A stretch of 64,000 bases of DNA from contig CAYTZB010000004.1 of NCBI GenBank assembly GCA_964442455.1, positions 7,425 to 71,424 on the forward strand. The letters run 5' to 3'. The first letter of the stretch is position 1; every line of letters starts with the position of its first letter. The position numbers were made by a program, and so were the translations under genes. Positions 1-64,000 of the stretch are shown one piece after another. The notes below the pieces were generated by a model. That model saw only the letters and a program-made list of their open reading frames with translations. It searched no databases and was not told the origin of the DNA. The DNA comes from an uncultured Gammaproteobacteria bacterium (GTDB taxonomy: Bacteria; Patescibacteriota; Microgenomatia; UBA8517; JACQJR01).

Positions 1-419
1 CCTTCCAAAGTCCCTCGAGCTTTAATCCCTGTCAATCGCTCAATCAGAAGTCCAATATTTTTCTCTGCATCATTTGTGAGTGGCCTTGGCCTTTCAGGAA
101 GAAAACTATCCAACTGATTTTTTAAATAATCTTCCGGATTTTCCGGTAATATCATTCCCGCACTCAAAAGCCGTTCAAAGACAGGCGGAGGAAGGGCAGG
201 TGCCTGTGCGAGTATCTTGTCTGCTGGAGAAGTGAGCGCAAGAGTTCCTGCAAGCGCACCGGCGGCAAGTGCTTTGGCTGAATGGTCACGAATCTTGGAT
301 AACGGAAGCGCTTTTTTGGTAAAGAATTCTAGCGCGTGAGGGTGTTTCTGCGCTAGTTTCTTTTGTTCTTCTAAATGACGAAGTTTTAGTCGTTCACGAA
401 TTGTAGGTTGGGCAGACAT
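1..419 (-). CDS. hypothetical protein, 3'-truncated by the window edge (N-terminus MSAQPTIRERLKLRHLEEQKK...)
   Basis: The minus-strand reading frame is open from the ATG at 417-419 to position 1 with no stop. It lies co-directionally downstream of gltX. It is absent from the ORF track, presumably because it has no stop in the window. Confidence 0.4.
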   Translation of the reverse strand, partial: MSAQPTIRERLKLRHLEEQKKLAQKHPHALEFFTKKALPLSKIRDHSAKALAAGALAGTLALTSPADKILAQAPALPPPVFERLLSAGMILPENPEDYLKNQLDSFLPERPRPLTNDAEKNIGLLIERLTGIKARGTLE

Positions 420-485
420 AAAATTAGTGCCGCCAGAGGCGAGCCTCGTCTTTGACGGGATTAGTGAATAGTAAACAGTGACTAG

Positions 486-1760
486 TCATGAAATTAATTC
501 TATCGCATTTTTAATGCGAGATACTGTTTTTTCTTTACCAAGTATAACAATTGAGGGAACAATGGGCGGAGTAATTTTACTTCCCGTTATCGCAACTCTT
601 AAACTCATAAAAAAGTCACTTATTTTAAATTTATTCTGCTCTATTGCTGAAAGAAACGCGCTTTGAAGATTCTCATCCCATCTATCCACAACATCTAAAG
701 CCACTTCTAAATGCTTTTTTGCATCACCACTAAAAAGTTTCTTATCAAGTTTTGGTTCTTCAAAGAAAAAACCTGCAAAATCCTCATATTCTTTAAGGGT
801 TTTAATCCTCTCTTTAACAAGCGGTATTGTCTTTTCAATTAAATCCGCTGGATATTTCCTGTCCAGGTATTCCCAGATTTTCGCTTTTAGCTCTTCGTTT
901 TTCGCTTCCCTAATGTATTCACCATTAATCCATGCTAACTTTGTCATATCAAAAATTGGTCCAGCTTTTCTTACTCGAGAAAGGTCAAAAACTTTGACAA
1001 ATTCCTCCAAGGAAAATATTTCTTTTTCCTCCGGATGTGACCAGCCCAAAAGACACAAGAAGTTTACCAATGCCTCAGGAAGATACCCCTCATCTCTGTA
1101 AAAACGTAGGTCAACTGGATCACGTCTCTTTGAGAGTTTTGCGCGTTGGGGATTGCGGAGTGCTGGGATGTGAGCAAATACCGGTGGCTCTTTACCAAAT
1201 GCCCCATAAAGCAAGAGTTGTCGAGGAGTATTTGAAATATGTTCTTCCGCCCGAATGACATGCGAGATTTCCATTGCAATGTCATCTACAACAACTGCAA
1301 AGTTATACGTTGGGTATCCATCAGATTTCAAAATTACAAAATCTTTCAATTGGGTAGAATCCGCGGGAAATGTAATTTCCCCTCGCACTGCATCGTTCCA
1401 TGACACCTCACGCGCGGGACTTTTAAAATACAAAGCTCCTTCTTTTTCATACACAACACCACCTTTTACAAGTTCTTGTGCTTTCTTTTTATAAAGAGAA
1501 AGACGCTCAGATTGTCTATATGGTTTATGGGGCCCACCCTTGTCCGGTCCCTCATCCCATGTAAAACCTAGCCATCGCAACCCCTCATACAAAGCTTCCT
1601 CCGCCCCCGCTACATGACGTTTTACATCAGTATCCTCAAGCCTAATAATAAATTTACCCTTAACGTGTCGAGCGAAAGCAAAATTAAATAGAGAAGCATA
1701 TGCCGTTCCTACATGAGCAAAACCTGTGGGAGAGGGAGCAATACGTGTGCGAGTGGTCAT
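486..1760 (-). CDS. gltX: glutamyl-tRNA synthetase (class I)
   Basis: The HIGH-region motif PSPTGFAHVGTA and the KLSKR (KMSKS-type) motif are present. The 424-aa size and architecture are GluRS-like. Confidence 0.9.
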   Translation of the reverse strand: MTTRTRIAPSPTGFAHVGTAYASLFNFAFARHVKGKFIIRLEDTDVKRHVAGAEEALYEGLRWLGFTWDEGPDKGGPHKPYRQSERLSLYKKKAQELVKGGVVYEKEGALYFKSPAREVSWNDAVRGEITFPADSTQLKDFVILKSDGYPTYNFAVVVDDIAMEISHVIRAEEHISNTPRQLLLYGAFGKEPPVFAHIPALRNPQRAKLSKRRDPVDLRFYRDEGYLPEALVNFLCLLGWSHPEEKEIFSLEEFVKVFDLSRVRKAGPIFDMTKLAWINGEYIREAKNEELKAKIWEYLDRKYPADLIEKTIPLVKERIKTLKEYEDFAGFFFEEPKLDKKLFSGDAKKHLEVALDVVDRWDENLQSAFLSAIEQNKFKISDFFMSLRVAITGSKITPPIVPSIVILGKEKTVSRIKNAIELIS

Positions 1761-1762
1761 AA

Positions 1763-2845
1763 TTGAATTCTAACATCAAGAACAGCTATACTCAAAATAT
1801 GCGTACGCTCACCGAAACTGCATTTTATTCCAGAGCGGCCATAAAATACGCAGTTGCATTCCTTATATTTCTCGTGCTTGCGCGAGTAGTGTGGACTGTA
1901 GGATTCGCTGCCTTTCGCTATTTTTTCCCAAAACCCCCGCCACCTCCTACAGTTTCATTTGGAAAATTACCAGCACTTGTATTTCCTTCCCAGGAAAATT
2001 TACCAAAATTTTCTTATGCCCTAGAACTACCAGAAGGAGAACTACCAATCACCCCACCAAGCCTCCCTGTATTTACCATGCCTCTTCCTCGGTCATCAAT
2101 AGTAGCATTAGATGAAGCCAGACGAGTTGCCACTCGACTCGGATTCACCGTAGGAGAAGAAAGCATTTCACAAAGCATCTATCGCTGGAGACGTAAAGAT
2201 ATACCTGCCACCCTTGAGACGAACATCATCACCGGCGCCTTTTCTATAAACTATAACTTGATTGCCGATCCTACCCCTTTTAGCGGGCATCCTCCTGCTG
2301 CAGAGTTAGCCGCTGCTGCTATACGCTCATTTCTTTCCTCAGCCGACCTTTTGCCTGAAGATTTCACCAATGGGCAAATAAGCTCACAATTCCTCAAACT
2401 CGAAGGCGCAGCGTTGGTAACTGTTCCCTCACTCTCTGAGGCAAACTTTGTGCGAGTGGACTTCTTTCGTCAAGAGTATAATGAGCTCCCTGTTGTCACC
2501 CAGTCGGGAACATCGGGCAATGTATGGTTTTTGGTCTCAGGAATAACTACAAGAGAACGTCAAATAATCGCAGGAGAATACCACTATTTTCCGGTAGATA
2601 CAGAAAGTTCATCAACCTATCCAATAAAGACCGCGCAAACTGCGTGGGAAGAGTTCAACTCTGGTCAGGGAGCAATTATCTCAGCGGGTGCCAACAAAGA
2701 ACGCGTTATCATTCGTCGGGTGTACCTGGCATATTACGATAACAGCGAACCGCAAGAATTCTTTCAACCAGTTTTTGTGTTCGAGGGTGACAACGATTTT
2801 GCCGCCTACCTCCCTGCCATTACCTCAGATTATTATGGGGAATAG
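1763..2845 (+). CDS. hypothetical single-pass membrane protein with a PPPPP linker; the start is more likely the ATG at 1798 (MRTLTE...)
   Basis: It is a long ORF with an N-terminal TM helix followed by a KPPPPPT linker and no recognisable catalytic motifs. The TTG at 1763 lies only 2 nt from the divergent gltX start. Confidence 0.55.
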   Translation: MNSNIKNSYTQNMRTLTETAFYSRAAIKYAVAFLIFLVLARVVWTVGFAAFRYFFPKPPPPPTVSFGKLPALVFPSQENLPKFSYALELPEGELPITPPSLPVFTMPLPRSSIVALDEARRVATRLGFTVGEESISQSIYRWRRKDIPATLETNIITGAFSINYNLIADPTPFSGHPPAAELAAAAIRSFLSSADLLPEDFTNGQISSQFLKLEGAALVTVPSLSEANFVRVDFFRQEYNELPVVTQSGTSGNVWFLVSGITTRERQIIAGEYHYFPVDTESSSTYPIKTAQTAWEEFNSGQGAIISAGANKERVIIRRVYLAYYDNSEPQEFFQPVFVFEGDNDFAAYLPAITSDYYGE

Positions 2846-3801
2846 TGCGTCAAAGAGATATCCCAAGTGTGTGTGCCGTACGCCCACTCAATAAGTTTTC
2901 GGGTATCGCCAAATCTATCAGCAGAACCAAGCACAACGGTAATAAGCGGATTACCGCCCCGTTCAATAAACGTCACCAACGCTCCACCCGATTCTTCACT
3001 CCATCCCGTTTTTATTCCAATTACCCCCGGGACTGTTCTTAAAAGTTCATTAAGATTGGTTAATTTATGCACAATTTCCCCATCTATACTCTGGACTGTA
3101 ATTTCTTGTGTTTTGACAATTGTTGCAAATTCTGGATTCTTCATTGCGAAAGCGGCAAATTTTGCTAAATCGTGTGTAGTTGAAAGGTGGCCTTGTTCGG
3201 GAAGTCCTGTCGGATTAGTAAAGTGTGTATTTTTCATGCTTAATTCTTGAGTTATTTGATTCATCTTTTTAATAAATACCTCTCTTCCCCCAGGAAATGC
3301 GCTGGCTACCACTTCTGCTGCATCGTTTGCAGACCACACCAAAACTCCATAAAGAAGATCTCGGGCAGTAATGTGCTCTCCCGGCACTAACTTCATGAGT
3401 TGCGGCTCAACAGTAAAGGAAGGAACTTCAACTACCTGAAGAAGGGGCACATTTTCAAGCACCAACATGGCAGTCACCATTTTAGTTGTCGAGACAGGAG
3501 GAAGTGGTACGTCGGCGTTTTTCTCAAACAACACAACTGAAGAGCGGGGGTCAAAAACGAATACTGAGCGAGCAGTAAGAAATGAAGGTTGGGTGGGACT
3601 CATCTTTTGAGGAAGTGGACTCAATGTAACGAACGGCACGTCGTTACGAGGAAAAGGAGGGGGTTGTGAAACAAAAAGAGTACTGGCAATAATTAAAAGC
3701 GTAAAAAAAGTCAGTGGGAAAAATGGAATTTGTCTCCAAAAATTTTCGGGCAAAATTACATAATTTGTTTTAAAAAATTTTCTTTTAACCTTTTTTCCCA
3801 T
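2833..3801 (-). CDS. D-alanyl-D-alanine carboxypeptidase (serine-type, PBP5/6-like, peptidase S11)
   Basis: The three serine-protease motifs are present: SxxK (STTK), SxN (SAND) and KTG (KTGW). There is an N-terminal TM anchor. Confidence 0.8.
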   Translation of the reverse strand: MGKKVKRKFFKTNYVILPENFWRQIPFFPLTFFTLLIIASTLFVSQPPPFPRNDVPFVTLSPLPQKMSPTQPSFLTARSVFVFDPRSSVVLFEKNADVPLPPVSTTKMVTAMLVLENVPLLQVVEVPSFTVEPQLMKLVPGEHITARDLLYGVLVWSANDAAEVVASAFPGGREVFIKKMNQITQELSMKNTHFTNPTGLPEQGHLSTTHDLAKFAAFAMKNPEFATIVKTQEITVQSIDGEIVHKLTNLNELLRTVPGVIGIKTGWSEESGGALVTFIERGGNPLITVVLGSADRFGDTRKLIEWAYGTHTWDISLTHYSP

Positions 3802-5182
3802 TTTTACTCTTTACCTTCACCTTTTGAGATGACAATCGAATATCTACTCGCTCCATGTCGCGAGGGAAAAGGCTAGCTTGCCTAATGTTAGCAAGACCCA
3901 AAATTTTCATCGTCACCCGTTCTGCTCCCATTGCAAATCCACCCTCAGGCGGCATCCCAAAACGAAATGCTTGAAGATAAAGCTCAAAATCGCGAGCGTC
4001 ATTTCCCCATCTCTTAATATTCTCAATTAACTCCTTGTAGTCGTTAATCCGCTGTCCACCGGTCACCCACTCAAGACCACGACCCAATAAATCAAAACTC
4101 AATGTAAGTTCTTTATCGTGTGGATCAGGATAAGTATAAAAGGGTCTTTTCTTAACCGGATAATGAGTTATAAAAACAAAATCAGAACCTTTCTCTTCTT
4201 TTGCCCAGCGACAAATTTCTTCTTCATCTATTGGCGATAGATCTGGTTCACTTCTATTATCTCTGCCTGTTCGTTTATAAATAATATCGTGTGCTTCTTT
4301 TAGTTTAATCCGTGGGAAGTTTGGTGGTGCAGTAGGAACAGTTGTGTTATACATCTTGAGTTGCTCACTACAACGCGTATCAACTGCATTTATAATTTCG
4401 TGAACTACATGCTCGACGGTATCCATTATCTCTTCCCAACTTTTAATAAATGACATTTCAGCATCAAGACTTATATATTCAGTTAAATGTCGCGTGGTTA
4501 CACTTGGTTCAGCACGGAAAGCATGAGTTACTGTAAAAACTCGCTCATAAACCCCAAGCATTATTTGTTTATAAAGCTGCGGACTTTGACCAAGGTATGC
4601 GGTATGACTAAAATATTTTACAGGAAAAACTTCTGCTCCACCCTCGGCTGTCGCTGGAACAATAATTGGTGCCTGAAACTCAGTGAAACCCAAATCTTTT
4701 AAGGTTTTACGGAAGGTATCAACAACAACTTCTTGAACCTCAAAGATAGATGCAATTTTTGGATGACGAAGAGTTAATGCACGCCAATCAAGAAGAGTGG
4801 GGAGTTCTAAATTTAAATCCGGACCGCCCATATCAAAAGGGAGTGTCTCTGCTTTTGAAATAACCTCAACCTCTTGCGCTTCTATTTCAACCTCACCAGT
4901 TGGAAGTTCTTTATTTTCTGTCCCTTTTGGCCGCGCTTTCACTTCGCCCATAATAGACACAACATCCTGTGAATGAAGCTCTCCCTTAATCTCTTTGACC
5001 ACTACTTGAAGAATTCCAGATCTGTCCCATAAATCAAAAAACAAGACGCCTCCATGATCCCGTAATCTGTCAATCCAGCCCATAACGTGCACTTTCTGAC
5101 CAATCTTATTTACCGTTTCTTTGGTGAGTGTTCTTTCCATTATCTTGATGTTACTCGCAATTCCCCCTCTTGACAAGCACAA
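3785..5182 (-). CDS. aspS: class IIb aminoacyl-tRNA synthetase, archaeal/eukaryal-type aspartyl-tRNA synthetase (asparaginyl not excluded)
   Basis: It has an N-terminal OB anticodon-binding domain. QSPQLYKQ, the RPFY motif and class II motif 3 (GGFAMGAERV) are present. Length is 465 aa. Confidence 0.75.
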   Translation of the reverse strand: MCLSRGGIASNIKIMERTLTKETVNKIGQKVHVMGWIDRLRDHGGVLFFDLWDRSGILQVVVKEIKGELHSQDVVSIMGEVKARPKGTENKELPTGEVEIEAQEVEVISKAETLPFDMGGPDLNLELPTLLDWRALTLRHPKIASIFEVQEVVVDTFRKTLKDLGFTEFQAPIIVPATAEGGAEVFPVKYFSHTAYLGQSPQLYKQIMLGVYERVFTVTHAFRAEPSVTTRHLTEYISLDAEMSFIKSWEEIMDTVEHVVHEIINAVDTRCSEQLKMYNTTVPTAPPNFPRIKLKEAHDIIYKRTGRDNRSEPDLSPIDEEEICRWAKEEKGSDFVFITHYPVKKRPFYTYPDPHDKELTLSFDLLGRGLEWVTGGQRINDYKELIENIKRWGNDARDFELYLQAFRFGMPPEGGFAMGAERVTMKILGLANIRQASLFPRDMERVDIRLSSQKVKVKSKNGKKG

Positions 5183-5238
5183 AATTAATGTAGGAGAATG
5201 TAAGTGAATTCCCCTTTGAGGGAATTTTTGTTGGCAAT

Positions 5239-5499
5239 ATGGGAGGAAAAGAAATTAAAGAACGCAATCAAGGAGTAACTCTGCCTCGGCTAACTGATGG
5301 ATGTAAGTACTCCAAAGGTGCTATTCAACTCGTAGAAGAAGCAATAGAAAGAGGAATTGATCCAACCCATGAAGTTGCACAAGCTCTAACTGAGGTAAGT
5401 ATTAATGGCAAAAAGACAATTACACGAAGACATCTTGGCGGATTATTAGAAGAAGTTACCAGAAGAATGCACTCGCTGCCGTTTATCAATCGAATTTAA
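5239..5499 (+). CDS. small hypothetical protein (86 aa), doubtful
   Basis: This is an ORF only, lying between two minus-strand genes and overlapping the recJ 3' end. No motif was recognised. Confidence 0.2.
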   Translation: MGGKEIKERNQGVTLPRLTDGCKYSKGAIQLVEEAIERGIDPTHEVAQALTEVSINGKKTITRRHLGGLLEEVTRRMHSLPFINRI

Positions 5500-7336
5500 T
5501 ATCCTTCAATTTCAACTGGACTTTTTTGTTTCCATTCCCACCTTCGCCAAGGCTGCTTCCTTCGCCGACCTGCGCTTCGCCGAAGGCTCCGGCGAGGCGA
5601 GAGTGGCTACGGAGGCCGAGTCGGCGGGCAGGCCACTCATCAATTTCAATCGTATACGCAATATCAACTGGTTTGTCTGGTGAAAGTTGTGAATAAAGCT
5701 CGCCCATTCCAAAACCGATAGCATTAAAAGTGATTAGTGATTGACCTCCGGCTCTGGAGAGCCTCCCACCGGGGCTTGAGCCCCTCTGGAGCGGAGCCTG
5801 GCTCGGAGAGTTATTAGTGATTAGTAATTTCAAGTGTTGGTTCTCTCTGCCCACAAGCCGTGCATCTTTAAACAAAACTCCTCGTGTTACAAACACCGGT
5901 CCAGGATTACCAACGCCAAAAGGGACAAACTTTGCAACTTCTTGTGCAAGTGCAAGGTTAACAACAGAGAGTGGAATTTCACACTCAATGCGAATTTTAG
6001 GCGTCAAGTGCTCATCGGTTAAATTTCCATCCGCATGATCTTTAAAAGCTTGTGAAAGTAATTCCAAATGTTGGGTCTTGACCGTAAATCCGGCAGCCAT
6101 AGCATGTCCCCCACCCTCAACCAAAAATTCACGAGCACGATCAAGAAGTTCAACAATATTAAATCCAGAAACCGAACGTGCCGAACCCCGAGAAAATTCC
6201 TCTCCTTTTGAGACAACAATTGCAGGTCTTCCAAATTCCTCAACAAGCCGAGAGGCAACGAGTCCCACAATCCCCTCATGATAACTCTCATGTGCGACAA
6301 AAATCAGCCCTGCCTGCGCAGGCAGGCCGCCATCGCTTTTTAACACCTGTTCTCTTGCATGAAACACACTATCCACCACCATTTGTTGGCGTGTTCTATT
6401 TGTTTCATTTAATTGAAATACCAACTCTCGTGCTTTGGTAGTACTTTTTGTACAAAGAAGCCGCAACGAACTAAGTGCATGCTCCAGTCGTCCTGCGGCA
6501 TTCAGTCGCGGTGCAAGCAGAAATCCAACTTCATATGTTCCAATCTCTTTTTGGTTTATCCCAGCAACTTGGCACAAAGCGACAATCCCCGCTCTGGTTG
6601 TTTTTTGCAAGACAGTCAATCCATGAAATACCAAAGAGCGGGCAGGACCAATGAGTGGTACCATATCGGCAACCGTTGCCAATGCCACAAGCCCCAACCA
6701 ATCATCCCAACGATCAATTTTCAATTTTAAATTTTCAATTTTCAATTCCCGCGCAAGTACGTATGCCACCCCAGCTCCGGAAATCGCGGTCGTATGTAAA
6801 ATTGCAAACGCTTTCGGTTTTGTTTTTCGTGGCAGGTGATGATCGGTAATAATGACATCAAGTCCCAGCTCCTTTGCAGTATCGACTTTCTCGTGCGCAA
6901 CAATACCGTTATCAACTGTAATAATAAGTCCAACACTCGAATCCTCTTTTTTTAACTGCTTCATCCGAGGAATATTCAAGCCATATCCTTCAGTTCTTCG
7001 CTCTGGAATAAAAGGCAAGGCATTAACACCGCTATAATAAAGTGCTTCCCATAAAATCGCTGCCCCGCAAATCCCATCCGCATCGTAATCTCCCCACACT
7101 ATTACTTTCTCACCAGTCTTTTTTGCTTTTTCTATTCTTTTAATTGCTTTTCTTAATTCTTTGGAGTCAATCCCAAAATCGCGAGCGGTCAGTTTGTCTG
7201 GATGTGTCGGGGCAAAAAATTCTTTCTCTTGGGCTTTGGTTTTAATCCCACGATTCTCAAGAAGAATTTTTATTATGCCCGTGGTACTTTTGCTACCTGT
7301 GGTACTCTTTTTACTTACTATTTCCCATTTTTTCAT
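5486..7336 (-). CDS. recJ: single-stranded-DNA-specific exonuclease RecJ (DHH family) with two in-frame GC-rich insertions near the C-terminus
   Basis: The DHH motif (VIITDHH) is present together with DHHA1-like and C-terminal OB regions. Length is 616 aa. Confidence 0.85.
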   Translation of the reverse strand: MKKWEIVSKKSTTGSKSTTGIIKILLENRGIKTKAQEKEFFAPTHPDKLTARDFGIDSKELRKAIKRIEKAKKTGEKVIVWGDYDADGICGAAILWEALYYSGVNALPFIPERRTEGYGLNIPRMKQLKKEDSSVGLIITVDNGIVAHEKVDTAKELGLDVIITDHHLPRKTKPKAFAILHTTAISGAGVAYVLARELKIENLKLKIDRWDDWLGLVALATVADMVPLIGPARSLVFHGLTVLQKTTRAGIVALCQVAGINQKEIGTYEVGFLLAPRLNAAGRLEHALSSLRLLCTKSTTKARELVFQLNETNRTRQQMVVDSVFHAREQVLKSDGGLPAQAGLIFVAHESYHEGIVGLVASRLVEEFGRPAIVVSKGEEFSRGSARSVSGFNIVELLDRAREFLVEGGGHAMAAGFTVKTQHLELLSQAFKDHADGNLTDEHLTPKIRIECEIPLSVVNLALAQEVAKFVPFGVGNPGPVFVTRGVLFKDARLVGRENQHLKLLITNNSPSQAPLQRGSSPGGRLSRAGGQSLITFNAIGFGMGELYSQLSPDKPVDIAYTIEIDEWPARRLGLRSHSRLAGAFGEAQVGEGSSLGEGGNGNKKVQLKLKDIKFD

Positions 7337-7371
7337 TCTTGCACCTCTTGTACGATATACTATAGTAGCAT

Positions 7372-8742
7372 ATGAAATTTACCATACCATCGTTTGTTCA
7401 GGAACTGGTTGAACGATTTCAAAAGAAAGGTTTTGAGATTTATATCGTTGGAGGGGCAGTGAGGGATTTGTTAATGGAAAGAGACGTGACGGATTGGGAC
7501 TTCACCACTAATGCCACTCCTGAACAAATTCTTGAACTCTTTGCAGGGGCATTTTATGACAATAAGTTTGGGACTGTTGGTATTCCGGTAGAAAAAACTC
7601 AAATTTTAGAGGTCACCACTTTTAGAAGAGAGGAAACATATTCTGACAGACGCCATCCGGATAAAGTGGTTTGGGGAGAAAGTTTGGAAGAAGATCTAGC
7701 ACGACGTGATTTCACGATTAATGCTATGGCATTTAAGATTGCTCATGGACTACAGACTACGGTAGACATCCAAATCATTGATCCGTTTCATGGTCAAGAA
7801 GATTTAAAGAATAAGCTCATTCGTGCAGTTGGTAATCCACAAGAACGATTCAGAGAGGATGCACTCCGGATGATGCGAGCAGTTCGGATTGCATCAGAAC
7901 TGGGATTTGTGATTGAAGAGAAAACTTTTGAAGCGATAAAAATGAATGTTCCCCTTATCCGCAAGATTTCAGCGGAACGCATACGAGATGAACTATTTAA
8001 ATTGCTTGCAAGCCCTTATCAGTACGAGGGAATTGTCATGTTGCGAAATGCAGGACTTCTTGTCGAAATTCTCCCAGAAGTTGAGGAGGCATTTGATATA
8101 CCACAAAAAAGTCCAAAACGCCATCATGTTGTTGATGTAGGGACACACCTTTTGTATTCCTTAAGGTATTGTCCTTCAAAAGACTCACTCGTCCGACTTG
8201 CAGCTCTCCTTCACGATATTGGCAAACCTCAAACGTTTAAAAAAGATGAAAAAACAGGAGTCATCACTTTTTATAACCATGAAGTTGTTGGGGGCAGAAT
8301 TGCGAATCAAGTTGCTAACCGGCTGCGGCTCTCAAAGAAAGAAATTGATAAATTATTCAGGCTCGTGCGTTGGCATCTCTTTACGGTTGACGAGCGACAA
8401 ACGGATTCAGCCCTTCGGCGGTTCATAAGAAATGTAGGAGTCGAAAATTTGGAAGATATTTTAGCAGTGAGGACTGGGGATCGTCTCGGCGGTGGTGCAA
8501 CCGAAACCTCCTGGCGACTTGAACTATTTAAAAAAAGACTTCTTGAAGTCCAAAAACAACCATTCTCTGTTCAAGATTTAAAAATTAACGGCAACGATGT
8601 CATGAAAGAATTGGGTATTACATCCGGACCAAAAGTAGGGCAGGTCTTAAACGCACTTTTTGCCGAAGTTGAAGAAGGAAAACTAAAAAACAATCGCGAA
8701 GATTTACTTAAGAGAATGGAAGAGATTGGTAAAGAGTTTTAG
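7372..8742 (+). CDS. cca: CCA-adding tRNA nucleotidyltransferase / polyA polymerase family with HD domain
   Basis: The GGAVRD nucleotidyltransferase motif, the HD motif (LHDIGKP) and the C-terminal tRNA-binding region are present. Confidence 0.8.
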   Translation: MKFTIPSFVQELVERFQKKGFEIYIVGGAVRDLLMERDVTDWDFTTNATPEQILELFAGAFYDNKFGTVGIPVEKTQILEVTTFRREETYSDRRHPDKVVWGESLEEDLARRDFTINAMAFKIAHGLQTTVDIQIIDPFHGQEDLKNKLIRAVGNPQERFREDALRMMRAVRIASELGFVIEEKTFEAIKMNVPLIRKISAERIRDELFKLLASPYQYEGIVMLRNAGLLVEILPEVEEAFDIPQKSPKRHHVVDVGTHLLYSLRYCPSKDSLVRLAALLHDIGKPQTFKKDEKTGVITFYNHEVVGGRIANQVANRLRLSKKEIDKLFRLVRWHLFTVDERQTDSALRRFIRNVGVENLEDILAVRTGDRLGGGATETSWRLELFKKRLLEVQKQPFSVQDLKINGNDVMKELGITSGPKVGQVLNALFAEVEEGKLKNNREDLLKRMEEIGKEF

Positions 8743-8747
8743 CTACA

Positions 8748-8775
8748 TTGACAATAAATATCTCTATATTATAAT
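8748..8775 (+). promoter_or_regulatory. sigma70-like promoter: TTGACA (8748-8753), 16-nt spacer, TATAAT (8770-8775)
   Basis: Both hexamers are exact matches. The element sits directly downstream of the cca stop and in front of the GTG of a small ORF. Confidence 0.4.
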
Positions 8776-8781
8776 AAGCCT

Positions 8782-9015
8782 GTGGAAGAGATAGAAAAAG
8801 AAAAAACTCCTATTTTGATAGAAGGTAAGTGCCGTAATTGTGGAGCCCCACGATTTGCCGCAGGATCTGATTTAGATAGTTTAACAAGTACATTGCAACG
8901 CCTTGATGCTTATGTATGCGAAGTGGGAGATCATTACTTCCAACCTGGCACAACGTTGTATGATGCTTATGAATGGGATTTTTCTACTAACAAAGTCCTT
9001 CAATCACCCCTATAA
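8782..9015 (+). CDS. small hypothetical protein (77 aa, GTG start, CxxC pair), or an untranslated small RNA
   Basis: It is an ORF with CRNCG and C...C motifs. A perfect promoter lies upstream and palindromes at 9053-9070 and 9076-9097 lie downstream. Confidence 0.3.
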   Translation: MEEIEKEKTPILIEGKCRNCGAPRFAAGSDLDSLTSTLQRLDAYVCEVGDHYFQPGTTLYDAYEWDFSTNKVLQSPL

Positions 9016-9104
9016 CTATAAATAAAAAGATACTCTTTGTAATGTAGACTTTAAATCAAAATTGATTTTGATTATCATATATTAATATATGATATAGAGT
9101 GGAA

Positions 9105-9878
9105 CTAATGTTTTCTGAAACGTGCTTGGATTTCTTCCCAAGTCACAAGGAGTGGAACGGCGACAAACGGGGAAGAGTAAGTACCGGTAACAACTCCGAT
9201 AAGAAGGGCGATAACAAACCAACGTAGCGTTTCTCCACCCAAAAGCGCGAGGGCTACTAAGACAAAAATAATCGTTAATGAATTATTAAGAGAACGAACC
9301 ATTGTTTGAGAAACAGCAAGATTGGCAAGATTGTATATGCTCCCACCAAGTCTTCTTTTTGTCTCACGTATTCTGTCAAAAACTACAATTGTGTCGTGGA
9401 CTGAAAAGGCAAGAGTAGTAAGCAAGGCAGTGACAAAAAGAATATCAACCGGTGCCCTCACAAAATGCCCCAACAGCGCGAATGAACCAATGAGCACGGC
9501 GCTGTCGTGCACGGTTGCTAAAATTGCCGATATGCCAAATTGAACACTCTTAAATTGCCACGCAACCCACAACAAAATTCCCCCTGCGGCAATCGCTACT
9601 GCAATAATGGTTTTGCGCAAAATTTCTTTTGAGAACGTCGGTCCTACACTTTCGAAACGGACAATCGTAGCATCTTCTCTTTGAGCTTCTTCTTGTGTTG
9701 TCGGCCCTGTTTGTTCAATGAAGCGACTACCATCACTTTTCTTCTGATACTCAATTACTGTTCCGCCGGTAAAATCAATTGAGAGAGCAAAACCCCAACG
9801 CACCAGCGAAAAAATGCCCACGCCAATAACAATTCCCGAAATTAAAAAATACAATGGTCGAAAATGCATCCAGTTCAT
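9105..9878 (-). CDS. secF: protein translocase subunit SecF
   Basis: It is a multi-TM protein with SecF-type periplasmic and TM regions, located immediately downstream of secD. Confidence 0.9.
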   Translation of the reverse strand: MNWMHFRPLYFLISGIVIGVGIFSLVRWGFALSIDFTGGTVIEYQKKSDGSRFIEQTGPTTQEEAQREDATIVRFESVGPTFSKEILRKTIIAVAIAAGGILLWVAWQFKSVQFGISAILATVHDSAVLIGSFALLGHFVRAPVDILFVTALLTTLAFSVHDTIVVFDRIRETKRRLGGSIYNLANLAVSQTMVRSLNNSLTIIFVLVALALLGGETLRWFVIALLIGVVTGTYSSPFVAVPLLVTWEEIQARFRKH

Positions 9879-9905
9879 CCTTCGGCTTCGCTCAGGACAA
9901 GTTGC

Positions 9906-11225
9906 CTAAGCTTTACCTCCTTTTGCAAATACCCGCAGTAATGTCCTCGTTACTACAATTCCGGTAAATAAGCTCAAAAGTACTCCAATTGCAAGTGTCG
10001 CAGCAAATCCTCGCACCGGCCCCGACGTATGAAGAAACGACCAATTAAACGGATTAAATAAAATGAAGGAAGTCAAAAGAGTGGCAATGTTTGCATCCCT
10101 AATTGAATCCCATGCGCGACCAAAACCTGCTTCAAGGGCCGACCTATAGTCAAGACCCCGCTGCACTTCCTCTTTGAACCGTTCAAAGGTTAAGATATTA
10201 CTATCAACCGCCATTCCAACCGAGAGCAAAAATCCAGCAATGCCGGGGAGCGTCAGAACGACCGGAATTAATTTAAATAAAGCAAGTGCAAACACTCCAT
10301 ACATAACCAGTGCCACCGTTGCGATAAGTCCTAATCTTCCATAGTAAAGCGTCATGAAGACAGCAACAGCCACAACACCTACCAGTCCTCCCCGAATTGA
10401 TGCCTGTACTGCTTCTTTGCCTAACGTCGGACCAATAGTGCGCTGTTCAATAGGCCGCAAAGGAACGGGCAATGCACCAGAGTTGAGTAATGTTACTATT
10501 TGCTTTACCTGCTCAACGGTAAAGTCACCCGTTATTACTGCTTGTCCACCCGAAATTTTCTCTTGAACGGTTGGGGCTGAAATGACTTCGCTATCAAGTA
10601 GAATCGCAAGCTGTTTACCCACATTCGCCTCGGTCAACTGCTCAAATAACTTTCCTCCCTCCTCATTAAACTGCAATCCCACGACTGGTTTTCCTGTTTG
10701 TGGGTCAAACTGAATTTGAGCGCGCACAAGCTCTTTCCCTGTAAGTGAAGTCGGGACAAGTTTAGCGGCTGGAGTCGCCTCACTTGTTTCTTCTTCAAAT
10801 TGTGCAAAAACAAGTTGTGCAGTTTGGCCAAGTAAATTTATGGCAGTAGTTGTATCCGTAACCCCCGGAAGTTCAGCAATCACTCTATAGCTTTCACCCA
10901 CCTTGGAAGTTTGAACCAAAGGTTCAGATACGCCAAATAGATTAACCCGTCTCTCAACCGTTGAAGCGGCAGCAGTTAGCGCACTTTCCTTATCTTCACT
11001 CTTGATGTTGCTCATATCCGTCTCAAAAACCAAGTGGCTCCCTCCTGCGATATCAAGACCAAGTTTTGTCTGCAAATCACGGATAAAAGAGAAGCTACCT
11101 ACTTTAATAGTAATCCCTGGCACAGGTATGGTACGACCACGCAGTGTCAATTCTCGAGGAAGTGCAACAAAGAGAGAGAGTAAAAATAAAACGAGTATAA
11201 AGAGCAACAAGCCGAGTGGTTTCAT
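9906..11225 (-). CDS. secD: protein translocase subunit SecD
   Basis: It has a signal-anchor, the LGLDIAGG motif, a large periplasmic domain and a C-terminal 6-TM bundle. Confidence 0.9.
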   Translation of the reverse strand: MKPLGLLLFILVLFLLSLFVALPRELTLRGRTIPVPGITIKVGSFSFIRDLQTKLGLDIAGGSHLVFETDMSNIKSEDKESALTAAASTVERRVNLFGVSEPLVQTSKVGESYRVIAELPGVTDTTTAINLLGQTAQLVFAQFEEETSEATPAAKLVPTSLTGKELVRAQIQFDPQTGKPVVGLQFNEEGGKLFEQLTEANVGKQLAILLDSEVISAPTVQEKISGGQAVITGDFTVEQVKQIVTLLNSGALPVPLRPIEQRTIGPTLGKEAVQASIRGGLVGVVAVAVFMTLYYGRLGLIATVALVMYGVFALALFKLIPVVLTLPGIAGFLLSVGMAVDSNILTFERFKEEVQRGLDYRSALEAGFGRAWDSIRDANIATLLTSFILFNPFNWSFLHTSGPVRGFAATLAIGVLLSLFTGIVVTRTLLRVFAKGGKA

Positions 11226-11810
11226 TTAACTTACAAAACTTTCCTCATCTCCTACAATCATTACCTTACTTCCCGAGATAACCTCAAGCAAGAAAGGATC
11301 GCGACGTCGTTTACGAAAGTCAAACTCTTCTCGGGTCATGGGTGTATAGTTAATCTCCTCACTCCGCCTCTTTTGCTCCTCTCTGATAAATGTGACCAAC
11401 TCCGGCAACACGACATCTCCCACAATCAATACATCAACCTCGTCATTAGTGCGTCTGGGCATCCAGCGTACAAATCGACCGGAGAACATGACATATGAGA
11501 TTTTTCCCAACTTTTCCCGGTTTTTGCGAATTGCGGCTCCCAGTCCTGTAGTTTTGACTACCAGTTGCAAAAGTTCTTGATAAAATTGATAGTCAGGCCG
11601 CACACCATAATATAGACGGTTCCCGCGCGGTTCGCGTCGCAACATCCCAGCTTCCTCCATACGTGCCAGTTCACGCCGCACTGCGTTAATCTCCTCCCCG
11701 GTCAACCGAACAAGCTCCCTGACATGATGAATTTGTCGAGGATTGCCATAAAACACCTCAAACAGCTTTATTCGTGCGCGAGAAACTATGAAGTCAGAAA
11801 TGTTGGCCAT
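11226..11810 (-). CDS. putative winged-helix transcriptional regulator with an uncharacterised C-terminal domain
   Basis: The N-terminal wHTH-like segment reads VRELVRLTGEEINAVRRELARMEEAGML. Its stop abuts the secD start, suggesting translational coupling. Confidence 0.45.
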   Translation of the reverse strand: MANISDFIVSRARIKLFEVFYGNPRQIHHVRELVRLTGEEINAVRRELARMEEAGMLRREPRGNRLYYGVRPDYQFYQELLQLVVKTTGLGAAIRKNREKLGKISYVMFSGRFVRWMPRRTNDEVDVLIVGDVVLPELVTFIREEQKRRSEEINYTPMTREEFDFRKRRRDPFLLEVISGSKVMIVGDEESFVS

Positions 11811-11825
11811 ACCGCATGGGGCAGA

Positions 11826-12989
11826 TTAATAATTAACCTCCGTTCCTGCGGACAGGACTTCTATCCAAATTGGTCCAGCAACAAAGGAAATTTCTTTCCC
11901 TGTTTTATCAAAAACTTCTGTTCGTGAAGTTCTCTCTTGCTTCTTCCAAGTTCCTTCTATCACAGTTCCCGCTTGAAAAACGAGTACCTTCCCGCTGCCA
12001 GTTGTCTGATAGAGTAAATGTTTTTCTACATCGCCAAGCGAGCGCTCACTGGTAAAGAGCACCACTACATTTGCAGCGGTGAGCTGCTGGTTGTTATTCA
12101 AGTCTGTGTGCGCCCTATCACCATTCTCCCGCTTCCATACCCCACTTGCCCCCTCATATGTCCATCGCACACTATATTGCTCATGCCCTGACCAGAAAGG
12201 GAATGAAATACTAGACACAGTGCCGGTGGTCCCGGGCTCTTTAAACTTCCATGGTAAAAATTCTTCATCCCACTTAGTACCGCTCTTATCTTTTGCTTCT
12301 AAGTCTCGTTCTTGGGCTACTTGCCATAATTTATCGGTAGTCGAATACATCGTATGCTCTGTTGCCACAGGATGCCCTATCCGTTCATAATCGCGCCAAA
12401 ACGTCGGAAAGCCAATTGCAAATTGATTAAAATCGTTTCCATCAGATAACCATCCATAGCGAGCGATAAGTCCCAATGCATCAGCGGGTCCGGGACGGTT
12501 TGCTCCTCCCACATGAACATACAACGGTTTATCGCCATACTCTGATGCCCAGTCCATGAAATAGACGCGGGCCGACCGAACTGGCCCAATGGTGAGCTCT
12601 TCGGCGGACGCTCCACAGTAAAATACGGCAAGAAATCGTGTAATACCACCCTCCGCCACTGCTTCGTACACAACATCAGCACTAGCGAGCCCTGATTGCG
12701 GTCGTGCCTCTTCATGGTTCTCAATCATGACGGTCAAAGGACGACGTTGCTCCCAAATTTCTCGTTCTTGTTTAGTATATTTCTTGCCATTCAAGGGACA
12801 GCTTTCTGTTTTGGGCGCATTCGGGTCAATCCCTGCTCTTTTTCCGGTAAGACCAATGGGGGAAATGAGAGGAACACTCGGTTTCACTACAAAAAAGAAT
12901 ATAAGCCACGAAACACCCGCTGACAACAAGTATAACCCAAGAAGGGTTATACTTATCCTCACATTTTGTGCTGTTACCAGTTGTCGCAT
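11826..12989 (-). CDS. DUF3048-family (YerB-like) exported protein
   Basis: It has an N-terminal TM anchor and a block (MIENHEEARPQSGL...DVVYE..AEGGITRF) typical of DUF3048. Confidence 0.55.
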   Translation of the reverse strand: MRQLVTAQNVRISITLLGLYLLSAGVSWLIFFFVVKPSVPLISPIGLTGKRAGIDPNAPKTESCPLNGKKYTKQEREIWEQRRPLTVMIENHEEARPQSGLASADVVYEAVAEGGITRFLAVFYCGASAEELTIGPVRSARVYFMDWASEYGDKPLYVHVGGANRPGPADALGLIARYGWLSDGNDFNQFAIGFPTFWRDYERIGHPVATEHTMYSTTDKLWQVAQERDLEAKDKSGTKWDEEFLPWKFKEPGTTGTVSSISFPFWSGHEQYSVRWTYEGASGVWKRENGDRAHTDLNNNQQLTAANVVVLFTSERSLGDVEKHLLYQTTGSGKVLVFQAGTVIEGTWKKQERTSRTEVFDKTGKEISFVAGPIWIEVLSAGTEVNY

Positions 12990-12990
12990 C

Positions 12991-13455
12991 TTACTTTTTT
13001 GCCAATTCTATCGCCTGTTTTTCTTCCTTTGAAAGCTCCGCTCGACTTTGCCCTTTGCTAATATCCTTTACATAGAGTCGGGTCGTATCTCGGGCGTGAA
13101 GCCCTGTGATAACCACTCCAGAGTTTTGCTCATTTAAAAGCGCGAGCGTAAATGACTGATTTCCTCCTGCATCACGGAATGGATTAAACCGCACCAATCC
13201 TATTTTTTGCAGATGCGTAACATCCGCGTGCTTGATATCGGTAATGACCGCCTCAATATTCGCAAGTTTCGTGTCAAATCCATCCTGTCGTGTTGCAAAC
13301 TCTCCCAAGAGCTTACGAATATCGCGCTCTCCTACTCTTCCTACTACTTTTTTAAAAGCGCGCTCACGGCTCCATATCCACCATGTGAGCGCTGCAACCC
13401 ACACAATCGCACTTCCAGTAACTACCCACAGGAACAATTCCTGATTGAACACCAT
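12991..13455 (-). CDS. DUF4446-like small membrane-anchored protein
   Basis: It has an N-terminal TM helix and a conserved VRFNPF..GGNQSF motif block. Confidence 0.45.
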   Translation of the reverse strand: MVFNQELFLWVVTGSAIVWVAALTWWIWSRERAFKKVVGRVGERDIRKLLGEFATRQDGFDTKLANIEAVITDIKHADVTHLQKIGLVRFNPFRDAGGNQSFTLALLNEQNSGVVITGLHARDTTRLYVKDISKGQSRAELSKEEKQAIELAKK

Positions 13456-13527
13456 TTTAACTCATTCATTCTAAGGGGATGGTGAAGGGGTTGTCAAGGA
13501 AGGATTTTTAGATTATCATCTTCTTAA

Positions 13528-13830
13528 ATGTCCAAGAAACGAAAAACAAGGAAGGAGAAAATGAAGGCTCGCCTTCGCCAAGAAAGGATAAACCCGGCAG
13601 AGCCTGCACAACAGGAGAGTGAATTTGAAGCCCCCACTTTTACGTTTGTCAAGAGGGAATTTAATGTGAATCACGCACAAACAGGCTCACCCACTTCACC
13701 AAGAGAAAAGCAAGAAAAACCAGCACAAACTGGAACTTTAGCTTCATCAACGAATGATCTCCGTAAAACATTTTTCATAGCTTCGCTCATCTTCTTGTTT
13801 GAAGCTGTGCTATACTGGCTCTGGAAATGA
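13528..13830 (+). CDS. hypothetical protein with a basic N-terminus and C-terminal TM helix (100 aa)
   Basis: ORF only, with a lysine/arginine-rich N-terminus. Confidence 0.3.
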   Translation: MSKKRKTRKEKMKARLRQERINPAEPAQQESEFEAPTFTFVKREFNVNHAQTGSPTSPREKQEKPAQTGTLASSTNDLRKTFFIASLIFLFEAVLYWLWK

Positions 13831-13872
13831 TTTTCCTGTCCAAAACAGGAAAGGAGGTGACGAGTAACTACT

Positions 13873-14010
13873 ATGGCAATGTATTGTGTTAAGTGCCGTG
13901 CAAGCCGTGAGGGAAAGAATGCTCAGCAAGTTACCATGAAGAACGGCAAGAAAGCAACCAAAGCGGTTTGTGAAGTGTGCGGTACGACAATGTTTAGGAT
14001 CGGAGGCTAG
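13873..14010 (+). CDS. small zinc-ribbon protein (45 aa; CxxC...CxxC)
   Basis: The sequence MAMYCVKCRASREG...VCEVCGTTMFRIGG has four Cys in ribbon spacing. A strong RBS (GGAAAGGAGGTG) lies 7 nt upstream. It was missed by the ORF track, which has a 60-aa cutoff. Confidence 0.5.
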   Translation: MAMYCVKCRASREGKNAQQVTMKNGKKATKAVCEVCGTTMFRIGG

Positions 14011-14037
14011 TTCGCCTCACAGTTTTTTCCAGGAAAT

Positions 14038-14075
14038 CACCTCATCCGGTAAAATAAGTGAGGTGGTTTCTTGGT
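14038..14075 (+). terminator. candidate Rho-independent terminator for the zinc-ribbon gene
   Basis: A 7-bp stem (CACCTCA / TGAGGTG) with a 14-nt loop is followed by the T-rich tract GTTTCTTGGT. Confidence 0.3.
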
Positions 14076-14696
14076 ATGCGCTCAAAAATAACGCCCAATC
14101 CCCAAAAAGTTTTTAAAGTCTTTAAAAAACATTACCAACCTATTCCCCTTGAGGTGTATGGAGATGATGCTTTCAAAACGCTCGTTTCAACACTTCTTTC
14201 ATCGCGAACTAGAGATGAAACAACATTTACAGTTTGCGAACGCCTATTCAAAAAAGTTCATAATTTCCAAGATTTAGGTCAATTAGGTAAATTAGAAATT
14301 AGAAATTTGATATATCCCGTTGGATTCTACAAAACGAAAGCAAAAAATCTTTCAAAAACTGCGAAACGTTTGGTAGAAGTGTATGGTGGAAACGTTCCAC
14401 AAACCATAGATGAACTCATTAAACTTCCTGGTGTGGGTAGAAAGACTGCAAATCTTGTTCTTGCTCGAGCTTTTGGAAAACCAGCAATTTCAGTTGATAC
14501 CCATGTCCATAAAATCGCGAATCTCCTTGGCTGGGTCAACACCAAAACCCCTGAACAAACAGAAAAAGAATTAATGAAAATCATCCCCAAAAAATATTGG
14601 CGTGACATCAACCGCCTGTTTGTTTCCATCGGCCGCCAGTTTAGAAGTAAACAAAAACTCACAGAATTTCTAATAGAGAATCAATTATTAGAATGA
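14076..14696 (+). CDS. nth: HhH-GPD DNA glycosylase (endonuclease III-like, no C-terminal FeS cysteine cluster)
   Basis: The HhH motif LPGVGRKTANLVL and the catalytic region VDTHVHKIANLLGW are present. The GTG at 14058 in the ORF track lies inside the terminator hairpin, so the ATG at 14076 is the preferred start. Confidence 0.7.
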   Translation: MRSKITPNPQKVFKVFKKHYQPIPLEVYGDDAFKTLVSTLLSSRTRDETTFTVCERLFKKVHNFQDLGQLGKLEIRNLIYPVGFYKTKAKNLSKTAKRLVEVYGGNVPQTIDELIKLPGVGRKTANLVLARAFGKPAISVDTHVHKIANLLGWVNTKTPEQTEKELMKIIPKKYWRDINRLFVSIGRQFRSKQKLTEFLIENQLLE

Positions 14697-14730
14697 CTTG
14701 TGGGTAAAAATTTGATATAATACTTTTATT

Positions 14731-15339
14731 ATGGCAGAACACACAGAAGATCGATTCTCTCGTGAGGAATTGAGAATAAGTCCTGGTATTCCCTTTTCCA
14801 TTACCTATGAACTAGCCGAATCTTCAATAGCGGCTTCAGATAAGGAGTACAACGTAAGACCTGATTCACAATTCAGGGCAGGAATGATTAGCTTGGACAT
14901 AGAAAAGGTAGAAAAAGCCGGTATATATGTAACCCTAAGAGAACCTCGTTTTGAGACTTTTACTTCTATATCTGATCCTATAGAACTCTGGTCCCCCGAA
15001 GATTTTGGAACACCTGCTGGTCCGATAGAAGTTCAATACGTTCTAGAGAATGGCAAAAGAATATTTAAAAGTTTACCGATGAGTTTTTCTGTTGTTATGA
15101 ATAATATTACTAAAGAACAGGTAGAAAAAATAAGGTGCTCTTTTATTTACGGAGGTAACAGATTTGAGGGAGAAGCGTTATATGTAGAAGAACCAAGGTC
15201 ACGGAGCAAGTATTATCCTGGAACACTTTCATTTCATAAGTGGAAAACACCCGATACTCAACAACCGCAATTTCAGTATTTTCCTCGCACACCGGAGGTC
15301 TACCAAAATTTACAATTTTTAGTTGATATCGAAAGATAG
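14731..15339 (+). CDS. hypothetical protein (202 aa), no recognisable domain
   Basis: The ORF is AT-rich. A TATAAT at 14713-14718 lies about 12 nt upstream of the ATG, suggesting a leaderless or short-leader transcript. Confidence 0.45.
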   Translation: MAEHTEDRFSREELRISPGIPFSITYELAESSIAASDKEYNVRPDSQFRAGMISLDIEKVEKAGIYVTLREPRFETFTSISDPIELWSPEDFGTPAGPIEVQYVLENGKRIFKSLPMSFSVVMNNITKEQVEKIRCSFIYGGNRFEGEALYVEEPRSRSKYYPGTLSFHKWKTPDTQQPQFQYFPRTPEVYQNLQFLVDIER

Positions 15340-15349
15340 TAAATCTCTA

Positions 15350-15895
15350 CTAATGGTCTAGAATAACTGTCACTGGACCGTCGAGTTCCGTTGAAATTTC
15401 CATATATTCTCCAAATCTTCCAGTTTTTACTTTTACACTTTGCGCTTTTAGCTTACTTATGACATCCTCCCCGCTTTGAAAAGCGGGGTTTCCTCTAAAG
15501 GAGGATGACATATCAGCGTTCAATTCATCTCCCGACTGAAAGTCGGGAGTTTTCTTGAATGCTGTTATAAAGTATTCATATAAAGGTTGGGCAATTTCGG
15601 GGCGGGCGGCTTTTACGAAGCTGGGGCGGTTGCCACCGGAGGTATCAGCATACAACGTAAATTGTGAAACAACAAGCATTTCTCCACCAACATCGTTTAC
15701 TGTTAAATTCATCTTTCCTGTCTGATCAGACATTATTCGTAACTTTGTTAGCTTTTCCGCTAAAAATTCAGCGTCTTTTTCTGTATCTCCATCTTTTATT
15801 CCCACTAACACAAAGAGTCCCTTTCCAATTTTACTAACAATCTTTTTGTTAACGGAAACAGATGCCGAAGAAACACGCTGGACGACACATTTCAT
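15350..15895 (-). CDS. dtd: D-aminoacyl-tRNA deacylase carrying a roughly 30-aa in-frame insertion
   Basis: The SQFTLYAD motif, the N-terminal MKCVVQRV region and the C-terminal GPVT motif are present. At 181 aa it is longer than the typical ~145 aa. Confidence 0.85.
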   Translation of the reverse strand: MKCVVQRVSSASVSVNKKIVSKIGKGLFVLVGIKDGDTEKDAEFLAEKLTKLRIMSDQTGKMNLTVNDVGGEMLVVSQFTLYADTSGGNRPSFVKAARPEIAQPLYEYFITAFKKTPDFQSGDELNADMSSSFRGNPAFQSGEDVISKLKAQSVKVKTGRFGEYMEISTELDGPVTVILDH

Positions 15896-15904
15896 ACAAC
15901 CTTA

Positions 15905-16393
15905 CTAAAGCCTTGAAATAATCGCTGCCTTAACCAAAATCCAAAAGAGATGATAGAAACCACCTACCCACAAAATAGTGTTGAGTGTTACGCCAATGAC
16001 TGCAAGCGTATATGCCTTCCAACCTCGTATCCTCAAGAGCCAAATAAGCGGTGCACCAACCATCGCAGGACCGGACACGATATAGGCAATAATGACAGAC
16101 GCGGCTTTCCCAATTTTGACACTTATGGTACTAAACTTCTCGAGCTTAATCTTCTTCGTTTGTGTGCGCACCCACGCGGATAACTCTACCTCAAAGGTTA
16201 AAAGATGTAAAAATATAACATTAAAAATGCTATTTACCACTACCATGACAAGTACTGCGCGAATAACTCCCGTATTAACGATGAGGATATTTGCCAGAAC
16301 AGTGAGCACAAAATCCGCAACAGGCCATATAGAAACTAAAATAGTTCTTCTGAATACACTTCTATTCATGGACACTCTTCCCCAGAGTAGCAA
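15905..16393 (-). CDS. hypothetical integral membrane protein (162 aa)
   Basis: It has multiple predicted TM helices. Confidence 0.4.
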   Translation of the reverse strand: MLLWGRVSMNRSVFRRTILVSIWPVADFVLTVLANILIVNTGVIRAVLVMVVVNSIFNVIFLHLLTFEVELSAWVRTQTKKIKLEKFSTISVKIGKAASVIIAYIVSGPAMVGAPLIWLLRIRGWKAYTLAVIGVTLNTILWVGGFYHLFWILVKAAIISRL

Positions 16394-17009
16394 AAATCCA
16401 ACCTGTTATAAATCCTCCAATGTGTGCAAACCAAGCAACCCCACCTATTGCGGCAATAGCAAGCGAACCAACGCCCGCAAAGAGTTGAGTAAAGAACCAG
16501 TAGAAAAGCATGACGCTCGCCGGAATATCGGTAACAGTAATAAATCCAAATACAGGAACGAGTGTTTTAATGGTATGGCGAGGAAATAGCACCAAATAAG
16601 CTCCTAACACTCCCGCAATTGCACCCGACGCCCCAAGCATGGGAATAGTTGAGTTGGGAGCGAGCAAATATTGTGCGGCACCGCCTACGAATCCCGAGAA
16701 AAGATATACAATGGGGAAAAATAACTTACCAAAATATCCCTCTACATTATCGCCAAAAATCCATAGAAACCACATATTAGACAAGATATGGACCAGACCG
16801 GCATGTAAGAATTGACTTGTGATAAACGGAGCGAAGGTCACAGGATTTCCCCAGTCAACAAGTGTGGGGATGAGTGCCCATTGTGAGATAAATAACTCAG
16901 GATTCGCCGCACTAAACTCAAGAAAAAATACCCATGTATTTAGCGCAATGATAACAAGTACCCAAAATGGAAAGGTGTGTGCTGGTTGTGAATCACGAAG
17001 GGGAATCAT
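16362..17009 (-). CDS. rhomboid-family intramembrane serine protease
   Basis: The GASGAIAG catalytic serine motif and AHIGGFITG catalytic histidine motif are present within a 6-TM protein. Confidence 0.8.
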   Translation of the reverse strand: MIPLRDSQPAHTFPFWVLVIIALNTWVFFLEFSAANPELFISQWALIPTLVDWGNPVTFAPFITSQFLHAGLVHILSNMWFLWIFGDNVEGYFGKLFFPIVYLFSGFVGGAAQYLLAPNSTIPMLGASGAIAGVLGAYLVLFPRHTIKTLVPVFGFITVTDIPASVMLFYWFFTQLFAGVGSLAIAAIGGVAWFAHIGGFITGWIFATLGKSVHE

Positions 17010-17142
17010 AGTTTATTCCAGATTACCAGGTACCAGATATCGGTTTCCAGTTTTTCAGGTCACAGTTTGCTTCTTAACCTGATAACTGATTACCCGAAAA
17101 CTGACAGCTGACAACTGATTAACTGATATTTCTTCACTTCAT

Positions 17143-18684
17143 TTATAGCATACTTTCATCTTGCTTAGGTCTATATTGCAGTGCCTCAGCGATATGAGCC
17201 GATCCTATTTCTTTCACGCCTGCCAAATCAGCAATCGTGCACGCAACCTTTATGACCTTATAGTATGAGCGGGCGGACAAATTAAGTTGGGTTGCAGCAG
17301 CAGTCAAAATACGCTGGGCTTCGGTTGAAAGGGGACAGAATTCACGCACCGCTTTGGTTGTTAGTTCGCTATTTGCACGAAACTTTGTTTTCTTAAACCT
17401 TGAAATCTGAATGTTTCGTGCCCGCTGGACCCTCTCACGAATTACCTTTGAACTTTCCACCTTCTTGTCACTCCGAACCAATTTTTCAACCTTTACCTCC
17501 GGTACCTCAATATGAATATCAATACGGTCTAAAATCGGCCCAGAAATTCGCTTTTGGTAGCGGGAAATGTGCCCAGGGAGACATCTACAGGGACGGGTTT
17601 GGGAACCATAGTATCCACATGGACACGGATTGGCAGCAGCAATTAAGGTAAATTGAGCAGGATACGAAACCGTTCCTGCTGCTCGAGAGATAGTAACTAC
17701 TCCATCCTCCATGGGTTGACGAAGTGCCTCTAAAACATGACGCGGAAATTCAGGAAACTCGTCCAGGAATAATACGCCGCGATGAGCGAGTGAAATCTCC
17801 CCCGGCGCGGGTTTAGTACTACCACCGATTAAACCAACCCTACTTGTCGTGTGGTGCGGACTACGAAAGGGACGAAAACGCACAATTGATTGCCCAGGAG
17901 GAAGATTGCCTGTTATTGAATAAATTTTCGTTACTTCCATTGCTTCTTCCTCAGTGAGAACAGGAAGTATCCCGGGAAAGGCACGAGCAAGCATGGTTTT
18001 ACCTGCACCAGGTACCCCTTTCATAAATACATTGTGCGACCCAGCTGAGGCAATTTCCAACGCTCGTTTCACTGATTCCTGACCCTGTACTTCCTCAAAA
18101 TCAAACTCAAAAGGTTGACCTTTTTGTAAAAGCTTTTTAAATGAAATTGTCTTTGCGGGAAGAATCGCAACAGTCCCTGAAAAATGGCGTACAAGCGAGA
18201 GTAAATTGTCAACCGGATATACTTTTATCCCTTTTATTACTGATGCTTCTTCACTATTAACCGATGGCAGGAATATGTGTGTAAAATGTTTTTCTTTCGC
18301 CAAAAGTGCCATCGGCAACACGCCCGCGGTATGCCGTAGTGACCCATCAAGCGAGAGCTCACCTAAAAACATAGAGTCGGATAAACTACGGCCGGGAAGC
18401 TGCCCGGATGCAGCCAGAAGCCCAACTGCAATTGGCAAATCAAACGAAGGACCTTCTTTGGGGAAATCGGCAGGGGCAAGATTGACAGTAATGCGTCGTG
18501 GGGGAAAATCAGCGCCTGAATTTTTAAGAGCTGCCCGAACACGCTCTTTTGATTCTTCAACTGCGCGGTCTGCAAGACCAACAATGGTAAACGAAGGTAA
18601 TCCACCTTCGGCAATATCAACTTCTACCTCAATTGGCACACCCGAGAGTCCTATCGTTGCACCTGAAAAAATCTTAGCGAGCAT
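17143..18684 (-). CDS. yifB: YifB/ComM-family Mg-chelatase-like AAA+ ATPase
   Basis: It has an N-terminal Lon-like domain, a Walker A motif (GVPGAGKT) and a C-terminal ChlI-like region. Length is 513 aa. Confidence 0.85.
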   Translation of the reverse strand: MLAKIFSGATIGLSGVPIEVEVDIAEGGLPSFTIVGLADRAVEESKERVRAALKNSGADFPPRRITVNLAPADFPKEGPSFDLPIAVGLLAASGQLPGRSLSDSMFLGELSLDGSLRHTAGVLPMALLAKEKHFTHIFLPSVNSEEASVIKGIKVYPVDNLLSLVRHFSGTVAILPAKTISFKKLLQKGQPFEFDFEEVQGQESVKRALEIASAGSHNVFMKGVPGAGKTMLARAFPGILPVLTEEEAMEVTKIYSITGNLPPGQSIVRFRPFRSPHHTTSRVGLIGGSTKPAPGEISLAHRGVLFLDEFPEFPRHVLEALRQPMEDGVVTISRAAGTVSYPAQFTLIAAANPCPCGYYGSQTRPCRCLPGHISRYQKRISGPILDRIDIHIEVPEVKVEKLVRSDKKVESSKVIRERVQRARNIQISRFKKTKFRANSELTTKAVREFCPLSTEAQRILTAAATQLNLSARSYYKVIKVACTIADLAGVKEIGSAHIAEALQYRPKQDESML

Positions 18685-19120
18685 TTAAGTTTACTTTATC
18701 GTATAGTTTTTGAATATCCCACTCTTTAATAAGAGAATATTAACGAGTGAGTGCGTAATTATCGCCTCAATTATTCCAAAGTTCACCACAACCCACCAAT
18801 AAAACAACCCCATAAAAAAGGCTGTAACAATAAACCTGAAGCCAAAATACCAATGAATCGCAGCGAAAATAACACTTGTTATTATCCCAACTTCCCAGAA
18901 TTTTCCTGGCGGTTGTCTTGAGCAACAGTATAGTTTGTTTCGTCAGAAACAAGCTCTGCTTATTTGAATTTATACAAAAGATAACGACGCTATTGTCGCT
19001 CGTTTGTTGAGAATATTTTAGGAGGTAATAAATAATCAGTCAACCATGAATTAACACCCAATGAAGAAAGTTCCCGTGTTTACTGTAAAAGACAGGAAAG
19101 TTAGAAGCACCTTCAGCCCT

Positions 19121-19804
19121 TTACCCTCTTATCTTATCGTACCAATCAAGCAGTATCTTTGAAACCAAGTCTTTCGCTCCCAATCCAATAAGTAGTCCAA
19201 GTGCCAGTGCGAGTGCCCAGGATAGCGTTTGGAATACTGCTTGTGTTAATGCTTCGGCAACACGAAGCTGCGAGAGTGCTGTGAAGAATGCAACTACTAC
19301 CACAACCCAGTACGCAAGTCGGCCGACCGGTCGCGCCGCATCATGGTCAACACTTGCAAGCGCCCCACGTACTAACCCTTCTGTAAGTCGTGCCACAAAG
19401 AATCCAGCTGCCAGGACCAGCGCTGACGCAAAGACATTAGGCAAATACCCCAAAATCTGCATTAACACATCAACGACAGGCGTCAATCCCAAAATATTAA
19501 CAGCCGCGATAAACCCAACCAGAATAATAATCCATCGCACAAACTCGCCAATGATTTGACTTACCGTAAGCTTTATCTCGGCGCGATGGAGCACTGTTCC
19601 AATACCTGCCGCCTGGACCAGCTGCTCAAGTTGCACGGCTTTCAGTACTTCCTCAACAAGTCGTCTCGCCCAGTAGGCAATTATGAGCGCGACTGCAAAT
19701 ACTAAACTAGCACCAATCGCAACAACAAGGACAGTAAGAACGCCCGGACCAACCTGTGCCCATGCCGAAAGAAGAGATGTCTGCCACACTTGAAGAAGAT
19801 TCAT
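19121..19804 (-). CDS. hypothetical multi-TM membrane protein (TM-helix-repeat type), somewhat GC-richer than its surroundings
   Basis: It is a hydrophobic repetitive protein with no enzymatic motif. Confidence 0.45.
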   Translation of the reverse strand: MNLLQVWQTSLLSAWAQVGPGVLTVLVVAIGASLVFAVALIIAYWARRLVEEVLKAVQLEQLVQAAGIGTVLHRAEIKLTVSQIIGEFVRWIIILVGFIAAVNILGLTPVVDVLMQILGYLPNVFASALVLAAGFFVARLTEGLVRGALASVDHDAARPVGRLAYWVVVVVAFFTALSQLRVAEALTQAVFQTLSWALALALGLLIGLGAKDLVSKILLDWYDKIRG

Positions 19805-19864
19805 CTAACGTTACTCACCTCCCTTCGCTCCATATCTAATCTCATTGTGAAAACTCTAACAAAC

Positions 19865-19894
19865 TTTGTCAAGGGGGCTCCTGGTGTGGTATAA
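19865..19894 (+). promoter_or_regulatory. rnpB promoter: TTGTCA (19865-19870), 18-nt spacer, extended -10 TGgTATAAT (19886-19894)
   Basis: This is a near-consensus promoter placed 6-7 nt upstream of the first P1 nucleotide of the RNase P RNA. Confidence 0.55.
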
Positions 19895-19900
19895 TAGGGG

Positions 19901-20318
19901 CGTCAAGGAGCAGGACAATCGCCCCACCCTTTCTGGTTGGGATCAAATAGGAAGAAAATCGTGATCGGAAAGGGTGGGGAGGAAAGTCCAGGCAGCAGGA
20001 AGCAGGGGACCCCGCGTAAGCGGGGACGGGTACCCTTCGACGTAGCTCAGGGTAGCCTGAGTAAAATCGAAGGCTAACCGCTAGTGGTCCTTCACTGAAA
20101 AGTGTAGGACACCAAACCTGAATTGACAGGGTTGGAGAGTCACAGAGACGATCATTAGTCTAAACCCTGACGGGTATGACCAATGAGTGAAACGCTGACA
20201 ATCCTCCCCGCTGCAACCTCCGAATGGTCCGCTATCAGGATGCTTCCCCGAGGACCAAAGTTGAGGGCACAGACAGATGATTGTCTAGAACAGAACCTGG
20301 CTTACTCGCTCCTTGACA
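19901..20318 (+). ncRNA. rnpB: RNase P RNA, bacterial type A
   Basis: It contains the conserved GGAGGAAAGTCCAGGC (P4 5' strand region) and ACAGAACCTGGCTTA (P4 3' strand). The 5' GTCAAGGAGC pairs perfectly with the 3' GCTCCTTGAC to form P1. The region is GC-rich relative to its flanks. Confidence 0.8.
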
Positions 20319-20451
20319 AATTAAACTATAAATAGCACGAGCAAGGTTCCCGAAGGGGTTCTTACTCGCTCCTTGGCAAAAATACTATCTAGATAATGCG
20401 AGCAAGAGGAGCGTAGGCTGAAAGCCGAGAACTCTTACTCGCTCCTTGACC
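20301..20451 (+). repeat. three direct copies of the 18-nt rnpB 3'-terminal P1 strand (cttactcgctccttgRca) at 20301, 20361 and 20434
   Basis: The copies are exact or 1-mismatch. Their spacing is irregular (60 and 73 nt) and the spacers contain short hairpins. Confidence 0.5.
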
Positions 20452-21421
20452 TTAAATTCCAATCTTTAAAAAACTCAACTACTGTAACTTGGGCAACAAG
20501 AAGTACGGGGACCGCCAGAATGGCTCCCATAATACCGCCAAGTTCAACTCCTACACTCAGTGCAATAAGCGTTGCAAGAGGCGGCAATCCCACGGAGCGC
20601 TCCATAACTTTGGGCACAATCACACTATTTTCTACCTGCTGAATTAAAAAATACAGCGCTGCAACGGAAATTCCTATGACCGGCGAAATGGTAAAGCCCA
20701 CGATAATCGCCGGAATTGCAGCGACAACAGGACCAACATTAGGCACTACTTCCAATAACCCTGCAAGAATAGCAAGGGGTAGAGCGAAGTGAACACCTAA
20801 AAGTCGGAGTCCCGTATAAGTAAGAAGGCCAATTATTGTCATAAGTAGCAGCTCACCTCGTACCCAGCCACCGAGTCGCCGCTCAAGTGTGGCAAGAAAT
20901 GTTTTCGTGCGAACTCCGTCTTTACCAAAAAGGAATACTACCCTACGGTCCAAATTACCCCACTCTAAAAGCAAGTAAAAGGCCAGTACAAGAACGATAA
21001 AAACAGCAATTATGTTTGAAAAAAGTGATATGACAAATTGAAAGATATTTGCAGGAATCCGCCCGAGATTGACGAGCTGTTGCGAGATGAGATTTTGATC
21101 CACCCCCACAACACCAAGCCGAGTCATATATTCCGGTAAACGTGAGACGAGTACGCTTGTCTGATCAATAAGAGGAGGAATAATACTTACTGCCACGCCT
21201 AACACAACTCCAAGCACGAACAAGTAAACAAGAAGAATTGCAACTGGACGAGGGATACGAAATCTTGTTAACCGGAGAACGAGAGGATTAAACGCAGTTG
21301 CAAGGATAAAGGCAATAAACAGTGCGAGAATCACCGACCGAATCTGCCACAGTAACCACAAGCCAATAAGAAAAAGAACGGTAAAGACAATAGTACGATG
21401 GGAAATTTCAATGGTTCTCAT
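20435..21421 (-). CDS. AI-2E family transporter (PerM-like permease)
   Basis: It is an 8-TM protein with AI-2E family topology and conserved blocks. Confidence 0.7.
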   Translation of the reverse strand: MRTIEISHRTIVFTVLFLIGLWLLWQIRSVILALFIAFILATAFNPLVLRLTRFRIPRPVAILLVYLFVLGVVLGVAVSIIPPLIDQTSVLVSRLPEYMTRLGVVGVDQNLISQQLVNLGRIPANIFQFVISLFSNIIAVFIVLVLAFYLLLEWGNLDRRVVFLFGKDGVRTKTFLATLERRLGGWVRGELLLMTIIGLLTYTGLRLLGVHFALPLAILAGLLEVVPNVGPVVAAIPAIIVGFTISPVIGISVAALYFLIQQVENSVIVPKVMERSVGLPPLATLIALSVGVELGGIMGAILAVPVLLVAQVTVVEFFKDWNLRSRSE

Positions 21422-21501
21422 AGTTAAATAGTTAAATGGCTACATGGCTTCATTATTCAATTGTTTAAAACCATGTAACCATGAAACAATGTAACAATTT
21501 T

Positions 21502-22455
21502 TCATCTCCTATTGTACCATGCCTGAACCTTTTTCTCCACGTCTTCCTCCCACCTTTTCTTTGTTACATCAAACCACTGGATTCTTTTATCTCTCTTAAA
21601 CCAGGTTAATTGTCTCCTCGCATAGTGCCATTCATCTACTTTCCACCTTTCAACCACTTCTTCCTTTTTTGATTTTCCTTCAAAATACGGTTTCCATTGG
21701 CGATATCCCAACGCATTCATTGCTTGAAAATTCCAGCCCACCCCACTACCCAAAAGCTTCATCACCTCATCCTCAGCACCCTTTATAACCCACTTTTCAA
21801 TGCGTCGTTCAATTCTCTGGCGCAATATATTGTACGAGCAAACCAAACCAATCATTACAACCTTTAAATTTTTCCACTTTTTCCCAGACACTTCTTTAAC
21901 TCCCATTTGCGCAATTTCAATTTTTCGAATTAAACGTTGTTTATTTTTACGCTCAGAAACATTAAGAGTATTTGCGGTGTCAGGAGACAAATGAAATAAA
22001 ATATTAAAAAGTTCTTCTGCACTCTTTTTTTCATATGCTGCCCGAAGTTGGGGATGTGGAGGAACGCCCAACGTATCTATTCCATCAATCATAGCTTTGA
22101 CGTACAAACCCGTCCCACCGACAAGAATTGGTAGCTTTTCCCTCTTCCAGATATCCTCAATAACTTTGTGCGCCCGCTCATGATACTCGGCAACAGAAAA
22201 AGAGTGTGTCGGCTCGACGACATCCAACATCCACACTGGAATACTATCAAATAAATAATACCCAAGTTTGGAGTTTTTGAGTTTTTGATACGTGGAGTTT
22301 TTGGGTAAATCCTTTCCCGTCGCAATGTCCATCCCACGATACACTTGCCGCGAGTCGACCGACACCATCTCTCCATCAAACTTTTTCGCAAGTCGTACAC
22401 CAAGTTGTGTCTTTCCAGTAGCAGTAGGTCCACAGATTACCAGAAGTTTCATCAT
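21502..22455 (-). CDS. miaA: tRNA dimethylallyltransferase
   Basis: It has a P-loop (GPTATGKT) and the MiaA block VSVDSRQVYRGMDIATGK. Confidence 0.85.
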   Translation of the reverse strand: MMKLLVICGPTATGKTQLGVRLAKKFDGEMVSVDSRQVYRGMDIATGKDLPKNSTYQKLKNSKLGYYLFDSIPVWMLDVVEPTHSFSVAEYHERAHKVIEDIWKREKLPILVGGTGLYVKAMIDGIDTLGVPPHPQLRAAYEKKSAEELFNILFHLSPDTANTLNVSERKNKQRLIRKIEIAQMGVKEVSGKKWKNLKVVMIGLVCSYNILRQRIERRIEKWVIKGAEDEVMKLLGSGVGWNFQAMNALGYRQWKPYFEGKSKKEEVVERWKVDEWHYARRQLTWFKRDKRIQWFDVTKKRWEEDVEKKVQAWYNRR

Positions 22456-22457
22456 TT

Positions 22458-23249
22458 TTAACTACTTGCACTTGAATAATTTTTCAGTGCCCAGTGCCAA
22501 AAGAAAAGTGATAAGCGAAAAGCGACAATGGAGAACAGGAAAGAATAGACTATAATCGGCCACTCAAGAATCCCCATTAATGTTTTCGCCGGAACCGTCA
22601 TCATAAGACCAACCGGAATGGCAAATGTTAAGAGCCCTCGAATGGGTTCTTTATAGAAATCAATTGGCACCCTCGCCATTGCAGTTAAATCGCGATAAAT
22701 CCACATCGTGTGGTCAATTGCAGTCGTCACTACTCCAAGAGCCAGAACTGCAATATGAAACGCTGTGGCAAAAAGGAGCGCATTACCCAACAACACAAGA
22801 TAAGCTACCAGAGAAAGAGATGAAGGGTGGAGATTGGCACCAACCGCAACTACCAATATAAGAAGCGGTGGAAGTGTGAGCAAATCCAAAATATCTATCC
22901 GCCCCAGCAGGGCGCGGAAAAGAGGATTCACTGGTCGAGACAGCACCAAGTCAAAACCTCCCGTCACGATTTGTGCTCTAAACCAATATACTTCGCGAAA
23001 GAGCATTTGAGAAACGACATCAACTAAATTAAAGGTTAAGAAAAAGAAGATAACCTGAGTGGTGGTATATCCCGCAAGAGCTTGGGTTCTCTGTGAAAGG
23101 ATAAAGAGGAATAAAAAGAAAAAGAGAAAACGAAGAATCTTGCCCGCAAGGAAAAGGACAGCCCCCGCTCTATTAGAAAGTGCAGTTGAAAACGCCGTCC
23201 TAGAACTCACCCACCACACACCCAGATACTTAGAAATTTTAATGGTCAT
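22458..23249 (-). CDS. ABC-2 type transporter permease
   Basis: It is a 6-TM protein coupled to the adjacent permease and ATPase. Confidence 0.6.
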   Translation of the reverse strand: MTIKISKYLGVWWVSSRTAFSTALSNRAGAVLFLAGKILRFLFFFLFLFILSQRTQALAGYTTTQVIFFFLTFNLVDVVSQMLFREVYWFRAQIVTGGFDLVLSRPVNPLFRALLGRIDILDLLTLPPLLILVVAVGANLHPSSLSLVAYLVLLGNALLFATAFHIAVLALGVVTTAIDHTMWIYRDLTAMARVPIDFYKEPIRGLLTFAIPVGLMMTVPAKTLMGILEWPIIVYSFLFSIVAFRLSLFFWHWALKNYSSASS

Positions 23250-24058
23250 CTCCCTTCAGCTCCATAGGTACGCAACCCCCTCATCCATACCGCCTGCACT
23301 GCCCACATAAAGAACACTGTCCACAAGACAAGCACTCCAAATCCCATCAGTATTTCATTAAAGCCAAGCTGTCCCAAATAAATTTTTGCCGGGAAGAAAA
23401 GCATATAGGGAAAAGGTGTTAGTTGTAACGCACGGAATACTGTGGAGGGCAAAATATCAAGCGGGAAAAAACCACCGGCTAAAAATTCGAGTGTCATCAT
23501 GGCAAGAAACCGAATTCCCCACGCTTCAGCAACCCAAAATGCCGCCATTGAAAGAAGGAATGAAAAATAGAAATAAAGAATAAGGGCAAGAAGCGATGCG
23601 GCAAGAGTTGCTAACACTAACACAATGTTCGACTGAAGTATTAATGGGGGTTGAAAAAGAAACCAAAGAAGTGAAAGTTCGACCAGAGCAAACGCAATAT
23701 TTAACACCTTATCCGCAGCATCGCGTGCCCACCACCACCCGATGTAAGACAGCGGCCGAAGAAGAAAGTTCGTTAATTCCCCATCGCGAATATCACCCGC
23801 CACATCTCCCACGCTGCGCGAAGAAAGAACAAGTGAACGCAAGAACGCAACACTTATGATATAGGTCAAAATTTGAGCTCTTTCATACCCAAATACCACC
23901 TCCTGCTGCAAAAAGACAGTTGACCACAGAAAATAAAGGAGAAGAATTTGTAATACCACACGCACTCGCCACAATACAAAGTTGAGCTTCCATACAAACA
24001 TTTCTGATATACTCACCACGAAGACCTGATAATATTTTCGAAGACTATTCAAAAGCAT
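23246..24058 (-). CDS. ABC-2 type transporter permease
   Basis: It is a multi-TM protein with a 4-nt overlap with the downstream permease gene. Confidence 0.6.
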   Translation of the reverse strand: MLLNSLRKYYQVFVVSISEMFVWKLNFVLWRVRVVLQILLLYFLWSTVFLQQEVVFGYERAQILTYIISVAFLRSLVLSSRSVGDVAGDIRDGELTNFLLRPLSYIGWWWARDAADKVLNIAFALVELSLLWFLFQPPLILQSNIVLVLATLAASLLALILYFYFSFLLSMAAFWVAEAWGIRFLAMMTLEFLAGGFFPLDILPSTVFRALQLTPFPYMLFFPAKIYLGQLGFNEILMGFGVLVLWTVFFMWAVQAVWMRGLRTYGAEGR

Positions 24059-24087
24059 ATACTTATCTTACTTAAAGTTTTTAACTT

Positions 24088-25083
24088 TTAAGCCTGCCTG
24101 CCGGCAGGCAGGGTATTCGTAAAAATCTTCCGAATAACTTCTTCAATTGGTGGTTCTTCAATCGTTACATCGGCAACGGAGAAATTTTGGAGAAGGCGTG
24201 CCGCCGCTCCCGGTGCCGCAGCGCGAGGAATACGAATTTCAACCCGAGGAAACTGATAGGAGATTACCTCACCTATTTCAGATAATTCTTGCATATTTGG
24301 TTCGTTCGTGAGCAGCGCGCGTATTACCTTCTCATTTACCCATCGCTCTACAATTTTTGCCAAACTTCCCTCAAAAATAAGTCTTCCCTCATTGATGATG
24401 CAGACACGACTTGCAAGTTTGGCAATATCACCCATATAGTGACTGGTCAAAAGCACCGTCGCTCCCGTCTTTTTATTGTAGGCAGTAATAAATTCCCTAA
24501 TATTCTGCGCTGCAACTACATCAAGTCCAATGGTGGGTTCATCCAAAAAAAGAATTCGAGGGCGGTGAAGCAGCGTTGCAACCAATTCCAGTCGCATGCG
24601 CTGACCGAGCGAGAGTTTGCGCACTGGGGTTGTAAGAAGTTGTTCTACCTCTAAAAGGGATACAAGCTCTTCTAATGTTTGCTTGAACTCAACTTTCGGG
24701 ATCTCGTAAATTGCACGGTTAAGAAGAAACGAATCCATCGCAGGCAACTCCCAGAGCAGTTGATTTTTTTGCCCCATCACGAGCGTTATTTTTTTTAAGA
24801 ATTCTTCCTCTCGTCTCCAGGGAATATGCCCTGCCACTCGTGCCTTCCCCGCGGTTGGATAAAGAACACCGGAGAGTATTTTCAGTGTTGTAGTTTTACC
24901 CGCACCATTTGGTCCAATAAATCCTACAAGCTCTCCTTCGTCAATTGTGAAGGAAATATCATCGACGGCTCGAACGATTTTCTTTTTGGGCTGAAAGAAT
25001 GAACTAACTACCCCTAGAAGTCCTGCTTCTCTTTGGGGAACAGAGAAGTGTTTCTTGAGATTCTCAATCTGAACCGCAACCAC
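24088..25083 (-). CDS. ABC transporter ATP-binding protein
   Basis: Walker A (GPNGAGKTT), the LSGGQ-like signature (LSLGQRMR) and Walker B (LFLDEPT) are present. Confidence 0.85.
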   Translation of the reverse strand: MVAVQIENLKKHFSVPQREAGLLGVVSSFFQPKKKIVRAVDDISFTIDEGELVGFIGPNGAGKTTTLKILSGVLYPTAGKARVAGHIPWRREEEFLKKITLVMGQKNQLLWELPAMDSFLLNRAIYEIPKVEFKQTLEELVSLLEVEQLLTTPVRKLSLGQRMRLELVATLLHRPRILFLDEPTIGLDVVAAQNIREFITAYNKKTGATVLLTSHYMGDIAKLASRVCIINEGRLIFEGSLAKIVERWVNEKVIRALLTNEPNMQELSEIGEVISYQFPRVEIRIPRAAAPGAAARLLQNFSVADVTIEEPPIEEVIRKIFTNTLPAGRQA

Positions 25084-25101
25084 AAGGCAAGTATAGCAGA
25101 A

Positions 25102-25377
25102 TTACTTCTTAATTATCCTCTTTAATGTTTTGCCGGGGATGAAGCGAGGAAGGCGATGAGCTGGGACTTGTCGCTCAACTCCACTCTTTGGAACAATCAC
25201 TCGCTTTGCTCTCATTTGAATAACATGGAAGGTTCCAAATCCCGAAAGTACAATTCGTTCGCCTTTCTGAAGCTGGCGAACAACTTCTTCCAAGAATGTC
25301 TCAACTGCTTCAGTCGCCGCTCTTTTGGTCAAATGAGCTTTGCGTGCAACTATGTCAATCAATTGCCGTTTCGTCAT
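25102..25377 (-). CDS. hup: HU/IHF-family DNA-binding protein
   Basis: It is 91 aa with the HU signature GFGTF and a C-terminal arm. Confidence 0.85.
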   Translation of the reverse strand: MTKRQLIDIVARKAHLTKRAATEAVETFLEEVVRQLQKGERIVLSGFGTFHVIQMRAKRVIVPKSGVERQVPAHRLPRFIPGKTLKRIIKK

Positions 25378-25423
25378 TGAGGAGAGAATATATTAAGGAA
25401 GGTAATTTGTCAAGCCTTCAACG

Positions 25424-26707
25424 TTACTTTGCTTTCGTTGTAGCCTCAGTTCGGGACTCTCGTATAAGTGTCACCTTAATTTGTCCTGCATACGCGACTT
25501 TCTCCTCAAGTGTTTTGGCAATATCATGAGCAAGCACAGTCAGCTCGCTATCCGAAACTTCCTCTGGACGGACCAAGACCCGCACTTCCCGTCCGGCTTG
25601 GAACGCAAAGGCCTGCTCAACTCCTGGGAATCCCTTCACGATATTCTCAATCTGTTCCATGTGCTTGGCATAATCCTCAAATGGCTCATACCGTGCGCCT
25701 GGGCGCGCACCTGATATGGCATCAGCAATCCAAACAACCACTGACTCAACAGTGGAGAACGGTTTATCCTCATGATGTTCACCAATTGCGTTCACCACTC
25801 GCTCAGGTAGCCCAAACTTTTTAGCCACAGAAACTCCAAGCTCAACGTGAGTCCCTTCTTCCTCTGAAACCACCTTTCCAATATCGCACAAAAGACACGC
25901 AAGTCTGACCGTATCGACATCCGCACCCACATCTTTTGCAATTTGTACACCGATTTTTACTTGTTCAATCTGATGGAATGCGAGGTTTTGACCATAGGAT
26001 GTCCTAAACCGGTAACGACCAATGAGGTGAAGAAGCTCTAACGGTAGGTTATAAATACCCACATCATGGGCAATCTTTTTTCCTTCCTCAAGGAGCACCT
26101 GGTCCATCTTTGCGCGAGTTTGGGCAACAATCTCCTCAATCCTTGCCGGCTGGATACGAGTATCTCGAATGAGTTGTTCAAGCGCCCGTCGGGCAATCTC
26201 ACGCCTTATTGGGTCAAACGAAGAAATTCGAATGTCATTTGTCTCGTCAATCTCAATCTCAGTTCCCGTTGCATGCTCGAACGCTCTAATATTCCTTCCT
26301 TCTCGACCAATTATTCTTCCTTTTATTTCTTCATCAGGAACACGAATAGTAGAAACCGTGTACTCAGCAACGTAGGAGGTCGCTCCATGCTGCATTGCCT
26401 CAACAAGAACCTCACGCGCCTTTTCTTCCGACTCCAGTTTTATTTTCTCTTCAGACGCTCGTATACGTTTTGCAACCTCGGTCGCTAATTCTTTCTCAAC
26501 TTCAGCAAGCAGCTGCTGTCGTGCCTCTTCTTTCGTTAAACCGGATAGCTTCTCGAGTTTTACAATATAATCGTCCCTTCGACTTTGCTCAGGGTAAACT
26601 TTCGTGGTTTTTACCATCTTACGTGGAGGACTACGAAGAAAAGGAGAGACAAAGATTATGCTATCAACGCGATAGGAAGATACACCTGTGAAAACAGGCA
26701 CACCCAA
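25424..26707 (-). CDS. rny: ribonuclease Y (KH + HD domains); the true start is probably internal (MVKTTKVYPE...)
   Basis: It has a coiled-coil region, a KH domain (GRIIGREGRNIRAFE) and an HD domain (LCDIGK). Confidence 0.75.
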   Translation of the reverse strand: MGVPVFTGVSSYRVDSIIFVSPFLRSPPRKMVKTTKVYPEQSRRDDYIVKLEKLSGLTKEEARQQLLAEVEKELATEVAKRIRASEEKIKLESEEKAREVLVEAMQHGATSYVAEYTVSTIRVPDEEIKGRIIGREGRNIRAFEHATGTEIEIDETNDIRISSFDPIRREIARRALEQLIRDTRIQPARIEEIVAQTRAKMDQVLLEEGKKIAHDVGIYNLPLELLHLIGRYRFRTSYGQNLAFHQIEQVKIGVQIAKDVGADVDTVRLACLLCDIGKVVSEEEGTHVELGVSVAKKFGLPERVVNAIGEHHEDKPFSTVESVVVWIADAISGARPGARYEPFEDYAKHMEQIENIVKGFPGVEQAFAFQAGREVRVLVRPEEVSDSELTVLAHDIAKTLEEKVAYAGQIKVTLIRESRTEATTKAK

Positions 26708-26837
26708 TTTCTCTGACAGTAACTCACCCCTTCAACTCCGTTCAGGGTGACCCTGAGTGAAATTGAATGGGTCATCTTGTACTCCATAGTTCTCCTAAAT
26801 TAGGAGTATACTGTAAATTGGCAACTTACGTCAATAA

Positions 26838-27281
26838 GTGGAAACAATGGAAACAATTTCTATAGGTGTGGAGAAGACTGGAATCATTCTCCTCATCATA
26901 ACTGCCACTCTTATAACAGCAATTGCGACAATTGAAGCGGGGTATGTTACCCAACTCAAAGATAAATTACGCCGCATGGCCGGAAAGGATCAACCTGCCC
27001 AAAAAAGATTTCGTGCAGCTGTTGAAGATTTTAAAAGGGCAGAAAACACCTTCAGATTTCTCTTGCTCGGATTTTACTTATTTTCTCTTGCAGCATGGCT
27101 TGTTTTCTTAACAGCAGTCATTATTAGCTTTACGGAGTTTATGGATCAAAAAGATGTTGCGTGGGTTTTTATCACTTTTACAAGCTTACTATTATTTATG
27201 GGTTGGACTTTTCTCATAATTGTGGCAGTAATAAGCTATAGCTGGCGTGATCCGGCGGGTGTTCGAGACAAAAATATTTAG
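26838..27281 (+). CDS. hypothetical membrane protein (147 aa)
   Basis: It has 3-4 TM helices and no known motif. Confidence 0.45.
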   Translation: METMETISIGVEKTGIILLIITATLITAIATIEAGYVTQLKDKLRRMAGKDQPAQKRFRAAVEDFKRAENTFRFLLLGFYLFSLAAWLVFLTAVIISFTEFMDQKDVAWVFITFTSLLLFMGWTFLIIVAVISYSWRDPAGVRDKNI

Positions 27282-27395
27282 CGTTTGTGGCTAGTGGGGA
27301 TTTTTAAATGGAGAAATTAATTCAAGAATCTCTTAATAATATTCCATCCAAACCCGCGGCTTGTGAGGAGATCCATAGTCTACTTGTGTTGTAAT

Positions 27396-28511
27396 TTAAT
27401 CTTTGGGTATTGGGATTTCGTAGTACTCACAATAACCACGAATGAGTTGTGGAACGTTCGTTTCAACTTTCCTTCCAGGTTGTGATTCATTAACAACCAC
27501 CCATGGATCTCTATGCATTCCCATCTCAAACGCTTTCTCGATTTCTTGTCGAATTTGCGCTTGGACTCTTCTTCGCCCCTCAGTTACTGGAATTGACCTA
27601 ACGATTCTCAAATCTTCCTCATCTTCTCTCACTTGCCGCTCATACGAAGGATCATCCAATCCCAAAGTAATTCTTGGCAATCTGATTCCTCTAATTCCTG
27701 CTAATCTTGCTATTAATTCCTCTTCCTTCCCAACCAACTCTTCAATATTTTCTAAAATTGCAAATTTTCTTTTTTGGATCTCATTATGTACTACCTTTTG
27801 AACTGACGGGGGGAGGTTGCTAGGTTTCTCTAAGGCTCGTTGTGCTCTTTCATATAAAACTAAAATATCAACATCTCGAAGTCTTTCTTCTTGACTTCGT
27901 GTGAGAAAGTCATCGTACCCTCGCTCCATCGACCAATATTCATACGCCATATTCTTTTTAGAACGGTCTAAAAACCATTTATAAACTGCTTCATCGCCCA
28001 CTATCACTTGAAAGGTTGCAGCTCCCAAAGCACCTCCGGGGTTCTTACGCGAAAGAGGCCTATCCAAAAATATAAGACTCGTTTCAAAACCTCGGATTGA
28101 ATCCTCCCTTGTTCTTACACCATCTCTCCTTGGATAGCTATTAATAATGGCATGTTTTGGTGTAACAATACCTAGGTCAATAGCATATCCTGGATGAAGT
28201 TCTAGAAACGGTGGTGTAACAATGCCTACATATAATTCTTCTATAATGTTCTCTCTCTCCCAATGCTGAGAAGCCATCAAAACAAACTCCCCTGGATGGT
28301 TTGTAAGATTATCCTCTAGCTGATGGAGTCTTTGTTCTAGGGATTCATTAATACCATGCCATGCTACCACGTGGTCACGTATTCTATCCCCAGTGGTTTC
28401 ACCCCCTCGTAATCGTTCTTGAAATTGTTGAAGTGACTCTTGAAGGTGGGTTTGTTCTCCCTGGTTAGACTGAGTTAACTGTTTAAGTCTGTCGTATTCC
28501 GCTTGCGCCAT
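27396..28511 (-). CDS. hypothetical protein (371 aa) with an N-terminal coiled-coil, co-directional and 30 nt downstream of recX
   Basis: It is a long intact ORF with no motif recognised by eye. Confidence 0.55.
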   Translation of the reverse strand: MAQAEYDRLKQLTQSNQGEQTHLQESLQQFQERLRGGETTGDRIRDHVVAWHGINESLEQRLHQLEDNLTNHPGEFVLMASQHWERENIIEELYVGIVTPPFLELHPGYAIDLGIVTPKHAIINSYPRRDGVRTREDSIRGFETSLIFLDRPLSRKNPGGALGAATFQVIVGDEAVYKWFLDRSKKNMAYEYWSMERGYDDFLTRSQEERLRDVDILVLYERAQRALEKPSNLPPSVQKVVHNEIQKRKFAILENIEELVGKEEELIARLAGIRGIRLPRITLGLDDPSYERQVREDEEDLRIVRSIPVTEGRRRVQAQIRQEIEKAFEMGMHRDPWVVVNESQPGRKVETNVPQLIRGYCEYYEIPIPKD

Positions 28512-28541
28512 ATTTATTATAGGACAGCTAAAAATAGCACC

Positions 28542-28994
28542 TCAACTAAAGCTTGTCAACCTAGAATTAATAACTTTTCGAATTACTCCCCAAGAAAATC
28601 CTCGGCTTGATAAAAAATTTACTATTTTTTTCTTTCTTGTTTCCTTGTCTAACTTTTCCCATACCCTCTTTCTCTTTTCAATTAATTGAAAAACTAGTTC
28701 TTCGTCATTTAAGCCACTTTCCGAAACCACTTTTTGTGCTAGATCTTTATCAACGCCCTTCTTTACTAGTTCAAGTATCAACATCCGCAGCGATTTGGGG
28801 CGAAAAGTGGTACGCTGTTCAATCCACCAACGGGCAAACGCTTCGTCGTCAACAAGTCCTGCTTTTTTTAATTCTTGGAGGGCTACTTTACAATCCTCCC
28901 CGCTTATTTTTTTTCGGACTAACCACCGCTTAATCTCAAATTCAGAGCGAGGACGAATGGTGGTAAATTTTATGAGGCGATCCAACAATTCCAT
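28542..28994 (-). CDS. recX: RecA regulator RecX
   Basis: It is 150 aa with a three-repeat helical architecture and RecX-like conservation, located downstream of recA. Confidence 0.75.
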   Translation of the reverse strand: MELLDRLIKFTTIRPRSEFEIKRWLVRKKISGEDCKVALQELKKAGLVDDEAFARWWIEQRTTFRPKSLRMLILELVKKGVDKDLAQKVVSESGLNDEELVFQLIEKRKRVWEKLDKETRKKKIVNFLSSRGFSWGVIRKVINSRLTSFS

Positions 28995-29135
28995 AAATTC
29001 GAAGCACGAAGCACTAAATTCGAAACAAACTCAAAATTATAAATACAAAATAACAAAAAAGTTTAGAATTTGAAGCATTTGAATTTAAATATTGTTTAGA
29101 GTTTCGGATTTGAAATTTCGAATTTCCGAGCTTAC
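28995..29135. repeat. family-A AT-rich palindromic intergenic repeat, copy a (inverted relative to copies b-d)
   Basis: It carries aaattcgaaac...ccaaaatt...gaatttaaatattgtttag...atttcgaatttcc with cgaagcacgaagcac arms. Related copies lie at 35110, 38873 and 58784. Confidence 0.5.
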
Positions 29136-29140
29136 ATCGG

Positions 29141-30190
29141 CTACTCTTCACTATTTCCCGTTTCTGCTTCTCCAATTTTTGTTGGCACTTTTTTACTTTC
29201 AGCAGCTGTTCTTCGTGCTTTTTCCTCAACCTCTTTCAAAATCTTTTGATGCTCCCCAAGAAACGCGATTGCCGCTTGGCGACCTTGGCCTATGACTTGG
29301 GTTCCGTAACGAAAGAATGAACCTTGTTTGGTAATAACACCAAACTCTGCTGCTACATCAAGTATTCCTCCTGCTTTAGAAACTCCACCCATATTCATAA
29401 TATCAAATTCTGCAACCCTGAAAGGTGGTGCAACTTTATTTTTAACCACGCGTGCTCTGTGTCGCGAACCAATGACGAGATCTCCATCCTTTATTGTGTC
29501 AATTTTTCGAATATCAATTCGGACCGACGCATAAAATTTAAGCGCTAAACCTCCCGGAGTCACTTCCGGGTTACCAAACATAACGCCTATTTTTTGCCGT
29601 AATTGATTGGTAAAAATGACTACGGTGCGTGACTTGGAAATTGCACCAGTTAACTTTCGAAGCGCTTGCGACATTAAGCGTGCCTGGACACCAATCATCG
29701 CATCGCCCATTTCTCCTTCAAGTTCAGCTCGGGGGACGAGTGCAGCAACTGAATCAATAACCACAACATCAACTGCGCCCGACCTGACAAGCGTTTCTAC
29801 AATCTCAAGCCCTTGCTCTCCCGTATCGGGTTGAGAGATAAGTAACTCATTAAGATTCACACCGATTGATTCGGCTCGAGCAGGGTCCAACGCATGTTCT
29901 GCATCAATAAATGCGGCAGTGCCACCCATCTTTTGGGCTTCTGCTATAACATGAAGCGCTAACGTTGTTTTTCCTGAAGCTTCAGGCCCATAAACCTCGA
30001 CTATTCTGCCCCGAGGAAGACCGCCAACACCAAGGGCTAAATCTAAGGCTATTGAACCTGTGGGAATAACATCTACCTTAAGGCGCGAATCCGCTGCTTC
30101 TCCCAACTTCATAATTGACCCCCGACCCCATTGCTTCTCAATCTGCTCAATTGCCAATTTTATCGCATCAAGTTTTGCTCCCTGTGCCAT
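29141..30190 (-). CDS. recA: recombinase RecA
   Basis: Walker A (GPEASGKTT), the L1/L2 loops and length of 349 aa are unmistakably RecA. Confidence 0.95.
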
Positions 30191-30255
30191 GGCATTCTTC
30201 TTGTACTACTTCTTCGGGAAAATTTCAATATGTAAAATGTGTCGGGGAGCCGGGA

Positions 30256-30283
30256 ATATCAGTTTTGCTCGCAAAACTGATAT
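30256..30283. promoter_or_regulatory. 28-bp near-perfect palindrome (11-bp arms ATATCAGTTTT / AAAACTGATAT) in the recA upstream region; candidate operator
   Basis: The inverted repeat is exact. It lies 66-93 nt upstream of the recA start, between tRNA-Pro and recA. Confidence 0.35.
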
Positions 30284-30376
30284 GTCTTACCTCACTTTGT
30301 TGTTCAAATGCTTTCGCTTTCGCAAGTCGCGAGGGGCGATATTGAACACGCACCTTTACCCCGTACCGATTTCTTG

Positions 30377-30448
30377 TCGGGGTGCCCAGAATTGAACTGG
30401 GACCTTACGCACCCCATGCGCAAATACTAACCGTTATACTACACCCCG
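30377..30448 (-). tRNA. tRNA-Pro (anticodon GGG)
   Basis: A cloverleaf was folded manually. The acceptor stem is CGGGGTG/CACCCCG, the T-arm is CCCAG-TTCAATT-CTGGG and the anticodon stem is TGCGC/GCGTA with loop ATGGGGT. The CCA end is not encoded. Confidence 0.8.
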
Positions 30449-30500
30449 AAATCTGGTACGGGACCATGCGCGTATTCTACCGTTAAACTACTCCCCGCTA
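30449..30500 (-). pseudogene. degenerate partial copy (5' two-thirds) of tRNA-Pro immediately upstream of the intact gene
   Basis: It is about 80% identical to tRNA-Pro over acceptor 5' strand, D-arm and anticodon arm (CGGGGAGTAGTTTAACGGTAGAATACGCGCATGG...). No T-arm is present. Confidence 0.3.
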
Positions 30501-30513
30501 ACTCTCCTGGAGC

Positions 30514-32268
30514 GTGTATATTGTATCATTTAAGCCCATCATACTTCCACTGAACCTACACCACTTGCAAGCAACGGGTAAAATAGCTCACTATAGTAAA
30601 GAGAATGTATTACAAAAACCAATGAATACTATCCTTAAAAATCTTACAAGCAAACCGTTATTTTTAATAGTTGTTTTAGCCCTTTTTTTGCGATTTATAA
30701 ACTTAGCAGACTACCCTTTTGGTTTCCATGCTGACGAAGTGCGAGTTGGCTGGAATGCCTTATCAATTGCAAAAACAGGAAAAGATGATAGAGGAAATGC
30801 GTTGGCCGTTCATTACAATACCTTTGGCGACTATAGACCAACGGGAATTTTTTATTTGACAATTCCCTCAATAATAATCTTCGGTAGAAATGAGTTTGCG
30901 GTACGATTTCCTTCTGCTTTATTGGGAGCACTTACTGTGCTTCCTCTCTTTTTCTTAGTACTAGAGATTACAAAAAAGAAAAATTTAGCATTACTTTCCG
31001 CACTTTTACTTGCTATTTCTCCTTGGCATATAGCAACAAGTCGGGCAACAAGTGAAGTGGTAATCGCTCTATTTTTGGTACTTTTTGGTTTATTCTTTTT
31101 ATTAAAAGCTTTTAGGGAAAAATCAAACAAACTGTTTTTTGTAAGTCTGGTCTTTTTAGTTCTCAGTTATTTCTTTTATCACTCTGCACGCATTCTTGTC
31201 CCTCTTTTTGTAGGAACCTTAATTATTTATTTTTGGCAAGAAATTAAAAGCACAAACTTAACCAGAAAAGCATTTGCAGTATTTTTGTTTCTTTTAATTT
31301 TAACTGCCCTCTTTGCTTCAAACAAAGAAGCGAGAGGTCGTTTTTCTCAGGTATCTATTCTTAATGATTTAGATGTTTCGTATGAACTTTCCCGCATGCC
31401 CTTTGAGGAAGGACCCAACAGGGTTTTTGTCGCCCGACTGTTCCACAATAAACCATCGGTTTATGCAAGGCGTTTTATAAACGAATATGCAAATTATTTC
31501 AGTGCCAACTTTTTGGTAGGAAATGTTGCAAAACCACTCCGTTATACAACTCCAGGTATAGGGCTACTTACCTATTTTGAGGCCTTTCTTTTTCTTTTTG
31601 GTTTAATCTCTATAGCTCAAAAAAGACACAGTATCCTTCTTCTTTTTCTCCTTCTCGTGTCACCAGTACCGGCGGGACTCACAATGGAGGATTCACCAAA
31701 CTTACACCGTGCACTTTTTATGCTCCCTTTCATAGCAATTATTGCAGCGTATGGTTTTTATCAACTCAAACAGGTGGAAAGATTTAAGAAAGAAATCATT
31801 TTTGCGACTTCTCTTGGTCTTGCCTTAAATTTTATATTTTTCCTTCACATGTATTTTGTTCATGCAAAAGTTCATATCCCTCTTTACAGAAACATTGGTG
31901 CAAAAGAGCTGGCGCTACAGTTGAACAAGTTACAAAAAGACTACGACAAAATAGTACTCACCAACATTCCCGACGATCCCTATCCATGGATTGCTTTCTT
32001 TACAGGAAGGGATCCTAAGGTATTCAATAAAGATGCGATAATGAGAGAAAAGGGAACATGGACAAGTGAGAATTTTGTTTTTACGGGTTTAAGATGTCCA
32101 TCAAGAGATGCTTTTGAACAACCTGATGTTAGGCGACTTTTGGTTGTTGATGCCGAAGGATGTGCAAGCGAGAGTAATCTGAAGAGTAGAGAAGATGTGG
32201 TTATACTCAAGCAAATCAAAAGACCGGACCAGTCCGAGGTTTATACTCTTTGGTCTAAAACTGAATAG
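30514..32268 (+). CDS. glycosyltransferase family 39 (PMT/ArnT-like) membrane protein; the start is likely at 30622 (MNTILKNL...)
   Basis: It has an N-terminal multi-TM domain with a DE-type loop (HADEVR) and GT-C architecture, followed by a C-terminal soluble domain. Confidence 0.7.
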   Translation: MYIVSFKPIILPLNLHHLQATGKIAHYSKENVLQKPMNTILKNLTSKPLFLIVVLALFLRFINLADYPFGFHADEVRVGWNALSIAKTGKDDRGNALAVHYNTFGDYRPTGIFYLTIPSIIIFGRNEFAVRFPSALLGALTVLPLFFLVLEITKKKNLALLSALLLAISPWHIATSRATSEVVIALFLVLFGLFFLLKAFREKSNKLFFVSLVFLVLSYFFYHSARILVPLFVGTLIIYFWQEIKSTNLTRKAFAVFLFLLILTALFASNKEARGRFSQVSILNDLDVSYELSRMPFEEGPNRVFVARLFHNKPSVYARRFINEYANYFSANFLVGNVAKPLRYTTPGIGLLTYFEAFLFLFGLISIAQKRHSILLLFLLLVSPVPAGLTMEDSPNLHRALFMLPFIAIIAAYGFYQLKQVERFKKEIIFATSLGLALNFIFFLHMYFVHAKVHIPLYRNIGAKELALQLNKLQKDYDKIVLTNIPDDPYPWIAFFTGRDPKVFNKDAIMREKGTWTSENFVFTGLRCPSRDAFEQPDVRRLLVVDAEGCASESNLKSREDVVILKQIKRPDQSEVYTLWSKTE

Positions 32269-33010
32269 CGGAGTTGTCTTTAATCCAAATCATCGCTCCA
32301 AATCTTCCGGTTGGTTTTTGTTTTCTCTCAGAAAAAAATAAATCAGGATTATCGAATGTACAAAGATTCGCAATCTCAATATTTTTCTCTTTTACTCCTC
32401 TTTCAATTAATTGAAATCTGTTCGCTTTCCATAAATCTAAACGGGCATGGCCTTTTCTTTTTTTTGAAAACAATTTATCTGCGTACTTAAACTTGTACTT
32501 AAACTGATTAATAACGTTGGCATCAACCTCATAGCAGCAAGGACCGATTGAAGGACCAATACCAACAATTAAATCCGTAGGGTTTGTCCCAAAATGGTCT
32601 TCCATATGCTGGACTGCGAGTCTTGTAATTTCCTGCACAGTCCCAAGCCAACCCGCATGTACCGCACCTACAACTTTATGCACAGGATCAACTAACATTA
32701 TCGGAACGCAATCGGCAACTTTAATGAAGAGGGGAACGTCAGGTTCCTTAGTAATAAGTGCATCGCGTTCTAAAATTACATGTCCCTTATCCTTTTCGCC
32801 TACTACCGCCACATGATTCCCATGCACTTGTTGTGCATCAACTACATCTTTTTCTTTAACACCAATCGTTTTAAAAAATTTTTCTCTGGAATTTTTTACA
32901 CTTCCAAAATCTCTTGTCGAAACCGCATGTCGCAACCAAGGAATTTGAGAAAGATTCCTAAACTGAAAAATTTTAAGACCCGAGAGTTCAGTAAATGGCA
33001 TAGGATTCAC
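32255..33010 (-). CDS. pgeF: YfiH/PgeF-family (DUF152, laccase-domain) purine nucleoside phosphorylase / peptidoglycan editing factor
   Basis: Conserved His/Cys blocks (QVHGNHV, VADCVP, HAGWLGT) are present. Confidence 0.8.
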   Translation of the reverse strand: MNPMPFTELSGLKIFQFRNLSQIPWLRHAVSTRDFGSVKNSREKFFKTIGVKEKDVVDAQQVHGNHVAVVGEKDKGHVILERDALITKEPDVPLFIKVADCVPIMLVDPVHKVVGAVHAGWLGTVQEITRLAVQHMEDHFGTNPTDLIVGIGPSIGPCCYEVDANVINQFKYKFKYADKLFSKKRKGHARLDLWKANRFQLIERGVKEKNIEIANLCTFDNPDLFFSERKQKPTGRFGAMIWIKDNSAIQF

Positions 33011-33027
33011 ACATTATACCTCTTAAT

Positions 33028-34674
33028 TTGCCTTTTTTGATAAATATGCTATACTCTTCTTCAATAATTACTGCTCCTCTCAAAATGAGCATTGCAGAAC
33101 TGCAACCAACTCCAGAAAGAGCACGAGCCACCTACACCCCCACCCTCGAACAAGCCCGCGAACTTGCACGTCTCAACACGCTTATTCCCATTTATCGCAC
33201 GCTCCCTGCAGACTTAGAAACACCAGTTACCGCGTATGTAAAACTCACAAGCGGGGAAAAGAAGACTGAATGGTCCCCCTCATTTCTCCTTGAAAGTGTA
33301 GAGGGAGGAAACCTTGGACGTTATAGCTTTTTAGTTACTGCACCAAAATGGGGGATTGAACTGCCTGTTGAAGGGGGATGGCTAGAACGACAACCTAATG
33401 GTTCAAAGCTGCATAATCCTGGCGAAGTAGTCGACCCCCTAATACCAATAGAAGAAAGAATGAGACGGCAAGTAGCAAGAGTTACCGGTTTACCCCGCTT
33501 TCATGGAGGATTTATTGGGTACATTGGGTTTGAAGTCGTAAGAGCCTTTGAAAGAAAACCCACGCTCCAAAATCCCAACCCAAGCACAACAGGCGTTCCC
33601 GACGCTATGCTCGCCCAAGTTGATGACCTTGTTGCATTTGACCATGTGACAAAAGAAATGAAAGTGATAACGCACCTCGCGGTCGAAGACCCACAACATA
33701 TTGATACTCTCTATGCCGCAGCAGTTGAGCGTATTGAAGCGATTGTTGACAAATTGCGCAAACCATTTGACCCTAAAACGCTAATCTCTGGCACAGTTCC
33801 CCCGTTACAAGCGGAGCCCACTTCAAACTTCGAACGCGCGCCATACCTAGAAATGGTAGCAGAAGCTCGTCACAAAGTTATTGAAGGAGAAGTTATCCAA
33901 GTAGTAGTCTCGCAGCGATGGGAACAAAAGACATCGGCTGACCCTTTTAAAATTTATCGTGCACGGCGGCGAGTAGACCCTTCTCCTTTCCAATTTTTCT
34001 TTGACTACGATGGGTTCCAGCTCATTGGTGCCTCTCCCGAGCTTCTGGTGAAAGTTGAAAACGGAAAAGTCACTACTTGGCCCCTTGCAGGAACTAGACC
34101 ACGCTCTCCTGATGCAACACCTGAAGAAGATGCTGCACTCGCAGAAGAACTCTTACACGATGAGAAAGAACTAGCAGAACATTTGATGTTAGTTGATTTA
34201 GGACGTAATGATATTGGAAGAGTAGCCATTCCTGGAACTGTAAAGGTAACAAAATTTAGGGAACCTGAGTTCTTCTCGAACGTCGTTCATCTCGGATCTC
34301 GCGTGGAAGGTTTACTTCGCCCAGAACTCACTTCCTTTGATGCGCTGCGCGCGTGCTTTCCCGCGGGAACAGTAGCGGGTGCACCTAAAATTCGAGCTAC
34401 AGAACTCATTTATGACTTTGAGCCTGACCGACGGGGTCCGTATGCGGGAGCAATTGGCTTCATCGACTATTCTGGGGGTTTGGAGGTAGCAATCACCATA
34501 CGTACTATGGTCTATAAAAAAGTTTTTGGGATACCCGTATATGGTATCGCCTATGTCCAATCGGGAGGGGGTATTGTCTACGACAGTGTGCCTGAAACGG
34601 AATATGAAGAGACAAGAGCGAAAGCGCGTGGAGGATTTCGATCAGTAAAGCTTGCAGAGGAAGAAGAATTTTAA
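33028..34674 (+). CDS. chorismate-utilising enzyme, anthranilate synthase component I / aminodeoxychorismate synthase-like
   Basis: TrpE/PabB C-terminal catalytic blocks are present (LAGTRPR, LMLVDLGRND, GAPKIRA, PYAGAIGF). No amidotransferase partner is adjacent. Confidence 0.7.
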   Translation: MPFLINMLYSSSIITAPLKMSIAELQPTPERARATYTPTLEQARELARLNTLIPIYRTLPADLETPVTAYVKLTSGEKKTEWSPSFLLESVEGGNLGRYSFLVTAPKWGIELPVEGGWLERQPNGSKLHNPGEVVDPLIPIEERMRRQVARVTGLPRFHGGFIGYIGFEVVRAFERKPTLQNPNPSTTGVPDAMLAQVDDLVAFDHVTKEMKVITHLAVEDPQHIDTLYAAAVERIEAIVDKLRKPFDPKTLISGTVPPLQAEPTSNFERAPYLEMVAEARHKVIEGEVIQVVVSQRWEQKTSADPFKIYRARRRVDPSPFQFFFDYDGFQLIGASPELLVKVENGKVTTWPLAGTRPRSPDATPEEDAALAEELLHDEKELAEHLMLVDLGRNDIGRVAIPGTVKVTKFREPEFFSNVVHLGSRVEGLLRPELTSFDALRACFPAGTVAGAPKIRATELIYDFEPDRRGPYAGAIGFIDYSGGLEVAITIRTMVYKKVFGIPVYGIAYVQSGGGIVYDSVPETEYEETRAKARGGFRSVKLAEEEEF

Positions 34675-34677
34675 CCC

Positions 34678-35109
34678 CTATCGCTTCGGAGATTGTTTCT
34701 TCCTCCTTGCCTTCCCGCCGGTTCCCACTTTTCGCCGCTCACGAATTCTCGCATCACGAGTTAAAAGCTTTTGTTTCTTGAGCGGTGGGCGAAACTGTTC
34801 GGGAGAGGCATTTGCAAGCGCACGCGCAATGCCCAAAACCGTTGCATCCAACTGACCCCCTTTGCCTCCCCCTTCCACCTTCACACTCACCCAATATTTA
34901 TCAAACGCACCCGCAACCTTAAATGGTCGCTCAAATAAAATTTTTGCAACTACTCCCGGAAAGTAATCGGTAAAGGGTATTCCATTCACGAGGTGCTCAT
35001 CATGACCTTTAAAGAGCCGTACACGCGCAATAGACTCTTTTCGACGCCCTACGGCGAAGATAAAGTCCTTAGTTTTTTTTGGTTCAATAGTTCGTTGTGC
35101 TGTAACCAT
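34678..35109 (-). CDS. rpsI: 30S ribosomal protein S9
   Basis: The S9 signature is present with a C-terminus ending ...KKQSPKR. Confidence 0.9.
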   Translation of the reverse strand: MVTAQRTIEPKKTKDFIFAVGRRKESIARVRLFKGHDEHLVNGIPFTDYFPGVVAKILFERPFKVAGAFDKYWVSVKVEGGGKGGQLDATVLGIARALANASPEQFRPPLKKQKLLTRDARIRERRKVGTGGKARRKKQSPKR

Positions 35110-35286
35110 ATAATTAAAATTCGAAATTCTAATATCGAAATTCGAAACAAATCCAAAATTATAATGTTCTAAATTATAAGCAGAGCTTGTTTCTCGCTAA
35201 CGCTCAAAATAAACGTTTTATCCGCCAGATGGCGGATTGAATTTAAATATTGTTTAGGATTTCGTGCTTCGTGCTTCGAATTTATC
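35110..35286. repeat. family-A palindromic repeat, copy b, between rplM and rpsI; it has an embedded family-B-like segment plus an ATCCGCCAGATGGCGGAT hairpin, and overlaps the last ~10 codons of rplM
   Basis: The sequence similarity to the repeats at 28995, 38873 and 58784 is visible by eye. Confidence 0.45.
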
Positions 35287-35688
35287 GTCATATGTATGTT
35301 CTCCTCCTGCAAACACTTTTAAGCGTGCCATTCTTACCTTCTTGAGACGATTATCCGGCAACATTCCAGAAACGGCATGTTCAATAAGACGCTCCGGATG
35401 CGTGCTTCTCATCTTCGCTGCTGAAATCTCTTTCAGCCCAGAAGGATATCCTGAATATCGCCTATACACCTTTTGTACTTCCTTTCTGCCGGTCAATACT
35501 ACATCTTTGGCATTTGTCACCACAACATAATCACCCGCGTCAAGATGCGGCACATAGGTCCTCTTATGTTTCCCCATTAAAAATGTGGCCACCCCGGTCG
35601 CAAGCCGGCCGAGCACCTTCCCCTTTGCAGAAATCAAATGCCACTCCCTTTTTGTATCCTTTGCCCGTGGTTGGTATGTTGTGCCCAT
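35254..35688 (-). CDS. rplM: 50S ribosomal protein L13
   Basis: The protein is L13 throughout (MGTTYQPRAKDTKREWHLISAKGKVLGRLA...). Confidence 0.9.
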   Translation of the reverse strand: MGTTYQPRAKDTKREWHLISAKGKVLGRLATGVATFLMGKHKRTYVPHLDAGDYVVVTNAKDVVLTGRKEVQKVYRRYSGYPSGLKEISAAKMRSTHPERLIEHAVSGMLPDNRLKKVRMARLKVFAGGEHTYDDKFEARSTKS

Positions 35689-35691
35689 TTT

Positions 35692-36111
35692 TTATTTTTT
35701 ATTTTCTAATTTCTTAGTCTTAGACTTAGACGCTTCATCCTTAGTTTCAACTTTTTCCCTACTCCACATAAGTCGCACCATTGGCGCATTATCTCCCGCT
35801 CGTCGCCCAGCGCGAACCATTCGGGTAAAGCCACTCGAGAGGGTAGCAAATCGAAGTTTTACTTCCTCTTCTAATTTGGCAACCGCACGCTTATTGTGTG
35901 CAAATTCAGACAGAAGTGCTCGTCTGGACGCGAGTGTTCTCTTCTTCGCAAGGGTAACTGCCTTATCAATTAAGGGTTTAACAGCTTTCGCACGAGGGAG
36001 TGTTGTTTCTATCGTTCCATGTTCTACCAATGAGACCACTAATGCACGGAAAAGCGCCGCTCGAGCGCCCGTATCTCTTGAAAATTTTCTCCCCATTACA
36101 TGCTTTTTCAT
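35692..36111 (-). CDS. rplQ: 50S ribosomal protein L17 (start at MKKHVMGRKF; the ORF-track N-extension is discounted)
   Basis: L17 family conservation is present, and it is the last gene of the alpha operon after rpoA. Confidence 0.85.
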   Translation of the reverse strand: MKKHVMGRKFSRDTGARAALFRALVVSLVEHGTIETTLPRAKAVKPLIDKAVTLAKKRTLASRRALLSEFAHNKRAVAKLEEEVKLRFATLSSGFTRMVRAGRRAGDNAPMVRLMWSREKVETKDEASKSKTKKLENKK

Positions 36112-36165
36112 TGAACATTCTTTTATATATCTGTTTAACCTTAGGTTAACTATACCGCAGGTCAA

Positions 36166-37080
36166 TTATACCATCGCCGGGAATTGTATCCCGTGCTCAC
36201 CGAGTGCTGCGGCAATAATCTTCAGCGATTTTTCACCCACATTACGTACACGAGAAAGCTCCTCGGGTTTTGCTCCAAGGAGTTGCCCTACCGTCTCATA
36301 TCCCCCTTTAACGAGCGCATTTGCAATTCGGGCAGGCAGATTTAGCTCCTCGACCGAAAGAGTTGCAATACCGGTTGAAATCCTTGGTTTCTCTCGAGAC
36401 TCTTGTTCTTTTATGCGTGGAGTAATAATTTGTGTAAAGTGAGCAACTAAAATTTCAGCTGCCCGCTTTATACTCTCCAGTGGGGGGACAGTCCCATCAG
36501 TCCAAAGCTCAAGTACCAACCTGTCGTAATTTGCGACACGACCGACTCGCGTCTCTTCGACCTTGTAGTTCACGCGTGTTACGGGAGAGAATACACTATC
36601 TATCGGAATGACTCCAATCGTGTTGCTTCTCCGGTCGTCTGCAGGAGAGAATCCTGTCCCTTGCTCAACCTGAAATTCTGCAGAAAAACGGACACCGGCG
36701 GATAATGTTGCAAGAGGAAGTTCGGGATTGACAACAGTAACAGCTGGTGAGCCCTTCAAATCTCCTGCCTTAATCACTCCAGGACCCTTTTTATCAACCG
36801 TCAACTTTGCGGGGGTAGTACCGGTATACTTAATTCTCACTTTCTTAAGATTTAATAAAAATGCAATCACGTCCTCTTTCATACCAGCAATTGTAGAAAA
36901 AGGATGACGAACTTTGTCAATTTTGGCACTGGTAATTGCAGCACCCACCAATCCGGTGAGAAGCACTCGACGCAATGCCGCCCCCAAGGTATGACCATAC
37001 CCTTGAGACAGCGGCTCAATCACAAACCGACCGTAATCAGGCTTTTCTTCGTCTTTTCTTAGTGTAAAAAGCAATTCCAT
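36166..37080 (-). CDS. rpoA: DNA-directed RNA polymerase subunit alpha
   Basis: N-terminal dimerisation and C-terminal domains are present. Length is 304 aa, and it sits between rpsD and rplQ. Confidence 0.95.
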   Translation of the reverse strand: MELLFTLRKDEEKPDYGRFVIEPLSQGYGHTLGAALRRVLLTGLVGAAITSAKIDKVRHPFSTIAGMKEDVIAFLLNLKKVRIKYTGTTPAKLTVDKKGPGVIKAGDLKGSPAVTVVNPELPLATLSAGVRFSAEFQVEQGTGFSPADDRRSNTIGVIPIDSVFSPVTRVNYKVEETRVGRVANYDRLVLELWTDGTVPPLESIKRAAEILVAHFTQIITPRIKEQESREKPRISTGIATLSVEELNLPARIANALVKGGYETVGQLLGAKPEELSRVRNVGEKSLKIIAAALGEHGIQFPAMV

Positions 37081-37140
37081 ACAAAAAGCCCCGTGTTAAG
37101 GGCCATTATTAAGTCTACACTATTTTTAAACAATACGCAA

Positions 37141-37345
37141 GAACGTACTCATTATCGTGAGTAAGAACCTACGCTTCGCGTAGAACCTTGTTCCCTAACG
37201 AGAGTAAGCAGAGCTTGTTCTCTAACGAGAATAAGAACCTGCTTCGCAGAACCTTGTTTCTCGCTTTGCTCAAAATAAGAACCTCGCCTTCGGCGAGAAC
37301 CTTGTTCCCTTAACGGGAATAAGAGATTCTCTCTTTGCTCGACTC
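37141..37345. repeat. family-B degenerate tandem repeats (about 4-5 units of gaaccttgttcyctaacgRgaRtaag) in the rpoA-rpsD spacer
   Basis: The unit recurs with a period of about 27-45 nt. A related fragment lies at 35166-35205. Confidence 0.45.
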
Positions 37346-37355
37346 CTCTTGTTCT

Positions 37356-37955
37356 CTAACGAGAATAGAACCCAATAATGGTTTGTTCCTCAATTGGCTC
37401 GATAACGTCTTCTCTCACTGGCAGACGGAGAACCTTCCCCGCAGCCCCTTTTCTCTCAAGCCAAGAAGGAAGTACCTTCTCACGCTCAGCAACAAGTCGG
37501 GCAATTGCGGGAATTTTTTGCGCCGTGGGAGTAAGAGTCACCACATCTCCCTCTTTTACTTCGTAAGAAGGAGCAGCCACGCGTTTATTATTCACAAATA
37601 CATGTCCGTGACCCACCAATTGTCGTGCCGCAGGTCGTGTAGACGCAAAACCAAGCCGATAAACGATGTTATCAAGACGGCGTTCAAGAAGTGAAAGTAA
37701 TACCTCTCCACTATTACCTTTGCTCCTACTGGCACGCTCTATATAATGCTTAAACTGTCGCTCAAGCACACCATAAAGCCGCTTCGTTTTCTGCTTTTCG
37801 CGAAGTTGTCGCCCATAATCCGAGAGTCTTGGTGCTCCTCTATGTCCATGCATGCCGGGCGGCACCGTAAGGCGTGTAAGTTTGCTGCCCGCTCCGTACA
37901 AATCAAACCCCTCTCTACGGGATAATCTATCTTTTGGTCCAGTATATCTAGCCAT
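37356..37955 (-). CDS. rpsD: 30S ribosomal protein S4
   Basis: [16 protein letters not shown] is the S4 N-terminus, and the S4 domain is present. Confidence 0.95.
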
Positions 37956-38039
37956 AGATTGGCCTCCAATCTATGGAATTTCCAATTTCTGAAGGATTTC
38001 TTCCATTTGATATTTGATACTTGATACTTGATACTTTTC

Positions 38040-38423
38040 TCATACTCTCCTTCTCTTCTTCGGCCGTACCCCATTGTGGGGAATGGGTGTCACATCTGCT
38101 ATGAGAGACATCGAAAGTCCTACGGATCGAATTGCCCGAAGCGCTGCATCTCTTCCAGGGCCTGGACCTTTGACAAACACGGCAACCTCACGAACACCCT
38201 TCTCCCTTGCCTCCCGTGCCGCCCGCTCGACGGTCATCGTTGCAGCATAGGGGGTGGCTTTACGTGTTCCTTTAAATCCACTCTTTCCCGAGCTTCCAGA
38301 AGCTAACGTGTTTCCCTGCTCATCAGTCACGGTAACAACTGTATTGTTGAATGTTGCAGTTACAAACACATTGCCACGCTGCGGAAATGACGTACGTTTC
38401 TTTTTAGCTCCTTTTTTTGCCAT
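38040..38423 (-). CDS. rpsK: 30S ribosomal protein S11
   Basis: It is S11 family at 127 aa and follows rpsM. Confidence 0.95.
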   Translation of the reverse strand: MAKKGAKKKRTSFPQRGNVFVTATFNNTVVTVTDEQGNTLASGSSGKSGFKGTRKATPYAATMTVERAAREAREKGVREVAVFVKGPGPGRDAALRAIRSVGLSMSLIADVTPIPHNGVRPKKRRRV

Positions 38424-38428
38424 AGTTA

Positions 38429-38872
38429 TTACTTTTGTTGTCTTGCTTGTCCGGTCTGCTCGCCTCGCACTGAGGCGGGCTGGCGGGTTTGCATTTTTGC
38501 AAGCGTTTCTTTCTTAAATGCTCCAACAGTCCTTCTCTTTCCACGCTTGGTACGAGCATTGGTTCTTGTCCTTTGACCTCTAACCGGCAACCCTCTCTGA
38601 TGTCTCACACCACGATATGATTTTATCGTGACGAGTCGGCCTATATCTTCTCTCACGGACCTCTGTAAATCTCCCTCAATTATTATCCCCTCCAAGGCCT
38701 TTGTAAGGTGATTTATTTGCTCGTCGGTGAGCTCTTTAACTCTGCGCTCTTGCGGAATATTCACTTTTGTAAGAATCTGCCGGCTCATAGGCCACCCGAC
38801 CCCATACAAAAGGGTGAGTGCATAATCTACTCTGGCATTCTCTGGTAATTCAACTCCTGCTATCCTAGCCAT
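38429..38872 (-). CDS. rpsM: 30S ribosomal protein S13 with a ~30-aa GC-rich C-terminal extension (start at MARIAGV; the upstream ORF-track extension is readthrough into the repeat)
   Basis: The S13 N-terminus MARIAGVELP is present. The C-terminal tail is encoded by GC-rich hairpin DNA at 38441-38500. Confidence 0.9.
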   Translation of the reverse strand: MARIAGVELPENARVDYALTLLYGVGWPMSRQILTKVNIPQERRVKELTDEQINHLTKALEGIIIEGDLQRSVREDIGRLVTIKSYRGVRHQRGLPVRGQRTRTNARTKRGKRRTVGAFKKETLAKMQTRQPASVRGEQTGQARQQK

Positions 38873-39001
38873 ATAACCTCCTTCGGAGGAAATCCGAAAT
38901 TCTAAATCCGAAATACGAAACGTTTCGAATCTTATATTTTTATAATTTGTTTCGGATTTCGATATTCGTGCTTCGAATTTCCAACTTTGCACACAAAGTT
39001 G
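38873..39001. repeat. family-A palindromic repeat, copy c, between rpmJ and rpsM, including a perfect 8-bp-stem hairpin CCAACTTTGCACACAAAGTTGG
   Basis: It is visibly similar to the copies at 28995, 35110 and 58784. Confidence 0.45.
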
Positions 39002-39115
39002 GCTATCCTTGTCTTTGTTTGTGTTTAGGATTTATGCAAATCACGTACAAGACTCCTCGCCTTTTAACGAGTTTGCAATTCCGACATCTCACTTTGATTG
39101 ATGCTTGTACCTTCA
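39002..39115 (-). CDS. rpmJ: 50S ribosomal protein L36
   Basis: Manual translation gives [37 protein letters not shown] (37 aa, the zinc-ribbon C+ form). It is absent from the ORF track because it is under 60 aa. Confidence 0.85.
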
Positions 39116-39180
39116 TAATTGAAAATGGCTAAATGGTTATATGGTCACATAGTTTAACAATTAGCCATGCAACCATTTAA

Positions 39181-39396
39181 CTATTTATATCTAAATACTA
39201 TTCTTCCTCTCTCCTCATCATATGGTGTCATCTCTATCTTGACCCTGTCCCCCGGTAAAATACGGATGAAATTGCGCCGCATCTTACCCGCAACAGACGC
39301 CAGAATTCGCCTTCCATTATCTAAATCAACACGAAATAACGTATTGGGCATTGCCTCAACAATTGTTCCTTCTACCTCTGTTGTTCCTGTATGCAT
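39181..39396 (-). CDS. infA: translation initiation factor IF-1
   Basis: It is a 71-aa S1-like OB fold with the IF-1 signature. Confidence 0.95.
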
Positions 39397-39399
39397 TCC

Positions 39400-40146
39400 T
39401 TAAGTGAGAATAACTGGACCATTCTTTGTAATCGCCACAGTTTCTTCAAATAACCCTCCCATTTTATCATCTTTTGTGCGTGCTGTCCACTTGTCCTCTT
39501 CGATAATTATATCGGGAGTCCCTTCTGTATAAATTGCCTCAATTGCCAAAACCATACCGGCCGAAAGTGCGGGAGTGTTCTCAATCTTTCCTTCCAAAAA
39601 ACAGGGAATCACTGGTTCCTCATGAAGCTCTCTTCCTACTCCGTGTCCGGTAAACATACGCACGGGACTATATCCTGCGCCTCGCAAAACTTGCTCAAGG
39701 GTTTGAGAAATATCACCAACCTTCTTTCCCGGTCGCGCAGAGTGGATTGCATTCTTAAGTGCCTTTTTTCCAGTTTCGATAAATCGAGAAAGCTGTGCTG
39801 AAACAGGCGGAACTCCTACTGTAAAAGCAGAGTCTGTATTAAAACCACGATAGTATATTCCCACATCAACACTTACCTTATCTCCTGAATTAACCTTATA
39901 ATCATTGGGGATCCCATGAACTACTCCGTTGTTGACATTTATACACGTTGCCCATTTATACCCATATACCCTCTGAAATGCGGGCTCCGCCCCACTTCGC
40001 CTTATTTCCTCCTCTGCAACTCTGTTAAGTGTGGCAAGCGTTATTCCCGGTTTTATGTGGTTAGCAACTACCTCCTTAACATGCGCGAGTTTTTTCCCCG
40101 CTTGCGCAATAATTTCAATTTCTTGTGGGTTTTTGATGGGAATCAT
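39400..40146 (-). CDS. map: methionine aminopeptidase type I
   Basis: The pita-bread fold metal ligands and MetAP-I blocks are present. Length is 248 aa. Confidence 0.9.
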   Translation of the reverse strand: MIPIKNPQEIEIIAQAGKKLAHVKEVVANHIKPGITLATLNRVAEEEIRRSGAEPAFQRVYGYKWATCINVNNGVVHGIPNDYKVNSGDKVSVDVGIYYRGFNTDSAFTVGVPPVSAQLSRFIETGKKALKNAIHSARPGKKVGDISQTLEQVLRGAGYSPVRMFTGHGVGRELHEEPVIPCFLEGKIENTPALSAGMVLAIEAIYTEGTPDIIIEEDKWTARTKDDKMGGLFEETVAITKNGPVILT

Positions 40147-40156
40147 AAACTAATTT

Positions 40157-40732
40157 TTAATTTTGCAGTTTTCTAAGAATATCTTGAAAGATAACCTCAA
40201 TTGGTGGTTCGCCGTCCACCTCGACGAGCTTTCCCTGTGTCCGATAGAAATGAAGGACTGGGGCGGTTTGTTCGTGGTAAATAGAAAGACGTTCCTTAAC
40301 TACTTCTTCTGTATCATCCGCTCGTCTACGCAGAATCAGGCGTTTTACATTCTCACTATCTCGCACGCGCAAATAAATAACAACATCGGGAGTAAAAGGA
40401 AGATGGTGAGCTTGAAACAATGTCCTTGGAACCCCATCCACCACAAAACCGTTCTTATACTGGTTTTTTTCTAATTCTTTACCCAAAAGCTCAAGGGTCA
40501 AAGAATCGGGAACAAGCTTCCCCGCATCAACCAGTTCTCTTACATCCTGACTGGTGTTACTTAACCCGCGAAGAAGTGCCCCCATCTCAACATGCGGCAC
40601 ATTAAAATGCTTGGCCAACAACTCCGCTTGTGTACTCTTTCCCGATCCCACCGGCCCCATGACAATAATGCAACGCCGCCTACTTTGTTCCGAGGTATCC
40701 TTCATATCGGTGCATGGCGATTTGCGCCTCAA
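40157..40732 (-). CDS. adk: adenylate kinase (short type, no zinc lid); the exact start is uncertain
   Basis: It has a P-loop (GPVGSGKST) and sits between secY and map as in spc operons. Confidence 0.85.
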
Positions 40733-41969
40733 GTTGCTTTGTCAGCTCAAGAATAACCGAAACCACAATGAGAATTCCTGTTCCTCCAAGCGCAATGGTA
40801 GTCAATCCGGTAAATCGCTGTACCAGATAGGGTAAAATTGCAATCAGACCCAAAAAAACCGCCCCAACGGTCGTCACTCGATACAAAATAAACGTCAAAT
40901 ACGAAACAGTTCCTGAACCTGGCCGTATCCCTGGAATAAATCCTCCATACTTTGCTAAGTCCTCTCCCACGCGTTTCGGATTAAACACAACCGCTGCGTA
41001 AAAGAAGGTAAATCCTATAACTAAAAGGAAGTAAGAAAGATTATAAAGTGCACCGTTCGGGTTGAGAAGAGAAGAAAGATTTTGTGCAAAACGGGACAGG
41101 AGGGGACTCTCTACATTGGCGAGAAACTGGCTAAATAAGGAAGGGACGAGCACAAGGGAAATGGCAAAAATAATAGGAATTACTCCTGCCTGATTCACTC
41201 TTATGGGTAAATGGGTCTGGGGACTTGCAAGTGTTCCTCCTCTAAGACGTCTGGCGTACTGAATTGGTACACGCCTGGCTCCCTCATTCATAACGACCAC
41301 AGCGACGATGACGACTATTGAGAGCACGAAAAACGCAATGAGAGGGAAAAGGGTGGTCGCTGAAACTGTCACAGCAGTTTGGGAGGCAACAACGGGAAAC
41401 CGGCCGACAATTCCCGCGAAAATAAGAAGAGAAATACCATTTCCAACCCCATACTCTGAGATAAGTTCGCCAATCCACATAGCCACAATTGTGCCAGCCA
41501 CCATAGTAACTACGAGTGCGACAAGTCCGAGCGGTGAAAGTACACTAACAATTCCCTGTGAGCGCAACAGGACATACATTCCAACTGCTTGGAGTGCTGA
41601 GAGAGGAATAGTAAGAAAACGGGTATAGCGATTTATCTGCGCTCGGCCCTGTTCTCCCTCTTTTGAAAGTTCCTCAAGGGCAGGTATGACAAACGTCGCA
41701 AGCTGCATAATAATCGAGGCATTAATATAGGGGTTTAACCCCAATGCCATAATTGAAAAGTTCGCCAAAGTGCCCCCCGAGAAAATATCAAGTAATGAGA
41801 GGAGGGGACTGGTCGCAAAGAAGCTACGCAGTGCTCCCTGGTCTACTCCTCCTGCAGGAATGTGGGCAATAAAGCGGAAGGCGACGAGCATCAAAAGCGT
41901 AAACAAAAGTTTGCGGCGGATTGGTTTGTAGGCAAAGGCCTGAGTGAAAGTGCGCAAAAGAGTATTCAT
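40680..41969 (-). CDS. secY: preprotein translocase subunit SecY
   Basis: It is a 10-TM protein of 429 aa with SecY conservation. Confidence 0.95.
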
Positions 41970-42409
41970 ATCTCAATAGTTCCTCCTTGTGCTTCAATAA
42001 GGCGACGTGCGCCACGAGAAACGGGAAGAGCAATGGTCAAAGACTTGTTTACCGTCCCTCCTCCTACAATTTTAACGTTTTTTTCTGACGACTTCAGTAG
42101 CCCTGCAGCAACCAGTGCCGCTCTATCAACGCGCGCCTTCGCGCGAAATACTTTAAGTTTCCCAAGTGCGATAATGACCGGTTTTTCGCGGGGTTTGAGC
42201 TTCCCTTTTCCGCGTAGCATGGGAATCCGCTTGAGGAGGGACTTTTTAACTTTCGTTCCGAAAAAGGACACCCCAACTCTTTCGCGCGATTTTTGCCCCT
42301 TTTGTCCACGACCAACTGTATGACCTCCTTTGCCACTACCTATTCCTCGACCAATACGCTTTTTTCCTCTTCTTACATGGGCGGATAAGGTATGTGGTTG
42401 AGTCATCAT
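41966..42409 (-). CDS. rplO: 50S ribosomal protein L15
   Basis: It has the Gly-rich N-terminus typical of L15. It follows rpsE directly, with no rpmD (L30) between them. Confidence 0.9.
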
Positions 42410-42876
42410 ATTTCTCCTTTCTGTATCTTAACGAGCACTGCAATGTTCTTAAGTGCCTCTATAGTTGCATAAACATTTGAGATTTTATTCTTTGTGCCAA
42501 GAATTTTACCTACTACATCCCGAATACCCGCTACCTCAAATACGACCCGCATGGGACCACCCGCAATAATACCTGAACCTTGCGGTGCTGGCTTGACAAG
42601 CACCCTTGCTGCGCCATATTTTATTGTTTGAGGAAATGGTATGGTTGTTCCTCGCAACGGAACCATAATCAAATGCTTTCTCGCATAAGAGGTGGCTTTG
42701 TTAATCGCAGCAACCACGTCAGGCGCTTTGCCCAACCCTAGCCCTACCCTTCCTTTTTTGTCCCCGACAACCGCGAGCGCAGAGAACCGCATTTGATTTC
42801 CACCCGCAGTCTTTTTTGAAATACGGTTCACTTGGATAACTTTCTCGGTAAATTCATTCATTTCTCTATCCATCAA
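42406..42876 (-). CDS. rpsE: 30S ribosomal protein S5
   Basis: The S5 dsRBD and C-terminal domains are present. Confidence 0.9.
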
Positions 42877-43217
42877 AATTCTAATCCTCCTTCTCGTGCC
42901 CCTTCGGCTACCTCTCTCACCACTCCATGAAATGTATAAGGACCCCTGTCAAACACAACCTTTTTAATCTTCTTTTTGAGTGCCAGCCGAGCAATAGTCT
43001 TACCAACCGTACGTGCCCGCTCTTTCTTTGTTGTCCCATCGCGAGGGGAAAGTCCCCGAGAGGAAGCAGCAACGAGGGTATGCCCTTTTGTATCATCAAT
43101 AATTTGTGCCCAGATGTACTTACTTGAACGAAATACCGTTAATCGGGGTACCCTCTCAGTACGAGCCCGCAACTTCAATCTTGCCTTTTGTGCACGCATT
43201 TTTCGCTCCCTATTCAT
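42873..43217 (-). CDS. rplR: 50S ribosomal protein L18
   Basis: It belongs to the L18 family. Confidence 0.9.
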
Positions 43218-43219
43218 AG

Positions 43220-43756
43220 TTATGATACTGCTCCTTTCGCTGCTTTGCCCGGTTTCTTTCGTACTACCTCTCCTTCGTATCGCACTCCTTTCCCTTTATA
43301 CGAGTCAGGAGGACGGTAAGACCTAATCTGTGCAGCAACGAGTCCCACGCGTTGCTTATCAGTACCTTCAACTGTTATCTTGTTTTGCTGCACAGAAAAT
43401 TGAATTTCCTCGGGAGCAGTAACCACTATAGGATGCGAAAAACCCAGATGTAAGGTAAGTTCTTTTCCATCGGTAGCTGCTCGGTATCCGGTGCCTATTA
43501 TCTCAAGAGTCTTGCGCCATCCGACATTTACACCATATACCATATTGGCAAGTGTTGCCCTTACCCTTCCAAAAATTGCGGAGGAAGCGGCAGTCCGCTC
43601 CACAACGACTAAGCTGTTTTCTGTCTTTACATATATCCCAGTAGGGATAGCAAGCGCTAGCTCCCCTTTTGGCCCGACCACAATAACCCTCGAGTTATCA
43701 ACGGTGACTCTTACTCCTTCAGGAATCTCAATTGGTTTTTTACCAACCCGTGACAT
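43220..43756 (-). CDS. rplF: 50S ribosomal protein L6
   Basis: It belongs to the L6 family with its duplicated fold. Confidence 0.9.
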
Positions 43757-43757
43757 A

Positions 43758-44138
43758 TCACCAGACCTCCGCTATTACCTCTCCACCTCTTCCTTTCTTC
43801 ACCGCTTCCTTCTCTGTCATCACACCCGCGGGCGTCGACACAACCTGAATACCAATTACGCTGCTTCCCTTCTTAAGCTGGCGGACATTTTTGTAAATAC
43901 GCTGTCCTGGTGTTGAAATGTTTTTAACGTTGGTCAAGCGGGGACGCGACCTCAGATAAGCAAGTCGTACCATCAGGTTTCCTGCATCTCGCTCTATACT
44001 TTCCAGATACCCCTCTTTCACCAGTACTTTCGCAATCTCTTCCTTCAACCGAGAATATGGAATGACACACTCGTGCTTTCGGGCAAGCGCTGCGTTTTTT
44101 AGTCGTATAAATAAATCGTTTACAGGTGCTGTAATCAT
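43758..44138 (-). CDS. rpsH: 30S ribosomal protein S8
   Basis: It belongs to the S8 family. Confidence 0.9.
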   Translation of the reverse strand: MITAPVNDLFIRLKNAALARKHECVIPYSRLKEEIAKVLVKEGYLESIERDAGNLMVRLAYLRSRPRLTNVKNISTPGQRIYKNVRQLKKGSSVIGIQVVSTPAGVMTEKEAVKKGRGGEVIAEVW

Positions 44139-44142
44139 ATCT

Positions 44143-44328
44143 TTACCAACTCGCTTTCTTTACTCCTGGAATCTCCCCTTTATGTGCTAATTCTCGAAAA
44201 CAAAGCCGGCAGAGACCAAAGAGACGAATGTACCCTCTCGGTCTTCCACATAAGCTACAGCGGTTTCTATACCGCACGTCATATTTTAACTTCTTTTGTT
44301 CTCGTACAATTTTTGATTTTTTAGCCAT
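44143..44328 (-). CDS. rpsN: 30S ribosomal protein S14 type Z (zinc-binding, 61 aa)
   Basis: The CxxC...CxxC motif (CSLCGRP...CRLCFRE) is present. Confidence 0.9.
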
Positions 44329-44340
44329 ACTAGCTCTTCG

Positions 44341-44889
44341 CTACTTGCTTCCTCCCTTTTCAAAGGGCATTCCCAGCTCCTCCAACAATCTTCTCGCCTG
44401 TTCGTTGGTACGGGCAGTGGTGACTATTGTAATCCCAATTCCCCTTCCTTTTCCAACTTTCCCCACATCAACCTCGGGAAAGATTGTGTGCTCGACAAGT
44501 CCGAGCGTATAATTTCCTCTTCCGTCGAATGCGTTCTCCTTTGCGCCTCGAAAGTCACGAAGCCGCGGCAGCACGACGCGAAACAATTTTTCCAAAAATG
44601 CCCACATGCGTGACCCTCGAAGTGTCACGCGCAGTCCCACTGGCGCGCCACGCCGAATCCCAAATCCAGCAATTGCAGCGCGTGCGCCACGCACTTGCGG
44701 TCCCTGGCCTGTAATTAAACTTAACTCCCCACGTGCCTTATCAAGTACCTCGCGGTTCCCTGCGGCTTCGCCAATACCCATATCAACTACAACCTTCTCT
44801 ACTTTCGGCACACTCAGCGAACTCTTGACTCCAAGTTCAGTTTGAAGCTTAGGTCTCACTTGTTCCTCATATACTGTTTGCAAACTCAT
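44341..44889 (-). CDS. rplE: 50S ribosomal protein L5
   Basis: It belongs to the L5 family. Confidence 0.9.
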   Translation of the reverse strand: MSLQTVYEEQVRPKLQTELGVKSSLSVPKVEKVVVDMGIGEAAGNREVLDKARGELSLITGQGPQVRGARAAIAGFGIRRGAPVGLRVTLRGSRMWAFLEKLFRVVLPRLRDFRGAKENAFDGRGNYTLGLVEHTIFPEVDVGKVGKGRGIGITIVTTARTNEQARRLLEELGMPFEKGGSK

Positions 44890-44891
44890 AT

Positions 44892-45251
44892 TTATCCCTT
44901 GTTACTTGTCACCTTTTTAGCCTTAGCGGCCAAACTCTCTTTATCAATTTGCCTTCCGCACTTTCGGCAAATTCTCACTTTCTCTCCTGTGTTTAAAAAC
45001 TTCATTCCCACCCTCGTCAGTTTTGTGCAATGGGGGCACAACAGCGCAATATTACTCAAAGGTAGTGGTCTTGAAAACTCAATAATTCCTCCTTTTTGCT
45101 TTCCCAACGCTCGCTGATGTTTTTTATACACATTAAGTCCAGGAATAAGAACCCGACCACTGCGTGGGAACATCTTCTCAACTTTTCCGCGCCTTCCTTT
45201 ATCTTTACCTGCAGTTATCAATACCTCATCACCAACTCGTAGTTTCGTCAT
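44892..45251 (-). CDS. rplX: 50S ribosomal protein L24 whose C-terminal region carries four Cys (CPHC...CRKC)
   Basis: It has a KOW motif N-terminus. The C-terminal hairpin is cysteine-substituted relative to canonical L24. Confidence 0.85.
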   Translation of the reverse strand: MTKLRVGDEVLITAGKDKGRRGKVEKMFPRSGRVLIPGLNVYKKHQRALGKQKGGIIEFSRPLPLSNIALLCPHCTKLTRVGMKFLNTGEKVRICRKCGRQIDKESLAAKAKKVTSNKG

Positions 45252-45253
45252 TG

Positions 45254-45622
45254 TTAAACAACCTCCTTTGCAAGTGAAACAATCTTCCCGAATCCTGCTT
45301 CTCGGACTTCTCGTGCAATAGGACCAAAAATGCGCGTACCGCGGGGATTTCCTTGATTGTCGATAACAACCCCTGCATTGTCATCGAACCTGACAGCCGA
45401 GCCATCTCTTCTTTTATGTTCCTTTCTCGTTCTCACTACAACCACATCAACAAGTTCTCTATCTTTTACCACGCCTGTGGGATCTGCACCTTTCACCACA
45501 CATTTCACCACTACTCCCACAATCGCAAATCGCCGCTTTGAAAAGCGCGGAATGCCAATAACTTTCAAATAGTTCGCGCCTGAATTATCAGCCGAGCTGA
45601 GTATTGAGTTAAGTTGAACCAT
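45254..45622 (-). CDS. rplN: 50S ribosomal protein L14
   Basis: It belongs to the L14 family. Confidence 0.95.
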   Translation of the reverse strand: MVQLNSILSSADNSGANYLKVIGIPRFSKRRFAIVGVVVKCVVKGADPTGVVKDRELVDVVVVRTRKEHKRRDGSAVRFDDNAGVVIDNQGNPRGTRIFGPIAREVREAGFGKIVSLAKEVV

Positions 45623-45845
45623 TCAAAACCTCCACTATCTTCCATCTTTTCGCCTTCGAAAGTGGCCTGGTTTCTACCATCACTACCCTGTCTCCCACCT
45701 TCGCACCAAGCGCGTTATGTGCATGGAATTTTTTGTGGCGACGCACTCTCTTTTTGTACAGAGGATGCGTTACCCATCGTTCGACCCGAACTATAGCAGT
45801 TTTCTCCATTTTGTCACTCACAATGACTCCTTGTATTCTTCTCAT
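45609..45845 (-). CDS. rpsQ: 30S ribosomal protein S17
   Basis: It belongs to the S17 family. Confidence 0.9.
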   Translation of the reverse strand: MRRIQGVIVSDKMEKTAIVRVERWVTHPLYKKRVRRHKKFHAHNALGAKVGDRVVMVETRPLSKAKRWKIVEVLNGST

Positions 45846-46060
45846 CCTTGTAGCTCCTTCTCCCTAATAAGGGTTGCAATTTGCGCACTGTCGCGCTTAA
45901 GTGTACGTCCAGCATGAACATTTTTTATCTTGCCTCCCCGCACTTCAAGTACAATCCTCGCCCGTTCCTGTTTTTTCTTCGCAAACAGAGTCCTCAATTC
46001 TGCGGGTGTTTTTGTTCTTAATTCTTGTAGTTCCTTCTTTTTCATACTTACCTCCTCCAT
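45842..46060 (-). CDS. rpmC: 50S ribosomal protein L29
   Basis: It belongs to the L29 family. Confidence 0.85.
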   Translation of the reverse strand: MEEVSMKKKELQELRTKTPAELRTLFAKKKQERARIVLEVRGGKIKNVHAGRTLKRDSAQIATLIREKELQG

Positions 46061-46065
46061 TCAGA

Positions 46066-46473
46066 TTACTCTCTCTGTATTATCTTAGCTTCGACTGGCA
46101 ACTTCTGCGCTGCCATCCGCAGGGCCGTCATTGCAAGCTCACGCTCAATCCCCGCCACTTCAAATAACATTCTTCCCGCCCTCACAACTGCAACATATGT
46201 TTTAATATCTCCCTTTCCACCACCCATACGCACGCCGGCGGATTTAGCGGTTATCGGTTTATCAGGAAAAACTCGTATCCAAATTTTTCCTCCTCGTCGG
46301 GTCACATGGGCAATTGCACGTCGTGCCGCCTCTATTTGTGCAGCAGTCACCCAACCACTTGATGTACTTTTGAGTCCATATTCGCCAAAATCGAGTACTG
46401 TACCCCGACTTTCCTTTCCCTTCATCGTCCCTCTAAATTGTTTTCGATATTTTTGTTTTCTTGGTTGCAACAT
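46066..46473 (-). CDS. rplP: 50S ribosomal protein L16
   Basis: It belongs to the L16 family. Confidence 0.95.
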   Translation of the reverse strand: MLQPRKQKYRKQFRGTMKGKESRGTVLDFGEYGLKSTSSGWVTAAQIEAARRAIAHVTRRGGKIWIRVFPDKPITAKSAGVRMGGGKGDIKTYVAVVRAGRMLFEVAGIERELAMTALRMAAQKLPVEAKIIQRE

Positions 46474-46565
46474 GTTCGCTCCTTTTAGTCGAAAATAATA
46501 CCGATACTACAAATTTCAAATTATTAATTATTGGTTATTTATTGGTAATTATTTGAAATTGGTAC
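46474..46565. repeat. family-C AT-rich repeat in the rpsC-rplP spacer, related to the element at 58183-58291
   Basis: Shared blocks are tttagtcgWaaataWtac, atactacaaatt..tcaaat, attggtWatttatt and ggtacttatt. Confidence 0.45.
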
Positions 46566-47198
46566 TTATTCTGATTTCTTGTGTATCCATACTTTTACTC
46601 CCACATATCCTCGCTTCAAGAGTGCTGGCACCTGGGCATAATCAATATTCGCGCGTAAGGTTTGGCTAGGAACCGACCCTTGCTGAAACTTTTGTCTGCG
46701 CGCAATCTCGGCACCTCCAATTCGCCCCCCAATTACTACTTTCACCCCAAGTGCCCCCGCAGCCATTACCCGTTCAACTGTACGCATAATCACGCGTCGG
46801 GCAGGAAGACGACGTTCAAGTTCTGCGGCAATTCGGTATGCTACAAGCTGCGCTGACAACTCTGGTTCCTTTACCTCTTCTATTACCACATCAAGTTTGT
46901 CTGGAGATCCCACTAGCTTTCCTCGAATTAGTTTTTTTAATTCTTCTATTCCTGTACCACCTCTTCCGATTACCATGCCTGGCCGCGTCACAAGAATCCG
47001 TATGGTCAACGCCTTGGGAAGCCGCTCAATGATAATGTCAGTTACACCCGCATTCCTCAGTTTTTCGGTTAATAATCGGCGCAATGTCACGTCAGACAGG
47101 AGAAACTCGCGGAACTGCCGTTGTGTCGCAAACCAACGTGCTTTCCAATCGGTAAATTCTCCCACTCTAAATCCAATTGGATTAACTTTTTGTCCCAT
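46566..47198 (-). CDS. rpsC: 30S ribosomal protein S3
   Basis: KH and S3 C-terminal domains are present. Confidence 0.95.
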   Translation of the reverse strand: MGQKVNPIGFRVGEFTDWKARWFATQRQFREFLLSDVTLRRLLTEKLRNAGVTDIIIERLPKALTIRILVTRPGMVIGRGGTGIEELKKLIRGKLVGSPDKLDVVIEEVKEPELSAQLVAYRIAAELERRLPARRVIMRTVERVMAAGALGVKVVIGGRIGGAEIARRQKFQQGSVPSQTLRANIDYAQVPALLKRGYVGVKVWIHKKSE

Positions 47199-47199
47199 T

Positions 47200-47634
47200 T
47201 TATTTGCTTTCTGTCTGCAGTCTACCGACTACAGCCTCAGCTGGCTTAGGTGAATTAGCATCTTTCCTCGCTGTAGGCTGTGGTTTTTCAGCAGTAGACT
47301 CACCCTCCTTTGTCTCCAAAACTACCCTTATATGACTTGTCCTCTTTAAAATTGGTTGGGGCCTCCCTACAGAACCGGCTCTCCCTCGCTTGAGACGAGG
47401 CCCCTCATTAATCTGGATTTCTTTTATCATTAAAGGGGTACTCACTCCTCGGCTGCGAGCATTTGCGAGTGCTTGTTTTATCGTTTTGAGCAGTGGTAAT
47501 GCTGCTTGCTTTCTAACAAAAGAAAGGGTAGTAAGTAATTTATCCGGATCTTCTATGCCCTTTATAGCACGTGCAACTACCCTCAATTTGAGAGGACTCA
47601 TTCGTAAATATCGTTGTTCAGCTTTGATTAACAT
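47200..47634 (-). CDS. rplV: 50S ribosomal protein L22 with a ~30-aa C-terminal extension
   Basis: It belongs to the L22 family. Confidence 0.9.
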   Translation of the reverse strand: MLIKAEQRYLRMSPLKLRVVARAIKGIEDPDKLLTTLSFVRKQAALPLLKTIKQALANARSRGVSTPLMIKEIQINEGPRLKRGRAGSVGRPQPILKRTSHIRVVLETKEGESTAEKPQPTARKDANSPKPAEAVVGRLQTESK

Positions 47635-47700
47635 TGTTTATAAAAGCTAACTAGAGAATCGCTAACTAGTTAACTGGTCAACTAATCTCTAGTCAACTCA
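47635..47700. repeat. family-D palindromic spacer element (aactagttaactggtcaactaatc) between rplV and rpsS; a related copy lies at 51318-51365
   Basis: Inverted repeats built around ctagttaac / ttgactag are visible by eye. Confidence 0.35.
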
Positions 47701-47985
47701 TTACGTCTTCTCAATAGTCCTTTTTACAACTTGTCCATGCCCTCTAAATGTTCGAGTAGGAGAGAATTCACCCAGTCTGTGTCCTACCATATCCTCGTTT
47801 ACAAACACCTCAATAAAGGTTCGGCCGTTGTGTACCGAAAATCGATGGCCTACAAATTCAGGCGGGATTTGACTATCTCGTGCCCACGTCTTAATCGGTT
47901 CATGCTTATCATCCGACTTTTGAGCCATGACTTTTTTGAGCAGTTTTTGGTCAATGTATGGTCCTTTTTTACTTGAACGACTCAT
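47701..47985 (-). CDS. rpsS: 30S ribosomal protein S19 (start at [12 protein letters not shown])
   Basis: It belongs to the S19 family. The ORF-track N-extension would overlap rplB and is discounted. Confidence 0.9.
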
Positions 47986-48031
47986 ATCTTGCACTGGAGG
48001 CAAACCTACGGTTTTCCTCCAACTCCTTTCC

Positions 48032-48766
48032 CTATTTCTTTCTTCTTTTGACAATATACTTATCCGAATACTTTCCCTTCTTTCGTGTCCTCACGCCTCG
48101 GGCGGGTTTACCCCAGGGAGTTTTGGGTGGCATCCCCTCACCTGAACGACCCTCTCCACCACCATGTGGATGGGCTGCTGGATGCATGGCAACACCGCGA
48201 ACAGTTGGACGGATCCCCCTCCAGCGTTTTTGACCGGCTTTCTTCAATTTTTCCGTTTTATGTTCAATTCTTCCTACTTGACCGACTGTTGCGTATGCTT
48301 CTCCCACCACTTTCCGAATTTCCCCAGAGGGCAGTTTAAGCGTCACTACTCCGTCTTCTTTTCCTTGGACGACTGCTGCCGCGCCTGCACTGCGTATGAG
48401 TTGCCCTCCCTTTCCGGGCCGCAATTCTACACTATGTACCATCGTTCCAACCGGAATTCGAAACAGAGGAAGCGCATTGCCGGGAGAGAGGGGTGCATCC
48501 TCTCCTGCCATTACCGCATCCCCTCTTTTAAGTCCCTTGGGCGCAAGCAGGTAACGACGCTCTCCGTCAGGGTATACCACAAGGGCAACCTCAGCACTCC
48601 TGCCCGGGTCGTATTCAATTGCTTCTACCCGACCTGGCAATCCCCGTTTATCGCGCTTAAAGTCAATTTCTCGCAGGAAGCGTTTTTGCCGACCACCTTG
48701 GTGTCGTACGGAAATCCGCCCCTTTGACCTGCCTCCCTTCTTTGGTAAAATCTTCTTCAGTTTCAT
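48032..48766 (-). CDS. rplB: 50S ribosomal protein L2 (start at [12 protein letters not shown])
   Basis: It belongs to the L2 family with conserved histidine region GGGEGR. Confidence 0.9.
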
Positions 48767-48776
48767 ACTCAATACT

Positions 48777-49082
48777 TTATACTTTCCTTTTTCCTCCTTT
48801 TTTCTCTGTTGCAAAAAGATCAATTGTCTGTCCTTTCTCCAACTCCACAATTGCCTTCTTTATATCAGAGAGTTTTTTTACAAGACGCCGCCCCCCAAAT
48901 CGCCGGGTTTTTCCAGAAATTTTAACTGTCTTGACACCTTTTACCTTTACGCCAAAGGCGTTCTCGACTACATGAGTAATTTGGTTTTTGTTTGCACTGG
49001 CTACAACCTCAAAGGTAAACTTACCAGCCTCTGCGTCCTTTTTTGATTTCTCAGTTATCAACGGTCTTAAAAGTATGCTCAT
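48777..49082 (-). CDS. rplW: 50S ribosomal protein L23
   Basis: It belongs to the L23 family. Its ATG overlaps the rplD stop (ATGA). Confidence 0.85.
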
Positions 49083-49789
49083 ATTTTCTTTACTCTCTCT
49101 TTAATGACATCCTCCCCACTTTTCAAAGCTGGGTTTCCTCGCGCCGCCGGCATAGCCTTTGGCGACGCACGGCTAAGGGAGGCTTTCATCAATTCCAACC
49201 CAGCTATTGTCAAAACCACATTTGGGTGGTTAATCACCTCATATGCATTCACGTCGCTGGCAGGCAGTAAAGTTATTCCTGCTATGTTACGAGCACCTTG
49301 TACAAACGCTTTTTCTCCGCCGTGAAGAATCAACAGTCGCTCGCTTTCTAAACCAAGCTTTTTAAGTAACCCGACAATTGATTTTGTTTTTCCATCTATC
49401 TCTTTTGGGTCAATAAAGAATAGCTTATTCTCATCCAACCGTCTTGATAGCGCAACAGCAAGTGCCGCTCTTATAAACTTTTGTGGCAAGTGTCGCTTCC
49501 TCTTTGCCCCGACTGGACCATGAACCACACCTCCGCCAACAAATATCGGGGCTTTTTTCATTCCGTGACGAGCACGACCGGTCCCTTTCTGACGGTATAT
49601 TTTTGCAGTACTCCCCGCTACTTCCCCTCGCGTTTTCGCCTTATGGGTACCAGTATGAGCTCTCGTCTGATAGACATAGTAAGCTTGGCTCAGCAGCCTA
49701 TCATTCGGTTTTTGCCCAAAAAGCTCGTCTGGAAGAGAAATTTTCCCAGTACTCTTCCCTATTGGTGTGTAAACAGCAACTTGTTTCAT
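49079..49789 (-). CDS. rplD: 50S ribosomal protein L4 with a ~30-aa C-terminal extension that contains a copy of the dtd-type GC-rich element
   Basis: The L4 family core is intact. The tail RASPKAMPAARGNPALKSGEDVI is encoded by 49103-49185. Confidence 0.9.
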   Translation of the reverse strand: MKQVAVYTPIGKSTGKISLPDELFGQKPNDRLLSQAYYVYQTRAHTGTHKAKTRGEVAGSTAKIYRQKGTGRARHGMKKAPIFVGGGVVHGPVGAKRKRHLPQKFIRAALAVALSRRLDENKLFFIDPKEIDGKTKSIVGLLKKLGLESERLLILHGGEKAFVQGARNIAGITLLPASDVNAYEVINHPNVVLTIAGLELMKASLSRASPKAMPAARGNPALKSGEDVIKERVKKI

Positions 49790-50631
49790 TGACTTTGCGC
49801 CCTTTCGGTGTTCTGCTCACTCGGCACTCTCTCTGCGTTCTGCTCTTTGCCTTCTTCATTCTCTTTATCCTCTTCCGAGAGCTTAATGGATGGGAGTTCT
49901 TCCGGATGAATCTCTTCTCCTCTTGTTACCAGTGGCGAGAATTTTTCATTTTTTCCGATTTTTTCTATAGAGAGAAGTCCCCCAGGATTTCCGGGAACAA
50001 GGCCAGAGAGTTTCACTTCCCCATCTTTGCCAATCTCAAGCACAGTAAGATTGCGTACGGTTGCTGTTTCTGCCCCCATTCTTCCTGCCATTTTCTTTCC
50101 TCTCAAGACGCGACCCGGGGTAGTTGTTGCACCAATCGAACCAGGGGCACGCTCACGGTCTGATTGTCCGTGGGTTCGTGGTCCCCCGGCAAAATGCCAT
50201 CTCTTGACAACTCCCGCAAACCCTTTTCCTTTGGAGATACCGGTTACTTTTACTAAATCGCCAGGGGAGAGCACATCCGAAGCTTTTATGATATCTCCTA
50301 TTTTTGGTTGTTGTTTGTTGGTTGTTGTTTGTTGGATTTTTACTTCTCTTAAGAATCTTGGGAGCTTTGTGTTTTTTCCAGTCTTGAGTTTTTGAAGATG
50401 CCCTCGCATTGGCTTTGTAATATTCTTAATTTTTCTTTCTTCAAATCCAAGTTGCAAAGCTTCATAACCGTCCTTTTCTTGCGTTTTTATTTGCGTCACC
50501 ACGACAGGTCCGGCCTGTATAATAGTGATGGGTACTCTTTTACCGTCCTCTGTCCAAGCCTGTATCATTCTCTTTTTTGTTGCTAAAATGGTATTAATCA
50601 TACCCTCTCCGGTTATCTCTAATTCCCACAA
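49786..50631 (-). CDS. rplC: 50S ribosomal protein L3 with an internal Q/T-rich tandem-repeat insertion and an acidic ~40-aa C-terminal tail (start likely 50601, MINTIL)
   Basis: The L3 family core is intact. The DNA repeat ggttgttgtttgtt occurs twice at 50306-50333. Confidence 0.9.
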   Translation of the reverse strand: MWELEITGEGMINTILATKKRMIQAWTEDGKRVPITIIQAGPVVVTQIKTQEKDGYEALQLGFEERKIKNITKPMRGHLQKLKTGKNTKLPRFLREVKIQQTTTNKQQPKIGDIIKASDVLSPGDLVKVTGISKGKGFAGVVKRWHFAGGPRTHGQSDRERAPGSIGATTTPGRVLRGKKMAGRMGAETATVRNLTVLEIGKDGEVKLSGLVPGNPGGLLSIEKIGKNEKFSPLVTRGEEIHPEELPSIKLSEEDKENEEGKEQNAERVPSEQNTERAQSQ

Positions 50632-51008
50632 AAATGAGCGCCGAAGCGCCCAAACACCTTACGCGTTTCGGTCAATACCTATGAAGGCCGAAACCTCACC
50701 TCCATCGTGGAACAGTATATCAAATACACAATAGATACGCAAGGGGAAAGACGAGGTTTTACTTTTTCTTAACTCTCCAGAGTTTGAGGTAGAGGATGTC
50801 AAGCACTCCGACCGTATTTAAAATAAGAAGTGCCACAAACCAATTCCGCTGATTATTGCGTGCGGCATGCCAGAGAGCTAACCCTTTCCAAACTATGCTC
50901 CACACTGTAATAACAAGGAGAATAAGAGGATGCAATCGGGATAAGTTTAAGATTAAACCCAACAGCTCCATATACCTCTCAAGTATACCATGCTTAAATG
51001 GAAGAACA

Positions 51009-51317
51009 TTACATTTTTATCTCTACGGAAACTCCTGCAGGGAGGTCGAGGTTTGAAAGAGAGTCGATGGTTCGAGAGGTAGGCTCTAAGATATCAATCA
51101 AGCGCTTGTGTGTTAAGATTTCGAAGTGCTCGCGCGCATCTTTATCAACATGAGGAGAGGTGGTAACTACAACAACCTTTCTATCAGTCGGCAGAGGGGT
51201 TGGGCCGGACACAGACGCACCAGTTGCTAAAGCGGCCTCGACAATTTTTGAGGCTGCCTCATCGATTACTCGGTGATCAAAAGATTTCAATCGTACACGA
51301 ATTCTTCCTGCTGGCAT
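51009..51317 (-). CDS. rpsJ: 30S ribosomal protein S10
   Basis: It belongs to the S10 family at 102 aa. Confidence 0.95.
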
Positions 51318-51552
51318 GATGTTAAGTTAATCAGCTAACCAGTTGACTAGTTAATTAAGCTAATTTGGAATTATACGGGGAAATAGAATAGAAAGCAAGA
51401 TCAATTATTTGAAAAGGGAACTTTTGAGAATGGATTATGACGAATAGTTAAAGAAGAGACAACCCTCGTTCCTCTTTTTACCACAAGACGAAGATCACCA
51501 CTGCCCATATTTATCCCTGACTCAACAAAAATTGGTCCACCCAATAAACGGG

Positions 51553-52755
51553 CTATGCCACTATTTTTGAAATAACACCTGCGCCGACGGTTTTTCCACC
51601 TTCGCGGATAGCAAAACGCAAGCCCTCCTCAGCGGCAACTGGTTGAATGAGCTTAACACCCATCTTCGCATTATCCCCAGGCATAACCATTTCAACGCCT
51701 TCAGGGAGTGTTACGTCACCAGTCACATCAGTTGTCCTAATATAGAACTGAGGCTTATAGCCTGAGAAGAACGGCGTGTGTCGTCCACCCTCCTCCTTGG
51801 TCAAAATATACACCTCGGCTTCAAACTCCGTATGAGGAGTAATGGTTCCTGGTTTGGCGAGTACTTGACCGCGCTCAACATCTTCCTTTTCAATACCCCG
51901 AAGCAAAATTCCCACATTGTCTCCTGCTTGTCCCTCATCAAGAGTCTTTCGGAACATTTCAACACCCGTAACTATTGTTTTCTTTGCATCGCGCCTAATA
52001 CCTACAATTTCAATTTCTTCTCCCGTCTTTACCTTTCCTCGCTCAATTCGACCAGTAACTACTGTTCCCCGACCTTTAATCGCGAACACATCCTCAATTG
52101 GCATTAAGAATGGTTTATCAATATCCCTCTCAGGAGTTGGGATAAACTCATCAACTGCCTTCACGAGTTCTAAAATCTGCTTTTCCGCCTCGGCATCACC
52201 CTCGTACGCTTTCAATGCTGAACCTCGGATAATTGGGGTTTCTTTGCCTGGATATTGATATTTATTTAAAAGCTCTCGTACCTCTTCCTCAACCAAGTCA
52301 ATAAGCCCTGGATCATCAACCATATCAACCTTGTTCAAGAAAACAACCAAGGCCGGAACGTTAACTTGGCGGGCCAAAAGAACGTGCTCTCGTGTTTGGG
52401 GCATTGGACCGTCTGCTGCTGAAACGACAAGAATAGCACCATCCATTTGTGCAGCACCGGTAATCATGTTTTTTATATAGTCAGCATGCCCAGGAGCATC
52501 AATGTGGGCATAATGGCGCTTTTCTGTTTCGTATTCAACATGTGTAATGTTAATCGTTACTCCTCGAGCCTTCTCTTCAGGGGCATTATCGATGTCAGTG
52601 AAATCAAGAGCCTTAGTAGCACTTCCCGGTTGCTTTGAGAGCACTTTGGTAATCGCAGCCGTTAAGGTTGTTTTTCCGTGGTCCACGTGACCAATTGTCC
52701 CAATGTTAATGTGGGGCTTGGTCCGCTCGAATTTCTTTTTTGCTTCTTCAGCCAT
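51553..52755 (-). CDS. tuf: elongation factor Tu
   Basis: [14 protein letters not shown] and NKxD motifs are present. Length is 400 aa. Confidence 0.97.
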
Positions 52756-52805
52756 ATAAGTCTATATTACAACAAACAAGGGCGTTTATGCCCTCTGTGC
52801 TACGT

Positions 52806-52835
52806 ATTATACGAAGCAGCCTAAGTTCATGTCAA
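52806..52835 (-). promoter_or_regulatory. candidate tuf promoter read on the minus strand: TTGACA (52830-52835), 18 nt, TATAAT (52806-52811)
   Basis: Both hexamers match consensus exactly. It is preceded by an 8-bp-stem hairpin at 52836-52869. Confidence 0.45.
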
Positions 52836-52947
52836 GAGGTAACATGTTTTTCCCATTGTTTGTTACCTCGCACCCAACGAACAATCTTGGCACGAGGCGT
52901 GTATGAATAATACTGAAAAGCCGAGTGCGAAGATAAGGTGGGAAGTA

Positions 52948-55092
52948 TTAACTTTTCTTTGCTGCAATTATTTTCTCGGTAATGTTTGCGGGAACTTCCT
53001 GATAGTGAGAAGGTTCAACATAGGCATTCGCACGTCCTTGCGTCAATGAACGAAGTGTTGTGGTATACCCTGAAACTTCAGCAAGTGGGACGTATCCAAG
53101 AATCACTCGATAATGTCCTCGTGTTTCCGTTCCTACGATTTGTGCTCGCCGAGATGATAAATCGCCAATAACATCTCCTAAAAACTGTTCTGGTGTCGTT
53201 ACTTCAAACTTCATAATCGGCTCGAGTAACACCATCCCCGCTCGCTTTGTTGCATCTTGAACTGCCATTGAACCTGCGATTTTGAATGCAATTTCCGATG
53301 AGTCAACTTCGTGGTAGGTACCATCATACACGGACACTGAAAGATCAGTCACCGGATAGCCAGCAAGAATTCCATTTGAGAGTGCCTCTTGTACGCCTTT
53401 ACCAATTGCCGGAATAAACTCACCTGGAATTGCCCCACCTTTTATTTTATTAATAAACTCGTACCCCTCACCTCTACCTTTGGGTTCCACCCGCACAAAA
53501 CAGTGACCGTATTGTCCATGACCACCGGTTTGACGAATATACCTTCCCTCCCCCTCTGCCACTTTGGTTACTGTTTCTTTATATGCAACCTGTGGTGCAC
53601 CAGTTGTCGCGTCAACGCTAAACTCCCGTCGCATTCTGTCAACCAAAATTTCAAGGTGAAGCTCTCCCATTCCAGAGATAATCGTTTGACCTGTTTCCTG
53701 ATTGGTTTTTATCCTGAACGTCGGGTCTTCCTCGGAAAGCTTACCGAGTGCTTCTCCTAATTTTTCCTGATCTGCTTTCGTCTTTGGTTCAATGGCAAGC
53801 GATATAACCGGCTCAGGAAAGGAGATTGATTCAAGCACAATCGGATGAGCAGAATCAGTTACCGTATCGCCGGTAACCGTCTCCCGAAATCCCACTCCAG
53901 CAACAATCTCGCCACTATACGCTTCTTCAATAAGTTCTCGTTGATTTGCATGCATTAAAACCAGCCGCCCCACTCGTTCTCGTCTATTTTTTGTGGTGTT
54001 GAATACTTCCTGTCCTGCGCGCAATTTTCCCGAATAAATTCGAAGCCACACCAGTCGTCCAACATGAGGGTCGGTCTGCACCTTAAAAGCAAGTGCCGAG
54101 AGAGGTTCTTCATTCCCCACTGCGCGAGTCTCTTCTTGCCCGTTCCATACTCCTTTAACTGGGGGAAGATCAATTGGCGAAGGGAGATATTCAACAACTG
54201 CATCCAAAAGCGGTTGTACTCCCTTGTTGCGCAGTGATGAACCACAAAAGGTAGGAAAGAGTTCGGTTTTAATCGTAGCCTTCCTGAGTGCAGTTTTTAG
54301 TTCGGTAATATCTGGCTCAACCCCACCAACATACTTTTCAAGAAGCTGTTCATCAGTTTCTGATATAGCCTCAATCGTTTGGGAGCGGTATTTCTCAACC
54401 ATAGCTTTCAAATCTTCCGGTACTTCTTCTTCACGATAAGTACCTCCTGTTTCATCTCCTTCCCAAATAAGTGCTTTTCTCTCCAACACGAGGACAATCC
54501 CACGAAATTGTTGCTCGCTCCCAATAGGAACTGCAAGAACTACCGGTTTGCTACCCAAACGGTCACTAATTGCTGCAAGTGTTCCTTCGAAGTCTGCACC
54601 AAGTTTATCCATTTTGTTGATAAAAATGATGCGCGGCACATGATACTTATCAGCTTGTCGCCACACCGTTTCCGTCTGTGATTGTACTGTCTCTTCGGCA
54701 TCAAGCACGGTTATTCCGCCATCAAGAACCCGAAGTGAGCGTTCGACTTCAGCGGTAAAATCAACGTGTCCCGGAGTATCGATAATATTGACGCGATATT
54801 CACCCTTCGGAACACACGACTCCTGCTTTAATTCCCAAAAGGCGGTGATTGCAGCCGATACAATCGTAATTCCTCGCTCTCGCTCTTGCTCCATCCAGTC
54901 AGTAACGGTAGTTCCTTCATCAACTGATCCAAGTTTGTAGGTTCGTCCGGTATAAAAGAGGATTCGTTCTGTTGTCGTAGTTTTTCCCGCGTCAATGTGC
55001 GCAATAATTCCAATATTGCGGATTTTGTCGAGTGCAACCTCGCGATTCTTGGTAACAACTTGAGATAGTGATGCTTTCTGTCCTGTTGCCAT
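52948..55092 (-). CDS. fusA: elongation factor G
   Basis: The G-domain motifs (AHIDAGKTT), EF-G domains II-V and length of 714 aa all fit EF-G. Confidence 0.97.
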   Translation of the reverse strand: MATGQKASLSQVVTKNREVALDKIRNIGIIAHIDAGKTTTTERILFYTGRTYKLGSVDEGTTVTDWMEQERERGITIVSAAITAFWELKQESCVPKGEYRVNIIDTPGHVDFTAEVERSLRVLDGGITVLDAEETVQSQTETVWRQADKYHVPRIIFINKMDKLGADFEGTLAAISDRLGSKPVVLAVPIGSEQQFRGIVLVLERKALIWEGDETGGTYREEEVPEDLKAMVEKYRSQTIEAISETDEQLLEKYVGGVEPDITELKTALRKATIKTELFPTFCGSSLRNKGVQPLLDAVVEYLPSPIDLPPVKGVWNGQEETRAVGNEEPLSALAFKVQTDPHVGRLVWLRIYSGKLRAGQEVFNTTKNRRERVGRLVLMHANQRELIEEAYSGEIVAGVGFRETVTGDTVTDSAHPIVLESISFPEPVISLAIEPKTKADQEKLGEALGKLSEEDPTFRIKTNQETGQTIISGMGELHLEILVDRMRREFSVDATTGAPQVAYKETVTKVAEGEGRYIRQTGGHGQYGHCFVRVEPKGRGEGYEFINKIKGGAIPGEFIPAIGKGVQEALSNGILAGYPVTDLSVSVYDGTYHEVDSSEIAFKIAGSMAVQDATKRAGMVLLEPIMKFEVTTPEQFLGDVIGDLSSRRAQIVGTETRGHYRVILGYVPLAEVSGYTTTLRSLTQGRANAYVEPSHYQEVPANITEKIIAAKKS

Positions 55093-55184
55093 AAAAGCTA
55101 TTTTAAAATTCTGCCTATGGCCTCATTTTGAGGCCTACCGGCAGCTTGTATGAAGTGCTTTTGAAACCACTTCATAGACTTAAT

Positions 55185-55215
55185 GTAACACAAAAACGGA
55201 AGCGCTTTCGCTTCC
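55185..55215 (-). terminator. Rho-independent terminator (minus strand) downstream of the 175-aa ORF and upstream of fusA
   Basis: A perfect 7-bp stem GGAAGCG-aaa-CGCTTCC is followed on the minus strand by GTTTTTGTGTT. Confidence 0.45.
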
Positions 55216-55330
55216 TTAAACCTAATTTTACACGATAACCATAGATTATGCAACGAATGAATACAAGAGGAACTTACTGGTGGTTCACTTTGTGCTTACA
55301 CCTTAGAGGTGTAAGCTTGAAATATATTGA

Positions 55331-55858
55331 TTAGGCCATTAAATCTCTTACTGGAACTACTCTCTGATTCTCTGGATTTCCTTTTACTCTCTCAATGAAT
55401 TCAGCAGGAGTTAATGCTCTAATTCCTCGTAACTCTAAAAACTTCCTAGCACCTGGTAAATCAACAATTGCAAGTATGAGCTCTTCTATTGCTTTTTGGG
55501 GGATTCTTCCTTTGTCAAATGGGAGTAACCTATCCTGATTTAAGACAATTGTGGCATATGCCTCATCTTTTTTGTCTGCTGGGAAAATTATTGCTGCTTT
55601 GGAAAAAGAAGAAAGTTCTCCTTCTCCTACGAGCCAAAACTCAGCATCACGAGCTTCCATTATTCTCTGGGTCTCTTTTGCCAACGGTGTAAACGCATCC
55701 TGAGTCTCACTTTCTGCTAAAACATGGATTATCTCACTCGCATAATCGATAAGCAGCTGGATCATCTGATGTAGCTGTTCGACTCTACCAGGAGTTAGGG
55801 GAATACCAACTAATCCCCTCATTTTACCGTGTCTTATAGACAAAAATTCGTTTCCCAT
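55331..55858 (-). CDS. hypothetical protein (175 aa), island ORF D
   Basis: It is an intact ORF with no recognisable family, followed by a hairpin at 55294-55316 and the terminator. Confidence 0.45.
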   Translation of the reverse strand: MGNEFLSIRHGKMRGLVGIPLTPGRVEQLHQMIQLLIDYASEIIHVLAESETQDAFTPLAKETQRIMEARDAEFWLVGEGELSSFSKAAIIFPADKKDEAYATIVLNQDRLLPFDKGRIPQKAIEELILAIVDLPGARKFLELRGIRALTPAEFIERVKGNPENQRVVPVRDLMA

Positions 55859-55916
55859 TGTATAACTTATTCGAGATTATACACCCACCCTGGTTGCCAT
55901 TGCCAGGGAGAAGTAA

Positions 55917-56273
55917 CTACTTGTTGTAGAGGAATATTTTTAATCCAATGTTCGAGTCCATACTGTGTTGCGCTTTTAGTGGTTCCACCTCTTCCGGGGG
56001 ATGACGCGTTAAATCACCATAATCACACTCTCGAAGTCGTGCATCCTTAATTATGGGAATATTTCTTCCTTCAAAAGCAATTTTTGCGGTAGTATACGAT
56101 CTCTGTAGATCGGAGCAAAAGATAGCATCAAATTGTTCATTTTTATGCCGTTCACCTAGCTGCTTCGCTTGCTCTTTCCCAAGTTCTGATAACTCAACAT
56201 CAAAGTGCCCCGAAGAATGTTTGCTCTCGTTATCAAGCGACGTCGCGTGAGGTTCAAAAACTATAGTAACCAT
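55917..56273 (-). CDS. histidine-phosphatase-fold (SixA/PGAM-like) protein, truncated and degenerate (118 aa; PHA in place of RHG)
   Basis: The N-terminal beta-strand plus EPHATS aligns to the RHG motif, and CSDLQRSYTTAKI aligns to the SPLxRAxQTAxI block. The C-terminal half of the fold is missing. Confidence 0.4.
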   Translation of the reverse strand: MVTIVFEPHATSLDNESKHSSGHFDVELSELGKEQAKQLGERHKNEQFDAIFCSDLQRSYTTAKIAFEGRNIPIIKDARLRECDYGDLTRHPPEEVEPLKAQHSMDSNIGLKIFLYNK

Positions 56274-56523
56274 CAGAAGATTTTATCTGCTCTTCCATAA
56301 ATTTACCATAAATTCTTATGGTAAGTCGTTGAATAATTTGATAAAATAAGGTACGCCTGCCACATTGCAGGCTCTTTTTGCAAAGGGGCTTTCTTTGACA
56401 TTCTTGCACTGTGGCATTGAACAAGAGGGCTGCCTTTTAAACCTCTTGTTTTTTGTGGCAGGAAGCAAGAAATTGTTTTTATTAATAATTTTTTGAATTT
56501 ATTTGTTTCGATGTATCGATACA

Positions 56524-56928
56524 TTAAAACATAACTGTGGGATTGTTAAGTGTTACGCGGAAGTCACTTTTACCTACCCTCAGTCTCTCTAGATCATAGG
56601 GAAATCCAGATAGGGCGTAATACTCTTCACCTTGTTTGTTCACCTTTCTCCTTAATTCATGTAACACACGACGGCCATCATGAGTTGTAAGAATGGCTGA
56701 TGGAACAAAACCTTCTGTGCTTTGATCCACACGGAATAAGGCGAGGAGTACTTGTTGTTCTTGTTCTATCTCCTTTAACAACACACCATCTAACCTTCCA
56801 TCACTAATCAAATTTACTACTCCTTCGAAGACTAAACCATTTGTCTTGTCTTCAACGCGAATGACCCCTGAAAAAGTTGATGTAATCTCTTCTCTGTTCT
56901 TTGTCCCATTACCATTTTTTTCCCTCAT
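56524..56928 (-). CDS. hypothetical protein (134 aa), island ORF B
   Basis: It is an intact ORF. Its stop overlaps the start of a doubtful 73-aa ORF (TAATG). Confidence 0.4.
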   Translation of the reverse strand: MREKNGNGTKNREEITSTFSGVIRVEDKTNGLVFEGVVNLISDGRLDGVLLKEIEQEQQVLLALFRVDQSTEGFVPSAILTTHDGRRVLHELRRKVNKQGEEYYALSGFPYDLERLRVGKSDFRVTLNNPTVMF

Positions 56929-56973
56929 ATCTTACTCCTATCTCTTTTCTTTGCAATAGCTGGCTAAGAAACT

Positions 56974-57693
56974 CTAAGAGCTTTGGGTAATAATCCGTAC
57001 CGGTTGGAATAGTAGTGCATTCCTAAGTGCTGTTGCAACAAATTCGTCAGGGCTAGGAAGTGACAAACTACCGTATTCTGTCTCAATTACTCTCGTGTTC
57101 GTTGCAAAGTCTGTTCGTAATCTTCCAGGCCCAAGATGCAAATGTTCTTCAGTTGGCGTAATTGTTACCAGCTCATATTCTACCTCTCCAACTCTTAATA
57201 AAAGTTGTGCAAGAGGAGACCTATTTTCTTCAAAAACAAATATCTGTCTTGCATGTTCGAATGAACTACCGCTCAGCATAATAGGAGGAGAAGCATCTTG
57301 CGTTATTAAGACTCCACCTCTTAAATCAAGAATAGTGAACATATTATCTTTTAATCCGTTTTTGGATGTATCCGAAATGACTTCAACTCCTACTATTTTT
57401 CCATTTGATCGACTAATTACTAAGTCTGTTGTTGTTCTTTCGTGTTCAGATTGATGATAAAATGAAACTACATCCTCTCTTTCTCTTTGTACCTTTTTAA
57501 CATCATATCGTATTCCCCTTATTTGCGCCCCTTTGCTTCTATCTGTGAGAAGTTTATGATTTTGGTTAACATAATCGAGATGTTGTGAAAATCTTGTGCG
57601 AATCGCTTGGGGAATACGTGCAATCTGTGCTTGGGTAAGAGGAAAATATACTAATTGATTCTCAGGAGAGAGAGTACTTTCTGGTCTTGTCAT
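56974..57693 (-). CDS. hypothetical protein (239 aa), island ORF A, starting 10 nt after the rpsG stop
   Basis: It is an intact ORF with no recognisable family. No terminator separates it from rpsG. Confidence 0.5.
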   Translation of the reverse strand: MTRPESTLSPENQLVYFPLTQAQIARIPQAIRTRFSQHLDYVNQNHKLLTDRSKGAQIRGIRYDVKKVQREREDVVSFYHQSEHERTTTDLVISRSNGKIVGVEVISDTSKNGLKDNMFTILDLRGGVLITQDASPPIMLSGSSFEHARQIFVFEENRSPLAQLLLRVGEVEYELVTITPTEEHLHLGPGRLRTDFATNTRVIETEYGSLSLPSPDEFVATALRNALLFQPVRIITQSS

Positions 57694-57702
57694 AGAGGAT
57701 GA

Positions 57703-58182
57703 TTACCACCTAAAATGACTGAATGCACGGTTTGCTTCTGCGACTCTTTCGACTTCTTTTTTCTTTGCAATCGCACCACCCTGACCTTTGGAAGCATCCA
57801 AAATTTCAGCAGTAAGTTTGTCGGTAAACGTATGGTAATCTTTATTTGGGCGTTTTTGCGCCGCAAGAATCAACCAGCGAATGGCCAACGACTCGCGTCG
57901 CGGGCCCCGCACGGGAATGGGCACCTGGTATGCTGCACCCCCAACTCTGCGTGGCCGGACTTCCATTGTCGGTTTTATCTGCTCAACAGCAGACAAGAAT
58001 ACTTTGAGGGGATCCTCTCCTGTCTCCTTCTGCATCGCCTCAAAGGCACGGTATACAAGACCTGCGGCTACCGACTTCTTACCGTCGTGCATAATTCGGC
58101 TGATGAGCTTGGCCACAAGTTTGTGGCCATAAACCGGATCTGGTGCAATAGTTCGCGCTGGTACTGGTCCTCGTCTTGGCAT
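57703..58182 (-). CDS. rpsG: 30S ribosomal protein S7
   Basis: It belongs to the S7 family at 159 aa. Confidence 0.95.
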   Translation of the reverse strand: MPRRGPVPARTIAPDPVYGHKLVAKLISRIMHDGKKSVAAGLVYRAFEAMQKETGEDPLKVFLSAVEQIKPTMEVRPRRVGGAAYQVPIPVRGPRRESLAIRWLILAAQKRPNKDYHTFTDKLTAEILDASKGQGGAIAKKKEVERVAEANRAFSHFRW

Positions 58183-58291
58183 TGTCCTCTTTTTAGTCGT
58201 AAATATTACAAATACTACAAATTACAAATTTCAAATATTCTGAATTCTTAATTGATTGGTATTTATTTGTCATTGGTATTATTGGTACTTA
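58183..58291. repeat. family-C AT-rich repeat in the rpsL-rpsG spacer (see 46474-46565)
   Basis: It shares the blocks atactacaaatt..tcaaat, attggtatttatt and ggtacttatt. Confidence 0.45.
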
Positions 58292-58783
58292 TTAAGAAGC
58301 ACTAGCTTCCTGTATTACTGCTGCAGCTCTAGGCGCTCCCCCTCCCTCCGGGCCAGAGGTCCCTCCGGGCCGGCGGCCCTCACGTCGTGTCCCATATTGT
58401 GAACGGGAAGTCTTTCTTCCCACGACACCAGTGGTATCGAATTTCCCTCGTACAATATGATACTTAACCCCTGGAAGATCTCTTACACGACCGCCTCGAA
58501 CCAAAACTATCGAATGCTCTGCCAACTCGTGTCCTTCTCCTGGGATATAGGCAGTAACCTCTTGTTTATTCGAAAGTCGCACACGGGCAACTTTACGCAG
58601 CGCTGAATTCGGTTTCTTGGGGGTCATCGTGCGGACAGCCAATACCACTCCCCGTTTAAAGGGGCTCGGTAGTTGGGAAAACCGTCGCCGTCTCGCATTG
58701 AACCAACGCCGCAACGCCGTACTTCGGCTCTTTCCATGCACTTTTCTCCTTCCCTTTCTGGTGAGTTGATGAATCGTAGGCAT
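58292..58783 (-). CDS. rpsL: 30S ribosomal protein S12 with an N-terminal ~12-aa insertion and a GC-rich ~30-aa C-terminal tail
   Basis: The S12 core is present ([24 protein letters not shown]). The tail [24 protein letters not shown] is encoded by the direct repeat ccctccgggcc at 58321-58375. Confidence 0.95.
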
Positions 58784-58941
58784 AAATAATTAAATCCGAA
58801 ATTCGAATATCGAAATCCTAAACAAATTCCAAATTTTAAATTCAAATGATTGAAACAGTTTGAAATTTAGAAAATTTGAATTTAATTATTGTTTCGAATT
58901 TCGTGCTTAGAATTTCGAATTTCCAAAATTATATCACAATT
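58784..58941. repeat. family-A palindromic repeat, copy d, filling the rpoC-rpsL spacer
   Basis: It is visibly similar to the copies at 28995, 35110 and 38873, with inverted arms ccgaaattcgaatatcgaaat / atttcgaatttcg. Confidence 0.5.
58928..58936 (-). promoter_or_regulatory. candidate extended -10 promoter (TGaTATAAT on the minus strand) for the str operon, directly after the rpoC stop
   Basis: The motif is read from the reverse complement. No convincing -35 was found. Confidence 0.3.
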
Positions 58942-61900
58942 TTAACCTCGGGACAATTGTTGAGAGGGAAGTGCTGCACGCTCCGGAGTCACGGGAATAA
59001 GGCGGCCAATAATGACATTTTCTTTCAAGCCCAACAATTTATCTTCCTTGCCAAGAAGTGCTGCTTCGGTCAACACCTTGGTCGTCTCTTGGAATGAGGC
59101 AGCAGAGAGCCACGATGCGGTAAAGAGGGACGCTTTGGTAATACCCAAAATAACCACCTGGGCGGTTGCTGGTTCACCTCCTGCCGCAAGCACTCGCTCA
59201 TTCTCTTCTGTAAACCACGCTTTATCAACCAATTCCCGTGGCAACAGGATGGTATCTCCAGGGCTAATCACCTGCACTTTATCACTCATTTTCCTGACGA
59301 TGACCTCGAAATGTTTGTCGTTAATAGGAATACCTTGACTCTCATATACCGCCTGGATTTCAGAGATAAGATACTCTTGAGAAGCAAGCAGCCCCCGAAT
59401 ATTCAGTACTTCTTTGACATCAAGCATACCTGACGCAAGCTGTGTACCCGCCGCAATGAGGTCGCCATCGGACAACCGCAGTTGGGCAGTCTTGGGAATA
59501 ATATACTCCCGTTCTTCCGGCGGTTTGACATCAACACTGCGTACTCTTACTTTCCAAGAATCTTCTCGCTCAACAACTTCAACTTTGCCTGAAATTTCAG
59601 AAAGCGGTGAGACCACCTTTGGAATACGAGTTTCAAAGAGTTCCTCGACTCGGGGCAATCCTTTGGTCACATCAAGTCCCACAATTCCACCGGTATGTTT
59701 CACTCTCATGGTCAACTGTGTGCCTGGTTCACCGATAGATTGAGCCGCAACCACCCCTACCGGGGTACCCACTTCCACCCGCTTTTTGGTGGCCAAATCC
59801 CATCCGTAGCAGGCAGCACACATACCATATCGCGCAATGCACGTGAGAGGGGAGCGAACTAACACTTCATCTATCTTTTCCTCCTCAAGGTGAGTGAGCA
59901 CCTCTTCTGTTATTTCTTCTCCCGCCCGCACTATAAAGTGTTTCCCATTCTTAAGAGGAATATTAACTGCTGCCGTCCTTCCTAAGAGCCGACCCGTAAA
60001 CGAAACTGACCTATCCTTTCTCCGCATGACTACCCCTTCGCTCGTCCCACAATCTTCTCCCCTTACAATCATATCGTGTGCGACATCGACAAGTCGGCGT
60101 GTCAGATACCCAGCATCAGCAGTCTTGAGTGCCTGATCGGTCAATCCTTTACGTGATCCACGAGCGGTGGTGACGTACTCAAAGATAGAGAGACCTTCCT
60201 TAAAGTTTGATTTGGTCGGCAGTTCTACCACTCTTCCAAGGGGATCAACTACCAATCCCCTCATTGCCGCAATTTGTTTAACCTGCTCTCGTGAAGCACG
60301 ACCAACCCCTGCTTCAATAATAACCTTAATAGGATTCGCGGGCGGGAACACCTCCCACGTTCTGTCTGCTAATTCCTCTGTCGCCTCAATCCACACTTCT
60401 TGTGTTAATCGTCTTTTTTCATCTTCAGTGATTAAACCCGATCGGTAGTTTTCTTCAATTTCTGCAACTTGGCTATTTGCCCCCTCTATCATCTTATCTT
60501 TCTCGGGAAGAATGACTGCATCGGTAATACCAAACGAGAGACCGGATACTGTTCCGGCAGCGAATCCAATATTTTTGATGTTATCAATCATTTCTAAGAT
60601 TTCCGCCCTTGACCCCCGTGCAAAGACTGTGTTAAAGAGACGTTTGAGTACCCCTGCCGAAACCGGCTCATTCACAAATTCCACCCACCCTGGCAAGAGT
60701 TCATTGAAGAGAATACGACCAACTGTAGTGGTTATCTTTTTACCCTCAAGAAGAACGTCTATCTCTTGGCGAACTCCAAGCTTGCCTGTTTGGTATATAT
60801 AGACCGCTTCGCCAGCATCACACAGGACTTCCCGACGAGCTTGTTCGGTGTTAACACTCGTTAAGTAATATACGCCGAGCGCCATCTCTTTTGTTGCAGG
60901 AATTGTAATAGGAGAGCCATCAGCGGGCTTAAGGAGATTGTGCTCCGGCAACATGAGAGAGCGGGCTTCCTCTTTTGCCTTTTCAGCTAGAGGTACATGC
61001 ACTGCCATTTGGTCTCCATCAAAATCCGCATTGTATCCTGCACACACACACGGATGAATACGAATGGCGTTTCCTTCAATAAGAACCGGATAAAATGCCT
61101 GAATACCCAATTTGTGGAGTGTCGGCGCTCGGTTCAGCAACACCGGATGATCCCGCGAAACCTCCTCCAAAATATCAAACACTTCGGGGAGCCGTTTCTC
61201 AAGCATACTCTTTGCACTTTTAACATTCGGTGCAATACCCTGCGTAATCATTTCTCGCAACACAAACGGTTTAAACAGTTCTAGGGCCATCTCCTTTGGA
61301 AGCCCGCACTGATGGAGCGAAAGTTCTGGTCCTACCACGATGACAGACCGACCTGAATAGTCAACTCTTTTCCCAAGTAAATTCTGGCGAAATCTTCCCT
61401 GTTTGCCTCGCAGCATATCCGAAAGTGAACGGAGAGGCTGGCGTGTTCTTCCGCGACGCATCGTTTGGCGCTGGCTTGCATCAATGAGCGCGTCGACTGC
61501 TTCCTGGAGCATCCGCTTTTCATTACGCAAAATAATCTCCGGAGCCCCGAGCTCCAGTAAATGACGCAGTCGGTTATTCCTGTTGATAATACGTCGGTAC
61601 AAATCATTCAAGTCACTCGTGGCAAATCTACCTCCTGAGAGCTGCACCATGGGCCGCAGATCGGGAGGAAGCACCGGCAATACCCGCAGCACAAGCCATG
61701 AAGGGGCACTTCCGGCTTTGCGCATTCCTTCAACTAAGCGCAGCCGTTGTGCAAGTTTTATTGCACGGCCTCCCATTGCTTCGTTGACTTGAGAACGAAG
61801 CTGAGCTGCTAACTCCTCTAAGTTGATACTCTCAAGAAGATCGGCTATAGCCTCAGCACCCATTTTTGCCACAAAGAATGACGCGACCTCGTGGTCAAAT

Positions 61901-62658
61901 AACTCTTGATATCCCTCCTCTGATAAAAAGGTACGAGGAGCTACTACTCGAACCAACGCCACAAGTCGGTCAAACAGTTCACGAGTCTGTGCAGCTGCCG
62001 CAGCTGCTGTCTCGGTCACTGTGGCTTTGCGCTTGCGCGCTTCAAGTTCCAATTCCTCAACTGCTAAACTCAGTTGTTCTTTTGCTTTAATTTCTTTTTT
62101 CTTTTGGGCAACCAACGTGTTAAACTCGCGCTCTACAGCAGCAATACGGGAGCTTAATTGCTCCTGCTGCCGGTGTTCAAGTGACTGCCACTCCTTCTCA
62201 AGGCGGGTAATGGCAACTTTGCGCTCCTTCTCGTCAACTGAGAGAACTACATACCGTGCCAGGTATATCACTTGCTCAATTGTTTTAGAAGGTAAATCAA
62301 GAAGGGCTGAAAGCTTAGAAGGGGTACTTTTGAAAAACCACACATGCGCCACAGGAGAGGATAAGGTAATGTGACCCATGCGTTCTCGGCGCACCCGTGA
62401 TTGCGTCACTTCAACACCACATTTATCACACACCACCCCACGATATCGTATTCTTTTATACTTCCCGCAGTAACATTCCCAATCTTTTGTGGGTCCAAAA
62501 ATACGCTCGTCAAACAACCCATTTTTCTCGGGCTTGAGCGTCCGGTAGTTTATCGTCTCGGGTTTCGTCACCTCGCCACGGGACCACAGCTTAACCTGCT
62601 CGGGGGAGGCAACCTTAATAACCAATGATGTAAAATCAGCAAGATTCTTGACTTCCAT
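58942..62658 (-). CDS. rpoC: DNA-directed RNA polymerase subunit beta' (start at MEVKNLADF, 1 nt after the rpoB stop)
   Basis: The zinc-binding motif [23 protein letters not shown], the NADFDGD catalytic motif and the full-length beta' architecture are present. Confidence 0.97.
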
Positions 62659-62659
62659 A

Positions 62660-64000
62660 TTATTTTGTTTCCTCAACTTCCATCGTTCCCTCGGGTGCAG
62701 CCAACTCGCTTGAGTCTGCAGCAACTGTTGCACCCGACGCAGCGGCGAGTTCTTCGGCAAGGCGAGCTGTCTCCTCTTCCGCAACAACTTCTGTCGCAAC
62801 TATTTGCCCTTTCGGCTCAACAACCAGTCCAAGCGCATTGAGTTCACGCATGAGTACCTTAAATGAGTCGGGAATAGTTGCCTCAGGAATATCCGTCCCC
62901 TTGACAATTGCCTCAAATGCTCTCGCGCGACCCACCACATCGTCAGATTTGATGGTAATCATTTCCTGTAAGGTATGGGCTGCACGATGTGCCTCGAGCG
63001 CCCACACTTCCATCTCACCAAGTCGTTGTCCTCCCATCTGCGCTTTACCACCCAAGGGCTGTTGTGTGACGAGCGAATATGGGCCGGTTGAACGCGCGTG
63101 CATTTTGTCCTCAACCATATGAATAAGTTTCATAATATAACCTACACCCACCACCGTTTCTTGCTCAAGGGGTTGTCCAGTTCGTCCATCAAACAGTCGT
63201 GTTTTCCCAGACACAGGAAGCCCTGCAACTTTTAATTTCTCTTCAATAAGAGAGGTGGGAATACGCTCAAACACAGGAATCGCGGCTACCTCGTTCTGTT
63301 TTACAAGCGCCCATCCCAAATGTGCCTCAAGTAGTTGCCCCAAATTCATACGGGCAAGAACAGACAGGGGAGAAATAATGATATCAATTGGTGTCCCATC
63401 AGAGAGGTAGGGCATGTCGGAGGCCGGCACAATTTTTGAAATGACTCCTTTATTTCCATGGCGTCCTGCAAGTTTGTCCCCTACAGTGACTTTGCGAATT
63501 TGTGCAACTTTTATAATGATTTTCTTGAATGTCCCTGGCTCCAGCTCATCTCCCTTCTCCCTATCTAAAATTGTCAATCCTATCACCGTTCCTCGCTCTC
63601 CGTGAGGCATACGCAGTGACGTATCCCGTACTTCGCGCGCTTTCTCACCAAAGATGGCGCGTAGGAGCCGTTCCTCGGGGGTGAGTTCTGTCTCTCCTTT
63701 GGGTTGAATTTTCCCAACCAAAATGTCATTTGGTCCCACTTCGCTTCCCACTATCACAATGCCGTCCTCTCCCAAATTCGCCAGATCTGTCTCGGCGACG
63801 TTGGGAATATCGCGTGTCAACTCCTCAGGACCAAGTTTTGTCTCAACCACCTCTGCCTCATACTCCTCAATATGAATAGAAGTCAGTACATCCTCCTTGA
63901 CTAACCTGTCAGAAATCACGATTGCGTCTTCGTACCCCAATCCTTCAAATGAACAGTACGCAATCAGTAAATTCTGCCCGAGAGCAAGTTCACCATTTCC
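62660..64000 (-). CDS. rpoB: DNA-directed RNA polymerase subunit beta, C-terminal part (5'-truncated by the window end)
   Basis: The rpoB C-terminal conserved regions are present. The reading frame stays open to position 64000. Confidence 0.95.

Follow-up and report, generated by a model that had tools for sequence, protein, structure and literature searches.

A probable lineage-specific accessory islet in the hypervariable rpsG-fusA spacer of a groundwater Microgenomates bacterium

Layout of the locus and support for the assembly

The gene for EFG I is normally located in the str operon across bacteria (PMC3150367). In the window, by which we mean the whole stretch of 64,000 nt that was analysed and which comes from a groundwater Microgenomates (CPR) bacterium, 2,610 nt separate the stop codon of rpsG from the start codon of fusA, the two genes being on the minus strand and the interval exactly 55093-57702. 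This raises the question of what occupies a junction that had been taken to be invariant. The order rpsL, rpsG, fusA, tuf on one strand is that of the canonical str operon. The direct adjacency of rpsG and fusA with no terminator between them is not kept, and the 2,610-nt spacer has a terminator-like hairpin at 55215-55187 with a promoter-like motif before it. As the initial annotation had it, the island is about 2.6 kb long and has four same-strand ORFs of 239, 134, 118, and 175 aa between rpsG and fusA. The features of the locus are as follows.

57703-58182, minus strand: rpsG (S7), the upstream anchor of the slot
56974-57693, minus strand: ORF239, an orphan protein-coding gene
56524-56928, minus strand: ORF134, of a very small family of all-beta proteins of ~130 aa
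56274-56523, minus strand: A+T-rich, hairpin-rich spacer of 250 nt between ORF134 and the phosphatase relic
55867-56273, minus strand: histidine phosphatase pseudogene, in which ORF118 had been called at 55917-56273
55331-55858, minus strand: ORF175, of a rare protein family of unknown function
55294-55316, minus strand: 10-bp hairpin GCUUACACCU-CUA-AGGUGUAAGC, without a U-run, just 3' of the ORF175 stop codon
55186-55253, minus strand: conserved fusA-proximal module of promoter-like motif, hairpin, and U-run, the downstream boundary of the slot
55093-55185, minus strand: species-specific fusA leader with two more hairpins (55176-55149 and 55144-55111)
52948-55092, minus strand: fusA (EF-G), the downstream anchor
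51553-52755, minus strand: tuf, after fusA

An assembly chimera at 55093 and/or 57702 was considered as the explanation of this layout. The same junctions are present, at 99.9-100% identity, in the Logan assemblies of SRR12113420, SRR12113430, SRR12113384, and SRR12113422 and in the NCBI MAG contig JACPFY010000011.1 (GCA_016182755.1), and contigs L001, L029, and L030 each cover rpsG through fusA. Since five independent assemblies contain identical junctions, the island is not a misassembly. A chimera would require a systematic error common to the independently assembled contigs from four runs and to GCA_016182755.1, and the chance of this is vanishingly small.

The rpsG-fusA spacer is hypervariable in Microgenomates

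The invariance of the rpsG|fusA junction holds broadly in bacteria but fails in Microgenomates. We surveyed 77 de-duplicated RpsG groups, the loci being picked by RpsG similarity and fragmentary metagenome contigs being included. The rpsG-fusA spacer was longer than 300 nt in 25 and longer than 1 kb in 14 of the 56 relatives with fusA downstream, and in 10 further RpsG groups fusA was absent within at least 1.5 kb. At the control junctions the counts were 0/69 for rpsL-rpsG, 2/62 for rpoC-rpsL, and 5/33 for fusA-tuf. Of the spacers in the rpoC-rpsL-rpsG-fusA-tuf block, only that between rpsG and fusA is hypervariable in Microgenomates. The survey demonstrates quantitatively that in Microgenomates the str operon is divided between rpsG and fusA and that rapid turnover is confined to this spacer. 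This may be of use in annotating genomes, in checking bins by synteny, and in considering where reduced CPR genomes tolerate new genes. No earlier description of this junction was found in the CPR/Patescibacteria literature.

The cargo found in the slot of relatives is heterogeneous, with 33 of 47 ORFs being singletons, on both strands and none related to the ORFs of the window, and it includes a DUF559 endonuclease, GNAT, radical SAM, and Trans_reg_C proteins, and an epimerase. The sister species (L035/L004) is close, its RpsG being 88-89%, its FusA 96%, and its RpoC 95% identical, and its slot has a single 112-aa ORF that is unrelated to the island ORFs. DNA homology between the window and L035/L004 stops at 57702, at the rpsG stop codon, and resumes at 55236 at the fusA module. 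Neither this 112-aa ORF nor any of 43 slot ORFs from relatives, tried as diverged homologues of the island ORFs, proved to be related.

Because the content of the gap changes from species to species in the lineage, the island is real but fairly ordinary, and we read it as an accessory islet, specific to the lineage, at a permissive hot spot between genes. The suggestion of a lineage-specific insertion is borne out, for the content is unique to the species-level population and the slot of the sister species differs. The segment ~55254-57701 is probably what at present fills a hypervariable slot for accessory genes, and not a conserved functional unit of the translation apparatus. The result for this locus is mainly corrective: what looked like a striking interruption of an almost universal operon is one case of a spacer that varies throughout the lineage, and of the four genes in it one is dead.

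A close known parallel is that of flexible genomic islets, hypervariable intergenic hot spots between conserved core genes, which include multigene insertions that separate concatenated translation operons in other lineages (PMC6735719). The likeness lies in the fixed core anchors (rpsG and the fusA module), in the cargo, which is lineage-specific and gives way to non-homologous genes even among close relatives, and in the lack of dedicated mobility genes. Unlike those islets, the hot spot in the window is within a normally single operon (str) and not between operons, and the gene that opens the cargo is in translational juxtaposition to one for a ribosomal protein.

A different explanation is that the ORFs code for novel ribosome or translation factors, kept in the str operon for synthesis in step with S12, S7, and EF-G. 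The tight coupling of rpsG and ORF239, which are separated by 9 nt without a terminator, would fit this, as would the position of the ORF175 family upstream of fusA in two lineages. However, the ORFs are missing from the sister species and from ~100 related loci, the relatives of ORF134 and the intact relatives of the phosphatase are located at unrelated loci, and in other lineages the slot holds GNAT, radical SAM, endonuclease, and opposite-strand genes. Searches of Pfam, NCBIfam, and PDB (sequence and profile) found no similarity of the island ORFs to any known translation factor. This explanation, which the initial annotation had put forward, is very unlikely.

A conserved module upstream of fusA

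A strong terminator had been placed upstream of fusA at 55185-55215, and a terminator scan indeed finds a terminator-like hairpin, GGAAGCGAAAGCGCTTCC with GTTTTTGTGT, at 55215-55187. It belongs to a module in which TTGCAT (55253-55248), a 17-nt spacer, and TAAAAT (55230-55225) are followed by the palindromic hairpin GGAAGCG-AAAG-CGCTTCC (55215-55198) and a U-run to ~55187. The module of the window is 85% identical to positions 885-936 of L035, and equivalent modules are found upstream of fusA in many relatives, where TTGATT-N17-TAAAAT precedes the hairpin; the fusA leader at 55093-55185 is not conserved in L035. Thus a GC-rich hairpin with a U-run, as expected of a terminator, has a conserved position upstream of fusA. 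The stretch 55093-55330 folds better than its shuffles (z -5.08, 0/200 shuffles as good). A covariance model (R1) matches the window at 55186-55234 (27.7 bits, E 0.0045), and its 14 matches with E < 0.1 in 788 kb are all directly upstream of fusA or, in L037, of a truncated fusA start. In the model-aligned set the two arms of the hairpin do not vary in sequence, so covariation is absent there and lends the structure no support. Neither the island nor nine related loci gave a match to an Rfam family. The palindrome could also serve as an operator for a protein, instead of or in addition to acting as a terminator.

The module is like a fusA-leader attenuator or intrinsic terminator, that is, a hairpin and U-run directly 5' of fusA that uncouples or modulates fusA-tuf transcription relative to that of rpsL-rpsG. 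It differs in that the Microgenomates element has its own signature, (TTGATT-N17-TAAAAT)-GGAAGC-N4-GCTTCC-GGTTTTTTGTG, has no Rfam match, and is preceded by the promoter-like motif, and in that an antiterminator alternative is visible only in some relatives. Three-segment variants (GAAGC / GCTTC / GAAGCGG and a T-run) are present in L009, L066, L067, and L085 and not in the window. The conserved and unannotated combination of promoter and palindromic hairpin is a candidate cis-regulator of EF-G/EF-Tu expression.

These findings suggest how the spacer may tolerate cargo. In Microgenomates the classical str operon would be split between rpsG and fusA, and fusA has its own conserved promoter-like element and, after it, a palindromic terminator-like hairpin. 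Because of this element and terminator, an insert between the rpsG stop codon and the module would leave fusA-tuf expression undisturbed, and because inserts would do no such harm, the spacer could freely gain, lose, and replace genes.

The genes of the island

All four island ORFs score as coding and have host-like codon usage. The in-frame log-likelihood ratios are 0.24 (0.238), 0.24, 0.15, and 0.30 for ORF239, ORF134, ORF118, and ORF175, respectively, with all other frames negative, the reference being 0.284 ± 0.065 for 28 training genes. The GC content of the island had been described as lower than that of the flanking ribosomal genes. This is so with respect to the neighbours, the island ORFs having 38-41.5% as against 51-53% for rpsG and rpsL and 46% for fusA and tuf, but the values are inside the range of the window's own genes (mean 44.3%, sd 3.2, minimum 36.9). 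Three of the ORFs have no Pfam, NCBIfam, PHROGs, or PADLOC family match, as had been expected of them, and PDB sequence and profile searches with the island proteins gave nothing below E 0.3.

ORF239 had been placed about 10 nt after the rpsG stop codon with no terminator between, and the measured spacer is 9 nt and is free of a terminator. The final rpsG codons, AGG TGG TAA, hold an SD-like AGGTGG 12 nt 5' of the ORF239 ATG. The protein is an orphan because its sole match among 5.8 billion clusters is ORF239 itself, and no family, PDB, phage, or viral match was found. Its AF2 single-sequence model is unusable (pLDDT 34), and two nonsynonymous SNPs are present in it within the population.

ORF134 has a canonical AGGAG SD 8 nt upstream, and its relatives are at unrelated loci, where they adjoin Fic/ComM, EncFtn, or secDF-CutA1. 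A confident structure model was obtained, an eight-strand antiparallel meander. In size and strand meander the model is similar to small eight-stranded up-and-down beta-barrels (avidin-, lipocalin-, LolA/B-like, and de novo), and a search for significant structural or sequence similarity to barrels of the avidin/lipocalin type found none. We infer that ORF134 is a small beta-barrel that possibly binds a ligand. A 134-aa ORF upstream of an intact phosphatase (L028) was tested as a relative of ORF134 and is unrelated.

Only two proteins related to ORF175 were found. One is a strain variant (99%), and the other, P0123, aligns over 99% of the length at 44% identity and is likewise located upstream of fusA, on L031. 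ORF175 itself matches no family and no PDB entry, and scans of each member of the ORF134 and ORF175 families gave nothing. A TATAAT hexamer (55881-55876) is 17 nt 5' of the ORF175 ATG. ORF175 may have been in the slot for longer than the rest and may have a -10 box of its own, and its fusA-proximal position in two lineages could reflect a functional link rather than shared descent. Since the ORF134 and ORF175 families keep 24-45% identity over the full length, these folds are under selection at least elsewhere.

It was the fourth ORF that had been described as the N-terminal half of a histidine phosphatase. The half fold is there, but it is in the third ORF, the one of 118 aa. ORF118 matches PF00300 (E 2.5e-24, 86.5 bits, cut-off 21.7) at profile positions 6-95 of 194 only. 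It has more than 1,300 homologues, which are 175-180 aa long and 70-75% identical. A two-frame tblastn places family residues 1-106 at 56273-55956 and residues 144-177, read in a different frame, at 55971-55870, and the stop codon of the original gene is at ~55869-55867. About 40 codons (~127 nt) have been deleted out of frame, family residues ~105-143 (PFPNGESY...IIGHR) are missing, and with them the second catalytic His (GHRAT), so the complete PF00300 fold is not there. This deletion is common to all assemblies. Because ~40 codons including the second catalytic His are lost and the frame is shifted, ORF118 is a pseudogene of a ~177-aa histidine phosphatase, and the description of a decaying gene is correct. 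The deletion junction, GCGCAACAC, is readable as both flanks, and the out-of-frame loss of ~127 nt that would have killed the gene fits a microhomology-mediated deletion.

The same cannot be said of the change of RHG to PHA. PHA is present, with the nucleophile His9 kept and Pro at the Arg position, but this position is Ser or Ala in 8/8 intact relatives that were read (SH[G/A/S] or AHG: FESHGT, FESHAT, FEAHGT). Because all eight are also without Arg, its loss is mostly a trait of the clade and not private decay. ORF118 resembles branch 1 of the superfamily (PF00300; PhoE/cofactor-dependent phosphoglycerate mutase-like) in its N-terminal half and its nucleophile His, and differs in that its clade is short (~177 aa) and has Ser in place of the RHG arginine, and in that ORF118 itself is frameshifted. 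Elsewhere the intact phosphatases adjoin secA with NUDIX/Ham1.

The pseudogene raises the question whether the island is mostly decaying, non-functional DNA, the four ORFs being relics that are being lost and the intact frames only recently freed from selection. One of the four is demonstrably a pseudogene, ORF239 is without relatives anywhere, all four are missing from the sister species, and the population SNPs are 3/3 nonsynonymous in the island as against 3/3 synonymous in tuf, a contrast of six sites only. On the other hand, stop-free ORFs of 239, 134, and 175 codons are very unlikely by chance in DNA of 38-40% GC, these frames score for codon usage as host genes do, conservation extends over the full length in the ORF134 and ORF175 families, and ORF134 gives a confident model. 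We consider general decay unlikely. We infer that the three intact ORFs code for dispensable cytoplasmic accessory proteins. Against this reading, the length, intactness, and good coding statistics of the three speak for selection maintaining at least part of the cargo.

That the island is toxin-antitoxin or defence cargo with the str operon as a safe harbour had also been suggested, and we considered mobile-element cargo together with it. Defence genes are often found in variable islets that lie between core genes, a DUF559/REase-type gene is in the slot of some relatives, and the GC content of the island is slightly below that of its neighbours. However, none of the four ORFs matched toxin-antitoxin or defence protein models (PADLOC, Pfam, NCBIfam) at significance, the best PADLOC result being a partial match of 12 bits and E 0.012 for ORF239 with none for the other ORFs, and there are no meaningful PHROGs matches and no phage or IMG/VR relatives. 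The island has no integrase, transposase, or recombinase gene and no target duplications or inverted repeats bracketing it, and its codon usage is host-like. Such cargo is therefore highly improbable. The only repeat found is an 18/20 direct repeat at 56941-56960 and 57755-57774, which does not bracket the island.

Predicted expression of the slot

For an accessory islet, ORF239 and ORF134 would most likely be read-through passengers of the rpsL-rpsG mRNA, with the AGGTGG at the end of rpsG serving ORF239 for ribosome binding and a separate AGGAG serving ORF134, and the conserved terminator at 55215-55187 would stop all transcription of the slot. Co-transcription of the slot ORFs with rpsL-rpsG and the activity of the candidate promoters are predictions from sequence, and expression of ORF239 and ORF134 at the level of ribosomal proteins is plausible on the same grounds. 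A more far-reaching proposal is that the Microgenomates rpsG|fusA spacer is a dedicated "expression slot", in which captured or newborn genes use AGGTGG and the strong rpsL promoter, while an undescribed but sequence-conserved promoter/palindrome/terminator leader insulates fusA and regulates EF-G synthesis. If this were true, then ORF239, ORF134, and ORF175 should be highly expressed and fast-evolving, with a role tied to translation or to an episymbiotic lifestyle. We regard this proposal as a whole as rather improbable.

The 250-nt spacer at 56274-56523 is not similar to any related locus that was fetched. It was tried as a relic of the genes that flank intact phosphatases (secA, NUDIX, cupin) and is neither such a relic nor repeated elsewhere. 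It folds better than its shuffles (z -3.95, 0/200 shuffles as good) and has a GC hairpin, GCCTGC-N6-GCAGGC, at 56355-56372 and terminator-like matches in the scan, and this structured spacer may partly terminate transcription.

Gene layout and coding quality

The interval 55093-57702, which the initial annotation described as an island of four ORFs with a hairpin-rich segment, matches the gap from the rpsG stop to the fusA start exactly. The gene calls of the region are listed below, with the ORFs named by their length in amino acids.

Gene calls around the rpsG-fusA gap
58942-62799, minus strand, rpoC
58292-58783, minus strand, rpsL
57703-58182, minus strand, rpsG
56974-57693, minus strand, ORF239
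56524-56928, minus strand, ORF134
55917-56273, minus strand, ORF118
55331-55858, minus strand, ORF175
52948-55092, minus strand, fusA
51553-52755, minus strand, tuf

The ORF239 ATG follows the rpsG stop after a 9-nt spacer (TAA tcatcctct ATG), and an SD-like AGGTGG (57706-57711), made of the AGG TGG codons that end rpsG, lies ahead of it. These conserved C-terminal Arg-Trp codons (AGG TGG TAA) are also SD-like in the sister-species locus L035 (~511-516). The hairpin-rich character was borne out, as both non-coding stretches outfold shuffled controls by far, with fold z-scores of -3.95 for 56274-56523 and -5.08 for 55093-55330, and the terminator-like hairpin was found as GGAAGCGAAAGCGCTTCC followed by GTTTTTGTGT at 55215-55187. 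The GC content of the island ORFs (38-41.5%) is, as had been claimed, below that of the neighbouring ribosomal and elongation-factor genes (46-53%), but it lies within the range set by the window's 28 long genes (mean 44.3%, sd 3.2, min 36.9) and therefore is low without being an outlier for its own genome. A log-likelihood model of codon usage, trained on those long genes, scored ORF239, ORF134, ORF118, and ORF175 in frame at 0.24, 0.24, 0.15, and 0.30 and the host genes at 0.284 +/- 0.065, whereas the island ORFs were negative in each of the other five frames. Judged by these scores, the four ORFs look like genuine, host-adapted coding sequence.

The island is not a product of misassembly: independent contigs agreed with the window at 99.9-100% identity, three of them reaching from rpsG to fusA. 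ORF239 was present on Logan contigs of SRR12113420, SRR12113430, and SRR12113384, and ORF175 on a contig of SRR12113422 and on the NCBI MAG contig JACPFY010000011.1 (GCA_016182755.1, 'Candidatus Microgenomates bacterium'). An 18/20 direct repeat (56941-56960 and 57755-57774; minus strand GC[T/G]ATTGCAAAGAAAA[G/A]AGA) brackets ORF239, its copies being in rpsG, at the 3' end, and directly past the ORF239 stop; it may be due to chance or be the vestige of an insertion event.

The rpsG-fusA junction in relatives

RpsG-based scans gave 22 genome and 80 metagenome loci, mostly Microgenomates/Woesebacteria-like, which were de-duplicated to 77 RpsG groups. The premise that this junction is normally invariant failed among these relatives, as the first row below shows.

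Intergenic spacers among RpsG groups
rpsG to fusA: >300 nt in 25/56 groups, >1 kb in 14/56, longest spacer 4.3 kb; 10 further groups have no fusA within at least 1.5 kb
rpsL to rpsG (control): >300 nt in 0/69 groups
rpoC to rpsL (control): >300 nt in 2/62 groups
fusA to tuf (control): >300 nt in 5/33 groups

The spacers carry ORFs on both strands, and 33 of 47 (43 from relatives and the four of the window) are singletons. None of the 43 resembled the island ORFs. The larger cargo genes in relatives are of the DUF559/REase-type, GNAT, radical SAM, Trans_reg_C regulator, LytR_C, and sugar epimerase kinds. The first cargo ORF lies 5-13 nt past the rpsG stop in the window, in L035/L004, and at the related loci L013/L075, L049, and L023. 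In the sister species, L035 (Hainich groundwater) and L004 (RpsG 88-89%, RpoC 95%, FusA 96%), the spacer is 487 nt with one 112-aa ORF unrelated to those of the window. DNA homology between the window and the sister species ends at 57702 and resumes at 55236, at the terminator, and the variable segment is therefore ~55237/55254 to 57701. The suggestion of a lineage-specific insertion holds in that the content is absent from the sister species, but the segment differs by replacement and not by plain insertion. A mobile element found no support, there being no recombinase, no repeats bracketing the island, and no phage or viral relatives.

A conserved module upstream of fusA

In 73 loci the 130 nt that precede fusA were compared, and a recurrent order emerged, namely, TTGATT-N17-TAAAAT, GGAAGC-N4-GCTTCC, GGTTTTTTGTG(C)GATAAT, and the fusA ATG 7-20 nt on. 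Of 58 distinct fusA-upstream regions, 23 have a hairpin of the GGAAGC-N4-GCTTCC type with a T-run. The promoter-like motif of the window is TTGCAT (55253-55248), a 17-nt spacer, and TAAAAT (55230-55225).

Module upstream of fusA, by locus
55186-55253, minus strand, window
1209-1255, related locus L039
7419-7465, related locus L044
7241-7288, related locus L005
7154-7202, related locus L054
2250-2298, related locus L094
6514-6562, related locus L048, and others besides

A covariance model built from eight fusA-upstream sequences and searched against both strands of 788 kb of loci gave 14 matches with E <0.1, all on the fusA strand and immediately upstream of fusA; that of the window is at 55186-55234 (27.7 bits, E 0.0045). 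The match in locus L037 precedes a truncated fusA start. There (2471-2640), a mutated fusA start (ATAGTAGCAGAAGTAGCAAAG...) comes after the module and reaches a stop within ~15 codons; the next gene codes for an unrelated membrane protein, and fusA appears to have been displaced through rearrangement at the junction. Evidence for the hairpin as a selected structure is mixed. The aligned hairpins give no covariation signal because the arms are invariant. Arm-swapped two-segment hairpins (GCTTCC-loop-GGAAGCGG-TTTTTT) were found in L038, L047, L012, L013, L021, and L055, and three-segment variants (GAAGC / GCTTC / GAAGCGG and T-run) in L009/L060, L066/L067, L085, and L014/L071. Both kinds of variant are in keeping with a hairpin under structural selection and, for some lineages, with an attenuator; the three-segment variants can form two mutually exclusive hairpins, like classical attenuators. 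A perfect palindrome just past the -10 box is equally a candidate repressor operator. Terminator, attenuator, and operator are all possible roles of the module, which has no match in Rfam. [quoted passage not shown] In L007 (~8505-8524) and L063 (~1660-1676) only 6-9 nt separate the end of a -10-like TAAAAT box from the fusA ATG, a spacing at which fusA mRNA would be leaderless or nearly so.

EFG I is otherwise normally encoded in the str operon (PMC3150367). The best-supported reading is that the Microgenomates str operon is split at rpsG|fusA. With fusA-tuf running from their own promoter/terminator module, the spacer would be a permissive site for gene gain, loss, and replacement. ORF239 and ORF134 would then be probable rpsG read-through passengers; the spacer of this species also contains a dead phosphatase and ORF175.

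Genes of the island

ORF118 matched Pfam PF00300 (E 2.5e-24) over profile positions 6-95 of 194. The N-terminal histidine-phosphatase fragment reported initially therefore exists, but it is the third ORF and not the fourth. Of its >1,300 homologues, nearly all among the matches listed are 175-180 aa, with 70-75% identity to ORF118 residues 1 to about 105. Since FE[S/A]H[G/A/S]T is present in 8/8 intact relatives inspected, the absent Arg and the Ala are clade traits, and in the supposed change of RHG to PHA only the Ser-to-Pro substitution is private to this genome. With intact members as tblastn queries, family residues 1-106 were found at 56273-55956 and residues 144-177 (ATQYGLEHWIKNIPLQQVVTSPWQWQPGWVYNLE*) at 55971-55870 in another frame; therefore ~40 codons, including the GHRAT second catalytic His, were lost out of frame. 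The suspicion of decay was correct, and the gene is a pseudogene. The deletion junction GCGCAACAC can be read as A-Q-H (upstream flank) or as (R)-A-T (downstream flank), which fits a microhomology-mediated deletion. Intact phosphatases in other Patescibacteria lie just 3' of secA, adjoining NUDIX or Ham1-type genes. This secA-downstream setting with house-cleaning genes was seen in 2/2 genomes (L026 5001-5543, L028 5001-5534). The clade, >1,300 clusters of ~177-aa proteins (P0003-P0121), has Ser/Ala in place of the RHG Arg (FESH[G/A]T).

The one distant relative of ORF175 is P0123, which is 44% identical along 99% of its length and lies on the 1.8-kb contig L031; after it come an inverted yqeY, a membrane ORF of 54 aa, a TAGAAT/hairpin/T-run module, and a fusA start that is 85% identical over 38 aa. 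That P0123 is diverged and yet also upstream of fusA indicates that ORF175 is a fast-evolving, long-standing occupant of this neighbourhood. A perfect TATAAT lies ahead of the ATG by 17 nt in the window (55876-55881) and by 9 nt in L031 (~304-309); that of the window is made of Tyr-Asn codons of the phosphatase relic.

ORF239 had no relative besides itself in a set of 5.8 billion protein clusters, it matched nothing among protein families, PDB entries, or phage and viral sequences, and its AF2 single-sequence model was unusable (pLDDT 34). For ORF134, six small homologues (126-149 aa, E 1e-22 to 2e-4, 24-45% identity) emerged when 1.84 billion representatives were searched exhaustively with HMMER, and the AF2 model from their alignment was confident (pLDDT 88.5, pTM 0.78), with eight beta strands. 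The invariant residues, Gly, Pro, and Leu, do not look like a catalytic set. Our working guess is that ORF134 is a small beta-barrel, possibly a ligand binder. Its homologues adjoin Fic/ComM, an EncFtn-like gene, or secDF-CutA1 and the CCA-adding enzyme, and none is in a str operon.

Nothing was found for the proposal of translation factors, the cargo being unconserved and its homologues located elsewhere, and a part in defence or in a toxin-antitoxin system is likewise unsupported. A second strain differed from the window at six sites in 13.3 kb (strains 99.95% identical). The island differences (57339, 57318, 55563; ORF239 F119L and G126R, ORF175 E99G) were 3/3 nonsynonymous, whereas those in tuf (52660, 52492, 52489) were 3/3 synonymous, a contrast that hints at weak constraint in the island, six sites being too few for a test. 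That the intact ORFs are likewise drifting to loss is a substantial rival reading; our working guess is that these three are dispensable cytoplasmic accessory proteins. The island is a lineage-specific accessory islet with a pseudogene at a hypervariable intergenic site, of a kind already known. No earlier description of a lineage-wide str-operon hot spot or of the fusA-upstream module was found in the literature; both are modestly new and could deserve a short follow-up.

Elsewhere in the cluster, S12 is 163 aa and its relatives all align to residues 1-130 only. The 3' part of rpsL (58292-58390) codes for a 33-aa Gly/Pro/Ala/Arg-rich C-terminal extension specific to this species, and no gene of the region is richer in GC than rpsL (53.5%). 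Further small genes interspersed in the ribosomal cluster, according to the gene calls of locus L029, are a 70-aa DUF5652 gene in the rpsJ-rplC gap (window ~50759-50971, minus strand) and a 47-aa ORF in the tuf-rpsJ gap (~51401-51544, minus strand).

Follow-up and report, generated by a model that had tools for sequence, protein, structure and literature searches.

In E. coli and B. subtilis the ribosomal protein S12 (uS12) stops 6–7 residues after its YG motif, a value with which the chain lengths found in a search of the PDB are consistent, and short mobile palindromic repeats residing in frame inside genes occur as the Rickettsia palindromic elements and as the GC clusters of yeast mitochondria. 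The uS12 proteins of the "long form", as those of S. aureus, B. subtilis and Mycoplasma, contain an internal region that is also present in almost all uS12 of the CPR; moreover, uS12 belongs to the ribosomal proteins listed as enlarged in CPR, and CPR-specific C-terminal regions are described for uS13 and uS15 (Tsurumaki et al. 2022, PMC9297842). The uS12 analysed here is similar to the long form, which it matches without gaps over residues 1–134 and with an internal segment of the same length, whereas the solved uS12 of Firmicutes and Mycoplasma end 3–5 residues after the aligned core (135–139 aa) and are about 25 residues shorter. Its tail is a variable low-complexity appendage on a conserved core, comparable to the short extension at the C-terminus of Thermus uS12 and to the CPR-specific ends of uS13 and uS15, but it is rich in Ala, Pro, Gly, Thr, and Glu instead of Lys and is far more variable between close relatives. 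The likeness to the Rickettsia palindromic elements and the yeast GC clusters consists in a short, compositionally deviant segment lying in frame in an essential gene and presumably translated with it; in contrast to those elements, the segment in S12 has neither multiple copies in the window and the related loci nor a structure beyond its composition, and acts like a local duplication.

The gene, rpsL, is located in a window of 64 kb (the whole stretch of DNA that was analysed, 64,000 nucleotides) and is flanked by rpoC and rpsG (Table 1). The membership of its product in the uS12 family is established by the Pfam profile PF00164 (Ribosom_S12_S23), which matches the ORF with an E-value of 1.5e-34 and 118.5 bits against a curated cut-off of 22.3, by the conserved motifs of the translation, including GGRV.DLPGV, and by the match to S. 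aureus uS12, which was obtained at 1e-51 in the search of all PDB chains.

The spacer between rpsL and rpsG (58183–58291) is AT-rich and 109 nt long, and contains three times ATTGGTATT together with a 30-nt imperfect inverted repeat that is 77% complementary. Upstream of rpsL, the region 58784–58941 is a very AT-rich spacer (15–28% GC) with many repeats of the GAAATTCGAA type, approximately 125 nt longer than the corresponding one in the sister locus L088, and a promoter-like TTGTCC-17-TATAAT with a TG extension is located at 58956–58928 on the minus strand. A terminator-like site was not found in 58100–59000, and on this ground the interpretation of the GC-rich stretch of S12 as a terminator or attenuator was rejected. 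The usual rpsL-rpsG-fusA order is broken by four non-ribosomal ORFs located in the rpsG-fusA interval (55331–57693, minus strand), which encode two proteins lacking a Pfam match (239 and 134 aa), a His_Phos_1 protein of 118 aa, and a protein of 175 aa with no match. Among related loci, L086 has a single ORF of 160 aa between rpsG and fusA, and in L083 and L084 other genes (DUF559 and others) follow rpsG, with fusA absent within 3 kb.

Table 1. Features of the window discussed in the text, with their coordinates and the basis of each assignment.
Feature	Position	Strand	Basis
rpsL (uS12) coding sequence, 163 aa and stop codon	58292–58783	-	ORF list, Pfam, match to S. aureus uS12
S12 residues 25–37, 13-aa internal region of the long-form uS12	58673–58711	-	Alignment, relatives, PMC9297842
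C-terminal tail, 32 aa after the YG motif, lineage-wide low-complexity extension	58295–58390	-	161 relatives; orthology with L083
Organism-specific 33-nt in-frame insertion, 11 residues, 85% GC	58346–58378	-	Codon comparison with relatives
17-nt repeat in two head-to-tail copies (plus-strand sequences TCCCTCCGGGCCAGAGG and TCCCTCCGGGCCGGCGG)	58343–58376	.	Repeat finder			
rpsG (uS7), downstream neighbour of rpsL	57703–58182	-	ORF list; Pfam Ribosomal_S7 on the identical gene in L081
recJ, 616 aa	5486–7336	-	
recJ insert, 21 aa (63 nt), 71% GC, SPSQAPLQRGSSPGGRLSRAG	5747–5809	-	Comparison with relatives
recJ insert, 32 aa (96 nt), 72% GC, PARRLGLRSHSRLAGAFGEAQVGEGSSLGEGG	5539–5634	-	Comparison with relatives

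An N-terminal insertion of about 12 aa had been proposed in the first-pass annotation; the segment is instead an already known and published feature of CPR uS12. The gapless alignment of residues 1–134 with S. aureus uS12 was obtained in the search of all PDB chains, where B. subtilis and other Firmicutes and Mycoplasma chains of 135–139 aa have the same or nearly the same matched span in the match table. In particular, the 13-residue segment comprised between the ..AL and ..KRGV motifs shows no gap against the chains 5nd8_l, 8bh6_l, and 7p48_l; the Thermus chains, on the other hand, extend over positions 1–135 of the query with 122 residues, corresponding to a difference of 13 residues. The segment is carried by all the full-length homologues read (33/33), in which it is conserved as LRRWFNAKDRRFSELPSPF, and the version of the window is more Arg-rich than the consensus RRWFNAKDRRFSE. 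This region is common to Firmicutes, Tenericutes, Chloroflexi, and nearly all CPR and is inherited here; residues 25–37 count as additional only when S12 of the E. coli and Thermus type is taken as the reference.

The distribution of the C-terminal tail was described in the rpsL genes of 161 Microgenomates loci, extracted from species-representative genomes and metagenomes and including record titles such as Woese-, Gottesman-, Curtiss-, Levyi-, Ames-, Shapiro-, and Blackburnbacteria. In these loci the tail following YG measures 5–40 aa, with a median of 22 aa, and is at least 15 aa long in 75% and at least 30 aa long in 9% of the cases; the tail of the window is at the long end of the distribution that is normal among its relatives. 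An extension of Microgenomates type beyond the YG[TAS][KR][KR] end is present throughout the lineage. Among the best 120 homologues listed, 119 have a length of 135–203 aa and one is a partial sequence of 114 aa, those with a named source are assigned to Candidatus Microgenomates, Woesebacteria or Patescibacteria, and the S12 proteins of E. coli (124 aa) and Thermus (132 aa) are shorter than 119 of the 120. In a search of 50%-identity representatives for long uS12 outside CPR, most of the long hits read resembled read-through or frameshifted sequences more than true tails. One homologue (P0001, ENA, 203 aa) has an internally duplicated core, as if two different S12 sequences had been joined, and probably derives from a chimeric contig.

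The tail had been counted as about 30 extra residues, and it is indeed present with 32 aa after YG, of which about 25 lie past the end of the E. coli and B. subtilis proteins. The further proposal, that the whole tail is an insertion produced by a process targeting the 3' ends of ribosomal-protein genes, is contradicted by the tails of 5–40 aa in the 161 relatives; an ancient, lineage-wide feature devoid of repeat structure in relatives, which the same annotation had considered as the opposite outcome, is largely what was found, for the tail as for the N-terminal segment. In support of an ordinary terminal extension, L22, L3, L4, S13, and L17 of the window have low-complexity ends that resemble C-terminal extensions; uS13, uL22, uL4, uL3, and uL17 are located at 38429–38992, 47200–47634, 49079–49789, 49786–50631, and 35692–36165, respectively, with uL22, uL4, uL3, and uL17 named by gene order and not by profile search. 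The listed ORF of uS13 probably starts too far upstream and its true start is likely the methionine of MARIAGVELP.

The tails of the relatives abound in Ala, Pro, Gly, Thr, Ser, and Glu, and are mostly neutral or acidic Ala/Pro/Thr/Glu sequences. In the 161 relatives the DNA encoding the tail has a mean GC content of 57%, and the gene body one of 45%; the tail always exceeds the body in GC because its residues use GCN, CCN, and GGN codons, and a GC-rich 3' end of rpsL is, in the sequences compared, the rule in the Microgenomates lineage. The core of the window S12 is 94% identical to that of L082, and the tail is unalignable past the first nine residues after YG (TRREGG..PR). The motif of this proximal part, T[RK][RK]EGG..APR, is conserved within a subclade; the tail is therefore not wholly unconstrained, and such conservation suggests that its first ~10 residues may have kept a contact with the ribosome. 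Confidence is poor throughout the AlphaFold2 model, with a mean pLDDT of 44.6 and the lowest values in the blocks of the tail (33–37), and with the core also below 50.

The same tail DNA, insert included, is present in GCA_016182755.1 (L081, contig JACPFY010000011.1), an independent assembly of the same organism that differs from the window by 3 mismatches in 3345 nt, none of which falls in the tail. This identity weighs against the possibility, already considered in the first-pass annotation, that the tail results from an error of sequencing or assembly, or from a missed frameshift, and that the true protein stops near the canonical end, a suspicion that could be raised by the error-prone nature of GC-rich repeats and by the contig of the NCBI assembly of the same organism, which begins inside rpsL. 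Besides the agreement of the two assemblies, the homologues listed read past the canonical end with the exception of the partial sequence, and the portion of the tail located 3' of the insert shares its frame with the orthologous tail of L083; an artefact is considered extremely improbable.

Based on the codon comparison with the relatives, the sole new part of the tail in this organism is an insert of 11 residues, very GC-rich and repeat-bearing, which corresponds to residues 136–146 of the protein and is located between the RRE and GGGAPR codons. Its codons on the coding strand are GGC CGC CGG CCC GGA GGG ACC TCT GGC CCG GAG. In the sister locus L088, whose rpsL has about 94% nucleotide identity, the corresponding codons are ACA CGA CGT GAG GGA GGG GGA GCC (TRREGGGA...), and the window has ACA CGA CGT GAG followed by the 33 nt and by GGA GGG GGA GCG, exactly 33 nt more than L088. 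The flanks of the insertion, CGT GAG on one side and GGA GGG GGA GC on the other, are identical in L088, which has no insert; L082, L083, L084, L086, L163, and L167 are also devoid of it and show RREGG, 0–3 residues, and [AVK]P[RV]. Once the insert is subtracted, the tail of the window is orthologous to RREGGSSAPRAAVAPQEAPASQ in L083, and its part 3' of the insert is orthologous to and in frame with GGSSAPRAAVAPQEAPASQ of the same locus. The insert was observed in one organism among the ~280 relatives examined.

The GC content of about 70% attributed to the tail is a composite value, since the 33-nt core has 85% GC and the other 63 nt of the tail have 57% GC, equal to the mean of the relatives. 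The 60 nt at 58320–58379 reach 80% GC, more than any other 60-nt stretch of the window, whose mean is 44%.

The open reading frame, its tail, and the ccctccgggcc-type direct repeat reported inside it are all real, and the repeat, present twice in the window, extends to units of 17 nt. In fact, TCCCTCCGGGCC is found at 58343–58359 and at 58360–58376 with a period of 17 nt and 15/17 identical positions, and the 64-kb window has two exact copies of CCCTCCGGGCC and no more, at 58344 and 58361; when the 96-nt tail was shuffled 5000 times with its dinucleotides preserved, an exact repeat of at least 12 nt appeared in 3 cases (~6e-4). On the coding strand the two units, 16 and 17 nt long, read GAGGG-CCGCCGGCCCG and GAGGG-ACCTCTGGCCCG and are followed by GAGGG-A..., with GAGGG occurring three times, at the start of each unit and directly after the second. 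As 17 nt is not a multiple of 3, each copy is translated in its own frame, one giving RPGG and the other GPEG. Exact repeats of at least 10 nt are also present in the tails of three relatives (L042, L060, and L146), indicating that repeat-type expansion recurs in the S12 tail.

The repeat was not found elsewhere, neither in the 64-kb window, where the 17-mer has no further copy when up to 3 mismatches are allowed, nor among the 170 related loci, of which the remaining 169 lack the 12-mer core. The fold of the repeat region of S12, compared with dinucleotide shuffles, has z = +1.33 (RNA, 81 nt) and +1.20 (DNA, 51 nt), and the 33-nt insert alone has z = +0.49, with no hairpin beyond what its composition gives. 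Two types of element were discarded, namely a dispersed element (RPE-, REP- or MITE-like), of which no extra copies exist in the 64-kb window or in the 170 loci, and a hairpin or palindrome element, since neither the S12 region nor the recJ inserts fold better than shuffles.

The interpretation considered likely is that of a normal Microgenomates uS12, with its inherited internal region and tail, in which a disordered and fast-evolving tail underwent one expansion by slippage or duplication. The low-complexity tail, which every relative carries in another length and sequence, is inherited; it would be a disordered appendage under weak constraint, presumably with a passive role and no specific function, and would evolve mainly by small indels. 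In the lineage of this organism a single event would have added 33 nt between the RRE and GGGAPR codons, most likely through replication slippage or tandem duplication seeded on GAGGGA, and a 1-nt adjustment and two substitutions would have followed, with the downstream frame kept. The 17-nt copies are adjacent and absent from close relatives, the flanks found in L088 are intact, and the units open with the pentamer of the ancestral site, a pattern characteristic of slippage or of a tandem duplication that started from a short seed. GAGGG flanks the insert, yet it also constitutes the first five bases of each unit, and this arrangement fits slippage as well as a target-site duplication.

Other observations are less easily accommodated by slippage. 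As 17 is not a multiple of 3, a net gain of 33 nt needs at least two events or another one-step origin, and no intermediate allele was found among the ~280 relatives, which counts against this account; moreover, slippage leaves the 11-nt core CCTCTGGCCCG with no explained origin, and the presence of three GC-rich inserts in a 44%-GC genome is a bias that plain slippage does not predict.

The insert splits the T[RK][RK]EGG..APR motif and adds two Arg, with a net charge gain of +1, and from its sequence it may have a modest functional effect. An adaptive origin would go further, attributing to the RGG-like segment RRPGG, beside the conserved RREGG, a stronger contact of the uS12 C-terminus with rRNA or a factor. 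The two Arg are indeed added beside a motif that is already basic and conserved in the subclade, and the N-terminal segment of the organism is also more Arg-rich than its consensus; nevertheless, the gain in charge is small, the tails of the relatives are mostly neutral or acidic, and the insert is confined to one organism among ~280 relatives, so that adaptation is regarded as highly unlikely.

The composition of the S12 tail had also been likened to that of inserts in recJ and dtd, and a common insertion process had been suggested. The two inserts of recJ are absent from the closest relative (P0121, 84% aa identity) and from five more distant ones, and both occur again in the NCBI assembly of this organism. 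Over ~7 kb compared with the sister L169, the window-specific insertions of at least 6 nt measure 9, 12, and 27 nt, with ordinary or low GC, and 63 and 96 nt in recJ; the latter are the two largest of these insertions, and the S12 insert is the third GC-rich one.

Other features were noted in these genes. In recJ, a perfect 18-nt GC-rich palindrome, CCTGCCTGCGCAGGCAGG, at 6305–6337 encodes LPAQAG and has a fold z of only -1.6; LPAQAG is a 6-aa insertion common to P0121 and P0124 and absent from four other relatives. At ~6153–6251 in recJ, 14 nt, TGAACTTCTTGATC, are inserted in the NCBI assembly of this organism, which also shows a cluster of 12 SNPs there and has the gene broken into ORFs of 443 and 204 aa, likely as a result of strain mixing or of an assembly chimera. 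The dtd gene (D-Tyr-tRNA deacylase, 15350–15895, minus strand, 181 aa) has an internal segment of ~30 aa with a repeated FQSG(D/E)(E/D) motif and a SNP cluster between the two assemblies at 15374–15417; none of the listed high-GC islands falls in it. The GC island at 19971–20035 was rejected as a gene insert, as it corresponds to RNase P RNA; a bacterial RNase P RNA of class A is located at 19903–20320 on the plus strand, with 99.5 bits and E = 3.6e-31, just under the Rfam gathering score of 100, so that a scan at the default threshold passes over it.

A genome-wide process that inserts short GC-rich segments in frame, for example a small GC-rich mobile element or foreign filler at breaks, corresponds to the first-pass proposal narrowed to the 33-nt core of S12, and would account for three in-frame and organism-specific inserts of 33, 63, and 96 nt, with 85%, 71%, and 72% GC, in a 44%-GC genome. 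All three are absent from sister species at 86–92% nucleotide identity, each occupies a variable terminal or surface region, and each is found again in a second assembly. A survivorship bias in favour of GC-rich DNA, as devoid of stops, was discarded as too weak for 3/3 inserts, since by a rough estimate 16–53% of random 44%-GC inserts of these lengths are stop-free. However, the S12 and recJ inserts, used as blastn-short queries against the 64-kb window, gave no match better than shuffled queries and have no mutual similarity, and the 17-mer and its 12-mer core have no other copy within the limits given above. Furthermore, none of the three inserts folds better than dinucleotide shuffles (z = +0.26, -0.72, and +0.49), a convincing target-site duplication was not found, and the recJ inserts have no plasmid matches, so that this common process is considered unlikely.

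Two more specific proposals on recJ were discarded. A target-site duplication at recJ insert 1 was suggested by a 12/13 flanking repeat, which lies in a local AATCACT microsatellite, and the number of flanking residues is the same in the sister species; for a foreign origin of the recJ inserts, comparison with plasmids gave no match.

A related and quite unlikely view is that an active and undescribed process in this groundwater Microgenomates bacterium places sequence-unrelated segments of 70–85% GC in frame, once in uS12 and twice in recJ. As one candidate mechanism, foreign DNA of high GC content, perhaps originating from a host, would be taken up at breaks under repair, and the filler would later have been duplicated to give the S12 repeat. 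As for the original comparison, the compositional likeness of the S12 and recJ inserts is real, and the 64 kb examined decides neither for nor against a shared insertion process.

What appeared as a targeted insertion corresponds to the ordinary, fast-evolving uS12 extension of Microgenomates, probably with one small and recent expansion, and the previous over-reading is corrected accordingly. Taken alone, the finding on S12 is largely ordinary and matters little; the three organism-specific GC-rich in-frame inserts in an AT-leaning genome are the one thread with some potential. For the CPR as a whole, E. coli is the wrong yardstick for ribosomal proteins, and the S12 insert would represent a documented case of a low-complexity tail of a ribosomal protein that grows by a short duplication, even in an essential gene.
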